From: Flectonema sp. DT1601
Lineage: Eukaryota
Assembly: GCA_964019425.1 (NCBI GenBank)
Contig: OZ025801.1
Location: 1,116,001 to 1,180,000, forward strand
Reading direction: 5' to 3'
Length of the DNA stretch: 64,000 nt
In this document: positions 1 through 64,000 of the stretch, piece by piece
How positions within the stretch are numbered: position 1 is the first letter of the stretch
How the letters are laid out: every line of letters begins with the position of its first letter
The notes under the pieces: model-generated
Databases searched by the model: none
What the model was told of the DNA's origin: nothing
The model's input: the letters and a program-made list of their open reading frames with translations, nothing else
Position numbers and translations under genes: made by a program

Positions 1-798
1 TCAGATTTTCCTTTTTTTTTTTTTTTTTTTTTAAATTTTATTTCATCACCATGGGCCGAGTGGAACATTGGTTTGTGTATTTACCCAAGCAATTTTATAT
101 TCTTTTTTTTTTTTTTTTTTTTTGTAGTAAGAATTAAAGAGAGAGGAAAAAAAAAAAAAAAAAAAAAAAAGAAATGAAGGGGCACCTGTTGACTTTGTTT
201 TCAAAGTGTTTCCCTTCATTAGGCAGGATCATTTGTAGGCGCCCTTCCTGAGTGAATCTATCCTTGTTTTTGTTACCTGTAATGGCTATCTCAATCGAGT
301 TTTTGGAAGAAAAAAAAAAGAGAATAATGAATAAGACAGTCTTTTTTTTTGCTTTTATTTTATTTTTTTGCGTTTACCCTTTCCTTTTATTTTATATTGA
401 GAGAAGATATTTACACTACTCCTCTCCCTCTCCCTTCACTCCCTCCCCTGATGATGACGGTTAGAGGTACATGGCCATCAGCATTGGTGCCTTCTACAGT
501 ATAAATGTTATATTTTCTTTTTTTCTTTTTTTTGTAAGTCACTTTTTTTTTTTTTTTTTTTTTGGAAAAGAATAATCAGCTAGCAGCGTCTAATCAAAGA
601 AAAACTGAATGCGGGATTTGATTTCTTGGTCTTGTTGAGTTATCCACGTGTAACACTTGGTAAGGTGCTGCTTTGGAACTTACTACATCCAGACACGAGG
701 TTCTCACGGGGTAAGCACGCTCATTAAAACCAATCAAAAGTTTCGGTCAGTCTGTTGGTTGCTTCTTCGTTGTGGAGAAGCTCTCCCACGTAACTCAG

Positions 799-830
<32 letters not shown>

Positions 831-2099
831 GTATTTCCAATTACGACTTACGACATGTTTACTGTTATTCTTCAGTGAGGTTTCTAAAGAATAGAGGGGA
901 AAAGAAATATGAAGAAAAACAAAAGAAATTGCTTCCCCCTTGATCCATCCTCCTCCCCTTTCCCTTAGTCTTTTCCCCGTTGTTTTTGGTAAGAAGAATT
1001 GTATTATTGAAAACCCGTTAGTTACTTCTGAGTTATCCTCTTTTTTATTTTTCTCGGATGTAAAAAAAAAAAAAAAACGTGTAGTTTTAATTATAACGTG
1101 CAACGACTGTGGGCACGTAAATTATAAATAAAATATTTAGTTTAGAAAATTGTTGAATTCACTTATTTAATTGAAGTAGCTATTTTGATTACACTCATTG
1201 TCCACTTTGTGTTGTTTTCTGTTACGTACTTATATTTAATTTAGACTAGCCTTGTGTCGTTGGATTAGGTGTTTGACGAGGCTCCCCCCCTCCTCTCCAC
1301 CCATTATTCCCGTATTTATCTAACAACGATAATATACAGATACAATTGCTATTGTTTTCTGTTGTAATAAAAAAAAAAAAAATTAAAAATTTTTTTTTTT
1401 TTTTTTTTTTCACCTTGCCCCTCCTCCACTACGAGATTGGTACACTTTTGTTGAGCTGCCTTTTGTAGCAAAAACAAGACAAAAAAAAAAAAAAGAAAAA
1501 AAAAAAAAACAACTAGCCTTGATAACTGCCCTCCCTCACAAAAAAAAAAAAAAACTTCGGAATCAATTTGCGGTTGTTTCTGGTTGGTGCATGAACAGCT
1601 AACTTGTGTAGGAATTTATTAATTGCTGTGTTCTGAGCAGAAAAAGAAAAATTCAAATTTATTTATTTGTCATTTCGAAGAGTGTATTGTTTTCCTCTTC
1701 TTAACCTCTTGAGTTTAGTGTTAGCTGTGCTAGTATTGACTTGACTAAATCTATAAGCGCGATTAATGAAATGGGCTCGAGAGAGTCTGTGGTTTTGCCT
1801 CACCCCCACCCCCCACACTGAAAACGGTATTGTTTTTGAGGTGTTTTGTCGCTTGGTCAGGGTTGCTTTTCTCCCTTCTCTGGAATCCTGTTCGGAAAAG
1901 GGCTGCTCTCTGAGTACCTCCATTCCCGTATTGTATTGTAGACGCAATTACTTGTTTCTTTTTCTGGAAAAAATTTACAAAACTATTCAGCCGCAATTCC
2001 ATGTTTCTGCGTCTCCCTCGGAGAAGGGTTCATTTTCCTCTCTTTGCATAGAATCACTTGATGTGTTTCTGCTATAAAATTTTCATCCAAACAAGAAAC

Positions 2100-2131
<32 letters not shown>

Positions 2132-2968
2132 ATTATGCTGCCGTAACGCCAAGCATCACCGTTAGATATTATTGCTTTGAGATTAGTGGCCAGAGGCTGT
2201 TTATACAACTATTCTGGGACTGTTTTAAAGTGTTTTCCTACCTGACGCTGTTGTATAATACAAGCTCAGGAATGACTGTGTGTATCAAATTATTCCTACA
2301 CACTTTATTTAGTATTTGCAAGAATCATGCGTTGAGATTATTTTTTTTGTTGCCAAATTGGTAAATAAACTCGTTAAAATAATAAATTAAAAAAAAAAAA
2401 AAAGGGTAACCTGTTTTTTTTTTCTTCTTTTTTTTTTTCCCTTCTTCTTTTCGGTACTGGGTGGTACAAAAACTTATTCTCTTTTTTATCCATTTATATT
2501 ACTGTCCAGCTACTAACTTATTAATACTTGTTTTTTTGCCTGTTGCCTAGTTTGCATTTTTTTCTTTCTCTTCCCCAAAATATTTTTTTTTTTTTTTTGG
2601 GGGGGTGAATTGTAGGCAATCAGCCGATAAAAAAAATGCCCCATTCCTTTGTTGTCAAAATTTTGTTTTTTTTTTCCTCAACGCAAAAAAAAAAAAAACC
2701 CTGAAAATTGTTTTTGATGCAAATGTCCATCCCTTCCCCAGTTGTTATTTTTTTTAATTTTTTTTTTTTTTGTTTGTTAATGTCTTCAGATAGAGCACAG
2801 CAGTAACGGAGGCAGAGTTCTACTTAACTGACGAGGTGCTCAATACTATTGCCCTGTTGCTTCAATATGTAGCAACTGCATATGGTTCTCTTTTTGGTAA
2901 TTGTCTATAGTCTTTGTCTATTATTACCACGGGGAGTGTCTCCTGATTAATATTTCTTTAATTTTTAT

Positions 2969-2999
<31 letters not shown>

Positions 3000-3936
3000 T
3001 GAATCATATTGAAGTACCTTTGTTTATTCTTACAGATCTCCTTGGCGGCACAGATTTACACGACTAGTGAGATGAATCTTTTATTTGGAAGTTAATTGCT
3101 TAACAAACTAGAGGAACGTCTTTTTTCAGGTTGTGTTTTTTTACTTTTCTTATTTACGAATGTGGAAGTTGGAGCTGTAAATTTACACACACGTGTATTA
3201 AGTTATTTCACTTGTTTTTTTTTCTTCTTTTTTTTCTTTTTTCTTTCCAATTGTCATACTATTCGGTACCTCTCCTCCCCCTTGCCTTCGTGATTAACAA
3301 TAGCACTAAGTTTACGTGTAGTGGTGCTTATAAATGTAGCAGTTTGTTGTGTGGTTTCTCACTTCAAGATGCTTCAGGATGTTATTATCACTGTGTCGTT
3401 TTATATGTGGGTTATATCGTGTCTGAGTAAGTTATGCTTTCGTTTCTTTTTTCAAAGCATCCCTCGCCACCTTTATTGCCAGTTGCATTTTTCTTTTTTC
3501 GATACAAAAAATAAAACACATTTTTTATTATTAAAAAAAAAAAGAAGGGAAATAAGGCCTCCCAAAAGTCACAAGCGACTGCAAGAAATATTGTCATTTT
3601 TTTTCTTTTCTTCTTCACCTTTGCATGGGGGTATAAAAACACTCTTGCAATCTTCTTCTCATCCCGTTGTGTCTACCCTTGTTGTTATTTTTTTAGTTTT
3701 TCTTTTTTCTTTTTGGTTCTTGCATGTCAGTCGCTCGAAGTAAAGAAGGGGAGGGGAGGAAATTGTAGCATTTTTATTGTCAAAAAAAACCTTTTTTCAA
3801 AAAAAAAAAGGAAAGAAAAAATATATATATTAGTCGTGTGAATGAACGAACGAATGAAAAACAGTTTGGAATGGTCGGCTGCTTTTTTTTTTACATCAAA
3901 TAAATCACTTTTAGTAACAGGATTCTTATAGGAAAA

Positions 3937-4890
3937 ATGAAAATTTCGACTTCAGCTGTCGCCCTCACACTGCTATCAGCAGTAACGGGAATGCAGGTAG
4001 TTAGTAACGTAACAATTGGTTATGGTTCGAGTGTTTCAACACACGATGGGAAGATCTTCGTTGCAGGAGCAGCGATAACTGACGGAACAGCATCTCTCGA
4101 AGTATTGCAGTTAAAGAATGGAACTGCAATGAAAATCGCATCAATTGGAGTCTGCAGAACTCCAGTTAGCGGGATTTCAGGTGTCGTTGCAAATGATGAC
4201 AACATCTTCGTAGCCTGTCCGACAGCATTACAGGCTCTTAGTTCTCAAGCTATCCCAAGAAGTGAAGCATCTTACCTCGCAGCTATGCACTTCTCTTTAT
4301 CAATATCACTGAAGTCAGACATCATTTTCGCAGGCACTGCAGGTGGGATCGAACTTCTAAAACTTTCAACCGACAACGAAAATGATAAGATTCGTAAGAT
4401 ATCTTCACTCCCGGGTACTTCAGGTGATGTGTTCTGTGCTGGAGGATCAACTCTTGCCGTCACTGCCGGAAGTAAAGAAGTTTCTATTTTTGATGTCAGT
4501 GATGTTGCTGCACCGATGAGAATTTCTTCTGTTGAGGTACCAAACTTATTTGCAGGTAACAGTGCAAGCTTATCTGATGATGAAAAGACTGTTGTCATTG
4601 GAGGAGCTGGGATGTGTTTTGCTGTAGTTGACATATCTAACCCAAGCAAACCATTACTAACGGGTACTATCTCAGGAGGTAATGGTTTATCTGTTGTAAT
4701 TGATGGTTCTGTTGCTTATGCTGCTTGTTCTGGGGAAGGTCCAAAAGTTCATAAAATTGATATTTCTGACTTACACAATCCAACGATCATCTCAACTCTT
4801 TCATTCCCTAACATCATTGAAGGTTTAGCACTTGATGGTGACTTCTTGTTTATAACTACTTCTAATCAATTGATAGCTATCAGCGTATAG
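3937..4890 (+). CDS. Secreted LVIVD-repeat (beta-propeller-like) protein
   Basis: 317-aa ORF with an N-terminal signal-like stretch and repeated motifs VSIFDVSDVAAP, AVVDISNPSKP and KIDISDLHNP, typical of LVIVD repeats. Confidence 0.7.
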   Translation: MKISTSAVALTLLSAVTGMQVVSNVTIGYGSSVSTHDGKIFVAGAAITDGTASLEVLQLKNGTAMKIASIGVCRTPVSGISGVVANDDNIFVACPTALQALSSQAIPRSEASYLAAMHFSLSISLKSDIIFAGTAGGIELLKLSTDNENDKIRKISSLPGTSGDVFCAGGSTLAVTAGSKEVSIFDVSDVAAPMRISSVEVPNLFAGNSASLSDDEKTVVIGGAGMCFAVVDISNPSKPLLTGTISGGNGLSVVIDGSVAYAACSGEGPKVHKIDISDLHNPTIISTLSFPNIIEGLALDGDFLFITTSNQLIAISV

Positions 4891-5636
4891 AAACTAGATT
4901 GAGAACTGATTAATCAAAGACGGTTGTTTTCACTGCTGCTGTCGACTGGATGTCAAAAGAATTACTTTTATTTCAACTATGTTGATTCTAATCGGAAAGC
5001 GAACACAGATCTTATTCTTAATTCGCTGTGTGTCTAATTGAGTAGGCATAATCTTGACAACCCAGTCTGCCAGACTGTCAACAAGAATGCTAATCCGTGC
5101 TTCTTCAGCTCAGATGGTTTCTTTAGTGTGTTTGCTGTTTTCTTTTTTTTCTTTTAAAATTGATGAGAAAGTTCAAAACGAATATTACTTTCGGTTTTCA
5201 TACCTTCGATCATTAATTCTTGTTGGCTGACTGTCTGACGTTGAAAACTACATCGAGCGAACTAAATTCTGACGTAGCTCTTTGTCACATTGACGTTGAA
5301 AAATAGTCGTTCATTTTTTGAGTAAAATAATATAAGGGTGGCGTATTGTTGACATGTAAAGGTTGATTTTTAGTCCCCAAAATAAAAAAGAGAACTGTTT
5401 TGACTGGTCACTTGAATAGTTAAAAAGACGGTTTTGCTTGATTAGATTTTTTTTCTTCGCAGAGACGGAGGACTCATAAATCTTATTTGTGATATTGTCT
5501 CGTCTGAACAATTCAGTTCAAAAATAAGAAATTGTTGCCTTGCCCCATCGTTTATAAAACACAGCGCAATCTGATGCAGGAGTAACACCAACTGGGTTGA
5601 GTATATTAATTAACCACCACAGTTACACTTCAATAA

Positions 5637-5830
5637 TGTCTTCTATCGAAAACGATCAAAAGGAAGCAACCAAACTAAGCCGAACATCGTGCTGTCTGCT
5701 GGGCACTGCCTCAGGTGCTATTGTAGGCGGGGTGTCTGGAGCCATATTGGGAATAAAAGTTGCGAAAGCGCAGATGTCGGCAAAACTTACGGCGGTGTTG
5801 GGTCACAAGCTTGCTGGTTTTTTTACCTGA
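5637..5830 (+). CDS. Possible small glycine-zipper membrane protein
   Basis: ORF from ATG near 5637 (MSSIEND...) with GTASGAIVGGVSGAILG; short, so coding status is uncertain. Confidence 0.3.
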
Positions 5831-6085
5831 ATAAGTCATTTCAAAGTCGGTAGCAACTTATTTAATGCAGCGATTAGACACCATTCACAGTAGACACGTC
5901 CTCAGTTGTCCTCAAGCGGGTGGTAGCGGAGACAGAAACGACATATTTTTCTTCAATTAAACCTTGGTTGCGAGGTTTCGTATTACCTCTTCCTCGTTGC
6001 AGTTACGCGACCGTACTAAAGTGAGATCTCTGGTGGATGTCTTATCTTTCTATTTTTTCTTTTCAGTGCCCCTCCCTCACAGGAT

Positions 6086-7807
6086 ATGGCAACCCGTAAA
6101 AATACAGTCGCTCGTTTCAAGGTGGGCGAACTTACATATTGTCGGTATGTTAAGGGAGGGGACACATACGCGACAGTTGAGGGGTATGAATTTGATGATA
6201 GTGAGTACACGTGGAAAGTTAAAGTTGATAAGAAAACAAACAAAAGATACTACGTCAGCATGGGAGGCTACGGGAAGAGATGGTTGCTGCCAGAGAGATA
6301 TCCTCCTGGAGGGAGCAATCAGCAGGCTGAGAAAACTTCATCTGTTGGCTTTAATAACATTGCACCAACTAGTCCTTTGAGTCCGATGACCTTCGATAAA
6401 GAAGGCGAAGACGACGGGACGATAATGTCGCTAATCGATCTTTATAAACAGCGCCTGGCTTTCAATCCTGGTGAGCAAACAGTTGACCTCCCTCCGGAAC
6501 TCATTGATTCTATAGCAGCGCACCTCTCTACAGTTGTTGGTGAAGTTCGACTCCCGTCGGAGTCAATTTTATCAGTCATCTTATCAGCTGGATATTACCT
6601 AAAGAAACGAATCCGCCAAGGTAGTTCAATACATAACTTGATAGATTCTACCGTGCAAAAGCTGGCGTATGCTGTAGCCGCAGATGTGAAAGCTAATGTT
6701 GCTTCATCACCTTTTGTAGAATGCTATACGAAGATAACGTACCTGACTTCAATAAATGAAAGTATTGCAAGCGTTGTTGATGAACAGACCGCAGATATAG
6801 AAATAATAAAAAGAAATATCGAACTACGCAAAGTCGAGAGAAAACGTGCAGCAACAAAACTACTAACCTGGAAGAACCGATGCGTTGACGTCGATAAAGA
6901 GGTCGTTGAGGCTGCGACAAAGGGATCTACCATATCAAATAATGTAGCAGCTTACTTATCAAGTATTAGAAGTGTGAATGATGTTGTGATGAATAAGTTT
7001 CCAACTGATGCTCAAACCTGCACTGCACAAATAGAAAGATTAAATGCTCAACTGCAAGATGGTTGTCAGCAATCAAAAGCTCTTCAAAGTTCTTATAAAA
7101 AGTTAAGACAATCTCGTGACTCTTTACGTTCTTCACTCGACACGATGTCAACCGAACACTGCGATTGCGATTGCGCTGATCGATGTGATGATGAAGGAAG
7201 TTTCACAACGTTGTCACGACCTAACTCAGACGTTCTATTACTGGAACAGGTTGCAATGCAACGCGAAGAAAACGAACGACTGAAGGCTCGCCTCGCAGCT
7301 GCTGAACAACTAATTCACGAAAATGAGTTTCAAAAACGAGCAGAAAACAAAGCACGAGATCAGGAAATGGAAGCCTTGCGATCGAATTTACTGAAAGCAA
7401 AAGGTAAAGTAAAAAGTGTACAAACTGACCTTGACGGTGATGCCTTTGAAGGAACTGTTATCAGCGAAGGTGATAGAAAGTCAATTTTAGATATCATTCA
7501 AAGACAGAAACAACTCGTAGAAACACTTTCTCTAACACAAGATGATGAATCCCCCGACTCGGATCCATCGCAGTCGGAGATGCTTCAAAAGTGTCTCACT
7601 GCTGCTCATACAAAAATTAAATCTCAGCGAGAGCAGATCCGTGAACTGAAATCCCTTCTCTCTGTCACACTCGACCTGAAAGAGTCAGCAGATGATCCAG
7701 TGAGAGCACTTATAAATGCGACTTCACCTCTTCATATGCGCTTTGAACAAGATTCTAGTGACCCAGTCTTACTGGATATATCTCCGATTGGAAGTCAAAA
7801 TCCCTGA
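6086..7807 (+). CDS. Hypothetical coiled-coil protein
   Basis: 573-aa ORF preceded by a pyrimidine tract and AG; long heptad-like E/Q/K/L segments. Confidence 0.75.
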   Translation: MATRKNTVARFKVGELTYCRYVKGGDTYATVEGYEFDDSEYTWKVKVDKKTNKRYYVSMGGYGKRWLLPERYPPGGSNQQAEKTSSVGFNNIAPTSPLSPMTFDKEGEDDGTIMSLIDLYKQRLAFNPGEQTVDLPPELIDSIAAHLSTVVGEVRLPSESILSVILSAGYYLKKRIRQGSSIHNLIDSTVQKLAYAVAADVKANVASSPFVECYTKITYLTSINESIASVVDEQTADIEIIKRNIELRKVERKRAATKLLTWKNRCVDVDKEVVEAATKGSTISNNVAAYLSSIRSVNDVVMNKFPTDAQTCTAQIERLNAQLQDGCQQSKALQSSYKKLRQSRDSLRSSLDTMSTEHCDCDCADRCDDEGSFTTLSRPNSDVLLLEQVAMQREENERLKARLAAAEQLIHENEFQKRAENKARDQEMEALRSNLLKAKGKVKSVQTDLDGDAFEGTVISEGDRKSILDIIQRQKQLVETLSLTQDDESPDSDPSQSEMLQKCLTAAHTKIKSQREQIRELKSLLSVTLDLKESADDPVRALINATSPLHMRFEQDSSDPVLLDISPIGSQNP

Positions 7808-8473
7808 GTGAAGTTACTTTGGAGGCCTCACGAAGAATTGCTGAAGACCTTTTTCGCAAAAACCATAGAAAGAAACGAAAGCCTTCATAGCATTCTGAGT
7901 ATCCTCAGTTATTGGATGAGGTGATAATATATTAGTGCAGCGAGTCAACTGCTGTTGCCTATTTCTTGTTTCTCGTTTTTTTTTTTTTTTTGTTTCGTTG
8001 ATTAAGTTACGATGGATTAATTTACTTATTATTTTTCCCTTTTTGATCCCAATCAACTGAAAACCATTCATAAGACGACATACAAGTCTTAGAAATTACG
8101 TTTTGGAACAGCTGTTCCTATTTTGTATTCTGTAGTTAGCAAACTACAATTAGTTGTTATTATATTTATTTTATTAGAAACATTTCCCGGAGATTATTGA
8201 AAAAAAAAACATCAATTAGTCAAGTCTTCAGTCTTTCGAAGATTGTGTTGAGTTCGTACTTCTTGAATTATGTTTTCCCCTTTCTTTAGATTACTTGATC
8301 TCTTGTGGGCCTTTTAGTTCTGTTTACAACTTTGTGTGCGTCTTGTTTTATTTATTTAGATGTGTGGTGTTATTTATTATTATTTATTACAGGAATCTGT
8401 TGAGAGTAGTGACAGTTGTGGGAATCAAGGATATCTTTATTTCTAATCAAGGACTGGTCAATCCCAACAATAG

Positions 8474-9219
8474 ATGGCAACAATGTCAACAGACGAAAGG
8501 TTAGCGAGATCCTTGCAGGCCGGGGAATATATTAAAGCTAGACAGCAAGCACACCGACACAGACATCCTAACCCGCACCAGCAACAACAACAGCGACAGG
8601 GAAATGGAGAACAAATTAATGAGTTTCACAGGCAGCTACGTCATCAGAGAACGAGGCTGCATGAAGCAGAACAGAGAGACCGACCACACAGCAGCGGTAG
8701 TAGACCTCATGGTCAGGTCCCACAAGTAGCTTTAGAGAGGATGTTACAATTGATGGCAAACCCTCGTTTTCAACAACAACATCGCAACTCTTCTCATACT
8801 CATCACCAGATTATGCTTATACCTCTTTCACAGATGTTGCGAACAGGAATTCTCAGAAGGCGTCAACCCCGCGGAGCCAACTCAGAACAGATAGAAGATA
8901 ACTCTGGTAAGTTTGTGCTACAAGACAAAGAAAAGCTCACCGATGAAAACAAAAGCTGCACCGTCTGTCTGATGGAATTTGAAAACGGAGAGGAACTTCG
9001 TGCTCTCCCCTGCCTTCATCTTTTCCATCCTGATTGTGTTGATAGATGGCTGCAGCAAAATCCAAAATGTCCAACTTGTAGGGTTTGTATTTTTAATTTG
9101 TTTGGAATGAGAATACCCATTGCCTTAGCCTTACGTAGTATAAGAAACAAAAGCAAAAATAACGAAAACAGGCTGACCTTGTTGGGAACGCACAAAATGC
9201 AAATGCATCCGGTGGCTGA
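8474..9219 (+). CDS. RING-H2 E3 ubiquitin ligase (exons 8474-9082, 9172-9219)
   Basis: CTVCLMEF...LPCLHLFHPDCVDRWL...CPTCR. Removing intron 9083-9171 (GTTTGT...AAAACAG) gives the typical ending CPTCRADLV. Confidence 0.85.
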
Positions 9220-9899
9220 ATAAGTACGTTTGTTAATTTAACCTGATAGTTGTGGTCGGTTGTGTTCTATTTCTATTTTGTCTTCTTTGCTTGTCTTCAT
9301 CTTTGGATGGTTGGGTGCAATTTTATTTCTTACCCTTTTGCACGTAGTGTTGCTACTTGGCACCCCAGAACACTTTCCTGTTTCAGTTTCCAATGAGCCA
9401 AGGTCTGTACTCTTCGCTAGTAGTCTTCGTTGTTTGTTTAGTTTTGTTTTTTTTAAAAACAGTGATTTTCGTTTTATTTCTTTGTTCCCTTCTCTCTCTA
9501 ATCCTCTATTCAGTAACCTGGTAGATTTAAAGTAATGAACCTATCGATAACATTAAAGTGAAACGCAACACTAGTTGGTTTCTAATGTCTTGCCTACTAA
9601 AAGATAACAATAACGGTTGTAATATTCTTGCTTGTTCTTAACAAAAAGGGTCTTCCGTAGCTTTCGCTGCGAGTGACTTATTAACTTCCGCAAGGATTCT
9701 TTTATTATTTATTATTTTTTTCTTTTTGCTTGCATCTGACACGCAGTCAACGGTAATGAAAAAAGTGACAGCAAACATACGAACCGTCTCTTTATCTTCA
9801 AACAGGTGAACATAATGACTTAACAATTGGAAATGTTTTTTTTATCTGTGATTGTTCAAAACGACGCTTCCACATAATCGTATTTTTATACCACCAGAA

Positions 9900-11450
9900 A
9901 TGTTGAAGAGCGGGGAGGTAGAAGATGAGCTTCCCCCAGTTAGAAATATCGTCTACGAGTTATTCAATGAGAATGTACCGACAAGACTACCTGAAGTTAA
10001 AGGGAGGAGACTAACTGTTAGCGATCTTGTTAAGGAAGTGTTATTTCAAAATGAGAGGAGCGCTCGAACTGGGTTGGGTAGATTATTATTAAAAAAGGAA
10101 ACTCTTTGTATTATCAGTGATGCTTTCTGGTGGGTATTCTTAAGATTCGTATCTGACAGTACTGAACCTGTTGTTGATGAGCTCAGACCGAAAACACCAC
10201 CGAGACCACCGAGTAGGATGCGAGATAAGAAAAGTTCTGGAACACCACTTCCTCTTCATATGTACCAACAGACACTTCCAGCAGTACCAAGATCTATTGA
10301 CTTATTAAGTAGAGTAGCAGCACCAGGTTCTATTCAAAATGGAATACCGACAGAAGATATCTGTTCTTGCGTTAGTAGCCCGAGAGCTGGTGATCGTGAA
10401 GGTGATTCTACCGCTCACTCGCTAGTGTCAGAACCTGATTCTTGTAAAACTGTTTTGAGTGCCGGTGGAATGCTAACTCCAAGACCACCTCCAAAGAATA
10501 GTTCAAGCAGACTAACACTAGCTGCATCCTCTGGAAGTATTAAAATACCATCTCCTGCATATCGATCTCAACAGACTGACGGAGAACATGCTGATGAAAC
10601 AATCTCTCTCTCAGAAATATCTCAAATGCCTCCTTTCGAAAGGGAGGATTTGATATCTGACGAAGAGCAGCTTCGTTACAATCGAATATCCAGAAATTAT
10701 ATTAAAATAGTCGAGTCTATCTGTAAAGTACAGCCAGCAGCGCTACAGGATATGTACTACACGCAATATCCTGACATAGTTGCGCAGGTTATTTGCTTGG
10801 GAATGTTTAAGGCAAGCCTCCCTACTCCACCCTCCATTAAGAGAGAAGTTCTTGGCTACACTACTTATTGGATGTCTGGTGTTCAAAGAAAGGACATCAG
10901 TAGTTGGAAAATTGGAAAATTTTTGGGAAAACGACATCAAAAAAAAACTGTCTCTGCGTCTGGTAGGAAGCCGATGCCACCTCAAAGTTTGTCAACGACA
11001 GAAAATAGTCCTGGAACGGGACTCGAACTGGAGGAGCTTTCGAAAGAATTAGAGAACATGAAAACAGAAGCACAAACAGCATTTAATAAGAAGATGAGAG
11101 CAACAAAACTTGGAGTAGACAACGACAGAAGTACAGAAGAGTTGCCAAAGAGAATACTTCCTCTTGACAGAGGTCATGTTTCAGTCATGGGAACCGTAAA
11201 GAAACTTCGTCCCCTTCAGCCCCGCGTAGTCAGTCTTCTGAGAGGTCTTCGAAGAAATAAAAGCACCCCAGCCTGGTTTGAATTTGGCCGCGTCGGTTTT
11301 CGGAAAAAAGCAGCCAAAGTCGGTGTTGGCAACTTCTGCACAACAGACTACTCTCCCTTAGTACAGCATGCTTTAATGCGGCGATTGGAATTCTCTTTTG
11401 TAAAACCTGCTGACATGCTTTGGTCTTGTCACGATGACGCTGATGAATAA
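9900..11450 (+). CDS. FAM227-like (FWWh-domain) protein
   Basis: First ATG at 9900; motifs ISDAFWWVF and YYTQYPDIVAQVI resemble the FAM227/FWWh family. Confidence 0.6.
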   Translation: MLKSGEVEDELPPVRNIVYELFNENVPTRLPEVKGRRLTVSDLVKEVLFQNERSARTGLGRLLLKKETLCIISDAFWWVFLRFVSDSTEPVVDELRPKTPPRPPSRMRDKKSSGTPLPLHMYQQTLPAVPRSIDLLSRVAAPGSIQNGIPTEDICSCVSSPRAGDREGDSTAHSLVSEPDSCKTVLSAGGMLTPRPPPKNSSSRLTLAASSGSIKIPSPAYRSQQTDGEHADETISLSEISQMPPFEREDLISDEEQLRYNRISRNYIKIVESICKVQPAALQDMYYTQYPDIVAQVICLGMFKASLPTPPSIKREVLGYTTYWMSGVQRKDISSWKIGKFLGKRHQKKTVSASGRKPMPPQSLSTTENSPGTGLELEELSKELENMKTEAQTAFNKKMRATKLGVDNDRSTEELPKRILPLDRGHVSVMGTVKKLRPLQPRVVSLLRGLRRNKSTPAWFEFGRVGFRKKAAKVGVGNFCTTDYSPLVQHALMRRLEFSFVKPADMLWSCHDDADE

Positions 11451-11861
11451 TATCAGCGTCATCAATAAGTCTGATTGCCTGTTGCCCTCTGGTAGCCGCA
11501 GTGATGTGTCTCTGCGTCGATATTATTATTATTATTAAAATCTGTTTCGATAGTTTCTTACTCACCTCAAGTGCTTAACCTCCCGTAGACACAGTAATGT
11601 GTTTGGGGACTTTTTTTATGATATTCGATCGTTACGTAATGTGCTGGGAAATCATCACATCACGGGAGAGAGGGAGGGAGTGTTGAAATGTAATCTTGCA
11701 GCGAATACTCCTTTCTATCTTTTCTATCCTTTCCATTCTTAATATTGTTATGTTCTTATAGTTTACCAACTCTCTTTAGTTTACTGTAACGAGGCGTTCA
11801 TAATCCTCAACAAAAGAAATTCCAATCCTATTTTATACCTCACCAGAATACAAATACCAAA

Positions 11862-13594
11862 ATGGAAGCATTAAAGAAAGCTGGCTACCAATATGTTGAA
11901 GCGAGTACTGACAGAGAGGCTGACTTGGTACTTCGCCAAGCTGGCAACGCATCAGCAGGATTTGAATGGAAAGGACAAGAAGACTACGACACCCTCGGAG
12001 AAGCAGTGACTGGCTATCTCTATGAGATGTTGACGGAGAAGTATAAATTCGACAGACATGACTTTTCTGAAGATCAGAAAGACGATGAAGACTATGAAGA
12101 GATTCCAGTCTTCACAAAGAACTTAGACGCCGAAGTGATAATATATTTAATACAAGGAAGTGGCGCAGTAACTGCCGGTATGTGGGCAAGAAGTCTCTGC
12201 ATCAACGAATCACTTCACGAAGGCACAATATTCCCCTACGTCAGAGCGGCATTAGACAGAAACTGGGGTGTCGTTGTATGCAATCCGAACATAGAAGCTA
12301 CCGGCAGTGAATGTTCAGAATACCACACTCTCAAAGTCTTTAACAAATTTATAAAGAATGCTCCTGCAAAGGAAATCGTCTGGGTAGCTCATTCCTATGG
12401 AGGATGGTCAACAATGTATTGTTTGAGGCATTTCAAACCTGCAGATATTCAGAGAATTAAGTGTGTGGCTTTTACTGACTCAGTCCACTCTCTGAAGAAC
12501 AGAAAATTGTCGGAAGCGCAGATTGCTCGAACAAAGAATCCAAAACACACGAGAGAAATATTAAAATGGAAGTTACAACTAATCCCTGAGACCTTCGATG
12601 ACTTACCAGCGGATGTGATGTCGTTCTTGAAGAAGAAGTCACGCAATTGGGTACAATCAAAACTCCCTCTCGATACTGAAGTTGGTATTGATGAAGGAGT
12701 TCACTGTGTTAGTGCTGGACATAAAGATCACGTTTGGACCAGTGGAACTGCTTTCTCAGGAGTGTTCAAATTCATTGATTCATTCTTTCCTGTTGCTCCT
12801 TCTAAGCCGTCTGCTTCCACTGAAAGCGATACTTCAAATGACCCAGAAATCGCCACCAATATCGCCACAGCTATTCAGGTAAAAGAAAAAGGAAACCGCC
12901 TGTTAGAGGAAGGGAAATACAAAGCTGCCAGCTTCGAATATAAGAAGGCAAAATTATATCTGAAAGGTGTCCTTGATGAATCGGGAGGTGACGAGGTTTG
13001 TTTTTTTTTTTTAGTTTCATGTCAAATGACTCTCTCTAAGTAGTACTTTTATAACAAAACACCAAAAACAGATGATGAAGATGGCTCAGAATATTATGAA
13101 AAAGAAAAGTAAAGAAAAGAAGGCAAACAGCCAGCAACGGCAAGAAGCTCAGAAGGTTTTTATTAGCGTCTCTAATAATCTCAGTCAGGTATGGGGAATT
13201 GTTATTTATTATAACATCACAACAGAATACGAAGACAGCTAACAATCAACAAACAGGCTAAACTAAAACTCGAAGACTACACTACTGTGATGGAAGCCAC
13301 AGCTGATGTTCTTCGATTGGAACCAGGAAATGTGAAAGCATTATACAGAAGAGGAACAGCTGCCCTGCGATTGGGTTTGCTAGACGAGGCACAGGAAGCG
13401 CTTTCCGAAGTTGAAAAGAGCGAACCGAAGAGTGTTCAATTACTTCTTCAGGAGCTCAATCAGGTTTGTTGATGTGTTTTATTTATTAATTTCAACTTTC
13501 TGATCCTTTACGAAGTCTTAATAAGAAACCAAAACAGGCTTTAAAGAAAATCCGCAACAAGGAAAAAAGAGCCTATTCTCAAATGTTTAAGTAA
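11862..13594 (+). CDS. ARB2/FAM172-like alpha/beta-hydrolase-fold protein fused to an immunophilin-type TPR domain (exons 11862-12995, 13072-13188, 13257-13463, 13538-13594)
   Basis: LIQGSGAVTAGMWARSLCINESL, VAHSYGG, VAFTDSVH and SAGHKDH match FAM172/ARB2. Three GT-AG introns join in frame to KEKGNRLL...NNLSQ...NVKALYRRG...EKRAYSQMFK (TPR). Confidence 0.8.
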
Positions 13595-14155
13595 GCAAAC
13601 AGCTGGTTACGTAGAGCGTTAGACGGGTTTTACGGTTCATTATTTCTAGCCTTCATGAACGCCTGTCAATCACTAAAGTAGTATCTATTTGTAAAGGAGT
13701 GGCTTGCAGCTTGTTCTTGCGTTCTCTCTTTGTCAGCCTCATTACTATCCAACAGGCTTCCCGTGAGTGAGTTACACCTTAGCAGTGATTCAGAAGTTTA
13801 TTATTGATTTCGATTTTCGGAGAATTGTACTATTGTTAGTTTATGGAGGTGTCCCCAGGCGAGTGTTTTCTAATAAGAAGGAACATCCTAAAGAGTGAGA
13901 GTTTGTTCACACCTGTTGTCTTCCCCTAGCAAAACTTCTCTAGACTCACAGGAGCCTAAGTTTTATTTATTGTTTGAGGTGTTAATTTGAAATCTCTTGA
14001 CGGTCGAATGAATTTTTACATAAAATAAGTATTCACAAAGAAAGCTGAATTAACATTTCCCTCTTTTCGAATAGCAAACAAACAGATTCTACCTGAGAGT
14101 TAAAGGTGTTGTCTTTTTTCTTAATGAAATAATTCACTTCAGGGTGTTGAAAGAA

Positions 14156-15208
14156 ATGCCGGAGGTTGAACTCGAAGAGGAAACCAACCTAGGAGTGGAT
14201 GATACATTTGCGGTAATGTTTGGCGCTGAGCTGTTTAAGAAGTTCCACGCTGAACAGGGACACTTGTCTTGTAAGTCAGAAGAATGGGTGTATGAGTGTG
14301 GAAGCTTACGAAGAAATTTAGAGTACAACTTACCAGCAAATCCCTACTTGAGAATGCCCATCATATCTGTGAGAAGCAGTGAAGTTGCCACCAAAGAAAA
14401 AGATGGAACCTGGACCCTCGTCGGCAATGCCGCCAACGAGGGAAGTGAAATGGCTAAAGCCACTCACTGCAGTGCGAGGTATTCAATAACACCGTCAGGT
14501 GTTGGATCGAAAATAACTTGTTTAGTAAATTACTCATTTGAGCTTTCATCTATTCCCTGGGTATTTCAGAAAACTATTGAATTAGCAATGCATCGTGAGA
14601 TGAAAGAGGGACACAGAAAGTTCTTAACGGCCACGAAAAAAGCCATCCAAGAAGGAATGCGATCACCTCTTCCTGTCTTTCAACAACGTGAGCTGAATGA
14701 AATATCATTTCATTCAAAACCCAGCAGCTGTGCGAACAGCAGCATCGTTGGAGGATCTTTTCAAAGAGATGGATTCTTCACACCACTCGCTACTCCGAAT
14801 CATATTCCTGAAGAACAGGTCACACCAATTGCTTCAGAGATTGCACCACTCGACTGGTCTGTCGATAGAGATGTTGTGAAAGCTGAACCAACTACTACCA
14901 CAACCACTACCACTACTGCTACTGTACACCATCACGGAATTGGTGAACAGCAACTTCATCCTCGAAAGACAGAAGCAGCTGGTGAGTCTTATATACCGAA
15001 GTCACATAGACGTGATCGAAGATCTGGTAGTCCAGTTGCGATGGTTTCGGTAGACATTCCTCCTATCAGAGAGCACGGCCACCACCAGGGTCCCGACTCT
15101 CCAAAATCTCGTTCACATCCTCGAAAGTACCGAAAGCTAACTTTACTCATTTTAGCACTCGCAGCATCGTGGTGCCTTGGACACTTGTCTGCTGTAATGC
15201 AGAAGTGA
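14156..15208 (+). CDS. VASt (StART-like) lipid-transfer domain protein with C-terminal membrane anchor
   Basis: FAVMFGAELFKKFHAEQG..EEW..RRNLEY pattern of VASt domains; hydrophobic tail LTLLILALAASWCLG. Confidence 0.55.
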   Translation: MPEVELEEETNLGVDDTFAVMFGAELFKKFHAEQGHLSCKSEEWVYECGSLRRNLEYNLPANPYLRMPIISVRSSEVATKEKDGTWTLVGNAANEGSEMAKATHCSARYSITPSGVGSKITCLVNYSFELSSIPWVFQKTIELAMHREMKEGHRKFLTATKKAIQEGMRSPLPVFQQRELNEISFHSKPSSCANSSIVGGSFQRDGFFTPLATPNHIPEEQVTPIASEIAPLDWSVDRDVVKAEPTTTTTTTTTATVHHHGIGEQQLHPRKTEAAGESYIPKSHRRDRRSGSPVAMVSVDIPPIREHGHHQGPDSPKSRSHPRKYRKLTLLILALAASWCLGHLSAVMQK

Positions 15209-16052
15209 TAATCCCCAGTTGATAACATCCAAAGAGGTGACTGACACAGTAACGCAGCCCATAATTATTATTATTGTCGCTCTTACTGACAATACCCAGC
15301 TAGTTAAATGTATCCATTAACCCGCTTATCGTATTCACTGTAGGGTACGGTAGTGTTGATGAAACAAATATTGTTGCCGTTTATATTTTTCTTTTTTTTT
15401 TTTTCAAAAATTTAATTCTTGCGATTATTTCAAAACCTAATTTGAGTAGTAGAGAATTAGTAAATACAATTCAAGAGTGATAATAGATTGTTGAGTCTTT
15501 TTTTTGTGGTTTTTAGAAACCCTCACATAAACTCAATAGTTTTACGCTGCACTTTTCTAAAACGGTTTTTCTTGTAGGTTCGCAGAAGGAGGATCATCAT
15601 CGATCGGTGATTCGAATTCATTTGTTCTGTTCTGTGCACCAGTTCTGTGGAACCGTTCTGATGGTTTCAAAAATATTCGACGCTTCAGTCTTTCGATAGT
15701 TTTATTGTTCTGGCCTTTCGCACGAGATTATTTCGTAAAGTCCACAGCGATTGTCGCGCTGGTTCACGTAACCATTCAAAGAGACAGCTGCTGTCAGTCT
15801 TTGATTTGTTTTATTTCAGTTTCAGTAGTTCAGTTGTGGTACGTACGATTAGCATCAATTTGAAGCACCTCATAGAGTTGCTCTTTGAAGGTTTGAATAA
15901 CAGTTGAGTGATTGCATTACAATACTTCTCAATCAGGGAGGGGAGGGAGGTAATGGAATACGACGTTTAGGAATTTGTGTTTTGTTTCTTTTAATGAATG
16001 TCGGTATAACATCAACACATTCCATTTTTTCAGGTTTAAAGCTCCGTCAGAG

Positions 16053-17405
16053 ATGTCTTCCCCTGCTGTTAACTTGAAGGCATTTCATGGCATCTCGACG
16101 TTGGATTTGAAGCGGACCAACGCACCGCGTGGAGGAACTGCCCCAGTGATCATGAGAAAGGATGGCCCGGCGTTGATCTCACCGAGGGCGAGGAAGGCCG
16201 TTGCTGTTGGGAATATTATTTCCCCAAGAGCCAGGAGGTTAGGAGAGTCTCCAAAGACAGGAGGAACAAAGAGAGTTGCTGGAAGTAGAAAAGGAAGTAC
16301 TTCATCTCAAAGTATGACTCATGCACCTCCAAGAGGACCATCAACAAGTATCCCAAGAGGGGCAACAACAAGTAGAACGAGTTACGGGTCTTCAGCTTCG
16401 AGAGGATTCAGTCTAAGCATTCCAAAGGGTGCATCTGGTCTTCCTTGGGCATCATCAGCTGCCAGTCTCCCTAGGGCTGGTAGTACGAGCCTTCCTCGTG
16501 GGTACAGTTCTAGTCTACCTCGTGGTCCTGGTCCAGCCGTAGTCACTTCTCCTAAAGCCAGGAAGCGTCCTACGCAATCCTTTAGAACAACTTCTTCACA
16601 ACCTCCTCAGTGTTTGAGTCCGACTTCATCACCTTCTCTAAGTCACACTTTTAAATCACCGAGTAGATCAATGAGTCCAATGATTAGACCAACTGCAGCA
16701 GATCCAATCGAACCTTTAGACAGGAGTGCATCAACATCACCAGTTGGACATGGACACAGAGGATTCTCATGGTCATCTGTTAGACCTTCTGATATTACTA
16801 CTAAACAACAATGGGAAAGTTTAATTAGTAATGATATGGAAGTAGCTGGTGAGATTACTGATCAATGTGGTAGAATAGCTGATGCTGCTGCTGGTGTTGA
16901 GATGATCGCCGACCAGATTCGTGAGCTGGAAAGTAGGCAGTCAGAGAACTACTACTCTGCAGCTTCAGAAACTAATAATAATTATTACACTCCACCTCCA
17001 GACATGGACAGGTCACCATCACCATACGAGAGTACTGAAGAATTCGGTAGTGTTACCAGCTTACTAGTCAGATCTCAAAGAGTTAGTACCATCACAGAAA
17101 GAAGAGAACAGTTAGTAAGAGAACTACTTGAAGAAGACCCAGTTGCTATTGAAGATTTAATTAAACAGCCGGCAGGAACTTCGTGTTTAGCAGCGCTCTC
17201 AATAGGAGCAGAAGACAGCGAAGAGACAAAGAGGGAGCGACGTGAACAATTAATAAGAGAACTGAGACAAGCAAACCCTCCCTGCAGACACGCTCGCACA
17301 GAAATTACAGCTGTTACGACTGAGCTTTCAACACTGTCGACTGAAGTTAAGAAGTCGTGGGCCCCTAACAAACGACACTTCAGTAAACCATACGATGATA
17401 AATAG
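16053..17405 (+). CDS. Ser/Pro/Arg-rich low-complexity hypothetical protein
   Basis: Long ORF; first ATG at 16053 follows a pyrimidine tract and AG; repeated SPR and S(L/I)PRG motifs. Confidence 0.7.
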   Translation: MSSPAVNLKAFHGISTLDLKRTNAPRGGTAPVIMRKDGPALISPRARKAVAVGNIISPRARRLGESPKTGGTKRVAGSRKGSTSSQSMTHAPPRGPSTSIPRGATTSRTSYGSSASRGFSLSIPKGASGLPWASSAASLPRAGSTSLPRGYSSSLPRGPGPAVVTSPKARKRPTQSFRTTSSQPPQCLSPTSSPSLSHTFKSPSRSMSPMIRPTAADPIEPLDRSASTSPVGHGHRGFSWSSVRPSDITTKQQWESLISNDMEVAGEITDQCGRIADAAAGVEMIADQIRELESRQSENYYSAASETNNNYYTPPPDMDRSPSPYESTEEFGSVTSLLVRSQRVSTITERREQLVRELLEEDPVAIEDLIKQPAGTSCLAALSIGAEDSEETKRERREQLIRELRQANPPCRHARTEITAVTTELSTLSTEVKKSWAPNKRHFSKPYDDK

Positions 17406-17556
17406 TTGACCACTCTTTTGTATTCCCTTGCAGCCTTAACCCAGCTCTTTGCTACTATTCCTGCTTGAGGGTGACTTACTCGCTCTTCGGCCAATCAAAT
17501 CAATCAACAAAAACCCTTTATGAGACGACAGCAACTTCTCCAAGAAAAAAGAATGA

Positions 17557-17587
<31 letters not shown>

Positions 17588-20500
17588 GAAAGAACGAAAG
17601 AAATAATTATAAAAAAAAAAGGGTGTGGCGAAATCGAACTTGTAACCCTCCCTTGGTCGTGTTTGCTATGGATTATTTATATCTGTAACAACACTTTGTA
17701 GCTGTGGATTAATCGATGCCAGTATATGAGAAGGTCTTCTTGACTGTAAACAAATAGAGGCATTTTGCAAACGAAATCAATTAGTCGTTGAGATGGGAGA
17801 AACTGAAAAGAAGAATCTAGATGGGAAAAAAAAAAAAAAAGAGAAATGAACCATCGAACACAAGAAAGAACGGAATACGTCATGCTCTCCCCCTCACGTT
17901 CTACTACCCCTCTATTCTGTTCCTTGTCGGTTTATTACTTATTATTTTCTTTTTTTTTTGTCTTTTTTTTTCTTTTGATTGTCCACAACGTACTTAATGT
18001 AATAAATGTTTTTTTTTTTTTTTTTTTTTTTTTTTCACCTTCGAAGAGTCTTTCTTTTTTTGTTTGCTGCAGCCACGTGAAGGTACAAGTTCGCCGACAC
18101 CTGAACAACTGTTCTCAATTACTCCAACGAGACATAATATTTATATCATAAAAAGTATTGCTCAGAACAGTTTAACCTCCCCTACGTCTCCCCCTACGTC
18201 TCAGCTAAGTTAGAAAATATTATTATAATGTAAAGTCTTCTACGTCATCAGCAGAGAGTTTACCTTTTAGTCAACACGTATCATAACTAACGTTACCTTT
18301 GGTACAAATACAGATATTAATATTCTTCATAAATATATTCAACATTTCAACTTCCCATTAGTTCTCGGCTATCGGATGTGGTCTGCTGAGATGCTTTTTA
18401 AAAAAAAAAAAAAGAAACTCTCAGTTAGAGCAGTGTAGGTAATCAAGTGGTGCAGCAGCAACGATAAATATTATAATTTTGGTAGAGAGATTGCGGTTGG
18501 GAGGAAAAACTGCTTACGGGAGGTTTGCTCGCGTGTTGGCGCTTCACTCTTTGAACCAGTTCTTTAATTTTTCCTTTTTTTTTATTTTTATTTTTGTTTT
18601 AAATCTGTCGGTAGAATTTCGTTGCGGCATTCCCCCCCCCAACCCCCACCACAATCACAAAAAATAATAAGATTGCGGTATTTTGGAACAGAGGGACACC
18701 CTAATAGGAAGTTCCAAATCTTGTCACATGTGATCACAGTGCTCTCCAACCCCCCAACCCTTTGCGTGCGTTGAATGGGTGATATGGATTCGTTATTCAG
18801 CATCATGTATGAGAAGGGCTGTAGTTGTGTTGGATACAACACCTTTATTGTACTAATCCACTCCAATGACATTACGAGGTCCGATGACCTGCCCCGAATT
18901 CCTCAGCGATCTGATTGTGAAGTTCCTTTTTCGTCGTCGAATCCAAACAATTAATTAGGTTCGACTTTTTTTTTTATTTTTTATCTTTTTCTCCTTCTAC
19001 ATCATACTCATTCTTCTGTTATGTGGCATTTAGTAATGTGTAGCTATCTGTGTGTAAGCTTAATCTTTCTTTGATTGTGAGCAAGCTTCCCTGTGTCTAT
19101 ACAGCTCTTGGAGAAAGAACACCTCACTTGAATTAAATACAATTAATCTTTAAAGAGGTGTGGAGCGAATTACCGAAACGGTCTCTTTCTATGAGCCGCT
19201 TGTGTTACTTCTCGTTTTTTTTTTTTTTTTATATTATTGTTTTTTAGTTGTTTCCTTTGTTTCCCAAGCTCACCACTCTCAGTACCAGATCAGACAGGAA
19301 GCAACCCCTGAGTGGGAACGGACCCTTTTTTACTCATCCTCCTTTTCCTCTCAGTTTTTTTTGTTGTCTTAGTAATTGCATGTGTAAAGTTAAGAGGTTG
19401 GTAAGCTACCTGATTGTTGCTGCCTCTTTGCCGCAAGGTAAAGATAGATTCTCTCAGTCCCCCTTGTTTTTTTTGTTTTTTTTTTTTGTTTGTTTCCCCC
19501 ACCCAGTTTCGTGTACAAGCCGTAAGGTAAATTATTATTCTTCACTAGCCACAGTTGAGTAATTATGACCTCACTGAAAACACCACTTTAAGGGAAACCA
19601 AGTATCAGCATCGTTCTATTATCTCTTCATTTAATTGCCGAATAGCTTTCTTTTTGACATAATTGCGCAGTGTACGATACGATGATTAACTTGATGAAAA
19701 AACGCATAAATAAATAGAGATTCCTGTGCTTCTTTTTTTTTTCTCTTTTCCTTTTTTTTTTTTTTGCAAGAAACTATTCAGATTAAGAGCTGTTCCTGTT
19801 CGCCAGTAATACTGTCTGCGATCAAAACAAGACATAAGACTTTTATCTGAAAAAAAAAAAAAAATTTTTTTTTGTGCGAAAAAGAGCTGACAAAAAAATT
19901 TTTTTTGAAGAAAAAAAAAAGAAAAAAAAAAAAAAAAACAATGAAAGAATAGTCGGATTAATTATCGAGACAAACGAAAAAAAAACCAAAAATAAGTTTA
20001 TATAAAACATCCATCATGGGTTATGGTGTTGGGATGCTACAACTCAATTCAACCAAGGTATTCTTGTTCTTTTATTTCGTACGTTCTTTTCGACTTTTAA
20101 ATGAGGTCATTGGGACTACATCTTTCTCTTTGTTTTTTCCTAATCAACGTAAACTATTGAGGAAAGGGAGAAACAATTTAATTAGAAAACAATCTTACTT
20201 CCCACACATGTTACACCACTCATTTTTTATTTTAGAGAGAAAATGTGAATTCTCTCTCTAAATTAAAAAAGTCTGTCGCGTGACATTAGTACAGCAGATG
20301 AATACCATATATGTAATAAGGGTTATTATTGTAGCCGTCTGTGACACGTAACGATGCTGGGCCTTTTAACCCAAACTCAAAGACACTTTTTATCACAATC
20401 ACTGAAGTAATTGAAAAGAGATCCCGTTGCAGTTCCTTTATTGGTTAACAATATAACAAAAGAAGGGGGAGAACACCCTGTTTTGATTATTGTAGAGCAG

Positions 20501-21019
20501 GGGTGCTTTTTTTTTTTTTTTTTTTTTTTTCATATGAAAAAAAAATTATAAGTATGAAAAGTGTGCTGTGTTTTCTTTTTTCCCCTCTTCTTATTCAAGC
20601 AATCCAATATTCATTTTCTCTGCATTCTACCAAATCAGCCTCATAATATATTATGTTTGTGTGACGTGTGCTATGTTAAAATAGTATAGGAAGGTAGGAA
20701 AAGGTTTTATCACTTTGATGCTTCCGAAGCAAATTGTTCTTTCTGAGCCTCCGATTAAATGTGTCAGTTAGAGTGCTATTAGTCTCTTCTGTTTGTAGAA
20801 ATAGATGCAGAGTGAATTTAGTTAGTCACTTACAAAAAAAAAAAAAAAAACGTAGTTACTGGAGCAACGCGATCGTCTTTTTTTATTTATGCGAGAATGG
20901 TGTTCACTTGGATCTGGTCTTTCCAAGTTAGCGTCACAAAAAGAAAAAGTAAAAGAGTTTTTTTTTGAAAATGTTAAAAATTTCTTTTTTTACCTACAAA
21001 CCCATTGTTCGGTAGAAAG

Positions 21020-21127
21020 AGAGAATTGTGGAAGCGCGTAACCTATTCCTTTATTAGGATTTTGGATTGGTTGCGCGCTAACAAAACAAAAGTGTGAGTA
21101 AGAAATTAAAAAGTAAAGTTTCCCGAT

Positions 21128-21134
<7 letters not shown>
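21020..21134. repeat. ~115-bp dispersed repeat, copy 1
   Basis: Clearly alignable to 38631-38747 (agagaattgtgg...aacctattcctttattaggatttt...ggttgcgcgc.aacaaaa.aaaagtgtgagt...ccgattcttttt). Confidence 0.85.
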
Positions 21135-21164
<30 letters not shown>

Positions 21165-23178
21165 TATGCAACCCTCTAATCTCTTGCTATTCGTATTTGG
21201 TCTATAAGTATTGTAACCATTCGCATAGCTGTAGAGCCTGTCACTGTATCCTGAGAGGGCTCGTGAGGGCTTGAAAAAAAAAAAGAGAAATAAAAAATTA
21301 TCTGCCTCACATAGTCATAGTTCTGAACTAGTGGTGTTTTACCTTGTTGGTTAATGTGATTTTTTAAAAAAAAAAAAAAAAAAAAGAGGGCGGTAGGAAT
21401 AAATGTCAAACGTGTGGATGTCATCAAGTGCTGAGTCAATAAAAGAAATTTGTATTCACCCATACCCCCCCCCTCCCCCCAACCCAGTGTCCGCTGATCA
21501 TCCTATCGGTAATGGTAAGACGACTTGAGACTTCCGATGTGTTAACTTCTTGCGATAGATTCTCTGCACATTGAATGAAAAAAAGCTGTCCGACGTCAAA
21601 CCTGACTTTTTTGGAATTATTTCTACAGCCCTTTTGAAGTAACGTTTTTTGTTTTTTTTTATTTTTTCAAATTTGTAAGTACTTGCAGACCACCTGACGG
21701 TGGACATCTCACCGGTAGGAGAGTCTAGCATGGCTTGACTTCCCTGTTTTCAATAAAGAGACGCGGTTTGACCGTTTTTTTATTTTTGTTTTTTTATGTT
21801 CCTTTCCTTTTTTTTTTTTTTTTTCTTTGCTGCTTTTTTTTGGGGGAAAAAAAAAAAGAAGAAAAAAAAATATTTATGAGAGCAGCGTACGTAACGAATC
21901 TCCTGAACCATATCTTAAAAAGAGGTAAGTAAGCAGATAATAATAATAGTAGAATTCATCCAGTCTACCACTCTTTGTTGTTCGCTGTACGATTTCACAT
22001 TAACTATGCAGCTATTTCTCTTAAACCATTAGTTCCCTTTCCCCTGTTCTCCTCTTGCAGGTACTTGCGCGACATGTGTCACTCACAAAAATTAAAATTT
22101 CTGTTTTTTTTAAAAAAACGCAGCTCACTCCTTAGCGTTATTTTTTAACTGAAAAAAAGGGAGTCCTCCAACCTTTGAGCTGCCGAAGTTGGATTTACTC
22201 GAATACCCTTCTCCGTTTGTCGGAGTTGGAGATGACTTCTTAAAACAATTGATAAGTCTACAATTGTACACTACTTTGTACACTGATCAATTATTTATAA
22301 GAATAATTTTCGCCTTTTTTTAGCTTCCTCGGTTGGATGGAAGAGATCATCGTTTTTTTTTTTTTTTTCTCTGTGAAGTGATACTTTCCCACCCACCCCT
22401 CACTTTTTTTTATTCATGTTTTGTATTTTAATTTTTTTTTTTTTTTTTTATAGTGGGGGGGGTATTTGTTATTATAAATCGTTACAGCAAGGCGCTTTGA
22501 TAAAGCAGCGTTCCCTCCCCTCGTCCCCGTTCTGAATAGTTTGCTAACCACTTGAGAAGGAGAGAGAAAAAAGAGAGAGATATTAGTACTCATATCGATG
22601 ATGTTCACTTTCCTTTCCTTTCGACCGATTGCATTCCAGCATGCTACTATTAGTGAAGACCGTGAAGAAGATATCCAGCCGTGCGAAAATTTAATTTGTT
22701 TTTTTGTAGTTTGATGTGTTGTTTTTTACCCATCACTGACATACATTGACATAATTAATAAGGGAAAAAAAAAAAAAAACAATTTTTTCCTGCATGTTCG
22801 CTTCCCGTGTGATTTATTAAAGAGATCTCTGCGGTGGTCTTTGTTGTCATATGAATGTCAAATCGGTTAATTCCTTCACTGCGGCGGTTCTTCACCACCT
22901 TGCCCCAATGAAATTTGTGGGGTTCAAAATTCCCTTTTTCGTTTTGCTTTTTTTTTTGCGCATTTTTATTTTTGCTTGTTTCCGATGTGTCTGTTCGGAA
23001 TTCTATTTGTATTTCGAATACCCTAAATCTAATTATCTGCTTAACATGTTTTTTTTTTTTTTTTTTTCCTTTGGATTAAATAAATAAATATTTCTTCCGC
23101 TTTCCATGCTTTTGGTAGATTTTGAGTCTCCCCATTGCAAAGGTTGTTTTTTACAGTGGGATTCCAGTGTGTCCGCTG

Positions 23179-23209
<31 letters not shown>

Positions 23210-24653
23210 ATTTAATAGTGATGCTTACGTCTTAAGAAAAAAAAAAAAAAAAAAAAAAAAGATAGTCGTGTGTGTGACTTATTTAATAGTGCACCCCCCT
23301 CAGGAAACTATTCGGAGTCCTGAGTGAAAATATACACTAAATTAATAATTAAAAAAAAAAAAAAAAGGTATAGTGACCGAGCTTTTCGTTCGCAAGAGCG
23401 TGGATGAGTGTAAATATGAAATGCTTCATGGAGAGCATCGAAGAGGGTAAAAAAAGATACTGTCAAAAAAAAAAAAAACTCTCTTTGTTTTGAACTTTAT
23501 CGTAAATTTTCAATATATTTTTTTCTCTTTTAATAATGCTACGGATTAAAACATTGAATCGCAATAAAAGGCGATGAATTTGTTTTTCTTTCTTCTTTTT
23601 TTTTTTTTCTCTTATTATTATTATTTGTTTATATTCTTACGCACCCTTGATGACATCACCATAAAAGTCTCCTTTAACCGTCCTGATGCCAAAACTGGCA
23701 TCGACCGTTGAGGTGCCGTATTTCTTTTCCGTGTGGTTTCACAGCATGATAAGCGTGTGGTTGTTATTTCTTTTTTTCTTTTTTTTTTTGAGAACAGATG
23801 AGTGACGATTAATTATACCGGTAAGACCCCCCAGAGAGAGTGGTGAACTTTTTTGAGGATATTTATTGTGTTTTTATAAATGCTGCTGAATCGTTTCACC
23901 TCCCACAGAGTTGCTTTATTTCTTTTTGACTACTTCTATAGTAGTTCGCCTGCTGAGTTACGTTGCGTTCGCAAGTAGGCGTGTGATCGCTCACACTAAT
24001 AGAAAACTCGCAAACCAAATTTTTTTTTTTTTTTTTTTTAATATCGTAAAGTATATTAACTTTTTTGTGGCTGTATTAAAAGTTTATTTCTTGCTTACGC
24101 GTATTACGGTGGGTGAAAGAGAGGTAATGTATTAATTCGAGTAATCGTTCACATGACGAGATCGCGGTTTCTTTTTTTTTCTTTTTTTTTTTTCCCTCTT
24201 TCTTTTTCTGCTCGTGGTCTACTTTTCTTGCGAGTCGATATGTGTATATATCTTTTCGTTCATAGTTTTTTTTTTATTTTGTTCATCTCTTTTTTTTCTT
24301 TGCGGCTTCCTGTTGGCACTACTGCGGTCCTCCCTCTCTGCTCCTTTAGGGCGTTGGTAACTAACAGCGCGGCATATTTCATAATTTTTTTTATTGTCCG
24401 TTCTTCTGAGTAACTCCTCCCCCTTCCCCCAAAGGGGGCCCGTTCTTCATTTTCAGGAGCGTTGGAGTGTCGTAGAGCTTTCCCTGTCTGGTTCACCCTG
24501 GTATTCCCCCTCACCCCTTTCATACCTCAACATCCCGATTATTGTAAGCGATATATATGATAATAACTTTTAGTATAACATAGCAATCCTTTTCTCTTAT
24601 TCTACAGCAACTCAATAATGAAATACCACTGAAGGTCTGAGTAATAGATTAAC

Positions 24654-25736
24654 ATGCAAACACCCTTCACATTTTCACAGTACTCTATATTGGAAGTACT
24701 CGGTGAAGGAACGTACGGATCAGTTCACAGGGCGATTTCACCGACTGGAGAAGAAGTCGCCATAAAGAAAGTAAAAGCTGAAATAGAAAATCGAGACGAA
24801 GGGATTCCAATAAATACTTTGAGAGAAATTGAATTATTAAAACAGGTGAAGTCTAGCAATGTTATTTCATTGAAGGATGTCATCCTTTACGAGAACATCA
24901 CGTGTCTCGTTCTAGAGCACGGAGGTACAGACTTAGCCAAGATCTTAGACGGCAAACTACTGGCGTTAACTGAAGGTTATGCAAAGGGGATCGTCCAGCA
25001 GCTGTTGCGGGGAGTTGACCACCTTCATTCGCTTTTTATTGTGCACAGGGACTTGAAGCCGTCAAATATTTTATACAAAGACGGTGTTATTAAAATATGT
25101 GACTTTGGCCTAGCACGTCGTTGTGCGAACCCCAGCAGAAGACTTACACCTTGTGTGATGACTCTGTGGTATAGAGCACCTGAAGTAATCCTTGGTACAG
25201 AAAAGTATTCCTTCCCGGTTGATATTTGGTCATGTGGGTGTATAGCCGCAGAATTACTTACTGGAACTCCCCTTCTGGCTGGGGTATCAGAAATTGATCA
25301 ATTCAGTAAGATCTCCTCCTTGCTCGGATCACCCTCAGACGAAGAGGCCTCATTCTTGATGTCTCTTCCCAAGAGCGGAAAGGTTTCTCTGTTTTCAGGC
25401 TGTCCTGCAAACGCAGTCTTCGATAAGGTTTTCGCTTCTAAAAACGCAGCGCAATTCATATCTGCGCTTCTGTCTTACCTTCCTGAGAAGCGATCGTTAG
25501 CTAGTCAGGCACTCCGCCAGCCGTACTTTGAACAGATCCCATTCCCAACCTCTGCTGGATGTATGCCAATGGGCCCTCTCAAAAGCAAAAGAAAAACCCC
25601 TCGCTCTGACCCTGTAACGTTACTGGAAGCTAAGGTTGGCGCCCCGATGGTTGAGGCGCAGAAAAAGAAAAGGAGGAAGAAGAAGGAAAAGGAAAGGATC
25701 GTGGATCTGTTTGGGTACGACGACGATGATATTTGA
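24654..25736 (+). CDS. Cyclin-dependent kinase, CDK10/CDK11-like
   Basis: GEGTYG, VAIKK, GIPINTLREI (PITSLRE-like helix), HRDLKPSN, DFGLAR, TLWYRAPE. Confidence 0.9.
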   Translation: MQTPFTFSQYSILEVLGEGTYGSVHRAISPTGEEVAIKKVKAEIENRDEGIPINTLREIELLKQVKSSNVISLKDVILYENITCLVLEHGGTDLAKILDGKLLALTEGYAKGIVQQLLRGVDHLHSLFIVHRDLKPSNILYKDGVIKICDFGLARRCANPSRRLTPCVMTLWYRAPEVILGTEKYSFPVDIWSCGCIAAELLTGTPLLAGVSEIDQFSKISSLLGSPSDEEASFLMSLPKSGKVSLFSGCPANAVFDKVFASKNAAQFISALLSYLPEKRSLASQALRQPYFEQIPFPTSAGCMPMGPLKSKRKTPRSDPVTLLEAKVGAPMVEAQKKKRRKKKEKERIVDLFGYDDDDI

Positions 25737-25904
25737 AAGATGTTTCAATTCGCACTCTGTGTCTCGATTATGTTTAAAATAATTTTATTCTGCTAAACAG
25801 CCAACAGGAATATGAACACATCGTATTGTTCCGAAAGTTAACGAGTTTAATATGACAAAGAGAATTACACTATTTTAGTTACTTTGCAGGGAAAGCAACA
25901 ACAC

Positions 25905-26706
25905 ATGCCGCTGGCTGCGGGTATTGTTGGGGTTGTCGGGACGACGTCGGTGTTGTCACAAAGCGGATTGAACTCCGAGTTGAAAGAACTGGCTCTGAAG
26001 ATCCTTCCAAACATTCCCCGCCACGATGCGAAAATGTCGTACGAGTACCCTCCCCAGAATGTTGATTTCCACTACACCGTTGAGAAAAGAGTAATTTATT
26101 TAGTCGCCAACTACCGCGATGATCCCGACAAGATGGAGCGAAGAATACCATTTCTGTATTTAGATAAAGTGATGACGCAGTTTAAAGATTTTGTTGGTTG
26201 CGGAACATCATTTCCTGACGTCGACAACTTGACTGAAACGCAGTGTAGGGGATTTGATAAAAATATCACCGAGTGTCTCTCATTCTGCAACGACAGAGAC
26301 AAAATTAAATTAATTCAAAAGGACCTCGATGAGGTAAAGGAACAAGTTTTTAAGAATATTGAAACAGTCATGGCGAGAGGTGACAATCTCGAGAAGCTAA
26401 TGGACAAAGTAGACGATTTGACTGACGAGGTATGCTCTTTGAATATAAAGCAATTGTGTATAATACTAAGTCTCCATCCTAAACAAAACAGTCACGAACC
26501 TTCCAAAGAGGATCTAGAAAACTACACAGCAAGGTCCGATGGCGTAACATAAGATTAATTATCATTGTGGTTGTTGTTCTTATTGTGTTACTGTTAATTA
26601 TTTTAATGGTGGCTTGTAACCCTAATTTCGAGTATGTATTTAAAATATTCTTTTCAACTCAACACCAAACATAACCACACTAAACAAAAACAGTAAATGT
26701 AAGTAA
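25905..26706 (+). CDS. VAMP7-like longin R-SNARE, paralog 1 (exons 25905-26429, 26492-26631, 26694-26706)
   Basis: Longin motifs (KMSYEY, RIPFLYL), R-SNARE coil (NIETVMARGDNLEKL); spliced C-terminus gives WRNIR, a TM helix and CNPNFDKCK*. Confidence 0.85.
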
Positions 26707-26919
26707 TTGTCGCGATCGGTTCAACGATCCCTAGCCCTTATCAGATTGTATGCAATATTTACGACACCACTTGATTGTGAAACAAGTCTAATTCAATGAT
26801 TGATTTTTTTTTCGTTCTGTTTCTTGGTTCGGAACTTTGAACACGTTAGTTGCTTTCTTTTTATTTATTTGAGTTTAGCTTTAACATACTTCCCTCAGGA
26901 GATCTACAGCAAGTCAATT

Positions 26920-28416
26920 ATGCCACTCAATGCAGGGGTGATTGCGGTGGTGGGGGGGACATTATTAACACAACATGGGTTAGATGATGAGCTAAAGGGA
27001 GTCGTCAACAAAATTCTTCAAAAAATCCCTCGTCACGACTCAAAGATGTCATACGAGTATCCCCCAATGAACGTCGACTTTTCTTACGTTGTCGAAAATA
27101 GAATTATTTATTTAGTGGCTAACAATCGCGACGGAGAAAAGATGGAGTTTCGGATCCCTTTCACATATCTGGAGGAAATTAAGAAGAAATTTAAGAAAGA
27201 ATTTGCTGGCGGCGAAGACAAGTATCCAGAGATTGATGCTCTGTCAGAAGCTGGATGCCGTGAATTTGATAAAATTATAAAAGAAACTCTCAGCGTCTGT
27301 AATGACAAAGACAAAATTAAAAATGTCCAGTCACAGATTGATGACGTTCACGATATAGTTCTTCAGAACATTGAAAAGGTTATTGACAGAGGTGATAAAA
27401 TTGACACTCTCGTTGACAAAATCGACACCATTGATACCGAGGTATGTATAACAACCACTCCAAACAACCCCCTTTTTTTTTTTTTTTGCGGGAGGATAAA
27501 ATGGAAACTCCTTTCTTCGTCACTTAGTGTCACACAGTAAATTGGTTTTATCTCTTCTGACTCTGATCGTTGTTTCGACATACAGGAAGACCCGGCGAGC
27601 TGGGACAACTAGTCTTTCTTGTATTTAAGCATTTTTCGACTTGAAAGACATGACCTTCAGTTTATGAGTTCTCATGTTTCTGGGTTTGAGAGGGAATGTG
27701 CGCTTCTTCTCTTGATCATTTGTTCTCCTTGTCTCTGTACACAAAATATAATTCGTCGTCTGCCGAGCTTTACATTTGTCGCTGTAACAGTAAATAAAAT
27801 GGGGTGCAAAGAGGGAGAGTGAGAGTCGTCCGTCCTTTTGTCTCGATACAAGTTGTGCCGTCTCTTCTGTGGGGGCCTTCGCGTGTCGTGTCGAAGCCAT
27901 GTCGCTGGGAATCCTGTCTGGCATTTCCGGCCGTCTCCGTCACGTGTCGTGTCGAAGCCATGTCGCTGGGAATCCTGTCCGGCATTTTACTTTCGGTTCT
28001 GCGTCCCATGAGTCGTATTTAAATTCTAGTGGTATGAGAATGATGATACTACCACCCTGAATGGAGGTCGTACTACGCGCCTCGCATTTCAGTCAATCCG
28101 ACGACTGTCTCCTCGCAAGTATCTGATGCCACTCCACACCACCCGCTGTTCAACCCTTTTTGATTAGAAAAAAAAAAAACAACTAAAAAACAAAGGCGCG
28201 CACATTTCGCAAAGGAACCGGCAAGTTAAAGAACAAGATGTGGTGGAAAAACATTCGAATTATGATCATGATAGCTGTGCTTGTAATTGTTTTAATTTTA
28301 GTGATCTTACTAGTCGCCTGCAAGCCTAACTTCGAGTATGTTGATTACGAAACTTTTTCTTTTAATTATAAGAAGTTCATCATCACAACACAAATCTAAA
28401 CAGCAATTGTAGTTAG
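26920..28416 (+). CDS. VAMP7-like longin R-SNARE, paralog 2 (exons 26920-27441, 28196-28335, 28404-28416)
   Basis: Paralogous to the upstream gene with the same intron positions; NIEKVIDRGDKID, MWWKNIR, TM helix, CKPNFDNCS*. Confidence 0.85.
27882..27987. repeat. 45-bp direct repeat pair inside an expanded intron
   Basis: cgtgtcgtgtcgaagccatgtcgctgggaatcctgtc(t/c)ggcattt at 27882-27926 and 27943-27987, one mismatch. Confidence 0.9.
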
Positions 28417-28933
28417 ACAAATGGTTCTCTCTTTTAATCAGCACTGCTGTTGGTGTTGCACAGTTGAATGTGCGGATTCTTCGCACAATATAATATTAGT
28501 GGCGTTTTGTGAGTGACAAAAACTTGCGACGAAACGCAGGCGGAACCCTTGCATATTGTTGGGAAATAGTCAGATGCGTCTTTTATGTTTCGAAAATAGA
28601 AATGTCAGTTTTTTTTTTTTTTTGCACTTTTTTTTTGTTTTGTTGTAAAGGGAGCTATGAATCCCTTCTTTTTTATTTTTAATCTGCTTCCTTGTCACCC
28701 CCCCCCCCTTTTTTTTTTTTTTTTTTTTTGTTGAATTTCTTTTCCCCCATCTCTTTATTGGTTGGTGCAGACTGTTAGGTTTCGCAGCAGGTACTCTGGT
28801 CTCAAAGTTTAGTTCCAGAAAATAGCGGAGTGGAAATGCGTGTAGAGGACGTGTTGTGAAGTTGCTGTTTGGTTTGGAAGGTTTCAAAACAAAATATTTC
28901 ATCAACTGACACTTCCAATACCAGTCCCAAGAA

Positions 28934-29983
28934 ATGTCGGATCCATGCTGTGGAGGAGGGAAGGGCAATCGCGGAAAGGGGGTCTTCAAGGGTAACAAAG
29001 GAAAAGGGAAGAAGCCTCAATGCTTCAACTGCGGAGAGGTAGGTCACACTGCCAGGGATTGTATTGTTGTGAATGCAGTGCTTCCTAATACGAGAGAAAT
29101 TGACGCCAGTGAGAAGCCAACTGAGAGTGAAGTTGGATACGTTGATACCCACTGTCACATTGACTACATATTAGAGAAAGCTCACCTTCCTGTTTGGAGT
29201 GACTTCCTTGACACTGTAAAGATGCCGAGTAACTTTGAAGCAGCAATTTCGGTGTTTTGCGACCCCGCAGCGATTCTTAGCGATTCTATATCCTCGTTCC
29301 CTGACTTGATTACATCGAATCGTTATCCAAATATATTCGGTACAGTTGGTCTACACCCTCACAATGCTAAGTATTATAATGATACTATTGAGTCGAGGAT
29401 GATCGAATTGATGTTTTCTTCTGATCGGATAGTTGGTTTCGGTGAAATCGGTTTAGACGCAACTTCTGAGAACAAGGGTGCTCCAGGATTCGATGTTCAA
29501 ATGCCAATTTTTGAAAAGCAATTGCAAGTCGCTAAAAATATCTGCCCCGACAAACCTATCGTAATTCACTACCGAGGGGAAGCGAGGACTTTAGTTGACG
29601 TATTGCATAAAAACGTTCCTGACACTCAAAAACTACACATTCACTCTTGGGGAGGAACTGAACGAGACGGTGTAAACGCCCTTCTGAGTCGCTATGACAA
29701 TTTATATTTTGGTTTTACTGGACAAGTGACTTTTAAGGGACAAAAATCGGATAAATTGAGGCGTTTAATCACACAAGATATCCCCCTCGAGAGAATCCTA
29801 CTCGAAACTGACAGTCCTTATATGTTGCCGAGTATGCTTTCACCCGGTAAAGGAAGGCAACCCCTCTGCCACCCTGGTCACATTCCCTTTATTGCGAATT
29901 CTCTTGCTACAATAAAAGACACAGATATCCACACGGTGTACAAGGCTTGCCGAGCAAACACCAGGACGCTGTATGGTATATAA
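28934..29983 (+). CDS. TatD-family nuclease with N-terminal CCHC zinc knuckle
   Basis: CFNCGEVGHTARDC; VDTHCH, GLHPH, GEIGLD, VIH, HIHSW, LLETDSPY. Confidence 0.9.
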   Translation: MSDPCCGGGKGNRGKGVFKGNKGKGKKPQCFNCGEVGHTARDCIVVNAVLPNTREIDASEKPTESEVGYVDTHCHIDYILEKAHLPVWSDFLDTVKMPSNFEAAISVFCDPAAILSDSISSFPDLITSNRYPNIFGTVGLHPHNAKYYNDTIESRMIELMFSSDRIVGFGEIGLDATSENKGAPGFDVQMPIFEKQLQVAKNICPDKPIVIHYRGEARTLVDVLHKNVPDTQKLHIHSWGGTERDGVNALLSRYDNLYFGFTGQVTFKGQKSDKLRRLITQDIPLERILLETDSPYMLPSMLSPGKGRQPLCHPGHIPFIANSLATIKDTDIHTVYKACRANTRTLYGI

Positions 29984-30191
29984 ACCACATTAGGTACTTG
30001 TCCTTACACGTTTGACACAACCCCAGTGAGAGAAATCCGCGAATATTCTAACACCATTACGCTGTTTCTCCTGAGGAAATGAAAACTGAAAAGTGTGCCT
30101 TTGCTATTTGGTGCAATGCTTTAATACAATTTTTTTTCATTGCTGCGTCTTCTGCTAATTTTTCATATATTGCAGGCAAGTAACATATAAA

Positions 30192-31634
30192 ATGAAAATT
30201 CTGAGCAACTTAGTGCTGCTTATGACTGCTACTTCTGTAGGAGCAGTCTGTTTGGAGTGGAAATGCTTGTATCATTGGCAAGGATGTGACTATGGATGTG
30301 TAAATGGTGTGGTTGAAAGTAACGTGACGGAAGAGATTCAATTGGATTGTACTGGGCAAGGTGGTCAACAGATAGATGTGTCAGAACTGATATTCGGAGC
30401 GTTGAGACCATTTGCTTCAGTTGAGAGGGTCCCTGTTATAACTGGTTTTGAAGTTGTAAATGATTCAGTTGCTGAGTGGGTAGTCCTAAACCCTAATCCT
30501 GAAGACATTTATGAAGTCAGTTGTTTTGAATCTGCAACTACTTTAGGACAGATTACTTTTGAAGCCAATGTCACGAGGTGCGTGTCGGCTCTCTCTTGGG
30601 ATTTCGATGCCAACTACGGCTGCGGTGGAGAATTTGATCCCGACAACCATAGTTGCGAAAATGGGTGTTGGAGTAATCCAATCTGCTCAGGATACACTGG
30701 GCCGGAATCATTTACTCGTCGTCCAGCCAAAGATGATGAGCCTGACACCTTCCTCACCCCCAGAAAACCAATTACTGGTTGTGGCGACGGCTGCAAAAGG
30801 TATCAGGGTAAGGGTATATGTAACGCAACACCCCCTCCGTCATACAGTTATCATCCATACACTACGCAGTCTATCTTCTGTCTGAATCCCTTGGACACTT
30901 TCTCTATTCCGATGCCTTTGCATTTGCTAGACCTTGATAAAAACCCACTGATTTCGAATGAAATAGTTTTCCAAGATGAAAACCACACAACGGGCAGGAG
31001 CCGCCTTGCTAACACTACATATACCTGTTTGAAAGCAGGTGAGGTGCAGTACACAATTAATTATTGGGGTTTGGATTATATTAAATGCATTGAGTGTGTG
31101 GAAGGCCAAAATTGCACATGTTCGGGTGAGAATTGTGAAACCTGCCGACCAGCCAGTGTCACAGATGCCCCACAGACTTCAGCACCAACAATGTCTCCTT
31201 CGAATTACACAAAAACAAAAACCTTAACTTTAACAGTTCCAGTATCAGTTCCAACCAATGGTTTTGACACTGAAGTCCCGACTACAGCGCCGACATCTGT
31301 CCCAACCAACGGGACTTCAGCGCCGACATCTGTCCCTGACACTGAAGTTCCGACTATAGCACCGTCGCTTGAGCCGACATCAATTCCAACGTCGCCTGGA
31401 GACTCTAGTGGCGGAAGCGACTCATGCTCTTGCACTGAGAACGCCGCCGCCCTCGATAGTTGCATCAATTCAAAGGATGAAACGAAAAAGCTTCTTCTTA
31501 TTCTCCTTATAGCATGTATTGTCTTGGCATTGATTGTGATCGCACTTTTTGTGCACATCCGCAATCTCAAATCTGAGTTGAATGATAAAAATAACTACAA
31601 AGGAAACGACGTTCTTCTCAATGAATTTAATTAA
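30192..31634 (+). CDS. Cys-rich type I membrane/surface protein with Pro/Thr-rich stalk
   Basis: Signal peptide, Cys-rich ectodomain, (A/V)PT repeats, TM helix LLLILLIACIVLALIVIALFV, short tail. Confidence 0.8.
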   Translation: MKILSNLVLLMTATSVGAVCLEWKCLYHWQGCDYGCVNGVVESNVTEEIQLDCTGQGGQQIDVSELIFGALRPFASVERVPVITGFEVVNDSVAEWVVLNPNPEDIYEVSCFESATTLGQITFEANVTRCVSALSWDFDANYGCGGEFDPDNHSCENGCWSNPICSGYTGPESFTRRPAKDDEPDTFLTPRKPITGCGDGCKRYQGKGICNATPPPSYSYHPYTTQSIFCLNPLDTFSIPMPLHLLDLDKNPLISNEIVFQDENHTTGRSRLANTTYTCLKAGEVQYTINYWGLDYIKCIECVEGQNCTCSGENCETCRPASVTDAPQTSAPTMSPSNYTKTKTLTLTVPVSVPTNGFDTEVPTTAPTSVPTNGTSAPTSVPDTEVPTIAPSLEPTSIPTSPGDSSGGSDSCSCTENAAALDSCINSKDETKKLLLILLIACIVLALIVIALFVHIRNLKSELNDKNNYKGNDVLLNEFN

Positions 31635-32127
31635 TAGCGGTTGTGAAACGGTCTTGAACTTGTTCGACCTTGGGAGCCACATGTTTTTCCCAGAGTTTGT
31701 TGCTATTTATTTAGTTTTGCATTCTTTTTTTATTTTACGACTTACAATATGTTTCCGTTCCTGTTGGGTCCTCAACCCTAACATGTGACACATGCAGTCT
31801 TGTTTATAATTATTCCTGTAAAGTTAAGCTCTCTTTATTTTTCTAATCTGGCTGAGTGTGAAGTTTTTTTTACCGAATTCAACATTATTTCACACCTGGG
31901 CATGTTTGAACAAACTTGGAAACAAGTCTGCCTTTGACTCATTAGCCGCACTGACTTACGAAGCAGTCTCTTCCCACAATCTAAGAATTTCACCTACGTA
32001 CGACCCTCATGGCAAACCCGCAAGGTCCTCGCCTTTACCTTAAATTATTTCTTCGGGTTAAGAAACAAAAATGACCAATTATTCCACGCTTTGTCATACA
32101 CGCCTGGAAGACGAAAAAATTAAAAAT

Positions 32128-32199
32128 CAACCGTGGCAGGACTCGAACCTGCAACCGCCTGATCCGTAGTCAGGCGCTCTTCCATTGAGCCACACGGTC
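32128..32199 (-). tRNA. tRNA-Arg(ACG)
   Basis: Reverse complement GACCGTG-TGGCTCAATGGAAGAGC-G-CCTGA-CTACGGA-TCAGG-CGGTT-GCAGG-TTCGAGT-CCTGC-CACGGTT-G folds as a cloverleaf; anticodon ACG at 32167-32165; oligo-T terminator directly downstream. Confidence 0.95.
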
Positions 32200-32713
32200 A
32201 CTGAAAGACCGTTTTTTTTTTTTTTTTTTTTTTCTTTTGGTTACACTCGTCTGTGCTTCCAGACTCTTTGTTTTTGTTCTTTTCACTTCTTTGTTTTGTC
32301 TTTCTTTTATACTTTCTTTTGATTTAAGTCTGACAAATTGGAAAACACGGGAAACGTAGGTAGGCTCCGCCTGAGGACGTAAGAAGAGCGGCAACGGAAG
32401 AAAATAAATGGTCACGCGTCCTTGAAATTGGACACATGAAGCTAATTCGGTTACCATTCCTACCATCGATAAGGAAAAACAAAGAGTCGAGCATATAACT
32501 AGAGCGGTGGTCAAAGACCACTTGAACAGCCCGAAGGCCTGCCCTCAAGAGAAATTTATAAGGAGAATAGGAGAAGAAGGAGACAGGAGTGTTGGATGAG
32601 ACACTGCGACAACACCGAAGGTGATGTGCAGTTACCCAACCAGGAGATGATTGATAATGATGAAAATACTAAAATAATAACAAATTGATATTGGCGACTA
32701 CATGTCACCTACT

Positions 32714-35700
32714 TTACTTCCAAAGTCTAAGGTTAGATGTTTGTTCCATCCACCTTATGATCAACGCGAGTGATGGAAGCCACGCCAAAGTGAAGAGAGC
32801 TTCAAGGTTAGGAATTTCGTTGGCAATAATAAGTTCTCGATCGCGATCCCACTTGCCGGTCAGTGTTGAGAAGCCCAGGATTTTGAACCTGGCCGAGTCG
32901 AGTTTGGGAGATTGACATCCCTGTAGCAGGTGAACCTGTGAGGACGGTTCGCCACAAAATGGGCAGTCGATCGTCTTGCGCCAGTTCTGAATTAGCGGGT
33001 GACATCCTGTCCGGAAGTTCGCTATCCGTATCTCGTCGGCTCTTTCCATCCCAGGAGGGTATTTAACGGAACGGCCTCCGATGAGGTGTTTGTAGCAGGT
33101 GTAACCACTCACGTTAAGCAGATCCTTCTTGATGCAGCGCTTAACATGTGATGATCGCGAGAAATAAGTGCCTTTGACTAGCACAGGTCGGATGTTCTTG
33201 TTGTGCGCTGCTTCCTTTGCAAGCGCGTCAACTTCATCGTGAAACTCGATTCCAATGTGCGAGGGGATGAATTGCAAATGCACTTTCATCTCACACATGC
33301 GCAGGTATTCTAGTATCTTGAGGGACTCAGTATTCCTCTGTCTGCACCTTCCACCCAGCAGTTCATCCAGAAGGGATTTTGAGTCCGTGAATAACCTTAC
33401 AGATCTCATTGAAGGATCTTTGCTAAACACTGTTCTCAGATGTCTAGCCGCGTTCTTCAGAGCATGTTGTTCAGCCCTGTAGCTGCAGTCAGCTTGATAA
33501 AGCCTAGACGCGTAAGCAGATCGAAGGCCGCTACGTGACTTGGCAATATGAGCCGCACCGGCCGCGCCGGAAGCAGAGTAGGAGCCATCGCAGTTGATTA
33601 CCATGTCGACAGGAGGTAACGTTCCAATGTACGACATGAATTTTTCTTTGTCCACCGCAGGGTTCGCGGACTTCGGAAATCCGCAGCCGTTGCTAATCCT
33701 AAGGTTTGTCGGAGATACCCAGGGTTCCATCGAGTCAGGCTGTACAAGGCACTGGCTTTCACGCTGGCTGTCAATGCCAGGAAGGAGGCCAGCCCAGTAG
33801 CTTTGGGTTGAGGCGAGTCTGTTGGTACTAGGTATCCAAGTCATGGCTTTATACCTGTAGTACGCTATCTTGGTTTGCTTTTCAATCTGACGTTTAAAAG
33901 GAAGCATGTCCGCTTCCCACAGTAGAAGTTCTCTCGGTGTGCACCTGCTGCATCCAGTAACCAGCCTGGCAACCTTCCTCAGTTCGAAATCAATACTATC
34001 AACGCTGTTGCTTATCAACCAACCAAAGCTATCGAGTGCATAAGAGATTCTCGCAGTTACGTAAAGGTTCTTGACCATATTTAGCGTTTTGTAGTCAAGA
34101 TCATACGGTTGAAGGCATTGAAGCAGAGATATTCCCTTTTTCAGTTCTTCATGAATCTTAGCCACCTGTTTGTGGAAAGTGAGTCTGTCGTCGATGTGAA
34201 CCCCGAGGTATTTCACTGAGTCCACGATTGGCAACAGAAATGCGGTTTTAAATCTGGCTTTCACCACCATCACGTTGTCTTCGAGAACAATATTCCGCAA
34301 CATCACGTTGTCAAGTTCGTCTTGCGTTTTGATCGGAGTTCCATCAACCTCGAGAATAGTTTCGCCGCTTTGAAGCATGGGTCTAGAAGAGTTTAAGTTG
34401 ATACTCTTTTCAATGTCACTATAGTCCATTTTGATAACGTTTTCCACAACAGATCTGGAAAATAGTAATTCGCGATTGCAGGTGTCGTTGAGAATCGTAT
34501 CCTTCGTACGGACTATCATCTTAAGAGCACAGGTCTTTGAGACCGACAGGGCCATGTCGTTGTCAGAACACCATTGATCCACTTTATCAAGTATTATTTG
34601 TGCATTTGAAAGAGCTTCTTCCATGTTATGTCCAGATACTACACATGCTGTATCATCCGGATACAGAGCAGACGTCGTTGTTTCCTTCTCCAGTTCCAAA
34701 ATCTTGCAGAGGTCATCAACGTAGATAAGATAGAGAAGAGGACCCAGGATCGATCCCTGTGGAACCCCCTTAGCCAGAGTACGGAATTCGCTAAGATAAC
34801 CATTCGCTTCAACTCTAACTTTCCTGTTTGTAAGAAAGTCTGTGATCCATCTGATAATAACATTCGGAACACCCATCTTTACCAATTTTAATAAAAGTAT
34901 CTTATGATTGATCCTGTCAAACGCAGCAGTAAAATCAAACGATAAGAACACCGATCTCTTTCTCTTCATGTGCATCCTTACGACGGCATCTACCAAAACG
35001 GTGATCTGTTCGCAGGTATTTCTCCCCCTTCTGAATCCAGCCTGTAGTGGGCTGAGTGACGAATGTTTAGTGAGCCAGTGCATGAGTCGGTCATACACGA
35101 GCCTCTCCGCAAGTTTCCCAACAACCGATGTGAGCGTAATGGGTCTGAAACTCTTCAGTTCATTTCGAGGTTTTCCAGCCTTGAACATAGGCTTGATTAA
35201 ACCTTGTTTCCACTGATACGGTACTTTTGAAGTCTTCCAGGAAGTGTTAATAATTCTCAAGAGGTATTCCACTGTTGCCGGAGTGAAGTTTTTGATCATC
35301 TCATTGTGAACTCCATCAGGTCCTGCAGCCTTGCGGGTCTTCAGGTTCTTAATCGCTGCTTCAATTTCGGCCATTGTGAAATCACAGCAAATATCCATTT
35401 CATTATCACCTTCTGAGAGTGCGGGGGCCTCTAGCGATAATATTTCCGATTTCGAGACAAACAGGTCCAAGAATGCTGATGGTAGATCGCAGTCAGAGAT
35501 GTTGTTGACACTGATATCTTTACCAGCATCTTGCTGCAGTTCTTTGATCTTCTTAAACGCAAAGGCAAAGTTGTTACCCTTGTCAAGTTGATCACGTAGG
35601 TGGACACCCTTCGATTTGGCGGAATCAGGAGTTGACGTCTTCCACTTTCGTCTCCGTTTCCCTTTGAAAAGGACACGTCGACGAATGAATTTAGCCGCTA

Positions 35701-36520
35701 CTTCATGCAGTATGTTGTTAAAGAGCTTAGCATTCGCAGTTGCATCGTTGGAGAGTTTCGATTTTCTAATTCTCTTATCGAGCATATTTCCAAAGCAGTT
35801 CCAGTCCGTAGACTTGAAGTCCCACACTACGCGTTTCTTAGAACCTATCGTGGCCCGTGTAAGTTGACACATGGGATCCAGTACGGTGTAGAGAGGTCGG
35901 TGATCAGATCCATGTTTATTATCTTCTCTAATTACAGAGAATTCTTCCAGAATCATCGAGTTTTGAAAAAATATTACGTCCGGCGAGGTACCGCCCCCCG
36001 GGATATTAGGAAAAGGCCTTGTGATTGACCCCATCTTGTTGGCTACCAGTAGATCATTGTGTGCTGCCCATTCATGTAGAGTAGAACCTGCTGGCGTCGA
36101 TTTTGATGACCACACCGGATGATGGGCATTAAAGTCACCCGCGACGATTGCTTTCGTTGAGACTGGAAGATCTGACTTTCTGATCTTGCATCCCGGGGGA
36201 GCATAAATATTTAAGATGTCAATCTTTCCACCTATGTTGACCTTTACAACTTCAACATCATTTAAGTGAGGCGGAAGTACGATATCAGAACGCTGCTGAG
36301 TGTGGCATTTCTTCACCATAGTAATAACCCCACCACCCCGTGTTGCCCTATCATTCCGATAGGTAAAATAATCCGTGTGTGAGACTACATCTTTTGTCCA
36401 AGTTTCTTGCAGGCACAGTACGTCAGGCGCATAGGCATTGAGCAGCTTGTGTATGTAGGCACCTTTGTTCCCCATTGATCGACAGTTCCAGCTTAGTAGT
36501 GATATGAGGGAGTCGTCAGG
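32714..36520 (-). CDS. LINE ORF2p: AP endonuclease, reverse transcriptase, RNase H, CCHC finger (predicted to start at the post-2A Pro, 1268 aa)
   Basis: SWNCRS, LCLQETW, GDFNAHH, SDHRP (APE); KAAGPDG, FRPITLTS, DFTAAFD, GVPQGS, YPDD, KYLG (RT); DGS, AE, TDS, SH...D (RNase H); CPFC..H...C. The ORF-track Met at 36475 lies downstream of APE motif I. Confidence 0.9.
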   Translation of the reverse strand, partial: PDDSLISLLSWNCRSMGNKGAYIHKLLNAYAPDVLCLQETWTKDVVSHTDYFTYRNDRATRGGGVITMVKKCHTQQRSDIVLPPHLNDVEVVKVNIGGKIDILNIYAPPGCKIRKSDLPVSTKAIVAGDFNAHHPVWSSKSTPAGSTLHEWAAHNDLLVANKMGSITRPFPNIPGGGTSPDVIFFQNSMILEEFSVIREDNKHGSDHRPLYTVLDPMCQLTRATIGSKKRVVWDFKSTDWNCFGNMLDKRIRKSKLSNDATANAKLFNNILHEVAAKFIRRRVLFKGKRRRKWKTSTPDSAKSKGVHLRDQLDKGNNFAFAFKKIKELQQDAGKDISVNNISDCDLPSAFLDLFVSKSEILSLEAPALSEGDNEMDICCDFTMAEIEAAIKNLKTRKAAGPDGVHNEMIKNFTPATVEYLLRIINTSWKTSKVPYQWKQGLIKPMFKAGKPRNELKSFRPITLTSVVGKLAERLVYDRLMHWLTKHSSLSPLQAGFRRGRNTCEQITVLVDAVVRMHMKRKRSVFLSFDFTAAFDRINHKILLLKLVKMGVPNVIIRWITDFLTNRKVRVEANGYLSEFRTLAKGVPQGSILGPLLYLIYVDDLCKILELEKETTTSALYPDDTACVVSGHNMEEALSNAQIILDKVDQWCSDNDMALSVSKTCALKMIVRTKDTILNDTCNRELLFSRSVVENVIKMDYSDIEKSINLNSSRPMLQSGETILEVDGTPIKTQDELDNVMLRNIVLEDNVMVVKARFKTAFLLPIVDSVKYLGVHIDDRLTFHKQVAKIHEELKKGISLLQCLQPYDLDYKTLNMVKNLYVTARISYALDSFGWLISNSVDSIDFELRKVARLVTGCSRCTPRELLLWEADMLPFKRQIEKQTKIAYYRYKAMTWIPSTNRLASTQSYWAGLLPGIDSQRESQCLVQPDSMEPWVSPTNLRISNGCGFPKSANPAVDKEKFMSYIGTLPPVDMVINCDGSYSASGAAGAAHIAKSRSGLRSAYASRLYQADCSYRAEQHALKNAARHLRTVFSKDPSMRSVRLFTDSKSLLDELLGGRCRQRNTESLKILEYLRMCEMKVHLQFIPSHIGIEFHDEVDALAKEAAHNKNIRPVLVKGTYFSRSSHVKRCIKKDLLNVSGYTCYKHLIGGRSVKYPPGMERADEIRIANFRTGCHPLIQNWRKTIDCPFCGEPSSQVHLLQGCQSPKLDSARFKILGFSTLTGKWDRDRELIIANEIPNLEALFTLAWLPSLALIIRWMEQTSNLRLWK

Positions 36521-36562
36521 GCCAGGGTTGCGTTCGACATCGCCTGCCTGAAGCAGCAGTTC
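36518..36562 (-). other. 2A-like StopGo (ribosome-skipping) peptide ELLLQAGDVERNPG|P
   Basis: Translation of 36562-36518 matches the D(V/I)ExNPGP consensus with upstream LLxxAG, in frame with ORF2. Confidence 0.9.
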
Positions 36563-36621
36563 ACGAGCCGTATTCTTTTCTGTGAGTGAGTTGGTCGGAT
36601 TTAAATCATCGTCATCTTCAT

Positions 36622-36628
36622 CTAGTCA
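36622..36628 (-). promoter_or_regulatory. Stop-codon readthrough context UGA-CUAG
   Basis: ORF1 stop TGA (36628-36626) is followed by CTAG; it is the only stop between ORF1 and ORF2, which share a frame. Confidence 0.75.
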
Positions 36629-38275
36629 GTTGAGGTCAAAATCCGAGTCATCATCTTCCATTTCAACATCGCCGTTCTTATCACCTTCTTGTTTAACAGC
36701 AGATTCAGTGGGTGGTGGAGCTGATGCTGGTGTGGGTGCTGGCGCTGGTGTCGGTGCTGCTGCCGTCTGATGTGGTAGCTGAGTTGGTTGTTGTGGTTGA
36801 GGAGCTGTCTTCTGTCTCTTCAGGGTTCCTGTCAGTTTTTGAGCCGCGTCGCCTGGGTTGTAGGTTGGGCCTAGCGGTTTTCTGTCACTTTTCTTAACTT
36901 CCTTGTTTATCACAAGGTACTCATTGGTGCCTATGCTCACGAAGTTGGGAGGCTGCGTGTTTGAAATCGCCACAATCGTAGTGCTTCCACCTTTGTTAAA
37001 CGATGCGACCACTGTGTGCTCCCAGTTGTGAGAGGACTTCATAAAGTCGCTGATCTGCGCTGTTGAGAATTTCCGTATCGCCATTGATTTTATAATGTAC
37101 CTGTCACCGGAAGGCAGTGCAGGTTTGAGTGACGCGCTTAACTTAATACGCACTTCAGTGTTGCAGTCGGGATGAACTCGGAGTCCATAACAGGTTTTGA
37201 ACTTACACAGGTAGAATTTACCTTCGAAACCTTCCAGTATTGATGTCTTGGACTTTGCTGCCAAGAATCCAAGATCGTTATTGAATTGAAGAGTTGGCCA
37301 GACATCGCTTCCATTTGACCAGCTCGGGTTTCTGACAAATACATTCTTAGGTTTGTCGGTCTCCGGGTCGTTATTGTTAAACTCCAGAATCTTGTGTACT
37401 TGGTTTCTGGGAATTCTAATAGCCATTGAGGAATGTGAATCATTTCGTTTGTAACTGAAAGGGGCTGCATTAATCTTTTTCTTTTTTAGCAGTTCCTTTG
37501 TTTTGATCGTTAGATCTTTTTCACTTGATTTGCCCCAATCCTGAACAAACAAGACGGGGTCGGGTGTCGGATGTTGAATTTCGGATGTGGCTTTGGAAAA
37601 ATCTTCACCACAGATATGCGTGTAGAAGACTCGTCTGATTTCGCAGACACCACCCTTTTTGATCACCGGTATGGCGACAGGCACCGTGCTTTTGGTTAGC
37701 GGTACTTTGCTGATTGCAGCCCATCGACCACTCTTCTTTGTCTGACGGAGAGCTTCCCAGTCCTGTTTAGAGCGTACTAAAACAAGACCCGATGCGAGAT
37801 TGTTGGTAGCATTCGCTGCTACGTCGTAGTTGATTGTAGACACAGTGCCCGCCCACGCGCCGTGTACATGCCATTCCGGGTAGCTTGCTTTAGCATTTCC
37901 CTTTGTGGTTTGTTTAGTCGATGTTGATGATGGTACAGGCAGCGGAAACGAAAAGGTTGATTGTTTAGGTGCCGATGTTGTCTGTTGATTAGAAGCTGTA
38001 GACGCCTCTGTTGTCGGTTGATTGCTGCCTGCGGTTGGGGCCGTCGCTTCGGTTGCCGTCGCGGTCGCATCCGTCCCACCACCCACTTCGGGAGTGTCCG
38101 GTCTTCTTCTTTTCATCTCAGGGTTCCCACCTTCCGACCCCGTCACGAACTGGATAACCTCCATCAGGAGATTCGCCACTCTTTTCTCTTTCTCATACTC
38201 GGGGATCCCATCATCTCCCACCATCTTCAGGAGGTTCATAGCCTCCGATACTAACCTCCTCAGGTTGTCTCTCAT
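36626..38275 (-). CDS. LINE ORF1p (549 aa from ATG 38275)
   Basis: Long ORF upstream of ORF2 with basic KRRR, T/A- and Q/P-rich segments and an acidic tail; no CCHC or RRM recognised. Confidence 0.8.
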   Translation of the reverse strand: MRDNLRRLVSEAMNLLKMVGDDGIPEYEKEKRVANLLMEVIQFVTGSEGGNPEMKRRRPDTPEVGGGTDATATATEATAPTAGSNQPTTEASTASNQQTTSAPKQSTFSFPLPVPSSTSTKQTTKGNAKASYPEWHVHGAWAGTVSTINYDVAANATNNLASGLVLVRSKQDWEALRQTKKSGRWAAISKVPLTKSTVPVAIPVIKKGGVCEIRRVFYTHICGEDFSKATSEIQHPTPDPVLFVQDWGKSSEKDLTIKTKELLKKKKINAAPFSYKRNDSHSSMAIRIPRNQVHKILEFNNNDPETDKPKNVFVRNPSWSNGSDVWPTLQFNNDLGFLAAKSKTSILEGFEGKFYLCKFKTCYGLRVHPDCNTEVRIKLSASLKPALPSGDRYIIKSMAIRKFSTAQISDFMKSSHNWEHTVVASFNKGGSTTIVAISNTQPPNFVSIGTNEYLVINKEVKKSDRKPLGPTYNPGDAAQKLTGTLKRQKTAPQPQQPTQLPHQTAAAPTPAPAPTPASAPPPTESAVKQEGDKNGDVEMEDDDSDFDLN

Positions 38276-38332
38276 AATTGCTTTTCCTGTGAAACGTACC
38301 CACTGATTCTTACCAATATTTGGTTGCGAAAT

Positions 38333-38363
38333 CAATAAAGTACAGAAAGTACAGAAAGTACAG
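38333..38363 (-). other. Spliced-leader relic with tandem CTGTACTTT repeats
   Basis: Minus strand reads CTGTACTTT-CTGTACTTT-CTGTACTTTATTG. TTTCTGTACTTTATTG is the conserved 3' end of the euglenozoan (Leishmania/diplonemid-type) SL exon. Confidence 0.8.
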
Positions 38364-38630
38364 TTTTTTTTTCTCTTTTCTTCTTTTTCGATTCTTTTAA
38401 CTTTATATTTGTCTTCTTTTTTCTTTTTTTAAATAAGTTTTTACTCTTTGAGTGTCTACCTACGATACTCGGTGGTCTGATGGACTTGCTAACTAACTAA
38501 CTAACTTTTTCTTTCTTAGGCCTCACTCATGCGCACTCACTTGCTTATTTATTTAGTTATAAAAATAAGAAGAGCGAGTACGCTCAGAAAGAAAACAAAA
38601 AATAAGACAGGGGTGTGACTTTTCTTTTTA

Positions 38631-38747
38631 AGAGAATTGTGGCAGCGTAACTAACCTATTCCTTTATTAGGATTTTCTACCGGTTGCGCGCAAACAAAAT
38701 AAAAGTGTGAGTGAGTAAGTAAAAAGTGAAGTTTGCCGATTCTTTTT
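38631..38747. repeat. ~115-bp dispersed repeat, copy 2
   Basis: Same-orientation homolog of 21020-21134. Confidence 0.85.
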
Positions 38748-39009
38748 CTTTCCCCTTCCGAAATCCATTATTTTCGGTGCACATGACGCTGCAGAAAATA
38801 TTACTTATGAATCATTTAGGTGTTAGTTTCTTTTTTTACCGTTTGTCCTAATACCTGCGCTCTTATAAAAGACAGGAACGCGCAACTGTCAGGAGTCCGC
38901 TAGTTTTCGTGCTCTTTCTATTGTTCTTGACATTTTCTATTCCTTCTTTCGAGTGTTCTCTCCCTTACTGGTTCTGTTATACATTTTCTATTCAGGACGG
39001 AATGCAAGT

Positions 39010-41241
39010 ATGGAGGACTTACAAAAAGAGGGCTTTCGGCACTCGGCGGCAAAGCTTATTGCTAAGCAACAAGATGTAGTTGCGGGAATGCAAAAAGCGG
39101 GTGATGAACAACTGGGGTTGAGCTTTCTGAATGTTGTGAAGGCGGTGTGTTTGCTCAGCAGGAATGAGGTCCCGGAACCAGATAGAGCTGCATTGGTCGT
39201 AGCGGCTCAGTTTTTAGAATCATCGCAGTTGATCACAAGGTTAGCAGAATTGGAGGAGTTGACATTGCCTTATGCGACACTATCAAAATTAGGATTGTAC
39301 ACCTCACAAGACAACTTTGCTGATTCGGGATTGTTGCCGCCGTTCATGTTTCTTGTGGCAGATTGTATTCAAAAACTATATGCTTGTCAATGTAATTCAT
39401 TAGCTGAACATGATGACATACGATTGGGTTGTTACTCTGGTAATCCTCAAGTGTCCCCCAGAAGAAATATCCATCCGGGTCTTGAGTCACCAGCTAGAAG
39501 GCGATTCGAGCTTGACAACAACGGAAAGACTGAGCAGCCCATCCTCGATGTTGATAACCTTTCCCCGAGGCGTGTTTCTGGTGAACGGGAAGATTGGAAT
39601 CATCATTCACATGATGTTGACACCCTGAGAGCGTTAAGAAACAGGCAGCAGAATAACCTAACTCAGATGAAGCATACCTCTAAACAATACGAAGATACGA
39701 ATGACGGACTACTTCGTGTTGGTTCTTCTATCCCAGTGAGAACAGTCCAGCGCAGCTCAAGCCGCCATCCTGATGAATTACTAAACAAGGCAATCATGCG
39801 ATACTCAACAGCTGCGCGTACTGTGAAGCGTGTAACTCCAAGTGACATGGATCGCTTGGCGAGTCACTTCAGCTGCCCACAGTGCTTTGTTCCTTATTGC
39901 ATTGCCATGGCAGCCATCTTTTCTGTAAATGCACCATCTTTCTTTAAGAGAAGATCATCACTGGGAGGTGCTTGGAATGGTCTGCGACAGATAATATCAA
40001 AACCTACGCTACTCTGTCAGCTTATCACAGATTGTGATCCTTTTGATACGCCTCCAATGGCACTCGAGTACTTTTCAGCTTTAGAAGGAGCAGTGGCTCC
40101 GGTAAGTCAGTTGGCACGTGCAAGCCCTGCTGCGTTGGCGTTGGCAAACTGGGCGATCTGTTTCGTAGACAAGTGGGCAGAATTGGGAAGGCCTCTGGGA
40201 GAAGATGTAGATCCGAATGTTCATATCAAAGAAGTGAATGGGAATGCGACTCCTCGAAACGGCAGAACTCGAACGAGAACTCCGACCCACAGAAACAGGA
40301 ATGGTGTACCTGGTTATGCTTCACCAACACGAGCATCAGAACACCGCTCTGCTTCTATTCCAAAACGTAGACATAGTCGCAATAGCAGAGTAAGATCTTC
40401 TTCAAGACCAACTGTACGATTATCAAGTGTTAAAGGAATTACCATACCTTTAGGTATTGATGAGGAAGTGTTAGAAGAAAATCTCGTTAGGACTCTTGTT
40501 GATATTCGGACGTTGACCGCAAGAGATTTTGCGATTCTATCAACACACGTTAGATGTGATAATGAACTGTCACGAATAGTTCAGGCGACTATTGAAGGAG
40601 TTGTTGTTATCACTGGACTTGGTGGTGATAATCCTCGAGATGGAACTGTTGATTTTTGGGAAGTTGGTATTGCAGCACTCCAAAACCAGCCTGGCGAAGT
40701 TATGAATGCCGTGCGAGCTCTCGAGACGTGTGTAATGTCGGAAGATATTTTACACCACGTCGCCTCTCTGACTTCACTAATGGGAACTGAATCACCAACA
40801 CCATACCTCGCAGTTAATGTATTGAGATCATGGCTATCTGCGATGGTTAATTATCAATTATCTATGAAATCTAGAGGTAGAAACACGTTAGAATTCGTTG
40901 CGAAGAAGGCTGATGCAGCATTACAACAAGGACTCTCATCACCTATTCCTAGAATGTTAGATGTAAGGACTACTACTAATGATAGTATACATCACCCACC
41001 GTCACTTACAACACCAGTTGCAGTTAGTATCTCGCATGTATCTCCTGCAAAACAGTTCAGGGATAGCGAAATTACGATTCTTCTTGAAGGGGCTGGGTTA
41101 GCAAAGTATTTACCTGTTTTTAGAGAACATGAAGTTGATATTGATAGCCTTCGTCTACTGCGAGAAGTTGACCTTACATCGATGGGTCTCGCAATCGGAC
41201 CAAAGAGAAAGCTGATGGACATTATTGATAAACTCCGATAG
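39010..41241 (+). CDS. Protein with C-terminal SAM domain and possible dynein-stalk-like helical repeats
   Basis: LEGAGLAKYLPVFREHEVDIDSLRLLREVDLTSMGLAIGPKRKL is a SAM domain; first ATG at 39010. Confidence 0.75.
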   Translation: MEDLQKEGFRHSAAKLIAKQQDVVAGMQKAGDEQLGLSFLNVVKAVCLLSRNEVPEPDRAALVVAAQFLESSQLITRLAELEELTLPYATLSKLGLYTSQDNFADSGLLPPFMFLVADCIQKLYACQCNSLAEHDDIRLGCYSGNPQVSPRRNIHPGLESPARRRFELDNNGKTEQPILDVDNLSPRRVSGEREDWNHHSHDVDTLRALRNRQQNNLTQMKHTSKQYEDTNDGLLRVGSSIPVRTVQRSSSRHPDELLNKAIMRYSTAARTVKRVTPSDMDRLASHFSCPQCFVPYCIAMAAIFSVNAPSFFKRRSSLGGAWNGLRQIISKPTLLCQLITDCDPFDTPPMALEYFSALEGAVAPVSQLARASPAALALANWAICFVDKWAELGRPLGEDVDPNVHIKEVNGNATPRNGRTRTRTPTHRNRNGVPGYASPTRASEHRSASIPKRRHSRNSRVRSSSRPTVRLSSVKGITIPLGIDEEVLEENLVRTLVDIRTLTARDFAILSTHVRCDNELSRIVQATIEGVVVITGLGGDNPRDGTVDFWEVGIAALQNQPGEVMNAVRALETCVMSEDILHHVASLTSLMGTESPTPYLAVNVLRSWLSAMVNYQLSMKSRGRNTLEFVAKKADAALQQGLSSPIPRMLDVRTTTNDSIHHPPSLTTPVAVSISHVSPAKQFRDSEITILLEGAGLAKYLPVFREHEVDIDSLRLLREVDLTSMGLAIGPKRKLMDIIDKLR

Positions 41242-41761
41242 CACCTCATCGTAACACTTTATGAAGCACTTGGCTGTGTGTTCTTACTTTTAGATGGTTC
41301 ATTTTTCTTTTAATTATTGTTTTCGGCATTCCGACTTAGCTGACGGTAACATGCTCTTGTTGTTGTTCAAAACACTCTTGGTAGAATTTATCTTATGTGT
41401 TCTTGTGTTTAGATTAACTTTTTTTTTTTTTTTTTGTAATTTTCAAAACTTTTTACCTTTTAGCGAACAGTTTAGTGGCTGGTGGTATTTCCGTGTGGTA
41501 TTTGTCGCAATGTAGTAGGACAGAATTGCTGATGGCTACTTCCCATATCGGAATTAGAACTCGAGAGAGTCCAATATTTTCATTGCTCCGCTTAACCACA
41601 AGCGGATAGTGTGAGCTTCAAACGGTTTTCCATTAGGCGAGCAACAGTTCCCTTACTTTTTTTTATACTTTTTCTTAGCATGTAATCATAATCCTTACAA
41701 TCCTTTAGTTGTAGCAGTTCAATTATTATCCTTTCCCCCCCGTAGTTTAGTTGCAAGAATC

Positions 41762-43328
41762 ATGTCTGCTTCAGAATCGAACTGGCATGACGACATGTTG
41801 GGGAGTATCGATGTTGAGATGCAGGGGTATAGCGTATGTTATGATTAGTGTTAAAGGTTTACTTTTTATGTTTTCGTAGTGTAAGAATCGATTAATAATT
41901 AAACTTAAAACAGTCGAGTCTGGAAACGCCATCTACACCTTCTGACGTAACCCTTGATGATAGCAGTAGTATTGGAAGTAGTATCGTGTCATCAGGTCTT
42001 GAGTTTACTCCTCAGCAGCAGCAATACAACAGCCACGTCCACCACCACAGCCACAGCCACAGCCCCGCACAGCCACGTGTTCAGCAACCAGATGCTAGTG
42101 AACAGGCTGTTCCGCATCTCTTCCTCCAAACTGTGACCAGTCAGAAATATGAAGCTCCGTCAACTGCTGGAAACACACCTGCACCATGTGCAAGATTCGG
42201 TCACACAGCAGTTATGTACAAAGACACGATGATTGTTTACGGTGGAAGAAATGCAGAGTGCCTCGGAGATGTTTGGACGTTCGATTTCCTCGAAAGAAAC
42301 TGGACACCCGTATGTGATTATCTTTTATTCTTTATACTCTTTCTTAACTTTGACGATACCAACAGTTACTTTATTTGTTCAATTACACTAATTATTTATT
42401 GGTAACGATTAACTTCTGTTCGTCGAAGTGTTTCATCCAACCAGTCAAATAAATAATAAAACAGATTCACACTCCTGCAGGACCGTGTCCACGTGCTGGA
42501 CACACTGCGGTGGTCTACGGTTCTAAGATGTTTATTTTTGGAGGAGTTGGTAATAAAGAAAGTGGAAACTGGTTGAATGACATGTGGTCGTTAGATTTGG
42601 AACGTTTCTGTTGGACACAAATATTGTCTAAGGGAGAGAAGGTACCCCAAGGCAGAAAGGGACATACTGCGGTAGTATCCCGAGACTCAATGTTTGTATT
42701 TGGTGGTGGTCAAGATGATGAAACTTTATATAATGATGTTTGGGAATATAAGTTTGAAGAAAGCCGTTGGTCACAACAACTTCTATTTGGATCAACAGAA
42801 CTACATCCGAGAATGTATCACGTGGCTGTTCTTATACCTGGTGACAAAATGATTGTATTTGGTGGCAGAGCACATACTGAAACAGGTTTTCTAAATGACG
42901 TTATTGAAATATCTCTTCACGGGACTGGTGATGTCTGTAGGTATACTGAACTGACTCCACGAGGTACTCCACCAACTCATAGAATGTGTTCAACAGCTAT
43001 TTATCATAATCACACAGTAGCAATATTTACGGGAGGATCGTTTTCTTATTTAGAAGATTCTCATCAACTTGATCTTCAAAAGATGCAATGGACTCCAATT
43101 GATAATGTTACTTTTGGAGGACGAACACGACCAACTACTGTGAAATGGAGAAACACAATTATGACATTTGGTGGTTGTGTTCACGTAGACGGATATGTAA
43201 ATGATTTCGTTGAAGTAGAACTAGAACCGATGTCTCTAATGCAGACAATGAGAGAATACATTCTTGAGAAGCGGATTACTGACAGAGAAGGATTACCTCA
43301 TCACATGAAACGATTCTTAGACGAGTAG
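41762..43328 (+). CDS. Kelch-repeat protein (exons 41762-41833, 41914-42309, 42465-43328)
   Basis: Repeated PxxRxGHTAV...FGG...NDxW motifs; two GT-AG introns join the ORF pieces in frame. Confidence 0.85.
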
Positions 43329-45772
43329 TAATAAGTGACGTAGTGTCTGATTACTAACAGCAATGGATGATTGTATTCTTAAATCTGGTTGGGTTTATCA
43401 TCCTAGAAAATCAAAACATTATTATATTCTACTGTGATATTGGTTCTTGCAAACACTTCTGTTTTTTTTTTTTTTTTTGTTCGTCTTTTTATATAATATT
43501 ATATATATTTTTCTATTATATTTTTGTAGGTATTGTACTGTTTTTTTGTTTCCTCTCAAAATTCCTCGAAATCTTCCCCCTTTTTTTTTTTTTTTTTTTT
43601 CCATTCCAACCCAAAAAAAAAATACCCCCCCTCCTTCTTCTACTTCATAAGTTTATTTTATTGACAGAAAGTAATTCACACGCAGGCAACTCTTTGGTAC
43701 TTGTGAACTCACACGGTGCCCACGAGAGTGCGCATTCGTTTAGTAGCTGCTGATCTTGCCTGTTAATTATCTAGTCTTCCCTGGTATCCTGTTTTGTATT
43801 GTTACTCAGTACACCTGTAGGGAAGCATTACTTTACTTTGTGTAATCTGATGCTTTCTGTAACCGACATTAGTTATATTTGTTTATCAAAACGTCTATTA
43901 AAGAAATGAAAAAAAAAAAAAAAAAAAAAAACATCCTTGTTCTCGACTTGTGAGCAAGCCACCTGACTGGGCTTTCATCAACATTGGGAACCACTTTAAT
44001 ATGAGAGTTTTCTGTTGGGAGGAATGAAGAAAAAAAAAAAATAATTAAAAAAATTCAGATTTTCTCATTTGCAGATTTGCTAAACAACACAATTTTTTTT
44101 TTTTTTTTTTAAAGTATCCAAACGAAGAAAAAGAATTTAAAAAAAAAAAAAAAAAAAAAGAAGGCTCGTAAAACCATCATCACATGACATCCTTTTATAA
44201 TAACAATTCATGGTAACTGCTGCTTTCTATGATAAGATAAAGATAACTATAAACATAAAGGGATTTGGTACACTTCTGTGTATGTAGCAATTGATGGTAA
44301 AACGACAACGAAGTCTTTTTTTTTTCCCCTTAAGGATTTGCCGTCGAGGTCTGGTTTGGAATTACTTTTCAAAGAACGAAATATGAAAAGAGACACAGTC
44401 TTAGGTGTGTGCGCTTCACTTCCTCCATAGAAGCTGTATCTGCTTTTGATTATCGTCTTGTACCAAAGTCTGGAGAGCGGTATTAATTTGCCGACGTTCT
44501 TATTTCTGTTTAATTAATCAGATCATTCTTGCCTTATAATTTGAACGAGAGAACGATTACCTTTTTTTTTTTTTATACAAAAAAAAAGTCTTTTGAGTTT
44601 TTTTTCGTTGGTTCCTCATCTGATAACCAATGACAAAAGTGTTGTTATTCATTTGGGAGGGTTGGCAGTGCTACAGCAACCCGTTTTTCCTTGAGTTCTG
44701 TTTTTTTTCTTTCCCTCCTCTTCTTTTTTCACTCCCATCAATAGCTGGCTGACTTCTACACCATAACTTATGATAGGATTACTCGCCTGATAGTTACTTC
44801 AAAAAACTAAGTTATCGTTTATGGTAATGCGATACAATACAGTCTGTGAAAGGGGGGAAAAGAGAAAATCCCAAAATTCTTTTTGTTTAAAACGGAGAAT
44901 TCGAACTTCAAAAGATTTTTAAGAAGAAGAAGAAGAAAAAAGGTTTTTTTTCTAATTATTTGCAATCAACAAAAAACAAACGACAATTTAAGAATGAAAT
45001 TATTAATTAATGTTTCAATTTGAATGCTGGTTTTGCCATCTGAACACAAAAGACATTTTATTGAAAGCTCTCTCTGTGACAAACTACTACTACTACTACT
45101 ACTAAATAAAATAAAAATTAGGGAATAGCTGCGAAAAAAAAAAAAAAAAAAGAAATCTCTCGTTCAAAAGAGGCAAGCTGTATTGTTGTTAAATAATTAA
45201 GGAACAATAGTAACTTATAATATAGGTTACGTTAATAAATAAATAATTCGGGGGGAAAAAAAAAAAAAAAAAAAAAACGAATCGATGAGTCGTCAGGGTT
45301 TTTATGCGAAAATCTGGAGAACAAAAAAAAAAAAAAAGAAAGAAAAGAAAAGAAAAAAAAATTATTATTCCCTCTCCCGTATGTCCTTTCCCCCCTTTGT
45401 TAAAAGCATTTTGTGTGTCAAAAAAAAACTAATAAAAAAAGAAAACTAAAACAAACAGAGAGAGAGATGAGAATAATTAAAGTATTCTCGTTTAGGAGGA
45501 GCCTTTTATTGGTTCAAAAAAAAAAAATTAAAAAAAATGACTTCATAAAGATTGAAAAAAAGGTTTCGTCTTTGAGTCAGAATTGTACTCTCCCTCCCAT
45601 TCCCTTTCTTTTTCTTAATCGAAGAATTACCTTCGCAAGTCAAAACAGTTTTTTTTTAATTTTATTTTTTTTTTTATTTTTTCCTTTCTAAAGAATTAAT
45701 ACAAAAAATCGAATCGAATTGAATCTCACTTCTACAGTCTTGTCTCAGTTCAAAAAAAAAAAAAAAATATTC

Positions 45773-45804
45773 CCCCCCTTTCTATTTTTTTAAAACAGAT
45801 TCAC
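45773..45804 (+). repeat. 32-bp target-site duplication, left copy
   Basis: cccccctttctatttttttaaaacagattcac, identical to 51258-51289. Confidence 0.85.
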
Positions 45805-45826
45805 TTTTTTTTGAAAATACTTCATT

Positions 45827-48800
45827 GTGGATAATGTTGATGAAGTTGCTCAGTACATTAAAAGTAACTACTCCTCTCTTCAAGAAATGAGAGTTAGCAC
45901 TTTTGACTTCTCAGATATGTACACCAACTTACCACATACAAAAATTAAAGCTGTTATTAATACATTAGTCGAAGAATACATTGGAGACAATTTGATAGTT
46001 AGAGATAAACGAAGTCGAATTGGTAAAGATTTCTACTTGGCAAACGAATTTAACGAAGATGTGCAAGTTGCTTACAACATAGAGGAGATCAAGGAACTAC
46101 TGAATGTAATACTATCTAATTCTTATATTAAAAATGGTGACCATATGTTAAGGCAATGTCATGGTATTCCAATGGGTTCTCAATGCTCTCCTCACATTGC
46201 TAATCTGTACTGCTTTGGTATCGAAAAGAACTGGATTGACAACATCATCCATAGCAATGGTTTAAGTATTGCTAATGACAGGATAATCTTCAGATATATT
46301 GATGACTTTCTAATCTTTAGTAAGAATGAACCTACTCCACCTCCGCAAGCTGAATATCAAATGTCATACACAGATACGTCACTTGGACGCAATGACATAG
46401 TTTTCCTAGGAATGAGAGTAAGATTTGAAGAAAGACCAAGAGGACATCCATTCATTCGTCTGTCAATTTGGGACAAAGAAAATCTGTTCAATTTTCAACC
46501 CATCAAATACACAAGCTCGACATCAAACGCACCAAGAAGCCTTGGTCCGGGCATATTGAAAGGAGCCTTGTACAGAGCAGCAACCAATATCAACAATGAC
46601 TTCGACTTATACTTGGAAATCGAAAAGGTGATTTACAGGCTACGCAGCCGAGGGTACTCGAAGAAGAGCCTCTTCCCACAATACAAAGATTTCATTCTTA
46701 GTACATACTGGGATTTTCCGAAACAGAGAGATAACCTCCAGCAATTCTTTTTCAAGACAAATTGGAGATATGACAAGGAACTACCCGTCACCTCTGAGAA
46801 GAAAACAATCCAACAGTACTACAAACTGAATGGACGAGATGACATTTATAACATGTTACTCGATAAGAACGTTGGGTATGCAAAACTCAAAAAATGTAAT
46901 AACACCATGGTTACTGCATTCCGGATTGCAAGTCACTCAATCACTAACAATCCAGATCAATGTCTAATATGTTCCACCGCAATAAACAAGAACACTGAGA
47001 CACAGATTGATGCTTTGGATATTAAATATCGCAATGGGATATTTAAAGTAACCAAATTTTGCAAAGACTTCGACAAAATACTACCTGTTAACATCAGTAT
47101 TCTATCATACGACCAGGGTAAGACAACCCGTGAAATAATTAACAAACATGTGAATCACGAATGTCACATGGTTGTTGGTCGTACTAATGGAGGTTATTAC
47201 TTTCCAATTACAAGTAAATATACGGAAAGTAATATTCAAAAAATCTTCCTCAAGGTTGACACGCCTGGAAAATCGGCGGAAGTTACAACAGAAGGGAAGT
47301 CAACTCCTAACACATCAGATACTGATGTAGTTATGACAGACAACACCACAGAAACGCAAGAAGATGAAACGGAAAAATCTCAAACTGAAAAACCGGTTAT
47401 GAAGAATGATAGAGATCCTGAATGGGATATCTCGATCGATAAAAGGTTTCCTATTTCTATGCACACTAAACCAGCTGAAGGCCTTAACAGCGGTGAGTGT
47501 GGCTGGGCCACCATTAATTTTATGGCTGATTATCTGAACATCGAGAGAATTCAGATATCTAAAGTCTTTAAGATTCAAGATGAGTTGGCAACACAAGAAA
47601 TGAAGTGGTTAGGATTGGTTGAAATGTTCCAATTCAATCCTGATGGATGGTTTCACCAATTAGTCATATATGAGACAATTAAGATTCATCTGTCCTTAGA
47701 AATACACCATTGTACCAGCGCAGAAGATTTAGATAAAGTCAACAATATACTCAAAGAACAAAACCTAAAACGCTTTCCATTCGTTATAATTACACGTAGA
47801 TTAGCATACACTCACTATATCTTATTTATCGGAAAAGATACAGAGTATACAGGATATGATATCATTCAACACACTCCAAGTTATGAAACGTGGAATGACA
47901 TTGCCAGGATATATCCTTTGGAAACATTTGACTATCACTTCGCATTCTGCCCTACAAAAAACAATCCTATGGAGAAACTCCAATTTCCGAACCTCGATTA
48001 TCCAACAATGGAGCCCCACATGGAAAACAAACAAGAGAAAGATACTCTTAGTCAAAAGACGAATGATAACGATGACACAGCACTGTTATACGAGATGTTA
48101 CAGAAATTTGAAGAGGATGATATCTCTACAACAGCTAAAGCCGCAGATCCATTGGATTTGAGATCTTCGAATGAAAATACTACTCATAAGGAAGTCATTC
48201 AAGAACCAAAGAAAGTCATTCAAGAACCGAAGGAAGTCATTCAAGAACCAAAGGAAGTCATTCAAGATCCAAAGGAAGTCATTCAAGATCCAAAGGAAGT
48301 CATTCAAGATCCAAAGAAAGTCATTCAAGATCCAAAGGAAGTCATTCAAGAACCAAAGGAAGTCACTCAAGATCCAAAGGAAGTCACTCAAGATCCAAAG
48401 AAAGTCATTCAAGATCCAAAGGAAGTCATTCAAGATCCAAAGGAAGTCATTCAAGATCCAAAGAAAGTCATTCAAGATCCAAAGGAAGTCATTCAAGATC
48501 CAAAGGAAGTCATTCAAGATCCAAAGGAAGTCATTCAAAATCCAGAGATAGATACACACCTAGATCCAAAAATAGGTCAGCAAGATGTGGATTTGGACGA
48601 TAAGGAAGCAATAGTTGTTGCTAACAAGGCTTCTAAACCCAATACTCACTTCGACATCACTGATTACATAACTTCTGAAGATCAAAAGTCAAATGATTTT
48701 GTAAGTGGAACCACAAAGCTCACTAAGTTTCCCAATCATATCTTGAACACCAATCAGAATACTAACTTATGTCATATGGAATATGCTACACCAAATACCG

Positions 48801-50896
48801 ATGTACATATGGAATCACCAATGACCACTATTCTAACTGGTCCACTTTATAATACGGATACACAATTTAATTACGAAAATACAACACTTATAATTGCAAC
48901 ACCGCAGATTATACCAACCATCCCAAACTTTCATAACCTATATCACAGCTCATCTGGGTGTCAAATCATGGCGGTATCACCTCTGAGAATATACAAAGTA
49001 AATACAATTGCTGCCATCTCACCCCCACAAGTCTATCACAACGGGGACAGCATTGTTGCCATCTCACCGCCAACTATCCATGATACTAAGAGTCCAACAG
49101 ATGTTACTTCACCAACTCGGATGGATATTGATATTGACACGGTGATTGCCGTCAATAACAGAAGTCTATATGATATTGACATCATCCCACCACCACATGT
49201 GGATACTCTTATAAGTACCAAGAAAAAGAGTAACGACTCAATTCATAAAACTTGCCTTACCGATGTCGATAACAATAGCTACAACGAGATATCACCACCA
49301 CAAACGGATGTACATATGTTGATCAATAACAATGATCTCAACGTAATTGAGCCTATTGCACCACCACATACGGGTGTTCATACGGTAATTAACAACAACA
49401 GTCTCGAGACATTCGGGTATATTTCACCACCGCAGACTGGTATTCATATGCCTATAGTTATCGACAACAACAGTATCAACGCAAACGAACTTGCTTCACC
49501 ACCACAAACTAATGTTCATATGGAGGTCAGAAACAATAGTCTCATTGCGACTGAGGCTATATCACCACCGTGTTTAGAAACACCTGAACATCGACATGTG
49601 TTTGAAACACCGGTAAAACAAAAGTCGGGAGGCAAAATCAAAACTCCGACAACCAACAAGATTGTCCCACAAGAACCACTAACTTGTTGGAATGGACACA
49701 ATCGGGAGCTTATTTATGATTTAGCAATGAATAGGCAACCTAACAAGATTGTTACAACATACACTGCACCATCGTTAAAAGTTACAACTCCGAAAACAGC
49801 AGCACGAAATAACACTGTTGTCATAGACACAGAAGATAGTATGAACCCCGTAACTTCAATGCCGGAAAGTTTAAGTGATGCCCTTGAACCTTGTTCAAAA
49901 CGTAACAAAAAGTCCAATATACTGTCTCATAAACATGCTATGAAGCAATCCAAAAAGAAAGCTTTCAATAATGGATCTCACGAGTCAATTATCCCTAAAA
50001 CTAAAGTCATTACGCAATCACATACGCAGATTAAGGATAAAACATCGGAACCTATCAATGAAGAATCTAGTAAGATACTTCCCCAACTTAAAGATGAAAC
50101 CGGAAGTAAGAAAGATGAGACATCGTCGCATGTTGAACTAGAAAAGGCAACAGAAGTTAATACAATAGTTGAGAACTCAATGACCGACGTGCCAACGACA
50201 ACATCCTCGTCAGAACCATCCTACAAAGATACAACGCATATCAAGAGGAAATGTAAATATTGCTTCAAGACTAAAAAATCAATTATTGATCATGTCCACA
50301 TATGCGCAATATTCAGAGCCTCAAAGGACTTTCCATATTACATGGATCATGATAATACAACGTATGAAGTTAACAACAGTGATGGCTCCAACAAGATCAC
50401 AATGGTCATCAAGGAGAAGAAGAAATTAAACATGCGGTCTATCAAAAGAGGTACAAAACTAGTAACACAAATTCTTGAGAAAGAGGATAGTACACTAACT
50501 ACACCAAAAAGAGATACCCGCAAAAGATTAAATTCTGAAAGTCCGATTCCAATAATCGAATTTAATGGATACATGGACAAGGACAAGAGAAAAAAGTTAG
50601 AGAATAAGAACGGATCTAAAAGTAAACGCAAGATCAAAGTTGAGGTTAATAAGATGCTAGTCGCTTCAACAAAAAAGAAGGAGAAGTCGAAATATACAAA
50701 GAGATTAAATTCTGAAAGTCCTATGCAGCCGCTACTAAGAAAAGATGTACGAAAGAAACGAGCCAAACAAGAAGATATCAACACACCTAAAAGTGAAGAT
50801 AAAGAGAACGTTACGAACATCTTAGATACTCCTTCGACTCCTGCTTTACATGATTTTGAAGATGTATCAGAGTATGCATCAGAGCTTGATAATTAA
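45827..50896 (+). CDS. PLE polyprotein: truncated RT, Josephin-like protease, tandem repeats, C2HC finger
   Basis: STFDFSDMYTNLPH, QCHGIPMGSQCSPHIANLY, FRYIDD, VFLGM. The frame opens at 45815 with no RT N-terminus. CKYCFKTKKSIIDHVHIC lies near the C-terminus. Confidence 0.85.
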   Translation: MDNVDEVAQYIKSNYSSLQEMRVSTFDFSDMYTNLPHTKIKAVINTLVEEYIGDNLIVRDKRSRIGKDFYLANEFNEDVQVAYNIEEIKELLNVILSNSYIKNGDHMLRQCHGIPMGSQCSPHIANLYCFGIEKNWIDNIIHSNGLSIANDRIIFRYIDDFLIFSKNEPTPPPQAEYQMSYTDTSLGRNDIVFLGMRVRFEERPRGHPFIRLSIWDKENLFNFQPIKYTSSTSNAPRSLGPGILKGALYRAATNINNDFDLYLEIEKVIYRLRSRGYSKKSLFPQYKDFILSTYWDFPKQRDNLQQFFFKTNWRYDKELPVTSEKKTIQQYYKLNGRDDIYNMLLDKNVGYAKLKKCNNTMVTAFRIASHSITNNPDQCLICSTAINKNTETQIDALDIKYRNGIFKVTKFCKDFDKILPVNISILSYDQGKTTREIINKHVNHECHMVVGRTNGGYYFPITSKYTESNIQKIFLKVDTPGKSAEVTTEGKSTPNTSDTDVVMTDNTTETQEDETEKSQTEKPVMKNDRDPEWDISIDKRFPISMHTKPAEGLNSGECGWATINFMADYLNIERIQISKVFKIQDELATQEMKWLGLVEMFQFNPDGWFHQLVIYETIKIHLSLEIHHCTSAEDLDKVNNILKEQNLKRFPFVIITRRLAYTHYILFIGKDTEYTGYDIIQHTPSYETWNDIARIYPLETFDYHFAFCPTKNNPMEKLQFPNLDYPTMEPHMENKQEKDTLSQKTNDNDDTALLYEMLQKFEEDDISTTAKAADPLDLRSSNENTTHKEVIQEPKKVIQEPKEVIQEPKEVIQDPKEVIQDPKEVIQDPKKVIQDPKEVIQEPKEVTQDPKEVTQDPKKVIQDPKEVIQDPKEVIQDPKKVIQDPKEVIQDPKEVIQDPKEVIQNPEIDTHLDPKIGQQDVDLDDKEAIVVANKASKPNTHFDITDYITSEDQKSNDFVSGTTKLTKFPNHILNTNQNTNLCHMEYATPNTDVHMESPMTTILTGPLYNTDTQFNYENTTLIIATPQIIPTIPNFHNLYHSSSGCQIMAVSPLRIYKVNTIAAISPPQVYHNGDSIVAISPPTIHDTKSPTDVTSPTRMDIDIDTVIAVNNRSLYDIDIIPPPHVDTLISTKKKSNDSIHKTCLTDVDNNSYNEISPPQTDVHMLINNNDLNVIEPIAPPHTGVHTVINNNSLETFGYISPPQTGIHMPIVIDNNSINANELASPPQTNVHMEVRNNSLIATEAISPPCLETPEHRHVFETPVKQKSGGKIKTPTTNKIVPQEPLTCWNGHNRELIYDLAMNRQPNKIVTTYTAPSLKVTTPKTAARNNTVVIDTEDSMNPVTSMPESLSDALEPCSKRNKKSNILSHKHAMKQSKKKAFNNGSHESIIPKTKVITQSHTQIKDKTSEPINEESSKILPQLKDETGSKKDETSSHVELEKATEVNTIVENSMTDVPTTTSSSEPSYKDTTHIKRKCKYCFKTKKSIIDHVHICAIFRASKDFPYYMDHDNTTYEVNNSDGSNKITMVIKEKKKLNMRSIKRGTKLVTQILEKEDSTLTTPKRDTRKRLNSESPIPIIEFNGYMDKDKRKKLENKNGSKSKRKIKVEVNKMLVASTKKKEKSKYTKRLNSESPMQPLLRKDVRKKRAKQEDINTPKSEDKENVTNILDTPSTPALHDFEDVSEYASELDN
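48188..48544 (+). repeat. Coding minisatellite, 17 x 21 bp (K[EK]V[IT]Q[DEN]P)
   Basis: Unit aaggaagtcattcaagatcca repeated in tandem with few variants. Confidence 0.95.
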
Positions 50897-51060
50897 TCAT
50901 CTTATACTTTCTACATTTATTGTAGAAGAGTGCTCCACTAGTAGTGCGCTACGAACTAGTAATAACAAGAAGAATGTTTTTTTTTTTTATAAACATTATA
51001 ACAAAGTAACTACATCCTAGTCTTGCTAACTAAGATGCTTCAGTCACACCAGATGATTGA

Positions 51061-51128
51061 CTTACTTCTACACCATACTGATGATGAGAGAATAGAGGTA
51101 AGAGGTATATGGATTACTCTCGAAACCT
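51061..51128 (+). ncRNA. Hammerhead ribozyme-like motif in the PLE 3' region
   Basis: CTGATGA (51078-84), GAGAG/CTCTC stem II, GAAA (51122-25); stem I and stem III partners present in a non-canonical order. Confidence 0.55.
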
Positions 51129-51257
51129 AATAGTTACTTTAAAAGGCTAAGTTAAGCATCACACCTAGTCACTGTATCTCAGAACTAATGTTAAATTATC
51201 GTTATGTTTTTTATGATACAAAACATTTGTATTTTACGTACAAAATCAAACAGTTAA

Positions 51258-51289
51258 CCCCCCTTTCTATTTTTTTAAAACAGATTCAC
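51258..51289 (+). repeat. 32-bp target-site duplication, right copy
   Basis: Identical to 45773-45804. Confidence 0.85.
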
Positions 51290-51395
51290 AAATTACATTT
51301 CCGTGTGGACAGTGATCTCTTTAATTATTTATGAAGTCTTTTTTTTTTTTTTTTTATAAATTAAATTATTTTAACAAAAAACAGGTTAATGAAGT

Positions 51396-53687
51396 ATGCC
51401 TCTAACTACCATAGACGAGGAACTTATTAATGAAATTCGATCGTCCCATCCTCGTCTAACATCTCTTTCACTTAGAGATAATCACTTGGTAGAAATCGGA
51501 GAATTTTTAAAGTCGTTGAGATTCTTGTCAAAGGTTGACCTTTCTAATAATAAATTAACGTCTCTCGTGGGTTTGGAATTACCGAATTTGAAGGAGCTTC
51601 GAGTTAGAGGAAATCAACTTCGAAGTTTGAAAGGACTTGAGAAATGTAAAAAGTTAAAAACAATCGACTGCCGAGATAACTTATTGGGATTAGAGTCACT
51701 TCGGGAAGTTAGTAAATTAGAGATCAAAGAAATACTACTGGAAGGGAATCCAATGAGACCTGATCCTTCTTCAGTTCTAATTACGATACCATCTCTGACT
51801 GAGATCGACGGCATTCAACTCTCTCAGAAATCTTTTAATTCAATTAGCGGAACTGACAACCTCCTCGATGTCACTTCCAACTCTGTCAACGATGTTCTCG
51901 CTGAGTTAGGAATCTCTTTATGTGATTCTGTTCGTAGCAGTGCTGCAAAGAAAACAGCGATTCGGGATCACAACAAACAACTTCACTCTCAAGTAGAAGC
52001 AATTCTTAATTCTGAGACGTCGCCTTTTGTCGATGTTGAATTCAATAAAACAACTCGAGAGAATCGACCTCTCGAATTCGAAGAACTTCTCAACATCTCA
52101 ACAGAAGGACGAGGACCTGATGTCAGTGAGGACGCATTCAGCGACGAACATCTAAAGCGTCGTTCTGCAATCCAACAGTTCCTCCAATTTGGGCGCCCCG
52201 AAGGCAGCGACGGTAAGAAAGTTAGTTCCCCGCTCTCATCAGCTCCAACCAAAAGTAGAAATTCTCAATCAGTTCTTACAAAGAACACTACTTCGAATGG
52301 TATCAGTACCCAGTCTTCACGTTCTGCAACACAACATGATGTGGATATGGATGTGGATGCGGTGTCTCATTCTCCAATCGCGTCGCGCAACTCATCATCT
52401 GAAAAACACGAGCTCGAAAAGAAACAGACATCTGTCAAAGAGAGCCATCACAGCACTTCACCATCTCATGATTTGAATAAATACAATTCCCTCTCAGATG
52501 CTCAGCCAACAGAGGGAGCGTTCAGTTCGTTTCCGTCGTTGGCAGCATTTCTGGGAGACGATAAGGTGACTGATGTATCTGAGGAAGTGATGGAAGAGTG
52601 TCCTCAGAATGTACTTCAACATAATCAAATAGAAGTCCTATCTCCTCCTCTACAGGGCAGCACTCCTGGTTTTGGTATCTGCGGGAAGGGTTCTGAAATC
52701 TATATTTCCAACAGATCCGACTTGAATGGTGTCGATTCCATCAGCGCCATGCCTGCGGTAGTCTGTCTGGCTGACATCAGTGTCGATAGTCATCCGAATG
52801 GTGTTAGAAATGAATTATTAAATAACACTACTGAAGTTACTAACTCTGTTGTGTCTAACGGAGGTATCGAAAAAGACGTATTCGGTACTCGCAGTACTGC
52901 AGGAAACTCTAATCAGACAGACAAACATGAAGATTCAAACTTGAGTGATATTTTAAAGGACCTGCAACCTGAAGAGTCTGCTTCAGATCAACACCAGCAG
53001 AGTGACATTCGAACAGCAATTCTCAACGCCTCCAACCCTCCAATAAATGATGTCATTAAACACGCTGCTGAGTTACAGCTTCAGCTCGAATCGCTTCTTC
53101 ATTTTAAGGAAAAGTCCGAAACCCTTCAGTTGCAAAACTCTGACCAGCTGACACAACTTTCTAGTCTGCAGTCGACCCTCGATAACGAGCGACTAGCACA
53201 CAGCGATGAGCTTCAAAGACTTAAGGAAGCTCACCAGGAGGAAATAAAACAAAAGAAAAATTCAAAAGATGAACAACATGTCGATTGGCTGAAACTAATT
53301 CGAGAATGCCGCGAGGATCTGGAAGAAGCTACACAACAGAATGAACAGCTTCGCAAAGAGAGAGAAGTTCAAAAGAATGTTCAGATTTGTGAAGTTGCGG
53401 AGTTGAAACGTCAGTTGGAAGTTTTGACTGCGAGCGAAACGACTGCACTCCAACAGGTTGAGGAATTCACTTCAGTAGATCGAAGGAATGAAATGTTTCA
53501 CTCAGAACTACTTGTTGCTGAAGAAGTAGTTCAACATCTGAGAGAACAAGTCACTTGTTGCAATGATCACATCTCACAATTAGAAAACGAGAAATCAGAT
53601 CTACTCGGCGCACTCTCTGAAGCCACTCGAATAGGAAGTCCGGAGGCTGCTCTCGCTATTTCAAATGTGTTGCTGGAAATCTCGTAA
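51396..53687 (+). CDS. Leucine-rich repeat and coiled-coil protein
   Basis: N-terminal LxxLxLxxN repeats with an LRR cap (LEGNP...IPSLTEIDG); C-terminal coiled coil. Confidence 0.8.
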   Translation: MPLTTIDEELINEIRSSHPRLTSLSLRDNHLVEIGEFLKSLRFLSKVDLSNNKLTSLVGLELPNLKELRVRGNQLRSLKGLEKCKKLKTIDCRDNLLGLESLREVSKLEIKEILLEGNPMRPDPSSVLITIPSLTEIDGIQLSQKSFNSISGTDNLLDVTSNSVNDVLAELGISLCDSVRSSAAKKTAIRDHNKQLHSQVEAILNSETSPFVDVEFNKTTRENRPLEFEELLNISTEGRGPDVSEDAFSDEHLKRRSAIQQFLQFGRPEGSDGKKVSSPLSSAPTKSRNSQSVLTKNTTSNGISTQSSRSATQHDVDMDVDAVSHSPIASRNSSSEKHELEKKQTSVKESHHSTSPSHDLNKYNSLSDAQPTEGAFSSFPSLAAFLGDDKVTDVSEEVMEECPQNVLQHNQIEVLSPPLQGSTPGFGICGKGSEIYISNRSDLNGVDSISAMPAVVCLADISVDSHPNGVRNELLNNTTEVTNSVVSNGGIEKDVFGTRSTAGNSNQTDKHEDSNLSDILKDLQPEESASDQHQQSDIRTAILNASNPPINDVIKHAAELQLQLESLLHFKEKSETLQLQNSDQLTQLSSLQSTLDNERLAHSDELQRLKEAHQEEIKQKKNSKDEQHVDWLKLIRECREDLEEATQQNEQLRKEREVQKNVQICEVAELKRQLEVLTASETTALQQVEEFTSVDRRNEMFHSELLVAEEVVQHLREQVTCCNDHISQLENEKSDLLGALSEATRIGSPEAALAISNVLLEIS

Positions 53688-53964
53688 TCCTCAACAATAT
53701 AATAAACTTCCGTAAACAGAAGTTGTTGTCACACAAGTAGTAAAGAATTATGTTCTCACAGAAGGTGGTTATTACCGCCATAGTTTTGTTGTGTTAGATT
53801 AGATTAAAATATAAATATTTATTATTGAGTTGATATATTTATATTTACAATTATTATCTCAGTCAGGTGAACAATAATTGAAAAGTTTCGACGTCTTACT
53901 TGTCAGCCGATCCACTTTTTCAGATATTTTGATTTACTTTCACAAAACAGTAAATGCAGCTCCA

Positions 53965-54675
53965 ATGAATAGTAGTTGGGAAACAGAGAGAGTTAATGTT
54001 ATTTTATTCATCGCCCAATGCGGTGAATTCCTTCGTTTTGACATGCAGACCTGCACTACTGCCTCCGTAATAACAGAGACTTGCTGTACAAAGTTCAAAG
54101 ATGCGAAGGAAGGAAACAACAGAAATCCTTATCAAATAGCTGCAGCGTCGCTGTTTATTGCTGGGAAGGTTGATGATCATTTTCGAAAGGTTGGAGATGT
54201 TGTGGCATGTGCGCATTTTAAAATTAATAATTCTGTTTTTGAATCTCCCGAAGTCTTCGAACAATCGAAAGACTCTCTTCTCGCAACTGAGAAACTTGTG
54301 TTGGAAACAATTCAATTCAACATTCCGTCACAGGCGGTATTAAAACCTCTGGCGCATATTGCGAATATGTTGTTTTCTATTTATAAAGATGACCTTCTTC
54401 AATCCACAACTCAGATGGTTATTAATATCACAAACGATTCTCTCTTAACTGGTCTTTGGGTCTCTCACTCAGTTCCGTACATTGTTGCTGCTGCTATCTG
54501 TATTGAAGCCTCTGTGAGGGAAGTATTGCCGAATGGTCTTTCACTGCAGTCGATTTCAAAGGTTTTTGAGTTGGAGTGCAGCGAGTTAGAATTTGCCTGC
54601 GATACGATATCTTCTCTTTATGAGAATGGAATCAAACAATTCAATCCGACAGCTTGCAATAAGTTCAACGACTAG
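53965..54675 (+). CDS. Transcription-type cyclin (cyclin K/T/L-like)
   Basis: IAAASLFIAGKVDD...EKLVLETIQFNI cyclin box; first ATG at 53965. Confidence 0.75.
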   Translation: MNSSWETERVNVILFIAQCGEFLRFDMQTCTTASVITETCCTKFKDAKEGNNRNPYQIAAASLFIAGKVDDHFRKVGDVVACAHFKINNSVFESPEVFEQSKDSLLATEKLVLETIQFNIPSQAVLKPLAHIANMLFSIYKDDLLQSTTQMVINITNDSLLTGLWVSHSVPYIVAAAICIEASVREVLPNGLSLQSISKVFELECSELEFACDTISSLYENGIKQFNPTACNKFND

Positions 54676-54791
54676 CTCATCACTTCTTCTGATGTTGTAG
54701 AGGACCAGATGATGTTATTATAAGTTGTTGTTTTCTGTTTTTTTAGTAATTTATTATTTTATATTTCTTTCTAAAGAAGGATTGGCATTAA

Positions 54792-57700
54792 ATGGTGTCT
54801 CGTGTCTCAGCCCACGAAGCTGGGCCGACCAGACTCCGATTCTCTCCCTTGGGTGAGACACTACTGACCGGGGGGAGTGATGCGGCAGTTCAGGAGTTTG
54901 ATTTTAATTTAGTGGTGCAGACACCAGCGAAGAGGAAGTTTGAAGGGAGTGAAGAGGGAATAACTTGTATTGATTTTGATCACAGTAAGAGAGGTGAAAG
55001 CAGGCGATTCGCTGTTGGGGCGGAGGACGGGATTGTAGTTCTGTACGAAGCTGATGATACGAACGGTCGGAAGATATTTCGACAAGCAGCGAGTATTGTA
55101 AATGGTATTTCTTTCAGTCCGAATGGTTTACGACTCGCAGTTGCGAGTGACAGCGGCCTTCGCATCATATCAACGGAGGAAGACAACACTTCTGTTACTC
55201 AAGTCACTTCCTCGATTGAAACTGGTGATACGGTTCTGTCATGTACCTGGTCACTCTCAAATATCCTTATCGCTGCTACAACTGCAGCTATTCACGCCTG
55301 GGATATGTCTGGTGACTCACCGGAACCAATTGTTTTTAAAAAACAGCATCGCCTGACCCAAACAAGACAGCGCAATGAGACTACTGCCTTGTCACTTCCC
55401 TTCATCAGCATTAGTGAGACAAAAAGGTTCAAAAAGGAGCTGAAAAAATCCCGAAAGAAAAACAAAAATAATTCGGCAATCCAATTGAAGGGGAAGTGTA
55501 TCGCCATCCCGAAAGGGAAGCAGATTGTGTTACAGGGAATGGATGTGCTCGAGAGTGAAATAATTACTTTAAAGGAACTCACTGAACAACACGAGATTAT
55601 GCACATAACACATTCTAGTGTTGAGCCAGGTATCATCTGCTGTCTTGATTCTATCGGTTACTTAACTTTTATAGACATCCTAACCAAGTCAACCCTTTAC
55701 CGCTACCGCCCTGTCTTGGGGGCCTCCGATGAGCAGCTGACAGATGTCTCTTTTCATCCAACTTCACCAGCAACGATACTCGCTGCGACATCTCACGGTG
55801 CTGTGCAGCTATTCACTGGACTCTATGAGACAGATGATCAGAAGAAAAAGGAGAAGAAGAAAGAGCAGAAGAAGGCTCGCAAAGACTTAGAAAAGAACAT
55901 AAAACAATTCATCGATGACGAACCTGAAGAAGCCGGCAGTGACGAAGACGATGACAGTGAACACTCAGAACCACAGCAACAAGAAAAGGATCACAGCGAT
56001 GATGAACAAGAAGACGAACAACCAGCAGACGCTGATGATGACGTTGAAATGGAAGTCGCTGATGAGTCAGTTGAGGATTTGAATGACAATCGAACACTTG
56101 ATGGAGGGCAGTCAGTTATTATTAGAAGACAGAGACCATTTCAAATCGGACAAACACCTCCACCTGGTCATCCGGATGTTGCAGGTTTTCGTATCCTCTG
56201 CTGGAATAGAATTGGAATTGTTCGTCTGCAATCCCCGACAACTGATGGAGCAGATCACCCAACGATCTCAGTTAATTTCTACGATAAAAGTAAATATTCA
56301 ACTCATCGATTCACAGATCGTACAAATCAAACGGCGCTGGCGATCGCAGCTCTCGGTAAGAACGGATTGCTGTTGGGAAGCTCCGCTCCGTTAGAAACAA
56401 ATCGAATTGTCTACAGATCAATTCAGTCTTGGGGTACTAATCCTGACTGGACACGAACTTTTGATTACGAGGAACCAATTTCACTCGCAGTTGGTGACTT
56501 GTGGGTCGCTTGTTTCTCAGATCGTTATCTGCGACTGTTCAGACACAGCGGGTTAGCTATCGCTGTGATCTCACTCCCTCACAGAGTTATCTGTTCTGTT
56601 GGTACGGAGTCTCCTTTAAATCCAATTGGAGGAGATATTCCTTTATCATTTGATCCTGTTAGTGTCTTGGCGTATGCTTACGTTGAGTCAGATAGTTCAC
56701 AACCAAAGTGTAAAGCGATTGATGTTTTAAAAGGAACTGTTGTAGAAGATGAGATGTCTATTGCTCTGACAAAAGACTCTGACCTCACCTGGTTAGGATG
56801 GTCTGATGAAGGTCTACTAACAACACAAGATAGTAAACAAGTAATTAGAGTCTTAACACATCAATATGGTAGACAATGGGTTCCTGTTTATGATCCAAAA
56901 TCACAACGTAGCTATGAACGTCTTCATCTCCTCAGCGTCCGTCAGCACAGTCTTCTCGCTGTTGTTGTTAGTACAGGTTTGTTTCTTTTGTTAATTCCAC
57001 TTGAGTAGTGTTTGTGAACAGCAAAAATAATATTTCATCAAAAAACAGGAATTGGTCCAGACCCGAGACTTGATACCCACGAGCAGGTTAAACGACCTCT
57101 AGTGTTGCCTGTCTTAGAAGACAGACCACATCCATGGCCTCAACACGAATCTGATTATTTAACTCTCAGATATTTATTAAATGAAAAAAAGAATCGCTCT
57201 TCTGTTTATACCACCGACATGGCAAAGTATGAAAAGAAGATCGACAACACTTTGTCAGGAATGTTTAATGAAGTATTTGGCAGCAGTACGACCAAAGCAC
57301 TCGATATCGTTACTCAAATCAACATGAGAGACTCCTGTGAGAAGGTTATGGAGACTGCTTACAATGAACAAGAAGACGCTTTGTACGCAAAGATTAGACA
57401 GATATTTGACACAGAATTCGCGAAGAGAATTCGAAAATGTCGACTTCCAGACAAAGAATCAAAAGATGAGAAGGTCGGCAACGAAGAAAAACTAAAAGGA
57501 TGGCTGCGACAATACAAACAACGTGAGAAGGACAATGAAGAGAGAGAACAGAAACTAATTCAAAGAATTGAAGAACAGGAAAAGTTAATAAAAGAATTAC
57601 AAGTAGCAATCACACCGGACCTAGTCAGAGCTCCGAGAACAAAACAATCTCAAAGTATTCCAGAAAGTACTACCGGTGAGCCAATCAGTAACTTTGGGTC

Positions 57701-58874
57701 GACCTTCAAACTCGCGGCACAGCCAGAAGATGTCATCGTTGAAAGTACTCAACCTCAGTTAGATCATCAGCCTCCCTCGCCAGAAGCTGAAGAACCACCT
57801 CCATCTATATTAGGAGGTAATAAGAGTTCTTTCTTCTCTTCAGTTCCGACCCAGGAACAGGGAGATACTGATCCGTCAGACCTGACTAGCGCCCTCTCCC
57901 TATTCAAACAAGCAACGCCTCCCCTTCAAAGAGGTAAAAGGATTCTGAAATCACTCGGCACTCCTCAGAGCAACTCCGTTAAGAAGAAGACCTCCCCAGC
58001 AAAGAAAAAGAAGAAAGAAACTCCGAAAATCTCGCCACAGAAGTTTAAGAGGAAGGGTGGTACTGGAGAGAGTAAAATAATCAAAAAGTTGAAACCTGAC
58101 GAGGAAATAGAAAAAGATTCTGAAGACGAAGCAGCAGACTGGTGGCAACTCCAAGAGAATGACCCCGCTGGTGACGGTGTCATAACAGGTTCTCCTGTTA
58201 CTACTCCGCTAGTAGAAAACCCCACTCAGGACTCATCACTGTCCCAGTTACAACCGCTGCCTTCATTTGACAGCTCCGATGACAAAAAACGAGTGAAGTC
58301 AAAACCACCTCCAAAGAAGAAGGCGGCCGACAAACCAGCTGCGAAGCCTGCTGGCGAGCCGCCGATCCAAAACCTCGCAAAGAAGCAGCAGTCTGATGCT
58401 ACGGAACCAACGAAGACACCGACAAAAGTAAAACCAAACAACGGTCTGGACAAGTTGAAAGCATTTTCTCACAAGAAGACCTCTGGTAACGGATTAGACA
58501 AATTGAAGGCCTTCGCACACCAAAGGAAACCAACGACTCTAAAGGAACGTCCTGACTCCGTTGTTTTCGAATCGCAGACTCAGATTCTGGCGAATGAAGG
58601 CAGCAGTAAAACTACTGCACCAATCAGTCGGATAAATCCTCCTCCTGAGTCGATGGTGTTTGAGTCGCAAACACTTCAATCACAGCAGTCTACACCAACA
58701 GTCTTCGAAAACCTGAAAGACGAGGTCATCGTACCTAAGAAAACAGTGGCTGCCGTGGAATACAAACCGTCAACGGGACTCGCTCGGGCACTTGCGGCAG
58801 CATCGGCAATGGACGAACAGGACGATGATGACGAAGATGAAATCGGAACTATTGTAATGCCAATTAAGAAGTAG
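54792..58874 (+). CDS. Ctf4/And-1 (WDHD1/Mcl1)-like replisome factor (exons 54792-56976, 57049-58874)
   Basis: N-terminal WD40 repeats; SepB-like motifs QRPFQIGQTP, LCWNRIG, VNFYD, LTWLGWSDEG, QWVPV. A 72-nt intron (56977-57048) joins the two long ORFs in frame. Confidence 0.8.
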
Positions 58875-59452
58875 TTCTTGAAAAGGTGAGTCCGACTTTT
58901 CATTATTATTATTGTTGTCTTGAAGTAGCTGTTCGTATATGAACCCGATTGTGAATGTTGCCACCGCCTGTTAATCTCCAGGTTTGGTATTTCCAGTCCT
59001 CGAGTCAGAATTGTATTTAATAAGAAATCTGATCTGTTTTTCTTAAAGCAGTTTGTCATGTGTACTTTTTGTTTATTTCAATTCCACGTTACCGCAGGTA
59101 TCTCGGCGTCAGTTTAACTCTGAGGTACTTATTGTCAAGTGAAGTTGAGTTTCGCGAAATGTATTTTTTTGTAACTTTTTTTTAGATCGACACTCTGCCA
59201 GTTGTTTTTTTACTTTATATCCGTTCGGTTTTTCACTGTTTTTCTCCCACTTTGGGGGTCGTCGTCATTTCATTTTACTGCTTTTTTTATGGAAATCATT
59301 TTGTGTTAAAAAGAAAATAAAATAATTATAAAAATAATTTATTAATTTCTCGACGAGGTTCCCAATGAAAAAGTTTCAATTCGTACTGAGTGACTTCAGC
59401 AGCTTTTGTAAAAAATAATACTTTTTAATGAACAGAAGATTCAAACAGGAAT

Positions 59453-61588
59453 ATGCCGCGTAGTGACAGCAGTAATGCAGTCGAGAGTTTTCTAATGGGA
59501 CAGATTGAAAAGAGAGATCAGGAGATCGCAGAGCTGAAAGGAGAAGTAATTCGATTGCAGTGTTTAGTGTTGCGAATGGCACCTCAAAAGAATTCATCGA
59601 CAGTCGGATACGACAAAGGAAGAACAAGTGGTGTTAGTTTAAGTCCAACGTTGAGTGTGAAACCATCGCCATCAAACGCATCAACAGCAAGTCAAGAATC
59701 AACATACGGAAGTGAAGCAGACCCTTGCAAGATTAGAATTCAATCTCCAAGTCCACCAAATCAAGAATCTCTTCCTTACAAATTATCTCGTTTTGAGACA
59801 ATGCTACTCGACTTCGTTCCTATTTCAGAGAGACTGTGTGAGTATGTTGGTGACTGTAATGGTTTATTTGAGACCTGCGTGTTGTTGTCGTCGCGGATAT
59901 TTCGATTCTGCAGTCAAGACCTCCAAACTTACATTGGAAGCTACACACTTGAGGCGGGCTGTAGTAATGAATCGGCTTACGAGATACTAGACGAGTGTTT
60001 AAAAAGGAGACTAAAGAAACAACCGAATCAGAAATCAAAGAAGTCTGTAAAACAATCTCGAAGACGGGAACGAGAAGGTAGACTAGTTCAGTTACACGCG
60101 TTCATGGTAACGAAGTTAAGATTTTCTTTAAATACTTTATCATACAATGTGAACACTCCTGGTGATAGGTTTTCATTCGTCGACGGTCCTGTTGGATTCT
60201 ATCCGACTAAGAATCCTTTAATAAGTGAAAGAGGTTTGAATATTGAAATCGTATCAACGCTTCACAGCAGCACTCCACCAGCAGACTACGCGGCGTCATT
60301 GAAATGGTTGACTGAAGGAGCTCATCAAAATACTCGCGTGAGAATGTTCTACCCGAGGGGAGCTGTTCCGCATACGAGAGCGTTGATGGAAGCAGTCAGA
60401 CACCTCGGAATTCAACCCTCTGCTCTTGTTATGGATGTTTGTTTAGTGAGACCAAAATGGTTTCCTAATATCGATTACATGCAAGACTACTCAAATCTAA
60501 TTATCATTCCTGAGATACCCGCAAAGGATGCTCTCGATGAGGGAGAAGCTCAACGAATTCGTGACAAGTTTAATAAATATCTTCAATCATTCTCTACTGC
60601 AGGTCATTGTGTTTACGTAGTACTCGATAGAGACATCGCTCCAGAAGTTGTAAAAGAAATCCGAATTAATAAGGCGAATGTTTTGTCATTACCACTACCG
60701 GAAAAGGTTGGCCCAATTGGATTGAGAGAGTACCCGTTGTTGGAAATGTTAACTGTTCTTGATTCTGTATTTGATGATGGGTTCACATTAAATGTTCCTG
60801 AGGAGAGAGAATCATTTTCAAGTTCTAACGGGAAGTTCAGTCCCGCTCCTGGTGCTGGAGGAGTTTATAAATACGGTCAGTCTCAGGCATTCACATTCGT
60901 ACCTTCAAATTCATTAAAACATTCTGTTGATCCCGACATCAGTGACTCGAGTAGTGTCGGGTCTCATGGAAGTGGTCGACGTGGTAGTGGTGGAAGTACT
61001 GGTATCGATCACTTTTTTAAGTCTCTTTCGACTTCAGACTCCCGAACTCGTAATAAGAGTACCTCATCATCGAGTTCAACTGACCCACCTCCACAGCATC
61101 CATTCGCTGGAGGATTCGATCAAATGATTTCATCTCTCGGAGTCAATCCGTTCAACGCTTTCTCAGCAATCGCTTCTGGTAGAGTTCCTCACTCGGTACT
61201 GTCAGCTGCTAGACCTGAAGAGAGTGCTCATGGACTTCAAAACAACACCACACAAAAGATTGCTGAAGAAGATGGTTTTACTCTTTCTGTTACAACCGAT
61301 GACCCAAACAGTTTCTTATCTTCGGGAGGAGGTCTTCAGAATGATACCACACAAAAGATTGCTGAAGAAGATGGATTCACGTTGAGCATTACAACAGATC
61401 CAATTGATCAGTCGGGTGAAGACACGTCACCAGTTGCAGTTGAGACAGTGCAGCCCGCTGATGTTGAGGGAGAAGCTGTTGGTATGGCGCTGACACCCGC
61501 AGAGCAGAAAACGACGATGAAGATTGCTGAAGAAGATGGATTCACTCTTTCGATTACGACCGACCCAGACGGAGGATTTACGAAGTAA
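59453..61588 (+). CDS. Hypothetical protein with three C-terminal KIAEEDGFTLS(I/V)TTD repeats
   Basis: 711-aa ORF; the repeats are visible in both DNA and protein. Confidence 0.7.
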   Translation: MPRSDSSNAVESFLMGQIEKRDQEIAELKGEVIRLQCLVLRMAPQKNSSTVGYDKGRTSGVSLSPTLSVKPSPSNASTASQESTYGSEADPCKIRIQSPSPPNQESLPYKLSRFETMLLDFVPISERLCEYVGDCNGLFETCVLLSSRIFRFCSQDLQTYIGSYTLEAGCSNESAYEILDECLKRRLKKQPNQKSKKSVKQSRRREREGRLVQLHAFMVTKLRFSLNTLSYNVNTPGDRFSFVDGPVGFYPTKNPLISERGLNIEIVSTLHSSTPPADYAASLKWLTEGAHQNTRVRMFYPRGAVPHTRALMEAVRHLGIQPSALVMDVCLVRPKWFPNIDYMQDYSNLIIIPEIPAKDALDEGEAQRIRDKFNKYLQSFSTAGHCVYVVLDRDIAPEVVKEIRINKANVLSLPLPEKVGPIGLREYPLLEMLTVLDSVFDDGFTLNVPEERESFSSSNGKFSPAPGAGGVYKYGQSQAFTFVPSNSLKHSVDPDISDSSSVGSHGSGRRGSGGSTGIDHFFKSLSTSDSRTRNKSTSSSSSTDPPPQHPFAGGFDQMISSLGVNPFNAFSAIASGRVPHSVLSAARPEESAHGLQNNTTQKIAEEDGFTLSVTTDDPNSFLSSGGGLQNDTTQKIAEEDGFTLSITTDPIDQSGEDTSPVAVETVQPADVEGEAVGMALTPAEQKTTMKIAEEDGFTLSITTDPDGGFTK

Positions 61589-61987
61589 GTTGGCAGCAGT
61601 TTGATGTACTGAACAGTTCAGAATACCACTTTGAGCCTTTCAGTTGTTGAGTGGAGTGGAGTTGTAATTTAAATAATAAATTCACAAACTGGTCATTCTA
61701 CGATAAACTCATCTCGTTTGCATCAGTCTGAATTCATGAAGATGATACCACGTGAGATCTACCTGACTGTGTGATGTGTTTAATCACTAAATTATTTTCT
61801 TAGTTCTTGACAGCCGCAACAGCTGATGAATAATAGAGCTGCAATGTTATCGAACTTTCACATTCTGGAGTGCTACGACTGTTTGGAGTACGTGGAGAGA
61901 TTCTTTATTTTATTTTTAAACATCAAGAATTCAAACACAATGAGGATGGTCTGATTTCATCGTCGTAGAAGTTGTGCTGTTAATCGG

Positions 61988-64000
61988 ATGATGCAGTCCA
62001 GGGGAGGAAAGAGACACCAGAATAGAAGTAAACTAAACATCGGAATAGGACTCTTAATGTTTTGGATTACTATCGCGTGGATGAATTGGCATCGCAGTTT
62101 TGAAGTAATTGGGAAAGTTGAGAAACCGACTGACTTACAGAAAAGCAACAGCAGCAGCTCTGGAAAAAAGGCTGTGTGGATACAACCAGACGATACTACT
62201 GATGATGATACTGATATTGGTTTTCTTAAAAATATGATGACAACAAACGGATTGACGTATAAGAAGCTAACTAGCGAAGATCAATGTTTTTATATCGCGA
62301 GATACGCGTGTAAATCAACATTCTGGGGATCCATTCAAGGAGACACTACCATCAGAGTTGGTGAGGGAGAGAAATATAAACTCACGGTAGTCCCTTCACG
62401 AAATGATTCATTCTACCTTTCAAAATGTAAATCAAATACATACCTCGTAATAGGTGAGGCAGGCATACCTCAATTCGTAGGAAACGGAAAGGGATCAGAG
62501 CTTTCTATTTACGAGCAACCATTTGGTGTAGATGGCGGCTTAGTCATAGGCATGAGTGGTGACACTGTCAGAAGTATGGGAGTTGTCGCAAACATTTTCA
62601 TCAGATACGTTGAGCACCACGATATTGCAACCAGACTTGATGCTGTTTGGAGTTTTATTAGTGTTAGTAAACCAGTTATGGAATATCCGAAATGGATTCA
62701 TATTCTAAAAGGGTCTACACATAGAAAAGCGAATGTGACGACTAACGGACCTGGCTGTATAAGAAAGTTTCGAGGCTGCTGCTTCCTAAAACGGAAAGTA
62801 CCAGCCATTAACATCCTTAACAAAGGCGACAGTGGAATCCCTAAAGGAATAGCTGCACTGGTAGTGAGTAGTTTAGTTACTCTCCCTCGTAGACTTTATC
62901 TTTTAGAGAAGTCGCTCTTCAATAAGAAATCAATCGACGTTGTTATTACGACCGACTGTCACATTTCATTCTTACAAAGTCGTCTTGAAGGTAACGTTGC
63001 TGCCTGGCTCATCGGTCCTTCAGCACATTTCTTAAAGGATTTTATTGAAATCAACCTTCGAGTGACACTCAGCGTTCATTGGATGTTTAGAAATCTTCAC
63101 AAAGATTGGTATTTTATAGTTGACGATGATACGTTGGTCTTTGCTGATAACTTGAGATGGGTTTTGAGAGCTTTCCCAGACCCACAAGAACAATATTACT
63201 ACGTTGGTCATACAAGTGAATGGAATGAGAAGACAATGTACCATGGTGATATGCCTTTTGGAGGAGGTGGGATAGCAATCTCTGCGGCAATTAGAAATAA
63301 TTGGATTCAATTCTTCAGAAGAGAGAATCCATCAAGAGATTGGTTAGCATCTGGTCATTGGTCTCACAGTGGTGGTGATGGTGCTGTTTGTAGATTAACA
63401 TCGTGGGTGATGTCTAATCGAGGAGAGGATCGAATCTTTACTGAAGTTAGAGGATTTCATCAATTAGATATTCTTGGCAATCAGGGAATTGAAGATATTT
63501 TAAAAAAAGAATGTCCTCTTTGCCCATCCGAATTAGAGCAACCCGGGGCCTGGTTCGACGACGTTATTTCAGCTCAACCAGTAATCACTCTCCATCACAT
63601 GGGAGTGATCTCTAGAGGATCATTATTTCCAAACGTGTCTGGTGATGCGACTATCCCAAAACTGTTTTCTTCTTACAACTCCTTACCGAATCCTTTGTTG
63701 TTTCTACGTCGACATTGTTTTGAAATATCTGATTACACAACTTGTATTAATTTCGGCAGGTCTGTTCAGATCTACAAAGGAATCACTCCAGAGAAAGCAA
63801 TGTCTCCTTTAAAAAAAGAGTCAGCCGTCGGGAAGGACGCTCCTGAGAAGATGTTGAGAATGTCACTCGTTCAGGCGGTTGAATTATCACTTTTGGGAAC
63901 TACTTATTGGAACGAAAATTCAAACAAAAATCGACAAGAATACTCTGCGTCAGTTCTAACTCCTGATCAGACTTTCACAAAAGCGATTACGACTTTCTCA
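61988..64000 (+). CDS. Fringe/DUF604-like GT31 glycosyltransferase, type II membrane protein (runs off the window)
   Basis: Absent from the ORF track, consistent with no in-window stop. ATG 61988 gives MMQSRGG...TM helix; in frame are WYFIVDDDT (63107), YYVGHTSE and MPFGGGGIAIS. Confidence 0.8.
   Translation, partial: MMQSRGGKRHQNRSKLNIGIGLLMFWITIAWMNWHRSFEVIGKVEKPTDLQKSNSSSSGKKAVWIQPDDTTDDDTDIGFLKNMMTTNGLTYKKLTSEDQCFYIARYACKSTFWGSIQGDTTIRVGEGEKYKLTVVPSRNDSFYLSKCKSNTYLVIGEAGIPQFVGNGKGSELSIYEQPFGVDGGLVIGMSGDTVRSMGVVANIFIRYVEHHDIATRLDAVWSFISVSKPVMEYPKWIHILKGSTHRKANVTTNGPGCIRKFRGCCFLKRKVPAINILNKGDSGIPKGIAALVVSSLVTLPRRLYLLEKSLFNKKSIDVVITTDCHISFLQSRLEGNVAAWLIGPSAHFLKDFIEINLRVTLSVHWMFRNLHKDWYFIVDDDTLVFADNLRWVLRAFPDPQEQYYYVGHTSEWNEKTMYHGDMPFGGGGIAISAAIRNNWIQFFRRENPSRDWLASGHWSHSGGDGAVCRLTSWVMSNRGEDRIFTEVRGFHQLDILGNQGIEDILKKECPLCPSELEQPGAWFDDVISAQPVITLHHMGVISRGSLFPNVSGDATIPKLFSSYNSLPNPLLFLRRHCFEISDYTTCINFGRSVQIYKGITPEKAMSPLKKESAVGKDAPEKMLRMSLVQAVELSLLGTTYWNENSNKNRQEYSASVLTPDQTFTKAITTFS

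Follow-up and report, generated by a model that had tools for sequence, protein, structure and literature searches.

A multi-copy LINE with a UGA-CUAG stop after ORF1 and a 2A motif ahead of ORF2, a candidate for two successive recoding steps

The window (the whole stretch of 64,000 nucleotides that was analysed) carries a multi-copy two-ORF LINE with an APE-RT-RNase H enzyme, and its host is likely a diplonemid protist. All parts of the element lie on the minus strand of the window (Table 1); the strand was left unstated in an earlier note on this DNA. An APE located N-terminal to the RT, a poly(A) tail and many near-identical copies are the features of an APE-type non-LTR element. The clusters hold 101 ORF2 and 13 ORF1 products, many of them near-identical, and the exact ORF1 protein is present on 5 contigs. 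In another copy (P0096) an element 3′ UTR with poly(A) is joined to sequence matching 38347 onward, in line with the probable 5′ end. No clear target-site duplication was seen: shared flanks did not exceed 11 nt and were mostly of low complexity, and both element ends are A-rich. No Rfam ribozyme (Pr77 or HDV-like) matched in 31500-39000 at E<=1, a search that a divergent type could escape, and our literature search returned no paper on targeting upstream of tRNA genes.

Table 1. Position of the element, its parts and the neighbouring tRNA gene in the window.
Feature	Position	Strand	Remark
Probable 5′ end	38345..38363	-	CTGTACTTT, three times in tandem
ORF1, 549 aa	36626..38275	-	ends DFDLN, then stop
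Asn codon (AAC) immediately 5′ of the stop	36629..36631	-	last residue in 40/40 products
TGA-CTAG, ORF1 stop in readthrough-prone context	36622..36628	-	sequence; motif of PMC9841425
In-frame linker, 27 codons	36545..36625	-	no ATG
+1-frame mini-ORF MKMTMI, then stop	36601..36621	-	begins directly after CTAG; no path into ORF2
PT.S..E motif (PTNSLTE)	36578..36598	-	equally spaced in P0002 and in P0003 of Flectonema neradi
2A motif GDVERNPG/P, LLLQA in front	36518..36544	-	skip predicted at Gly 36523-36521 / Pro 36520-36518
ORF2 counted from the 2A Pro, 1268 aa	32714..36520	-	APE, RT, RNase H
APE motif I (SWNCRS), then first in-frame ATG	36473..36493	-	ATG at 36475
APE	about 36496-35900	-	
RT	about 35167-34226	-	
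RT motif YPDD	34652..34663	-	YADD in 24/24 related ORF2 products covering the site
RNase H	about 33613-33194	-	
3′ UTR	32212..32713	-	ends in 20-nt poly(A), 32231-32212
Host tRNA-Arg(ACG)	32127..32200	-	same strand, 12 nt downstream of poly(A)

The ORF1 protein belongs to no Pfam family. It is predicted to have N-terminal helices and ferredoxin-like (RRM/ACT-type) domains, and its C-terminal part consists of a Pro/Thr-rich stretch and an acidic tail. In a structural model of pLDDT 64.8, residues 237-325 matched RRM and ACT domains equally (best Z 7.3, rmsd 2.6, 74 residues aligned); Foldseek gave nothing at E<=0.001 and the ESM Atlas no usable match. The 549-aa ORF1 is conserved across several families, and no relatives of it were found in the metagenome, genome or viral contigs searched. 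In ORF2 the Pfam matches above the cut-off were PF03372 and PF14529 followed by PF00078, and the C-terminus reads CPFC..HLLQGC. The first in-frame ATG is codon 51 past the ORF1 stop; Exo_endo_phos already begins at codon 44, before this Met. APE motif I is invariant in 5/5 families, and all six family-A ORF2 products had been called from MGNKG, i.e. past this motif.

At the end of ORF1 the nucleotides read AAC TGA CTA GAT, and the frame beyond the TGA is open to 32714 (1303 codons), reading LDEDDDDLNPTNSLTEKNTARELLLQA GDVERNPG/P DDSLISLL SWNCRS M. The anatomy given in the earlier note, namely ORF1 ending DFDLN-UGA-CUAG, an open downstream frame with no ATG before 36475, and a 2A followed by APE motif I, was thus confirmed, and its product sizes of 585 and 1268 aa are correct. 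UGA followed by CUAG and an open frame is the arrangement expected of programmed readthrough, which makes this stop a candidate for it. Over both strands of the window CTAG follows 7 of 2642 TGA triplets (0.26%), a rarity that is weak evidence taken alone because the finding was picked among many windows; the comparisons below, more than this rarity, carry the case. Among the 22 ORFs checked, three host ORFs end in TGA, none of them with CTAG. As UGA ends these three besides ORF1, and TGG serves for Trp, a sense reading of UGA in the host was rejected. A contig from another public run (X2) showed 0 differences across the junction (36545-36695) and the same TGACTAG; a further contig (X1) breaks off one base after the TGA and does not span the junction.

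As a control we collected unique unrelated metagenome loci with a 2A before WN and a visible upstream stop; TGACTAG occurred in 0/43, and 34/43 had a Met of their own. Among viral sequences TGACTAG stood ahead of a 2A twice at a distance of 62-92 nt, out of frame in both cases, and never at 32-62 nt; in 30 viral 2A loci no LINE-like frame was seen downstream. The stimulatory stem 3′ of the stop that the earlier note had considered did not appear on folding (z +1.92 for 36640-36470), and sliding windows starting 0-150 nt past the stop gave no negative z.

We then compared the ORF1 ends of the relatives. Among 49 ORF1-like products 40 extend to GP[TV][YF], and all 40 have Asn as the last residue (21 DFDLN, 12 MDNSN, 3 EMDSN and 4 singles); eight others are truncated or shifted, and the distant P0128 ends NQQ. 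Asn immediately before the stop is therefore common to six unrelated tail types from at least two organisms, two F. neradi transcripts included. Asn makes up 4.2% of tail residues, and the chance that five more unrelated tails would each end in it is about 1e-7 if they are independent. None of 143 proteins compared ran on past an ORF1 tail. A fused ORF1-ORF2 form was found neither in a search of 962-2745 aa products, itself a weak search, nor among 1.84 billion representatives (6 matches, 93-505 aa). The earlier note had proposed conservation of TGA-CTAG and GDVExNPGP as a check: in diverged relatives the position of the stop, the preceding Asn and the 2A are kept, whereas CUAG was seen only in family A, the family compared as DNA across the stop (the window and one depth-2 contig), families B and C and F. 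neradi being compared by their products. The gene caller renders GTG or TTG as M in 7/43 placeable starts, and the 'M' called at -26 in P0002 would fit TGA CTA GTG at an equal distance of 27 codons.

These comparisons bear on whether the TGA could be a nonsense mutation private to one copy of what is otherwise a single-ORF element (ORF1-2A-ORF2). Acidic residues lie on both sides of the stop, Cordylochernes has elements with a fused ORF1p-2A-ORF2p (PMC13405545), and the copy in the window has another private change, YPDD. However, a sense codon in other copies, which the earlier note had set as refuting its own reading, was not seen in the 40 products, the 143 proteins or X2, and no fused form came up in either search. 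The fixed Asn-stop and the X2 contig refute a one-off mutation for practical purposes.

The linker between stop and 2A is also conserved in part. Over positions -18 to -10 from the G of GDVE, family A matches P0002 in 6/9 and P0003 in 5/9 residues, dropping to 0/9 and 1/9 over -27 to -19. In family A the near-cognate start codons lie at -11, -9, -5 and -4, with none further upstream. Since the conserved PT.S..E motif is upstream of all in-frame AUG and near-cognate codons, translation probably enters the linker from upstream. Called starts before the 2A vary in relatives (-26 in P0002, Met -23 in F. neradi P0003, -13 in family B), and from the latter two F. neradi and family B could initiate instead. 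Translation of L1 ORF2 is AUG-independent, and by an L1-type route ribosomes would terminate at the UGA and reinitiate at a non-AUG codon in the linker, the 2A trimming the leader such that ORF2p always starts at Pro. Such termination-reinitiation has been described in SART1, and mammalian L1 has been proposed to use it (PMC5972666); a junction less structured than its shuffles would suit it, and the varying starts would be made harmless by the 2A. But it leaves the UGA-CUAG, at its low background, and the in-frame arrangement unexplained, does not obviously account for the fixed Asn, and is at odds with the position of PT.S..E in family A. We regard reinitiation as unlikely.

A separate spliced or trans-spliced mRNA for ORF2, or a start at the AUG at 36475, was weighed likewise. 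Trans-splicing occurs in euglenozoans, the host looks euglenozoan from its F. neradi relatives, and CTGAC-TAG resembles a branch point with an acceptor. Against this, 15 of the 16 AGs in 36760-36471 meet an out-of-frame ATG first, the sixteenth (36493) leads to 36475 with loss of APE motif I, and the most pyrimidine-rich window of the junction scores 0.63 as against 0.63-0.85 at 14 host genes. This origin of ORF2 appears very unlikely.

The 2A motif, GD(V/I)ExNPGP with a hydrophobic upstream helix as defined in PMC3708506, is matched by RELLLQAGDVERNPGP. It is kept in P0057 and P0002, while P0003 has the off-consensus variant GNVEVNPGP. The element's own peptide was not found in the supplements of PMC13405545; similar peptides there differ in outcome, and of the two reporter-tested ones ending LLLLAGDVERNPGP (supplement file 3) one skipped and one did not. 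Alternatively, the stop might be read through with the 2A skipping poorly or mainly lowering output, so that the working product would largely be a Gag-Pol-like ORF1-ORF2 fusion of about 1853 aa. LINE 2A-like motifs are indeed often weak or protein-lowering (PMC3708506, PMC13405545), and that of P0003 is off consensus; however, the element has a canonical motif preceded by an LLL helix, which families with 93% and 67% ORF2 identity have retained, and activity was seen in the Ingi-clade 2As that were assayed, at a high level in one of them (PMC3708506). A predominant fusion product is improbable in our view.

We consider it probable, on the arrangement and conservation of these signals, that ORF2 is made only by UGA readthrough followed by 2A StopGo. 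Most ribosomes would terminate at the UGA and yield the 549-aa ORF1p; in a few percent of cases a near-cognate residue would be inserted and translation would go on into the 27-codon linker, from which the 2A helix would take its N-terminal portion. Skipping of the Gly-Pro bond would then give a 585-aa ORF1p-2A and a free 1268-aa ORF2p that starts at Pro and keeps the whole of APE motif I. On one and the same mRNA the ORF1p:ORF2p ratio would be governed by readthrough, and the 585-aa leader would come off by StopGo, with no need of a protease. We infer the readthrough with its rate, the skipping and any role of the Asn codon. UGA_CUAG readthrough depends heavily on the P-site codon, Asn codons being unmentioned in the available text of PMC9841425.

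By its sequence the element is a LINE variant joining two putative recoding signals, each known in LINEs. As in L1Tc/ingi (Trypanosoma; Ingi-1_AC), a 2A immediately precedes APE-RT-RNase H in the same frame, the element ends in poly(A), and copies occur in tandem (PMC5814959, PMC3708506). A 2A before the APE and an RNase H after the RT agree with that clade; its single-ORF layout is not shared, ingi elements seeming to have no ORF1 (PMC3894237) in contrast to the 549-aa ORF1 and the stop 27 codons before the 2A here. L1Tc has two C2H2 fingers, going by a reference title, and this element one Cys/His knuckle. CR1-26_BF, CR1-53_BF and CR1-1_LG have an ORF1 plus a 2A in ORF2, in the order seen here (PMC3894237), and Cordylochernes ORF1p-2A-ORF2p has the same part order but as single products (PMC13405545). 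For neither is an in-frame leaky stop described in the available parts of these two papers, and the ORF1 here differs in having no Pfam match. In Paramecium group 3 non-LTR elements, ORF1 and ORF2 share one frame and ORF2 was suggested to arise via readthrough of the ORF1 stop (PMC5405496); they form a ciliate clade, the readthrough was inferred from consensus sequences and the text available mentions no 2A. OPRL1, DUS4L and other human genes share the stop and its +4 to +7 context with this element and show P-site-sensitive readthrough of about 1.5-17%, measured in mammalian cells on non-LINE sequences with no native 2A following (PMC9841425). In cardioviruses two close recoding events set a structural:enzyme ratio, but in a virus and in another order and type, StopGo first and then a -1 frameshift (PMC5009743).

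The earlier note knew of no LINE with this combination. The readthrough-2A tandem was not found in the literature, subscription papers being mostly outside the search, although its halves are known in LINEs (PMC5405496, PMC3894237, PMC13405545); nor did the sources consulted report UGA-CUAG readthrough in euglenozoans. More tentatively, at somewhat less than an even chance, a whole diplonemid LINE clade may carry an ancestral Asn-UGA-CUAG/27-codon/2A cassette in which the Asn codon tunes the readthrough metering ORF2 and StopGo frees it. This would be a protease-free equivalent of gag-pol and the first natural CUAG readthrough in Euglenozoa. If true, the 2A would be kept alongside ORF1 as a release device, as against the replacement of ORF1 proposed for ingi. 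Reviews regard the way in which LINEs translate ORF2 as unsettled (PMC3894237, PMC3708506). In this successful family no AUG precedes endonuclease motif I, and two candidate recoding signals stand at a distance of 27 codons, which makes either step testable by point mutation. The invariant pre-stop Asn is a candidate for a naturally selected 5′ determinant of termination. Four of the family-A ORF2 products were compared with P0001 and show 5 to 8 differences from it; the copy in the window, with its private YPDD change in the RT, may be impaired.

The junction between the two ORFs is real and conserved. As the earlier note had described from the sequence, ORF1 closes at TGA-CTAG and its frame stays open past the TGA. 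The feature is on the minus strand and the open frame extends down to 32714; 3' of the stop follow 27 codons, the 2A motif GDVERNPG|P, eight codons, the APE motif SWNCRS (motif I) and then the first ATG, at 36475. TGA is an ordinary stop codon in this host, and 7 of the 2642 TGA triplets in the window have CTAG next. The predicted structure of ORF1p contains ferredoxin-like domains, matched equally by RRM and ACT, which is consistent with RNA binding. Within the linker, at 36599-36605 (-), a T_TTA_AAT heptamer read in frame with ORF2 fits the slippery-type pattern; a -1 shift there would lead to a stop and no structure follows, and it is probably there by chance.

Features of the element and of its surroundings in the window
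Feature	Position	Strand	Remarks
ORF1	38275-36626	-	549 aa; end AAC TGA CTA GAT
APE	codons 44-242 of post-stop frame	-	Pfam
RT	codons 487-800 of post-stop frame	-	Pfam
RNase H	33613-33194	-	
tRNA-Arg(ACG) next to element poly(A)	32127-32231 (both)	-	poly(A) end 12 nt upstream of tRNA, same strand
Second RT-like ORF	45887-50896	+	1669 aa; weak RVT_1 at residues 72-148
Two adjacent similar ORFs	25905-27540	+	

Three related families lie on long ENA contigs, A (the window's), B, whose ORF1 has about 79% identity to it, and C, with 46%, which are taken to be copies within one or a few related assemblies; the exact ORF1 protein of the window is present on five contigs. Conservation of the stop was judged from protein clusters, using 49 ORF1-like products (13/13, 15/20 and 15/18 cluster members, plus six singles). 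Forty of these extend to the GP[TV][YF] motif, and the last residue is Asn in all 40 (DFDLN 21, MDNSN 12, EMDSN 3, and QYRN, HYSN, DEMN and QMEN once each), although beyond this residue the tail types are unrelated, and Asn makes up 4.2% of tail residues. That five further tails should all end in Asn has a chance of ~1e-7 assuming independence, a figure that is overstated because the tails have shared ancestry. Eight of the remaining products are truncated or shifted, while P0128 of Flectonema neradi, the most distant ORF1 relative, ends NQQ, with a C-terminal Gln instead of Asn. Continuation past an ORF1 tail was seen in 0/143 proteins, a weak search found no ORF1-ORF2 fusion among proteins of 962-2745 aa, and a profile search of 1.84 billion representatives returned six matches of 93-505 aa. 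One contig from the public run X2 (depth 2) covers 36545-36695 with 0 differences, and that from run X1 stops one base beyond the TGA. A one-off nonsense mutation, which the earlier note had linked to a sense codon here in other intact copies, is rejected as hardly conceivable on the Asn-stop, the lack of run-on and the identity of the X2 contig across the junction. Conservation extends to the position of the stop and the Asn before it; a point against readthrough is that the CTAG was seen in family A DNA only, families B, C and F. neradi having been compared as proteins.

The AUG at 36475 is a poor start codon, as had been suspected, because motif I, lying before it, is invariant in 5/5 families. 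Among the 15 members listed from the 101-member ORF2 cluster, six start MGNKG, after motif I, three start MEKDT (family B, position -13 counted back from the G that opens GDVE) and the others are partial. Family C products begin 'MKPTT' at -26, the F. neradi product P0003 has Met at -23 in a transcript ORF labelled 'complete', and the first Met of P0004 is immediately ahead of motif I; since these positions differ among relatives, sequence comparison indicates that stop, Asn and 2A are conserved and start positions are not. The gene caller renders both GTG and TTG as M (of 72 starts, 12 could not be placed, 17 coincided with the start of the reference and 43 were placeable, 7 of these showing the substitution), so 'MKPTT' counts less against readthrough, and a start codon beginning with G at -26 would be compatible with TGA CTA G at equal spacing. 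In-frame near-cognates in the family A linker occur at -11, -9, -5 and -4 only. Linker residues -18 to -10, a comparison window picked after the alignment was inspected, are identical at 6/9 positions to family C and 5/9 to P0003, against 0/9 and 1/9 just upstream of -18; this similarity, which sets in ahead of the near-cognates, points to translation of the linker by ribosomes arriving from upstream.

From this arrangement the leading explanation, which we consider reasonably probable, is that ORF2p is produced by readthrough of UGA-CUAG and then StopGo at the 2A. The majority of ribosomes would terminate at UGA to give ORF1p, a minority would read through, and the 2A would free an extended ORF1p of 585 aa, with ORF2p (1268 aa) beginning at Pro; these computed lengths agree with those proposed earlier. 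UGA-CUAG is indeed leaky, with about 1.5-17% readthrough in human cells depending on the P-site codon, and by analogy this dependence could account for the invariant Asn, although the available portion of that report (PMC9841425) makes no mention of Asn as a P-site residue; a role of the Asn at the C terminus of the protein is also possible. Against this reading, no report of CUAG readthrough in euglenozoans was found in the partly accessible literature, and the stimulatory stem suggested 3' of the stop was not found, the region folding worse than shuffles (z +1.92).

L1 ORF2 translation is AUG-independent. AUG-independent reinitiation, with the leader then trimmed by the 2A, has a termination-reinitiation precedent (PMC5972666, in the part available) and is an unlikely alternative. 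Readthrough with a weak 2A appears quite unlikely, and 2A activity cannot be assumed, because two tested peptides ending LLLLAGDVERNPGP differed in outcome, one skipping and one not (extract of the PMC13405545 supplement). A separate mRNA for ORF2 we regard as very unlikely, as an out-of-frame ATG comes first after 15/16 AGs. The RT motif at 34652-34663 (-) is YPDD in the window's copy versus YADD in 24/24 relatives, so this copy may be impaired, though its family seems to have been active recently.

When metagenomes were scanned for a 2A with TGGAA after it, at least 121 loci emerged (about 160 estimated), and the 120 analysed contained 131 motifs, 64 with in-frame WN, 51 unique and 43 with a visible upstream stop. 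Among these 43 listed, a few of which are non-LINE, there was a Met ahead of the 2A in 34, TGA in 16, TGACTAG in none and a long upstream frame in one (L107). The usual arrangement at 2A loci is a short leader (PMC3708506, available text). Two viral TGACTAG-2A matches were both out of frame. L107:1-1245 (-), from a different lineage, has a 239-codon frame, TGA (context TGA ACG), 14 codons that include no Met, then 2A and APE, and locus L129 has TGA 16 codons upstream of its 2A; these may represent another design in which a stop precedes the 2A, or else single-ORF copies that have decayed.

The accessible parts of PMC3894237 and PMC5814959 confirm the earlier note's statement that a 2A precedes APE in L1Tc/ingi, where, as in our element, the order is 2A and then APE-RT-RNase H. 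Ingi/L1Tc appear, in the same portion of PMC3894237, to lack ORF1, whereas our element has one and so departs from the single-ORF layout of ingi, though its 2A arrangement is ingi-like. The available sections of other papers describe three CR1 elements with ORF1 plus a 2A in ORF2 (PMC3894237), Cordylochernes proteins in which a 2A separates the ORF1p from the ORF2p domains (PMC13405545), suggested ORF1-stop readthrough in Paramecium group 3 (PMC5405496) and sequential recoding events in cardioviruses (PMC5009743); LINEs are also listed in the available section of the paper on the D. papillatum genome, with no stop-plus-2A detail (PMC10161547). Tandem readthrough and 2A in a LINE was not found in the literature searched; within that literature, novelty applies to the combination and not to its halves, each already known or suggested. 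The mechanism we infer is sharply testable.

The closest named relatives of the element's products are F. neradi transcripts, and the host is therefore probably a diplonemid, an assignment based on these relatives. In two products, P0096 and P0120, the 3' UTR of one copy runs into the ORF1 of the next, from which we conclude that some copies are arranged head to tail. The element may insert immediately upstream of tRNA genes, judging from one site. All ATG ORFs of at least 200 aa in the window (1-64000) lie on the plus strand save the two of the LINE, like polycistronic euglenozoan gene clusters. The second RT-like ORF, which has VIQDPKE tandem repeats and lies within a low-GC stretch, is a different retroelement from the LINE, and the two adjacent similar ORFs resemble longin/VAMP SNAREs.

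Follow-up and report, generated by a model that had tools for sequence, protein, structure and literature searches.

A putative type-CSG hammerhead ribozyme in the 3′ untranslated region of a Penelope-like element of the Naiad/Chlamys clade

We found a putative hammerhead ribozyme with the strand order C-S-G at positions 51061-51128 of a 64-kb window (the whole stretch of DNA analyzed), in the 3′ untranslated region (UTR) of a Penelope-like element (PLE) of the Chlamys/Naiad clade. With a probability that we put at roughly 0.7, the motif is a type-CSG hammerhead that folds within a single RNA molecule and cuts, probably slowly, after A51107. The C-S-G order is already known as type CSG (PMC10085705). 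Its presence in a Chlamys/Naiad 3′ UTR is a new context in print, and the link between the two was absent from the literature searched, which was mostly open access.

Results

Parts and predicted fold of the motif

In the scheme of Eckert et al. 2023, a hammerhead is composed of three blocks, C, S and G, with six possible orders, of which CGS, GSC and SCG are types I-III (PMC10085705). In the window motif, the blocks follow one another from 5′ to 3′ as C, S and G (51078, 51107 and 51122; Table 1). Its core, made up of CUGAUGA, GAAA and GUA, corresponds to the conserved CUGAnGA, GAAA and NUH with the A15.1-U16.1 pair, with a spacing of 37 nt between the two core halves. A51107 is the last base of the GUA triplet, and the cut is predicted 3′ of it. 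Stems I (51073-77/51108-12) and II (51086-90/51117-21) consist of five Watson-Crick pairs each, and stem III (51103-06/51125-28) has four. Spacers of 2 nt separate the outer helix from stem I and stem II from the 3′ strand of the outer helix, and the one extra nucleotide after CUGAUGA, U51085, falls within the 1 to 2 nt tolerated by the type-CSG definition (PMC10085705). A preliminary description of this DNA had proposed these pairings and core parts, and each of them was found in place. The additional 10-bp helix that it had regarded as possible is present as well, with nine Watson-Crick pairs and one G-U pair (51061-70/51093-102).

The nested fold calculated with ViennaRNA consists of two hairpins, formed by the outer helix (pair probabilities of 0.90 to 0.98) and by stem III (0.86 to 0.91), the latter non-palindromic and closing an 18-nt loop. 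Stems I and II both cross these nested helices, and the program is therefore unable to represent them. Stem I is weak, with a duplex energy of -3.2 kcal/mol, and stem III is just 4 bp long. The two hairpins lend substance to the earlier proposal that hairpins with pairing loops could build the core.

Table 1. Features of the PLE insertion and of the putative ribozyme (window coordinates)
Feature	Position	Strand	Remarks
Second ribozyme region, decayed	44746-44814	+	Mutated core, deletions of 24 nt and 5 nt, unable to form a hammerhead fold
Left copy of 32-bp direct repeat, likely target-site duplication	45773-45804		Begins with C6; identical to 51258-51289
T8 filler where the element is truncated 5′	45805-45812		Relative P0004 extends the ORF upstream of the truncation point
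5′-truncated PLE ORF, 1693 codons, no start	45815-50896	+	Reverse transcriptase (RT) core and thumb, long C-terminal extension; RVT_1, E value 1.2e-7
21-nt tandem repeat in the ORF (7-residue repeat)	48104-48621	+	
Hairpin immediately 5′ of the outer helix	51040-51060	+	Pair probabilities 0.85-1.0
Outer (bracing) helix, 5′ strand	51061-51070	+	Pairs with 51093-51102
Block C	51073-51090	+	Stem I 5′ strand 51073-77, CUGAUGA 51078-84, extra U 51085, stem II 5′ strand 51086-90
Outer helix, 3′ strand	51093-51102	+	Abuts stem III, linker 0 nt
Block S	51103-51112	+	Stem III 5′ strand 51103-06, A51107, stem I 3′ strand 51108-12
Linker between blocks S and G	51113-16	+	4 nt
Block G	51117-51128	+	Stem II 3′ strand 51117-21, GAA 51122-24, stem III 3′ strand 51125-28
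Element 3′-terminal region	51129-51257	+	Ends 150 nt past the predicted cut; common to many short related contigs
Right copy of 32-bp duplication	51258-51289		

Occurrence of the motif in the window

A descriptor for the C-S-G order had a single match on either strand of the 64-kb window, at 51061-51128, and a scan for all six block orders within 110 nt found CSG alone. This bears out the earlier statement that the strand order lies outside types I-III. We rejected these three types, i.e., the circular permutations CGS, GSC and SCG with a three-way junction, on the basis of the six-order scan and of Rfam, which gave no hammerhead match at the site and just a chance snoRNA match (E value, 1.8). 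Among 3535 dinucleotide shuffles of the whole window, none contained a match as good as the observed one. At a loose threshold of 4/4/3 bp, 46 of the 3535 shuffles passed, and 2 did so when the outer helix was added to the loose threshold.

The host element is a truncated PLE

The motif begins 165 nt downstream of the stop codon of a truncated PLE ORF with an RT domain and is in its 3′ UTR, in agreement with the PLE context given in the preliminary description. The ORF and its tail occupy 45805-51257, between perfect 32-bp direct repeats (Table 1). C6 is found at the 3′ junction, and C-runs are found at other copies. Because other copies of the element diverge after the C-run, the 32-bp repeat is likely host DNA; its reading as an element-derived tail was rejected, since those copies continue differently past that point. 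The window holds one intact copy of the ribozyme, without a tandem neighbor. The region from 51129 to 51257 folds no better than its shuffles (z score, 0.27).

The best RT relatives are 33 to 46% identical to the window protein and carry the motifs of the Naiad/Chlamys clade. Pfam detected GIY-YIG upstream of the RT in 6 of the 17 relatives scanned, and several others begin too late to show it. The N-terminus of the window copy (GIY-YIG, CxC and DK region) was lost by 5′ truncation, so the clade assignment rests on the relatives. Motifs were counted in 25 proteins, namely, the window protein, 2 family members and 22 relatives: 17 have the DK motif, among them family member P0008 (DKT), and 8 have CxC. 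Between RT motifs A and B, where elements of the clade have an insertion in the fingers, the distance is 87 aa here and 74 to 107 aa in the relatives, a comparison that covers these proteins alone. The presence of GIY-YIG, DK and CxC in the relatives, together with the C-run target and the C-terminal extension of approximately 1370 aa, points to the Chlamys side of the clade. The traits typical of Chlamys as opposed to Naiad found here are the C-run target, the non-A third residue of the DK motif (DKT in P0008) and the C-terminal extension. RT relatives were also sought in viral contigs and in plasmids, and none was found there.

Pfam and PDB sequence searches gave no support for a Josephin domain in the C-terminal extension. 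The segment at 47372-48004 (residues 520 to 730 of P0001) may represent a papain-like protease domain. This is a weak lead, as its look-alikes in the atlas are C39 peptidases (0.91) with few features in common and Pfam and PDB gave nothing. In 6 of the 17 PLE relatives, a ubiquitin hydrolase domain is found instead. The duplicated 32 bp is composed of a polypyrimidine tract followed by AG, similar to a splice acceptor, and the PLE insertion set one copy of it ahead of the truncated ORF. The end of the repeat has a 15-bp match at 42457-42471.

Elsewhere in the window, an apparently intact LINE is present on the minus strand (32714-38428), with an ORF1 of 600 codons and an endonuclease-RT ORF2 of 1303 codons, opposite in direction to all host ORFs. 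Outside both retroelements, all 20 other ORFs of at least 150 codons (3904-61588) are on the plus strand, with poly-T/poly-A spacers, an arrangement resembling a directional, possibly trans-spliced gene cluster. The PLE has the same sense as this cluster, and read-through transcription could occur. A WDHD1/Mcl1-like ORF at 54792-58874 has 738 codons, and its relatives have 1169 to 1213 aa; an ORF starting 9 nt after it may be its continuation, interrupted by a short intron or an assembly error.

The motif is conserved in a relative, and one copy starts at the predicted cut

Three sequencing runs with small word shares (0.05 to 0.07), picked by shared 31-mers, were compared with the window in the form of contigs; X2 covers the 3′ end alone. 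A 367-nt marine metatranscriptome contig spans 50906-51208 with 34 substitutions. None of the 68 motif positions differ in this contig, versus 34 of the 235 positions outside the motif (approximately 14%; Fisher P = 1.3e-4), and none of its 33 listed substitutions falls within 51058-51141. As the runs had been chosen by shared 31-mers, some long identical block was to be expected, though not its position. The motif is selectively conserved in this one relative. The single change within the motif in this marine contig is the loss of U51085, which generates a canonical core, and an X1 contig is identical to the window over 51054-51129 and has a different upstream flank. We saw no compensatory changes in the four helices within the element family because the close relatives are identical in these helices. 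By visual inspection of the hairpin at 51040-51060, a related contig turns a G-U pair into G-C (T51057C), and another contig retains the stem with a different loop.

An X1 contig of 206 nt (depth, 2.5) contains an element end, followed by 20 unrelated bases and by a copy whose first base is 51108, precisely where the predicted 3′ product would begin; this junction is seen in one contig. Other copies start at 51183, with an unrelated flank, and at 51110.

The C-S-G arrangement recurs in related elements

Six loci (L204 to L209) were fetched by RT similarity alone, their RTs being 25 to 30% identical to that of the window. They are Naiad/Chlamys-like elements on eukaryote-like contigs in six bacterial MAG records and most likely represent eukaryotic contamination. 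A tail is present in five of the six loci, and all five tails contain CUGAnGA in the sense orientation. In two of them (L206 and L207), a strict sense-strand CSG motif with different stem sequences is found downstream of the ORF. With shuffled tails, one locus passed in 4 of 5000 sets, and two loci passed in none of the 5000. L207 has stems of 6, 5 and 10 bp and an outer helix of 12 bp, with an extra U and an AA linker as in the window.

The remaining three tails fail the strict descriptor, two because the G block comes first and one because of a 30-nt insertion. The latter, L208 (4940-5037), can be read as a CSG in which two hairpins, 30 nt in length, intervene between CUGAUGA and stem II. 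This insertion occupies the position of the extra U of the window motif. The L208 contig starts near its cut site, and this start was taken to be an assembly boundary. In the two other loci, GAAA precedes CUGAUGA: L204 (3340-3400) satisfies the SGC descriptor, its stem II being 3 bp long, and L205 (3220-3290) fits none of the scanned orders.

Core-motif pattern scans in C-S-G order covered 203 loci, i.e., 120 viral loci listed of an estimated 6800 or so, 34 further viral loci and 49 metagenome loci, of which a single one passed the stem filter. No CSG was found among the 120 listed viral loci or the other 34. The one CSG, L152, came from the metagenome loci (minus strand, core at position 535 of the reverse complement). 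It is unrelated, is part of a tandem unit of approximately 980 nt and has no RT match; it resembles a retrozyme or a non-autonomous element. These scans returned neither the published CSG contigs nor loci of the window element's family. All catalytic core positions are intact in the window motif, L152, L206 and L207. The stems are retained with different sequences in the other families, which were compared without alignment as homologues.

We also inspected by eye some of the consensus records in the supplement of Craig et al. 2021 (PMC8557442), namely, those in which a line end left the core motif unsplit. Complete CSG folds were seen close to the 3′ end in Naiad_Hcon, Naiad_Hpol, Naiad-2_Nbra and Naiad-3_Nbra, the last two named here by record order, and in two neighboring records without a name, giving six nematode-block Naiad records in total. 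Naiad_Hpol and Naiad-3_Nbra belong to the eight Naiad families that these authors flagged as 'HHR_half_core', with core halves 35 to 50 nt apart (PMC8557442). In other Naiads of the inspected listings, GAAAC precedes CUGAUGA, indicating a different wiring, and no CSG was seen among the Chlamys consensus passages listed (PMC8557442).

Discussion

A model for folding and for the fate of the RNA

In the proposed mechanism, two hairpins would fold first, one formed by the outer helix, whose loop holds block C, and the other by stem III, whose loop holds blocks S and G. Stems I and II would then form between the two loops and create a standard core, and the 4 nt that link stem I with stem II, with the outer helix, may substitute for the loop I-II contact. 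We compared the length of the outer helix plus linker with that of stems II plus III in those instances with 0 to 2 nt between the outer helix and stem III. The values are 10 versus 9 here and 14 versus 15 in L207, and by eye 10 versus 11, 14 versus 15 and 16 versus 14 in published ones. Such matched lengths fit a brace that would run along the stack within one molecule.

The role of the motif in transposition is less sure than its fold. The window copy passes through the cut site and ends 150 nt beyond it, implying an uncut, re-joined or circular RNA as its template. Reverse transcription may have a fixed start site at the C-run target, 150 nt downstream of the cut. Uncut RNA would then give rise to long copies such as that of the window, with the site intact, and cut RNA to copies starting at U51108. 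Slow cutting would permit both kinds of copies, and in a tandem (pLTR) arrangement the cut would define the 5′ end of the unit transcript.

Alternative explanations

The CSG fold might be real and selected and nevertheless cut little or not at all alone, either because it needs a protein of the element or because it is mainly an RNA handle for the RT complex. A Poseidon element offers a parallel: its hammerhead required protein for cleavage, hammerhead mutants left insertion in vitro unaffected, reverse transcription begins internally, and the main substrate is the unprocessed RNA (PMC11167929). A silent or protein-dependent motif would also be in keeping with a window copy that spans the site uncut, with the weakness of stems I and III and with the slow rates of the published CSG RNAs, but it sits less well with a catalytic core kept intact in the window motif, L152, L206 and L207, with the copy that begins at the predicted cut and with the protein-free cleavage of CSG-1 and CSG-2 (PMC10085705). 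Weighing these points, we regard this explanation as unlikely.

Dimeric minimal PLE hammerheads have a very short self-complementary stem III and occur as tandem copies. Our candidate was rejected as a member of that group, as its stem III closes an 18-nt loop without being palindromic and the intact copy is single. Small PLE hammerheads reportedly cleave as dimers, an observation ascribed to Lunse et al. 2017. The preliminary description had raised an obligate dimer as an alternative, in which the core would be assembled from two RNAs or tandem copies, with block C from one and blocks S and G from the other. PLEs do form tandems (PMC8557442), and the zero-nucleotide linker may strain a monomer; but the locus has no tandem copy, the lengths of linkers and helices in the various instances seem adapted to a single molecule, and cleavage of the published CSG RNAs occurs during transcription and is regarded by their authors as being in cis (PMC10085705). 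The dimer is an unnecessary assumption and, in our judgment, an improbable one. Finally, short complementary words might by chance have fallen into this arrangement in an AT-rich UTR. CUGANGA is frequent in the window (75 matches), Rfam recognizes no hammerhead, and the overall folding z score is just -0.67, but a coincidence would have to account for the failure of every shuffle to match the motif, for its selective conservation in a relative and for the same design in relatives chosen by their RT. The shuffles and the relatives have already largely refuted this reading, to which we give next to no weight.

Comparison with published hammerheads and PLEs

An intramolecular type-CSG ribozyme, the reading that we favor, has a precedent. 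Our full-text literature search for type CSG returned PMC10085705 alone, which reports two unique sequences, five in total, from soil metagenome DNA. Both RNAs, CSG-1 and CSG-2, cleave in vitro where predicted, with rates of 0.004 and 0.026 per min (PMC10085705). The C-S-G wiring is hence known, rare and shown to work. Eckert et al. judged the biological evidence for CSG to be weaker than that for SGC, as there were two similar sequences and no known host, and pointed out that it is not evident how a zero-nucleotide link of the outer helix to stem III would fit the crystal structure (PMC10085705). The window motif shares with CSG-1 and CSG-2 the block order, the fourth helix and short linkers. 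It differs from them by an outer helix of 10 rather than 8 bp, stems I and II of 5 and 5 rather than 6 and 6 bp, a stem I-II linker of 4 rather than 5 nt, a GUA triplet where both published RNAs have GUC, unrelated stem sequences, the extra U and the zero-nucleotide stem III link (PMC10085705). It is also part of the 3′ UTR of a retrotransposon, within a long contig of eukaryotic DNA, whereas theirs are soil metagenome contigs.

The type I hammerheads of pLTRs in canonical PLEs and non-LTR retrozymes share this core and are likewise located close to the end of the element, but theirs are C-G-S with a three-way junction and often a very short stem III, in contrast to the C-S-G order, crossing stems and outer brace found here (PMC8557442, PMC11167929, bioRxiv 10.64898/2026.07.22.740005). 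The type-SGC ribozymes (HRIMA-1 and variants) are similar in their non-circular permutation, direct stem I-II linker and extra helix. Their block order differs, and they were found in metatranscriptomes next to hairpin ribozymes (PMC10085705).

According to Craig et al. 2021, Naiad and most Chlamys elements are without canonical hammerheads, and hammerheads might merely parasitize PLEs (PMC8557442). Like the elements of this clade, the window element has a PLE-type RT and relatives with N-terminal GIY-YIG, CxC and DK; it is 5′-truncated, has a C-run as its target, contains tandem repeats within its ORF and ends in a long C-terminal extension comparable to that of Chlamys-1_cBra, and its core-half spacing is within the range of the 'HHR_half_core' families (PMC8557442). 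It departs from them in its complete, non-circularly permuted hammerhead and in a two-sided 32-bp target-like duplication instead of a one-sided tail of 30 to 40 bp (PMC8557442), as well as in the missing N-terminus of the window copy.

Significance for the Naiad/Chlamys clade

We lean, by a narrow balance, towards a joint reading in which much of the Naiad/Chlamys clade, in hosts ranging from protists to nematodes, would carry CSG as its standard 3′-UTR ribozyme, one that descriptor searches would have missed because of its strand order. The orphan metagenomic CSGs would be such tails. The junction between CUGAnGA and stem II, which holds nothing, one U or two hairpins, may be a hinge for further rewired forms, and, with slow cutting, one RNA could be the source of full-length as well as cut-initiated copies. 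The locus and its relatives connect the orphan type CSG with a clade described as hammerhead-less and give this type a biological home. Many divergent CSG examples would provide material for covariation and structure work. The finding suggests that the 'missing' ribozyme of the clade was present in another wiring.
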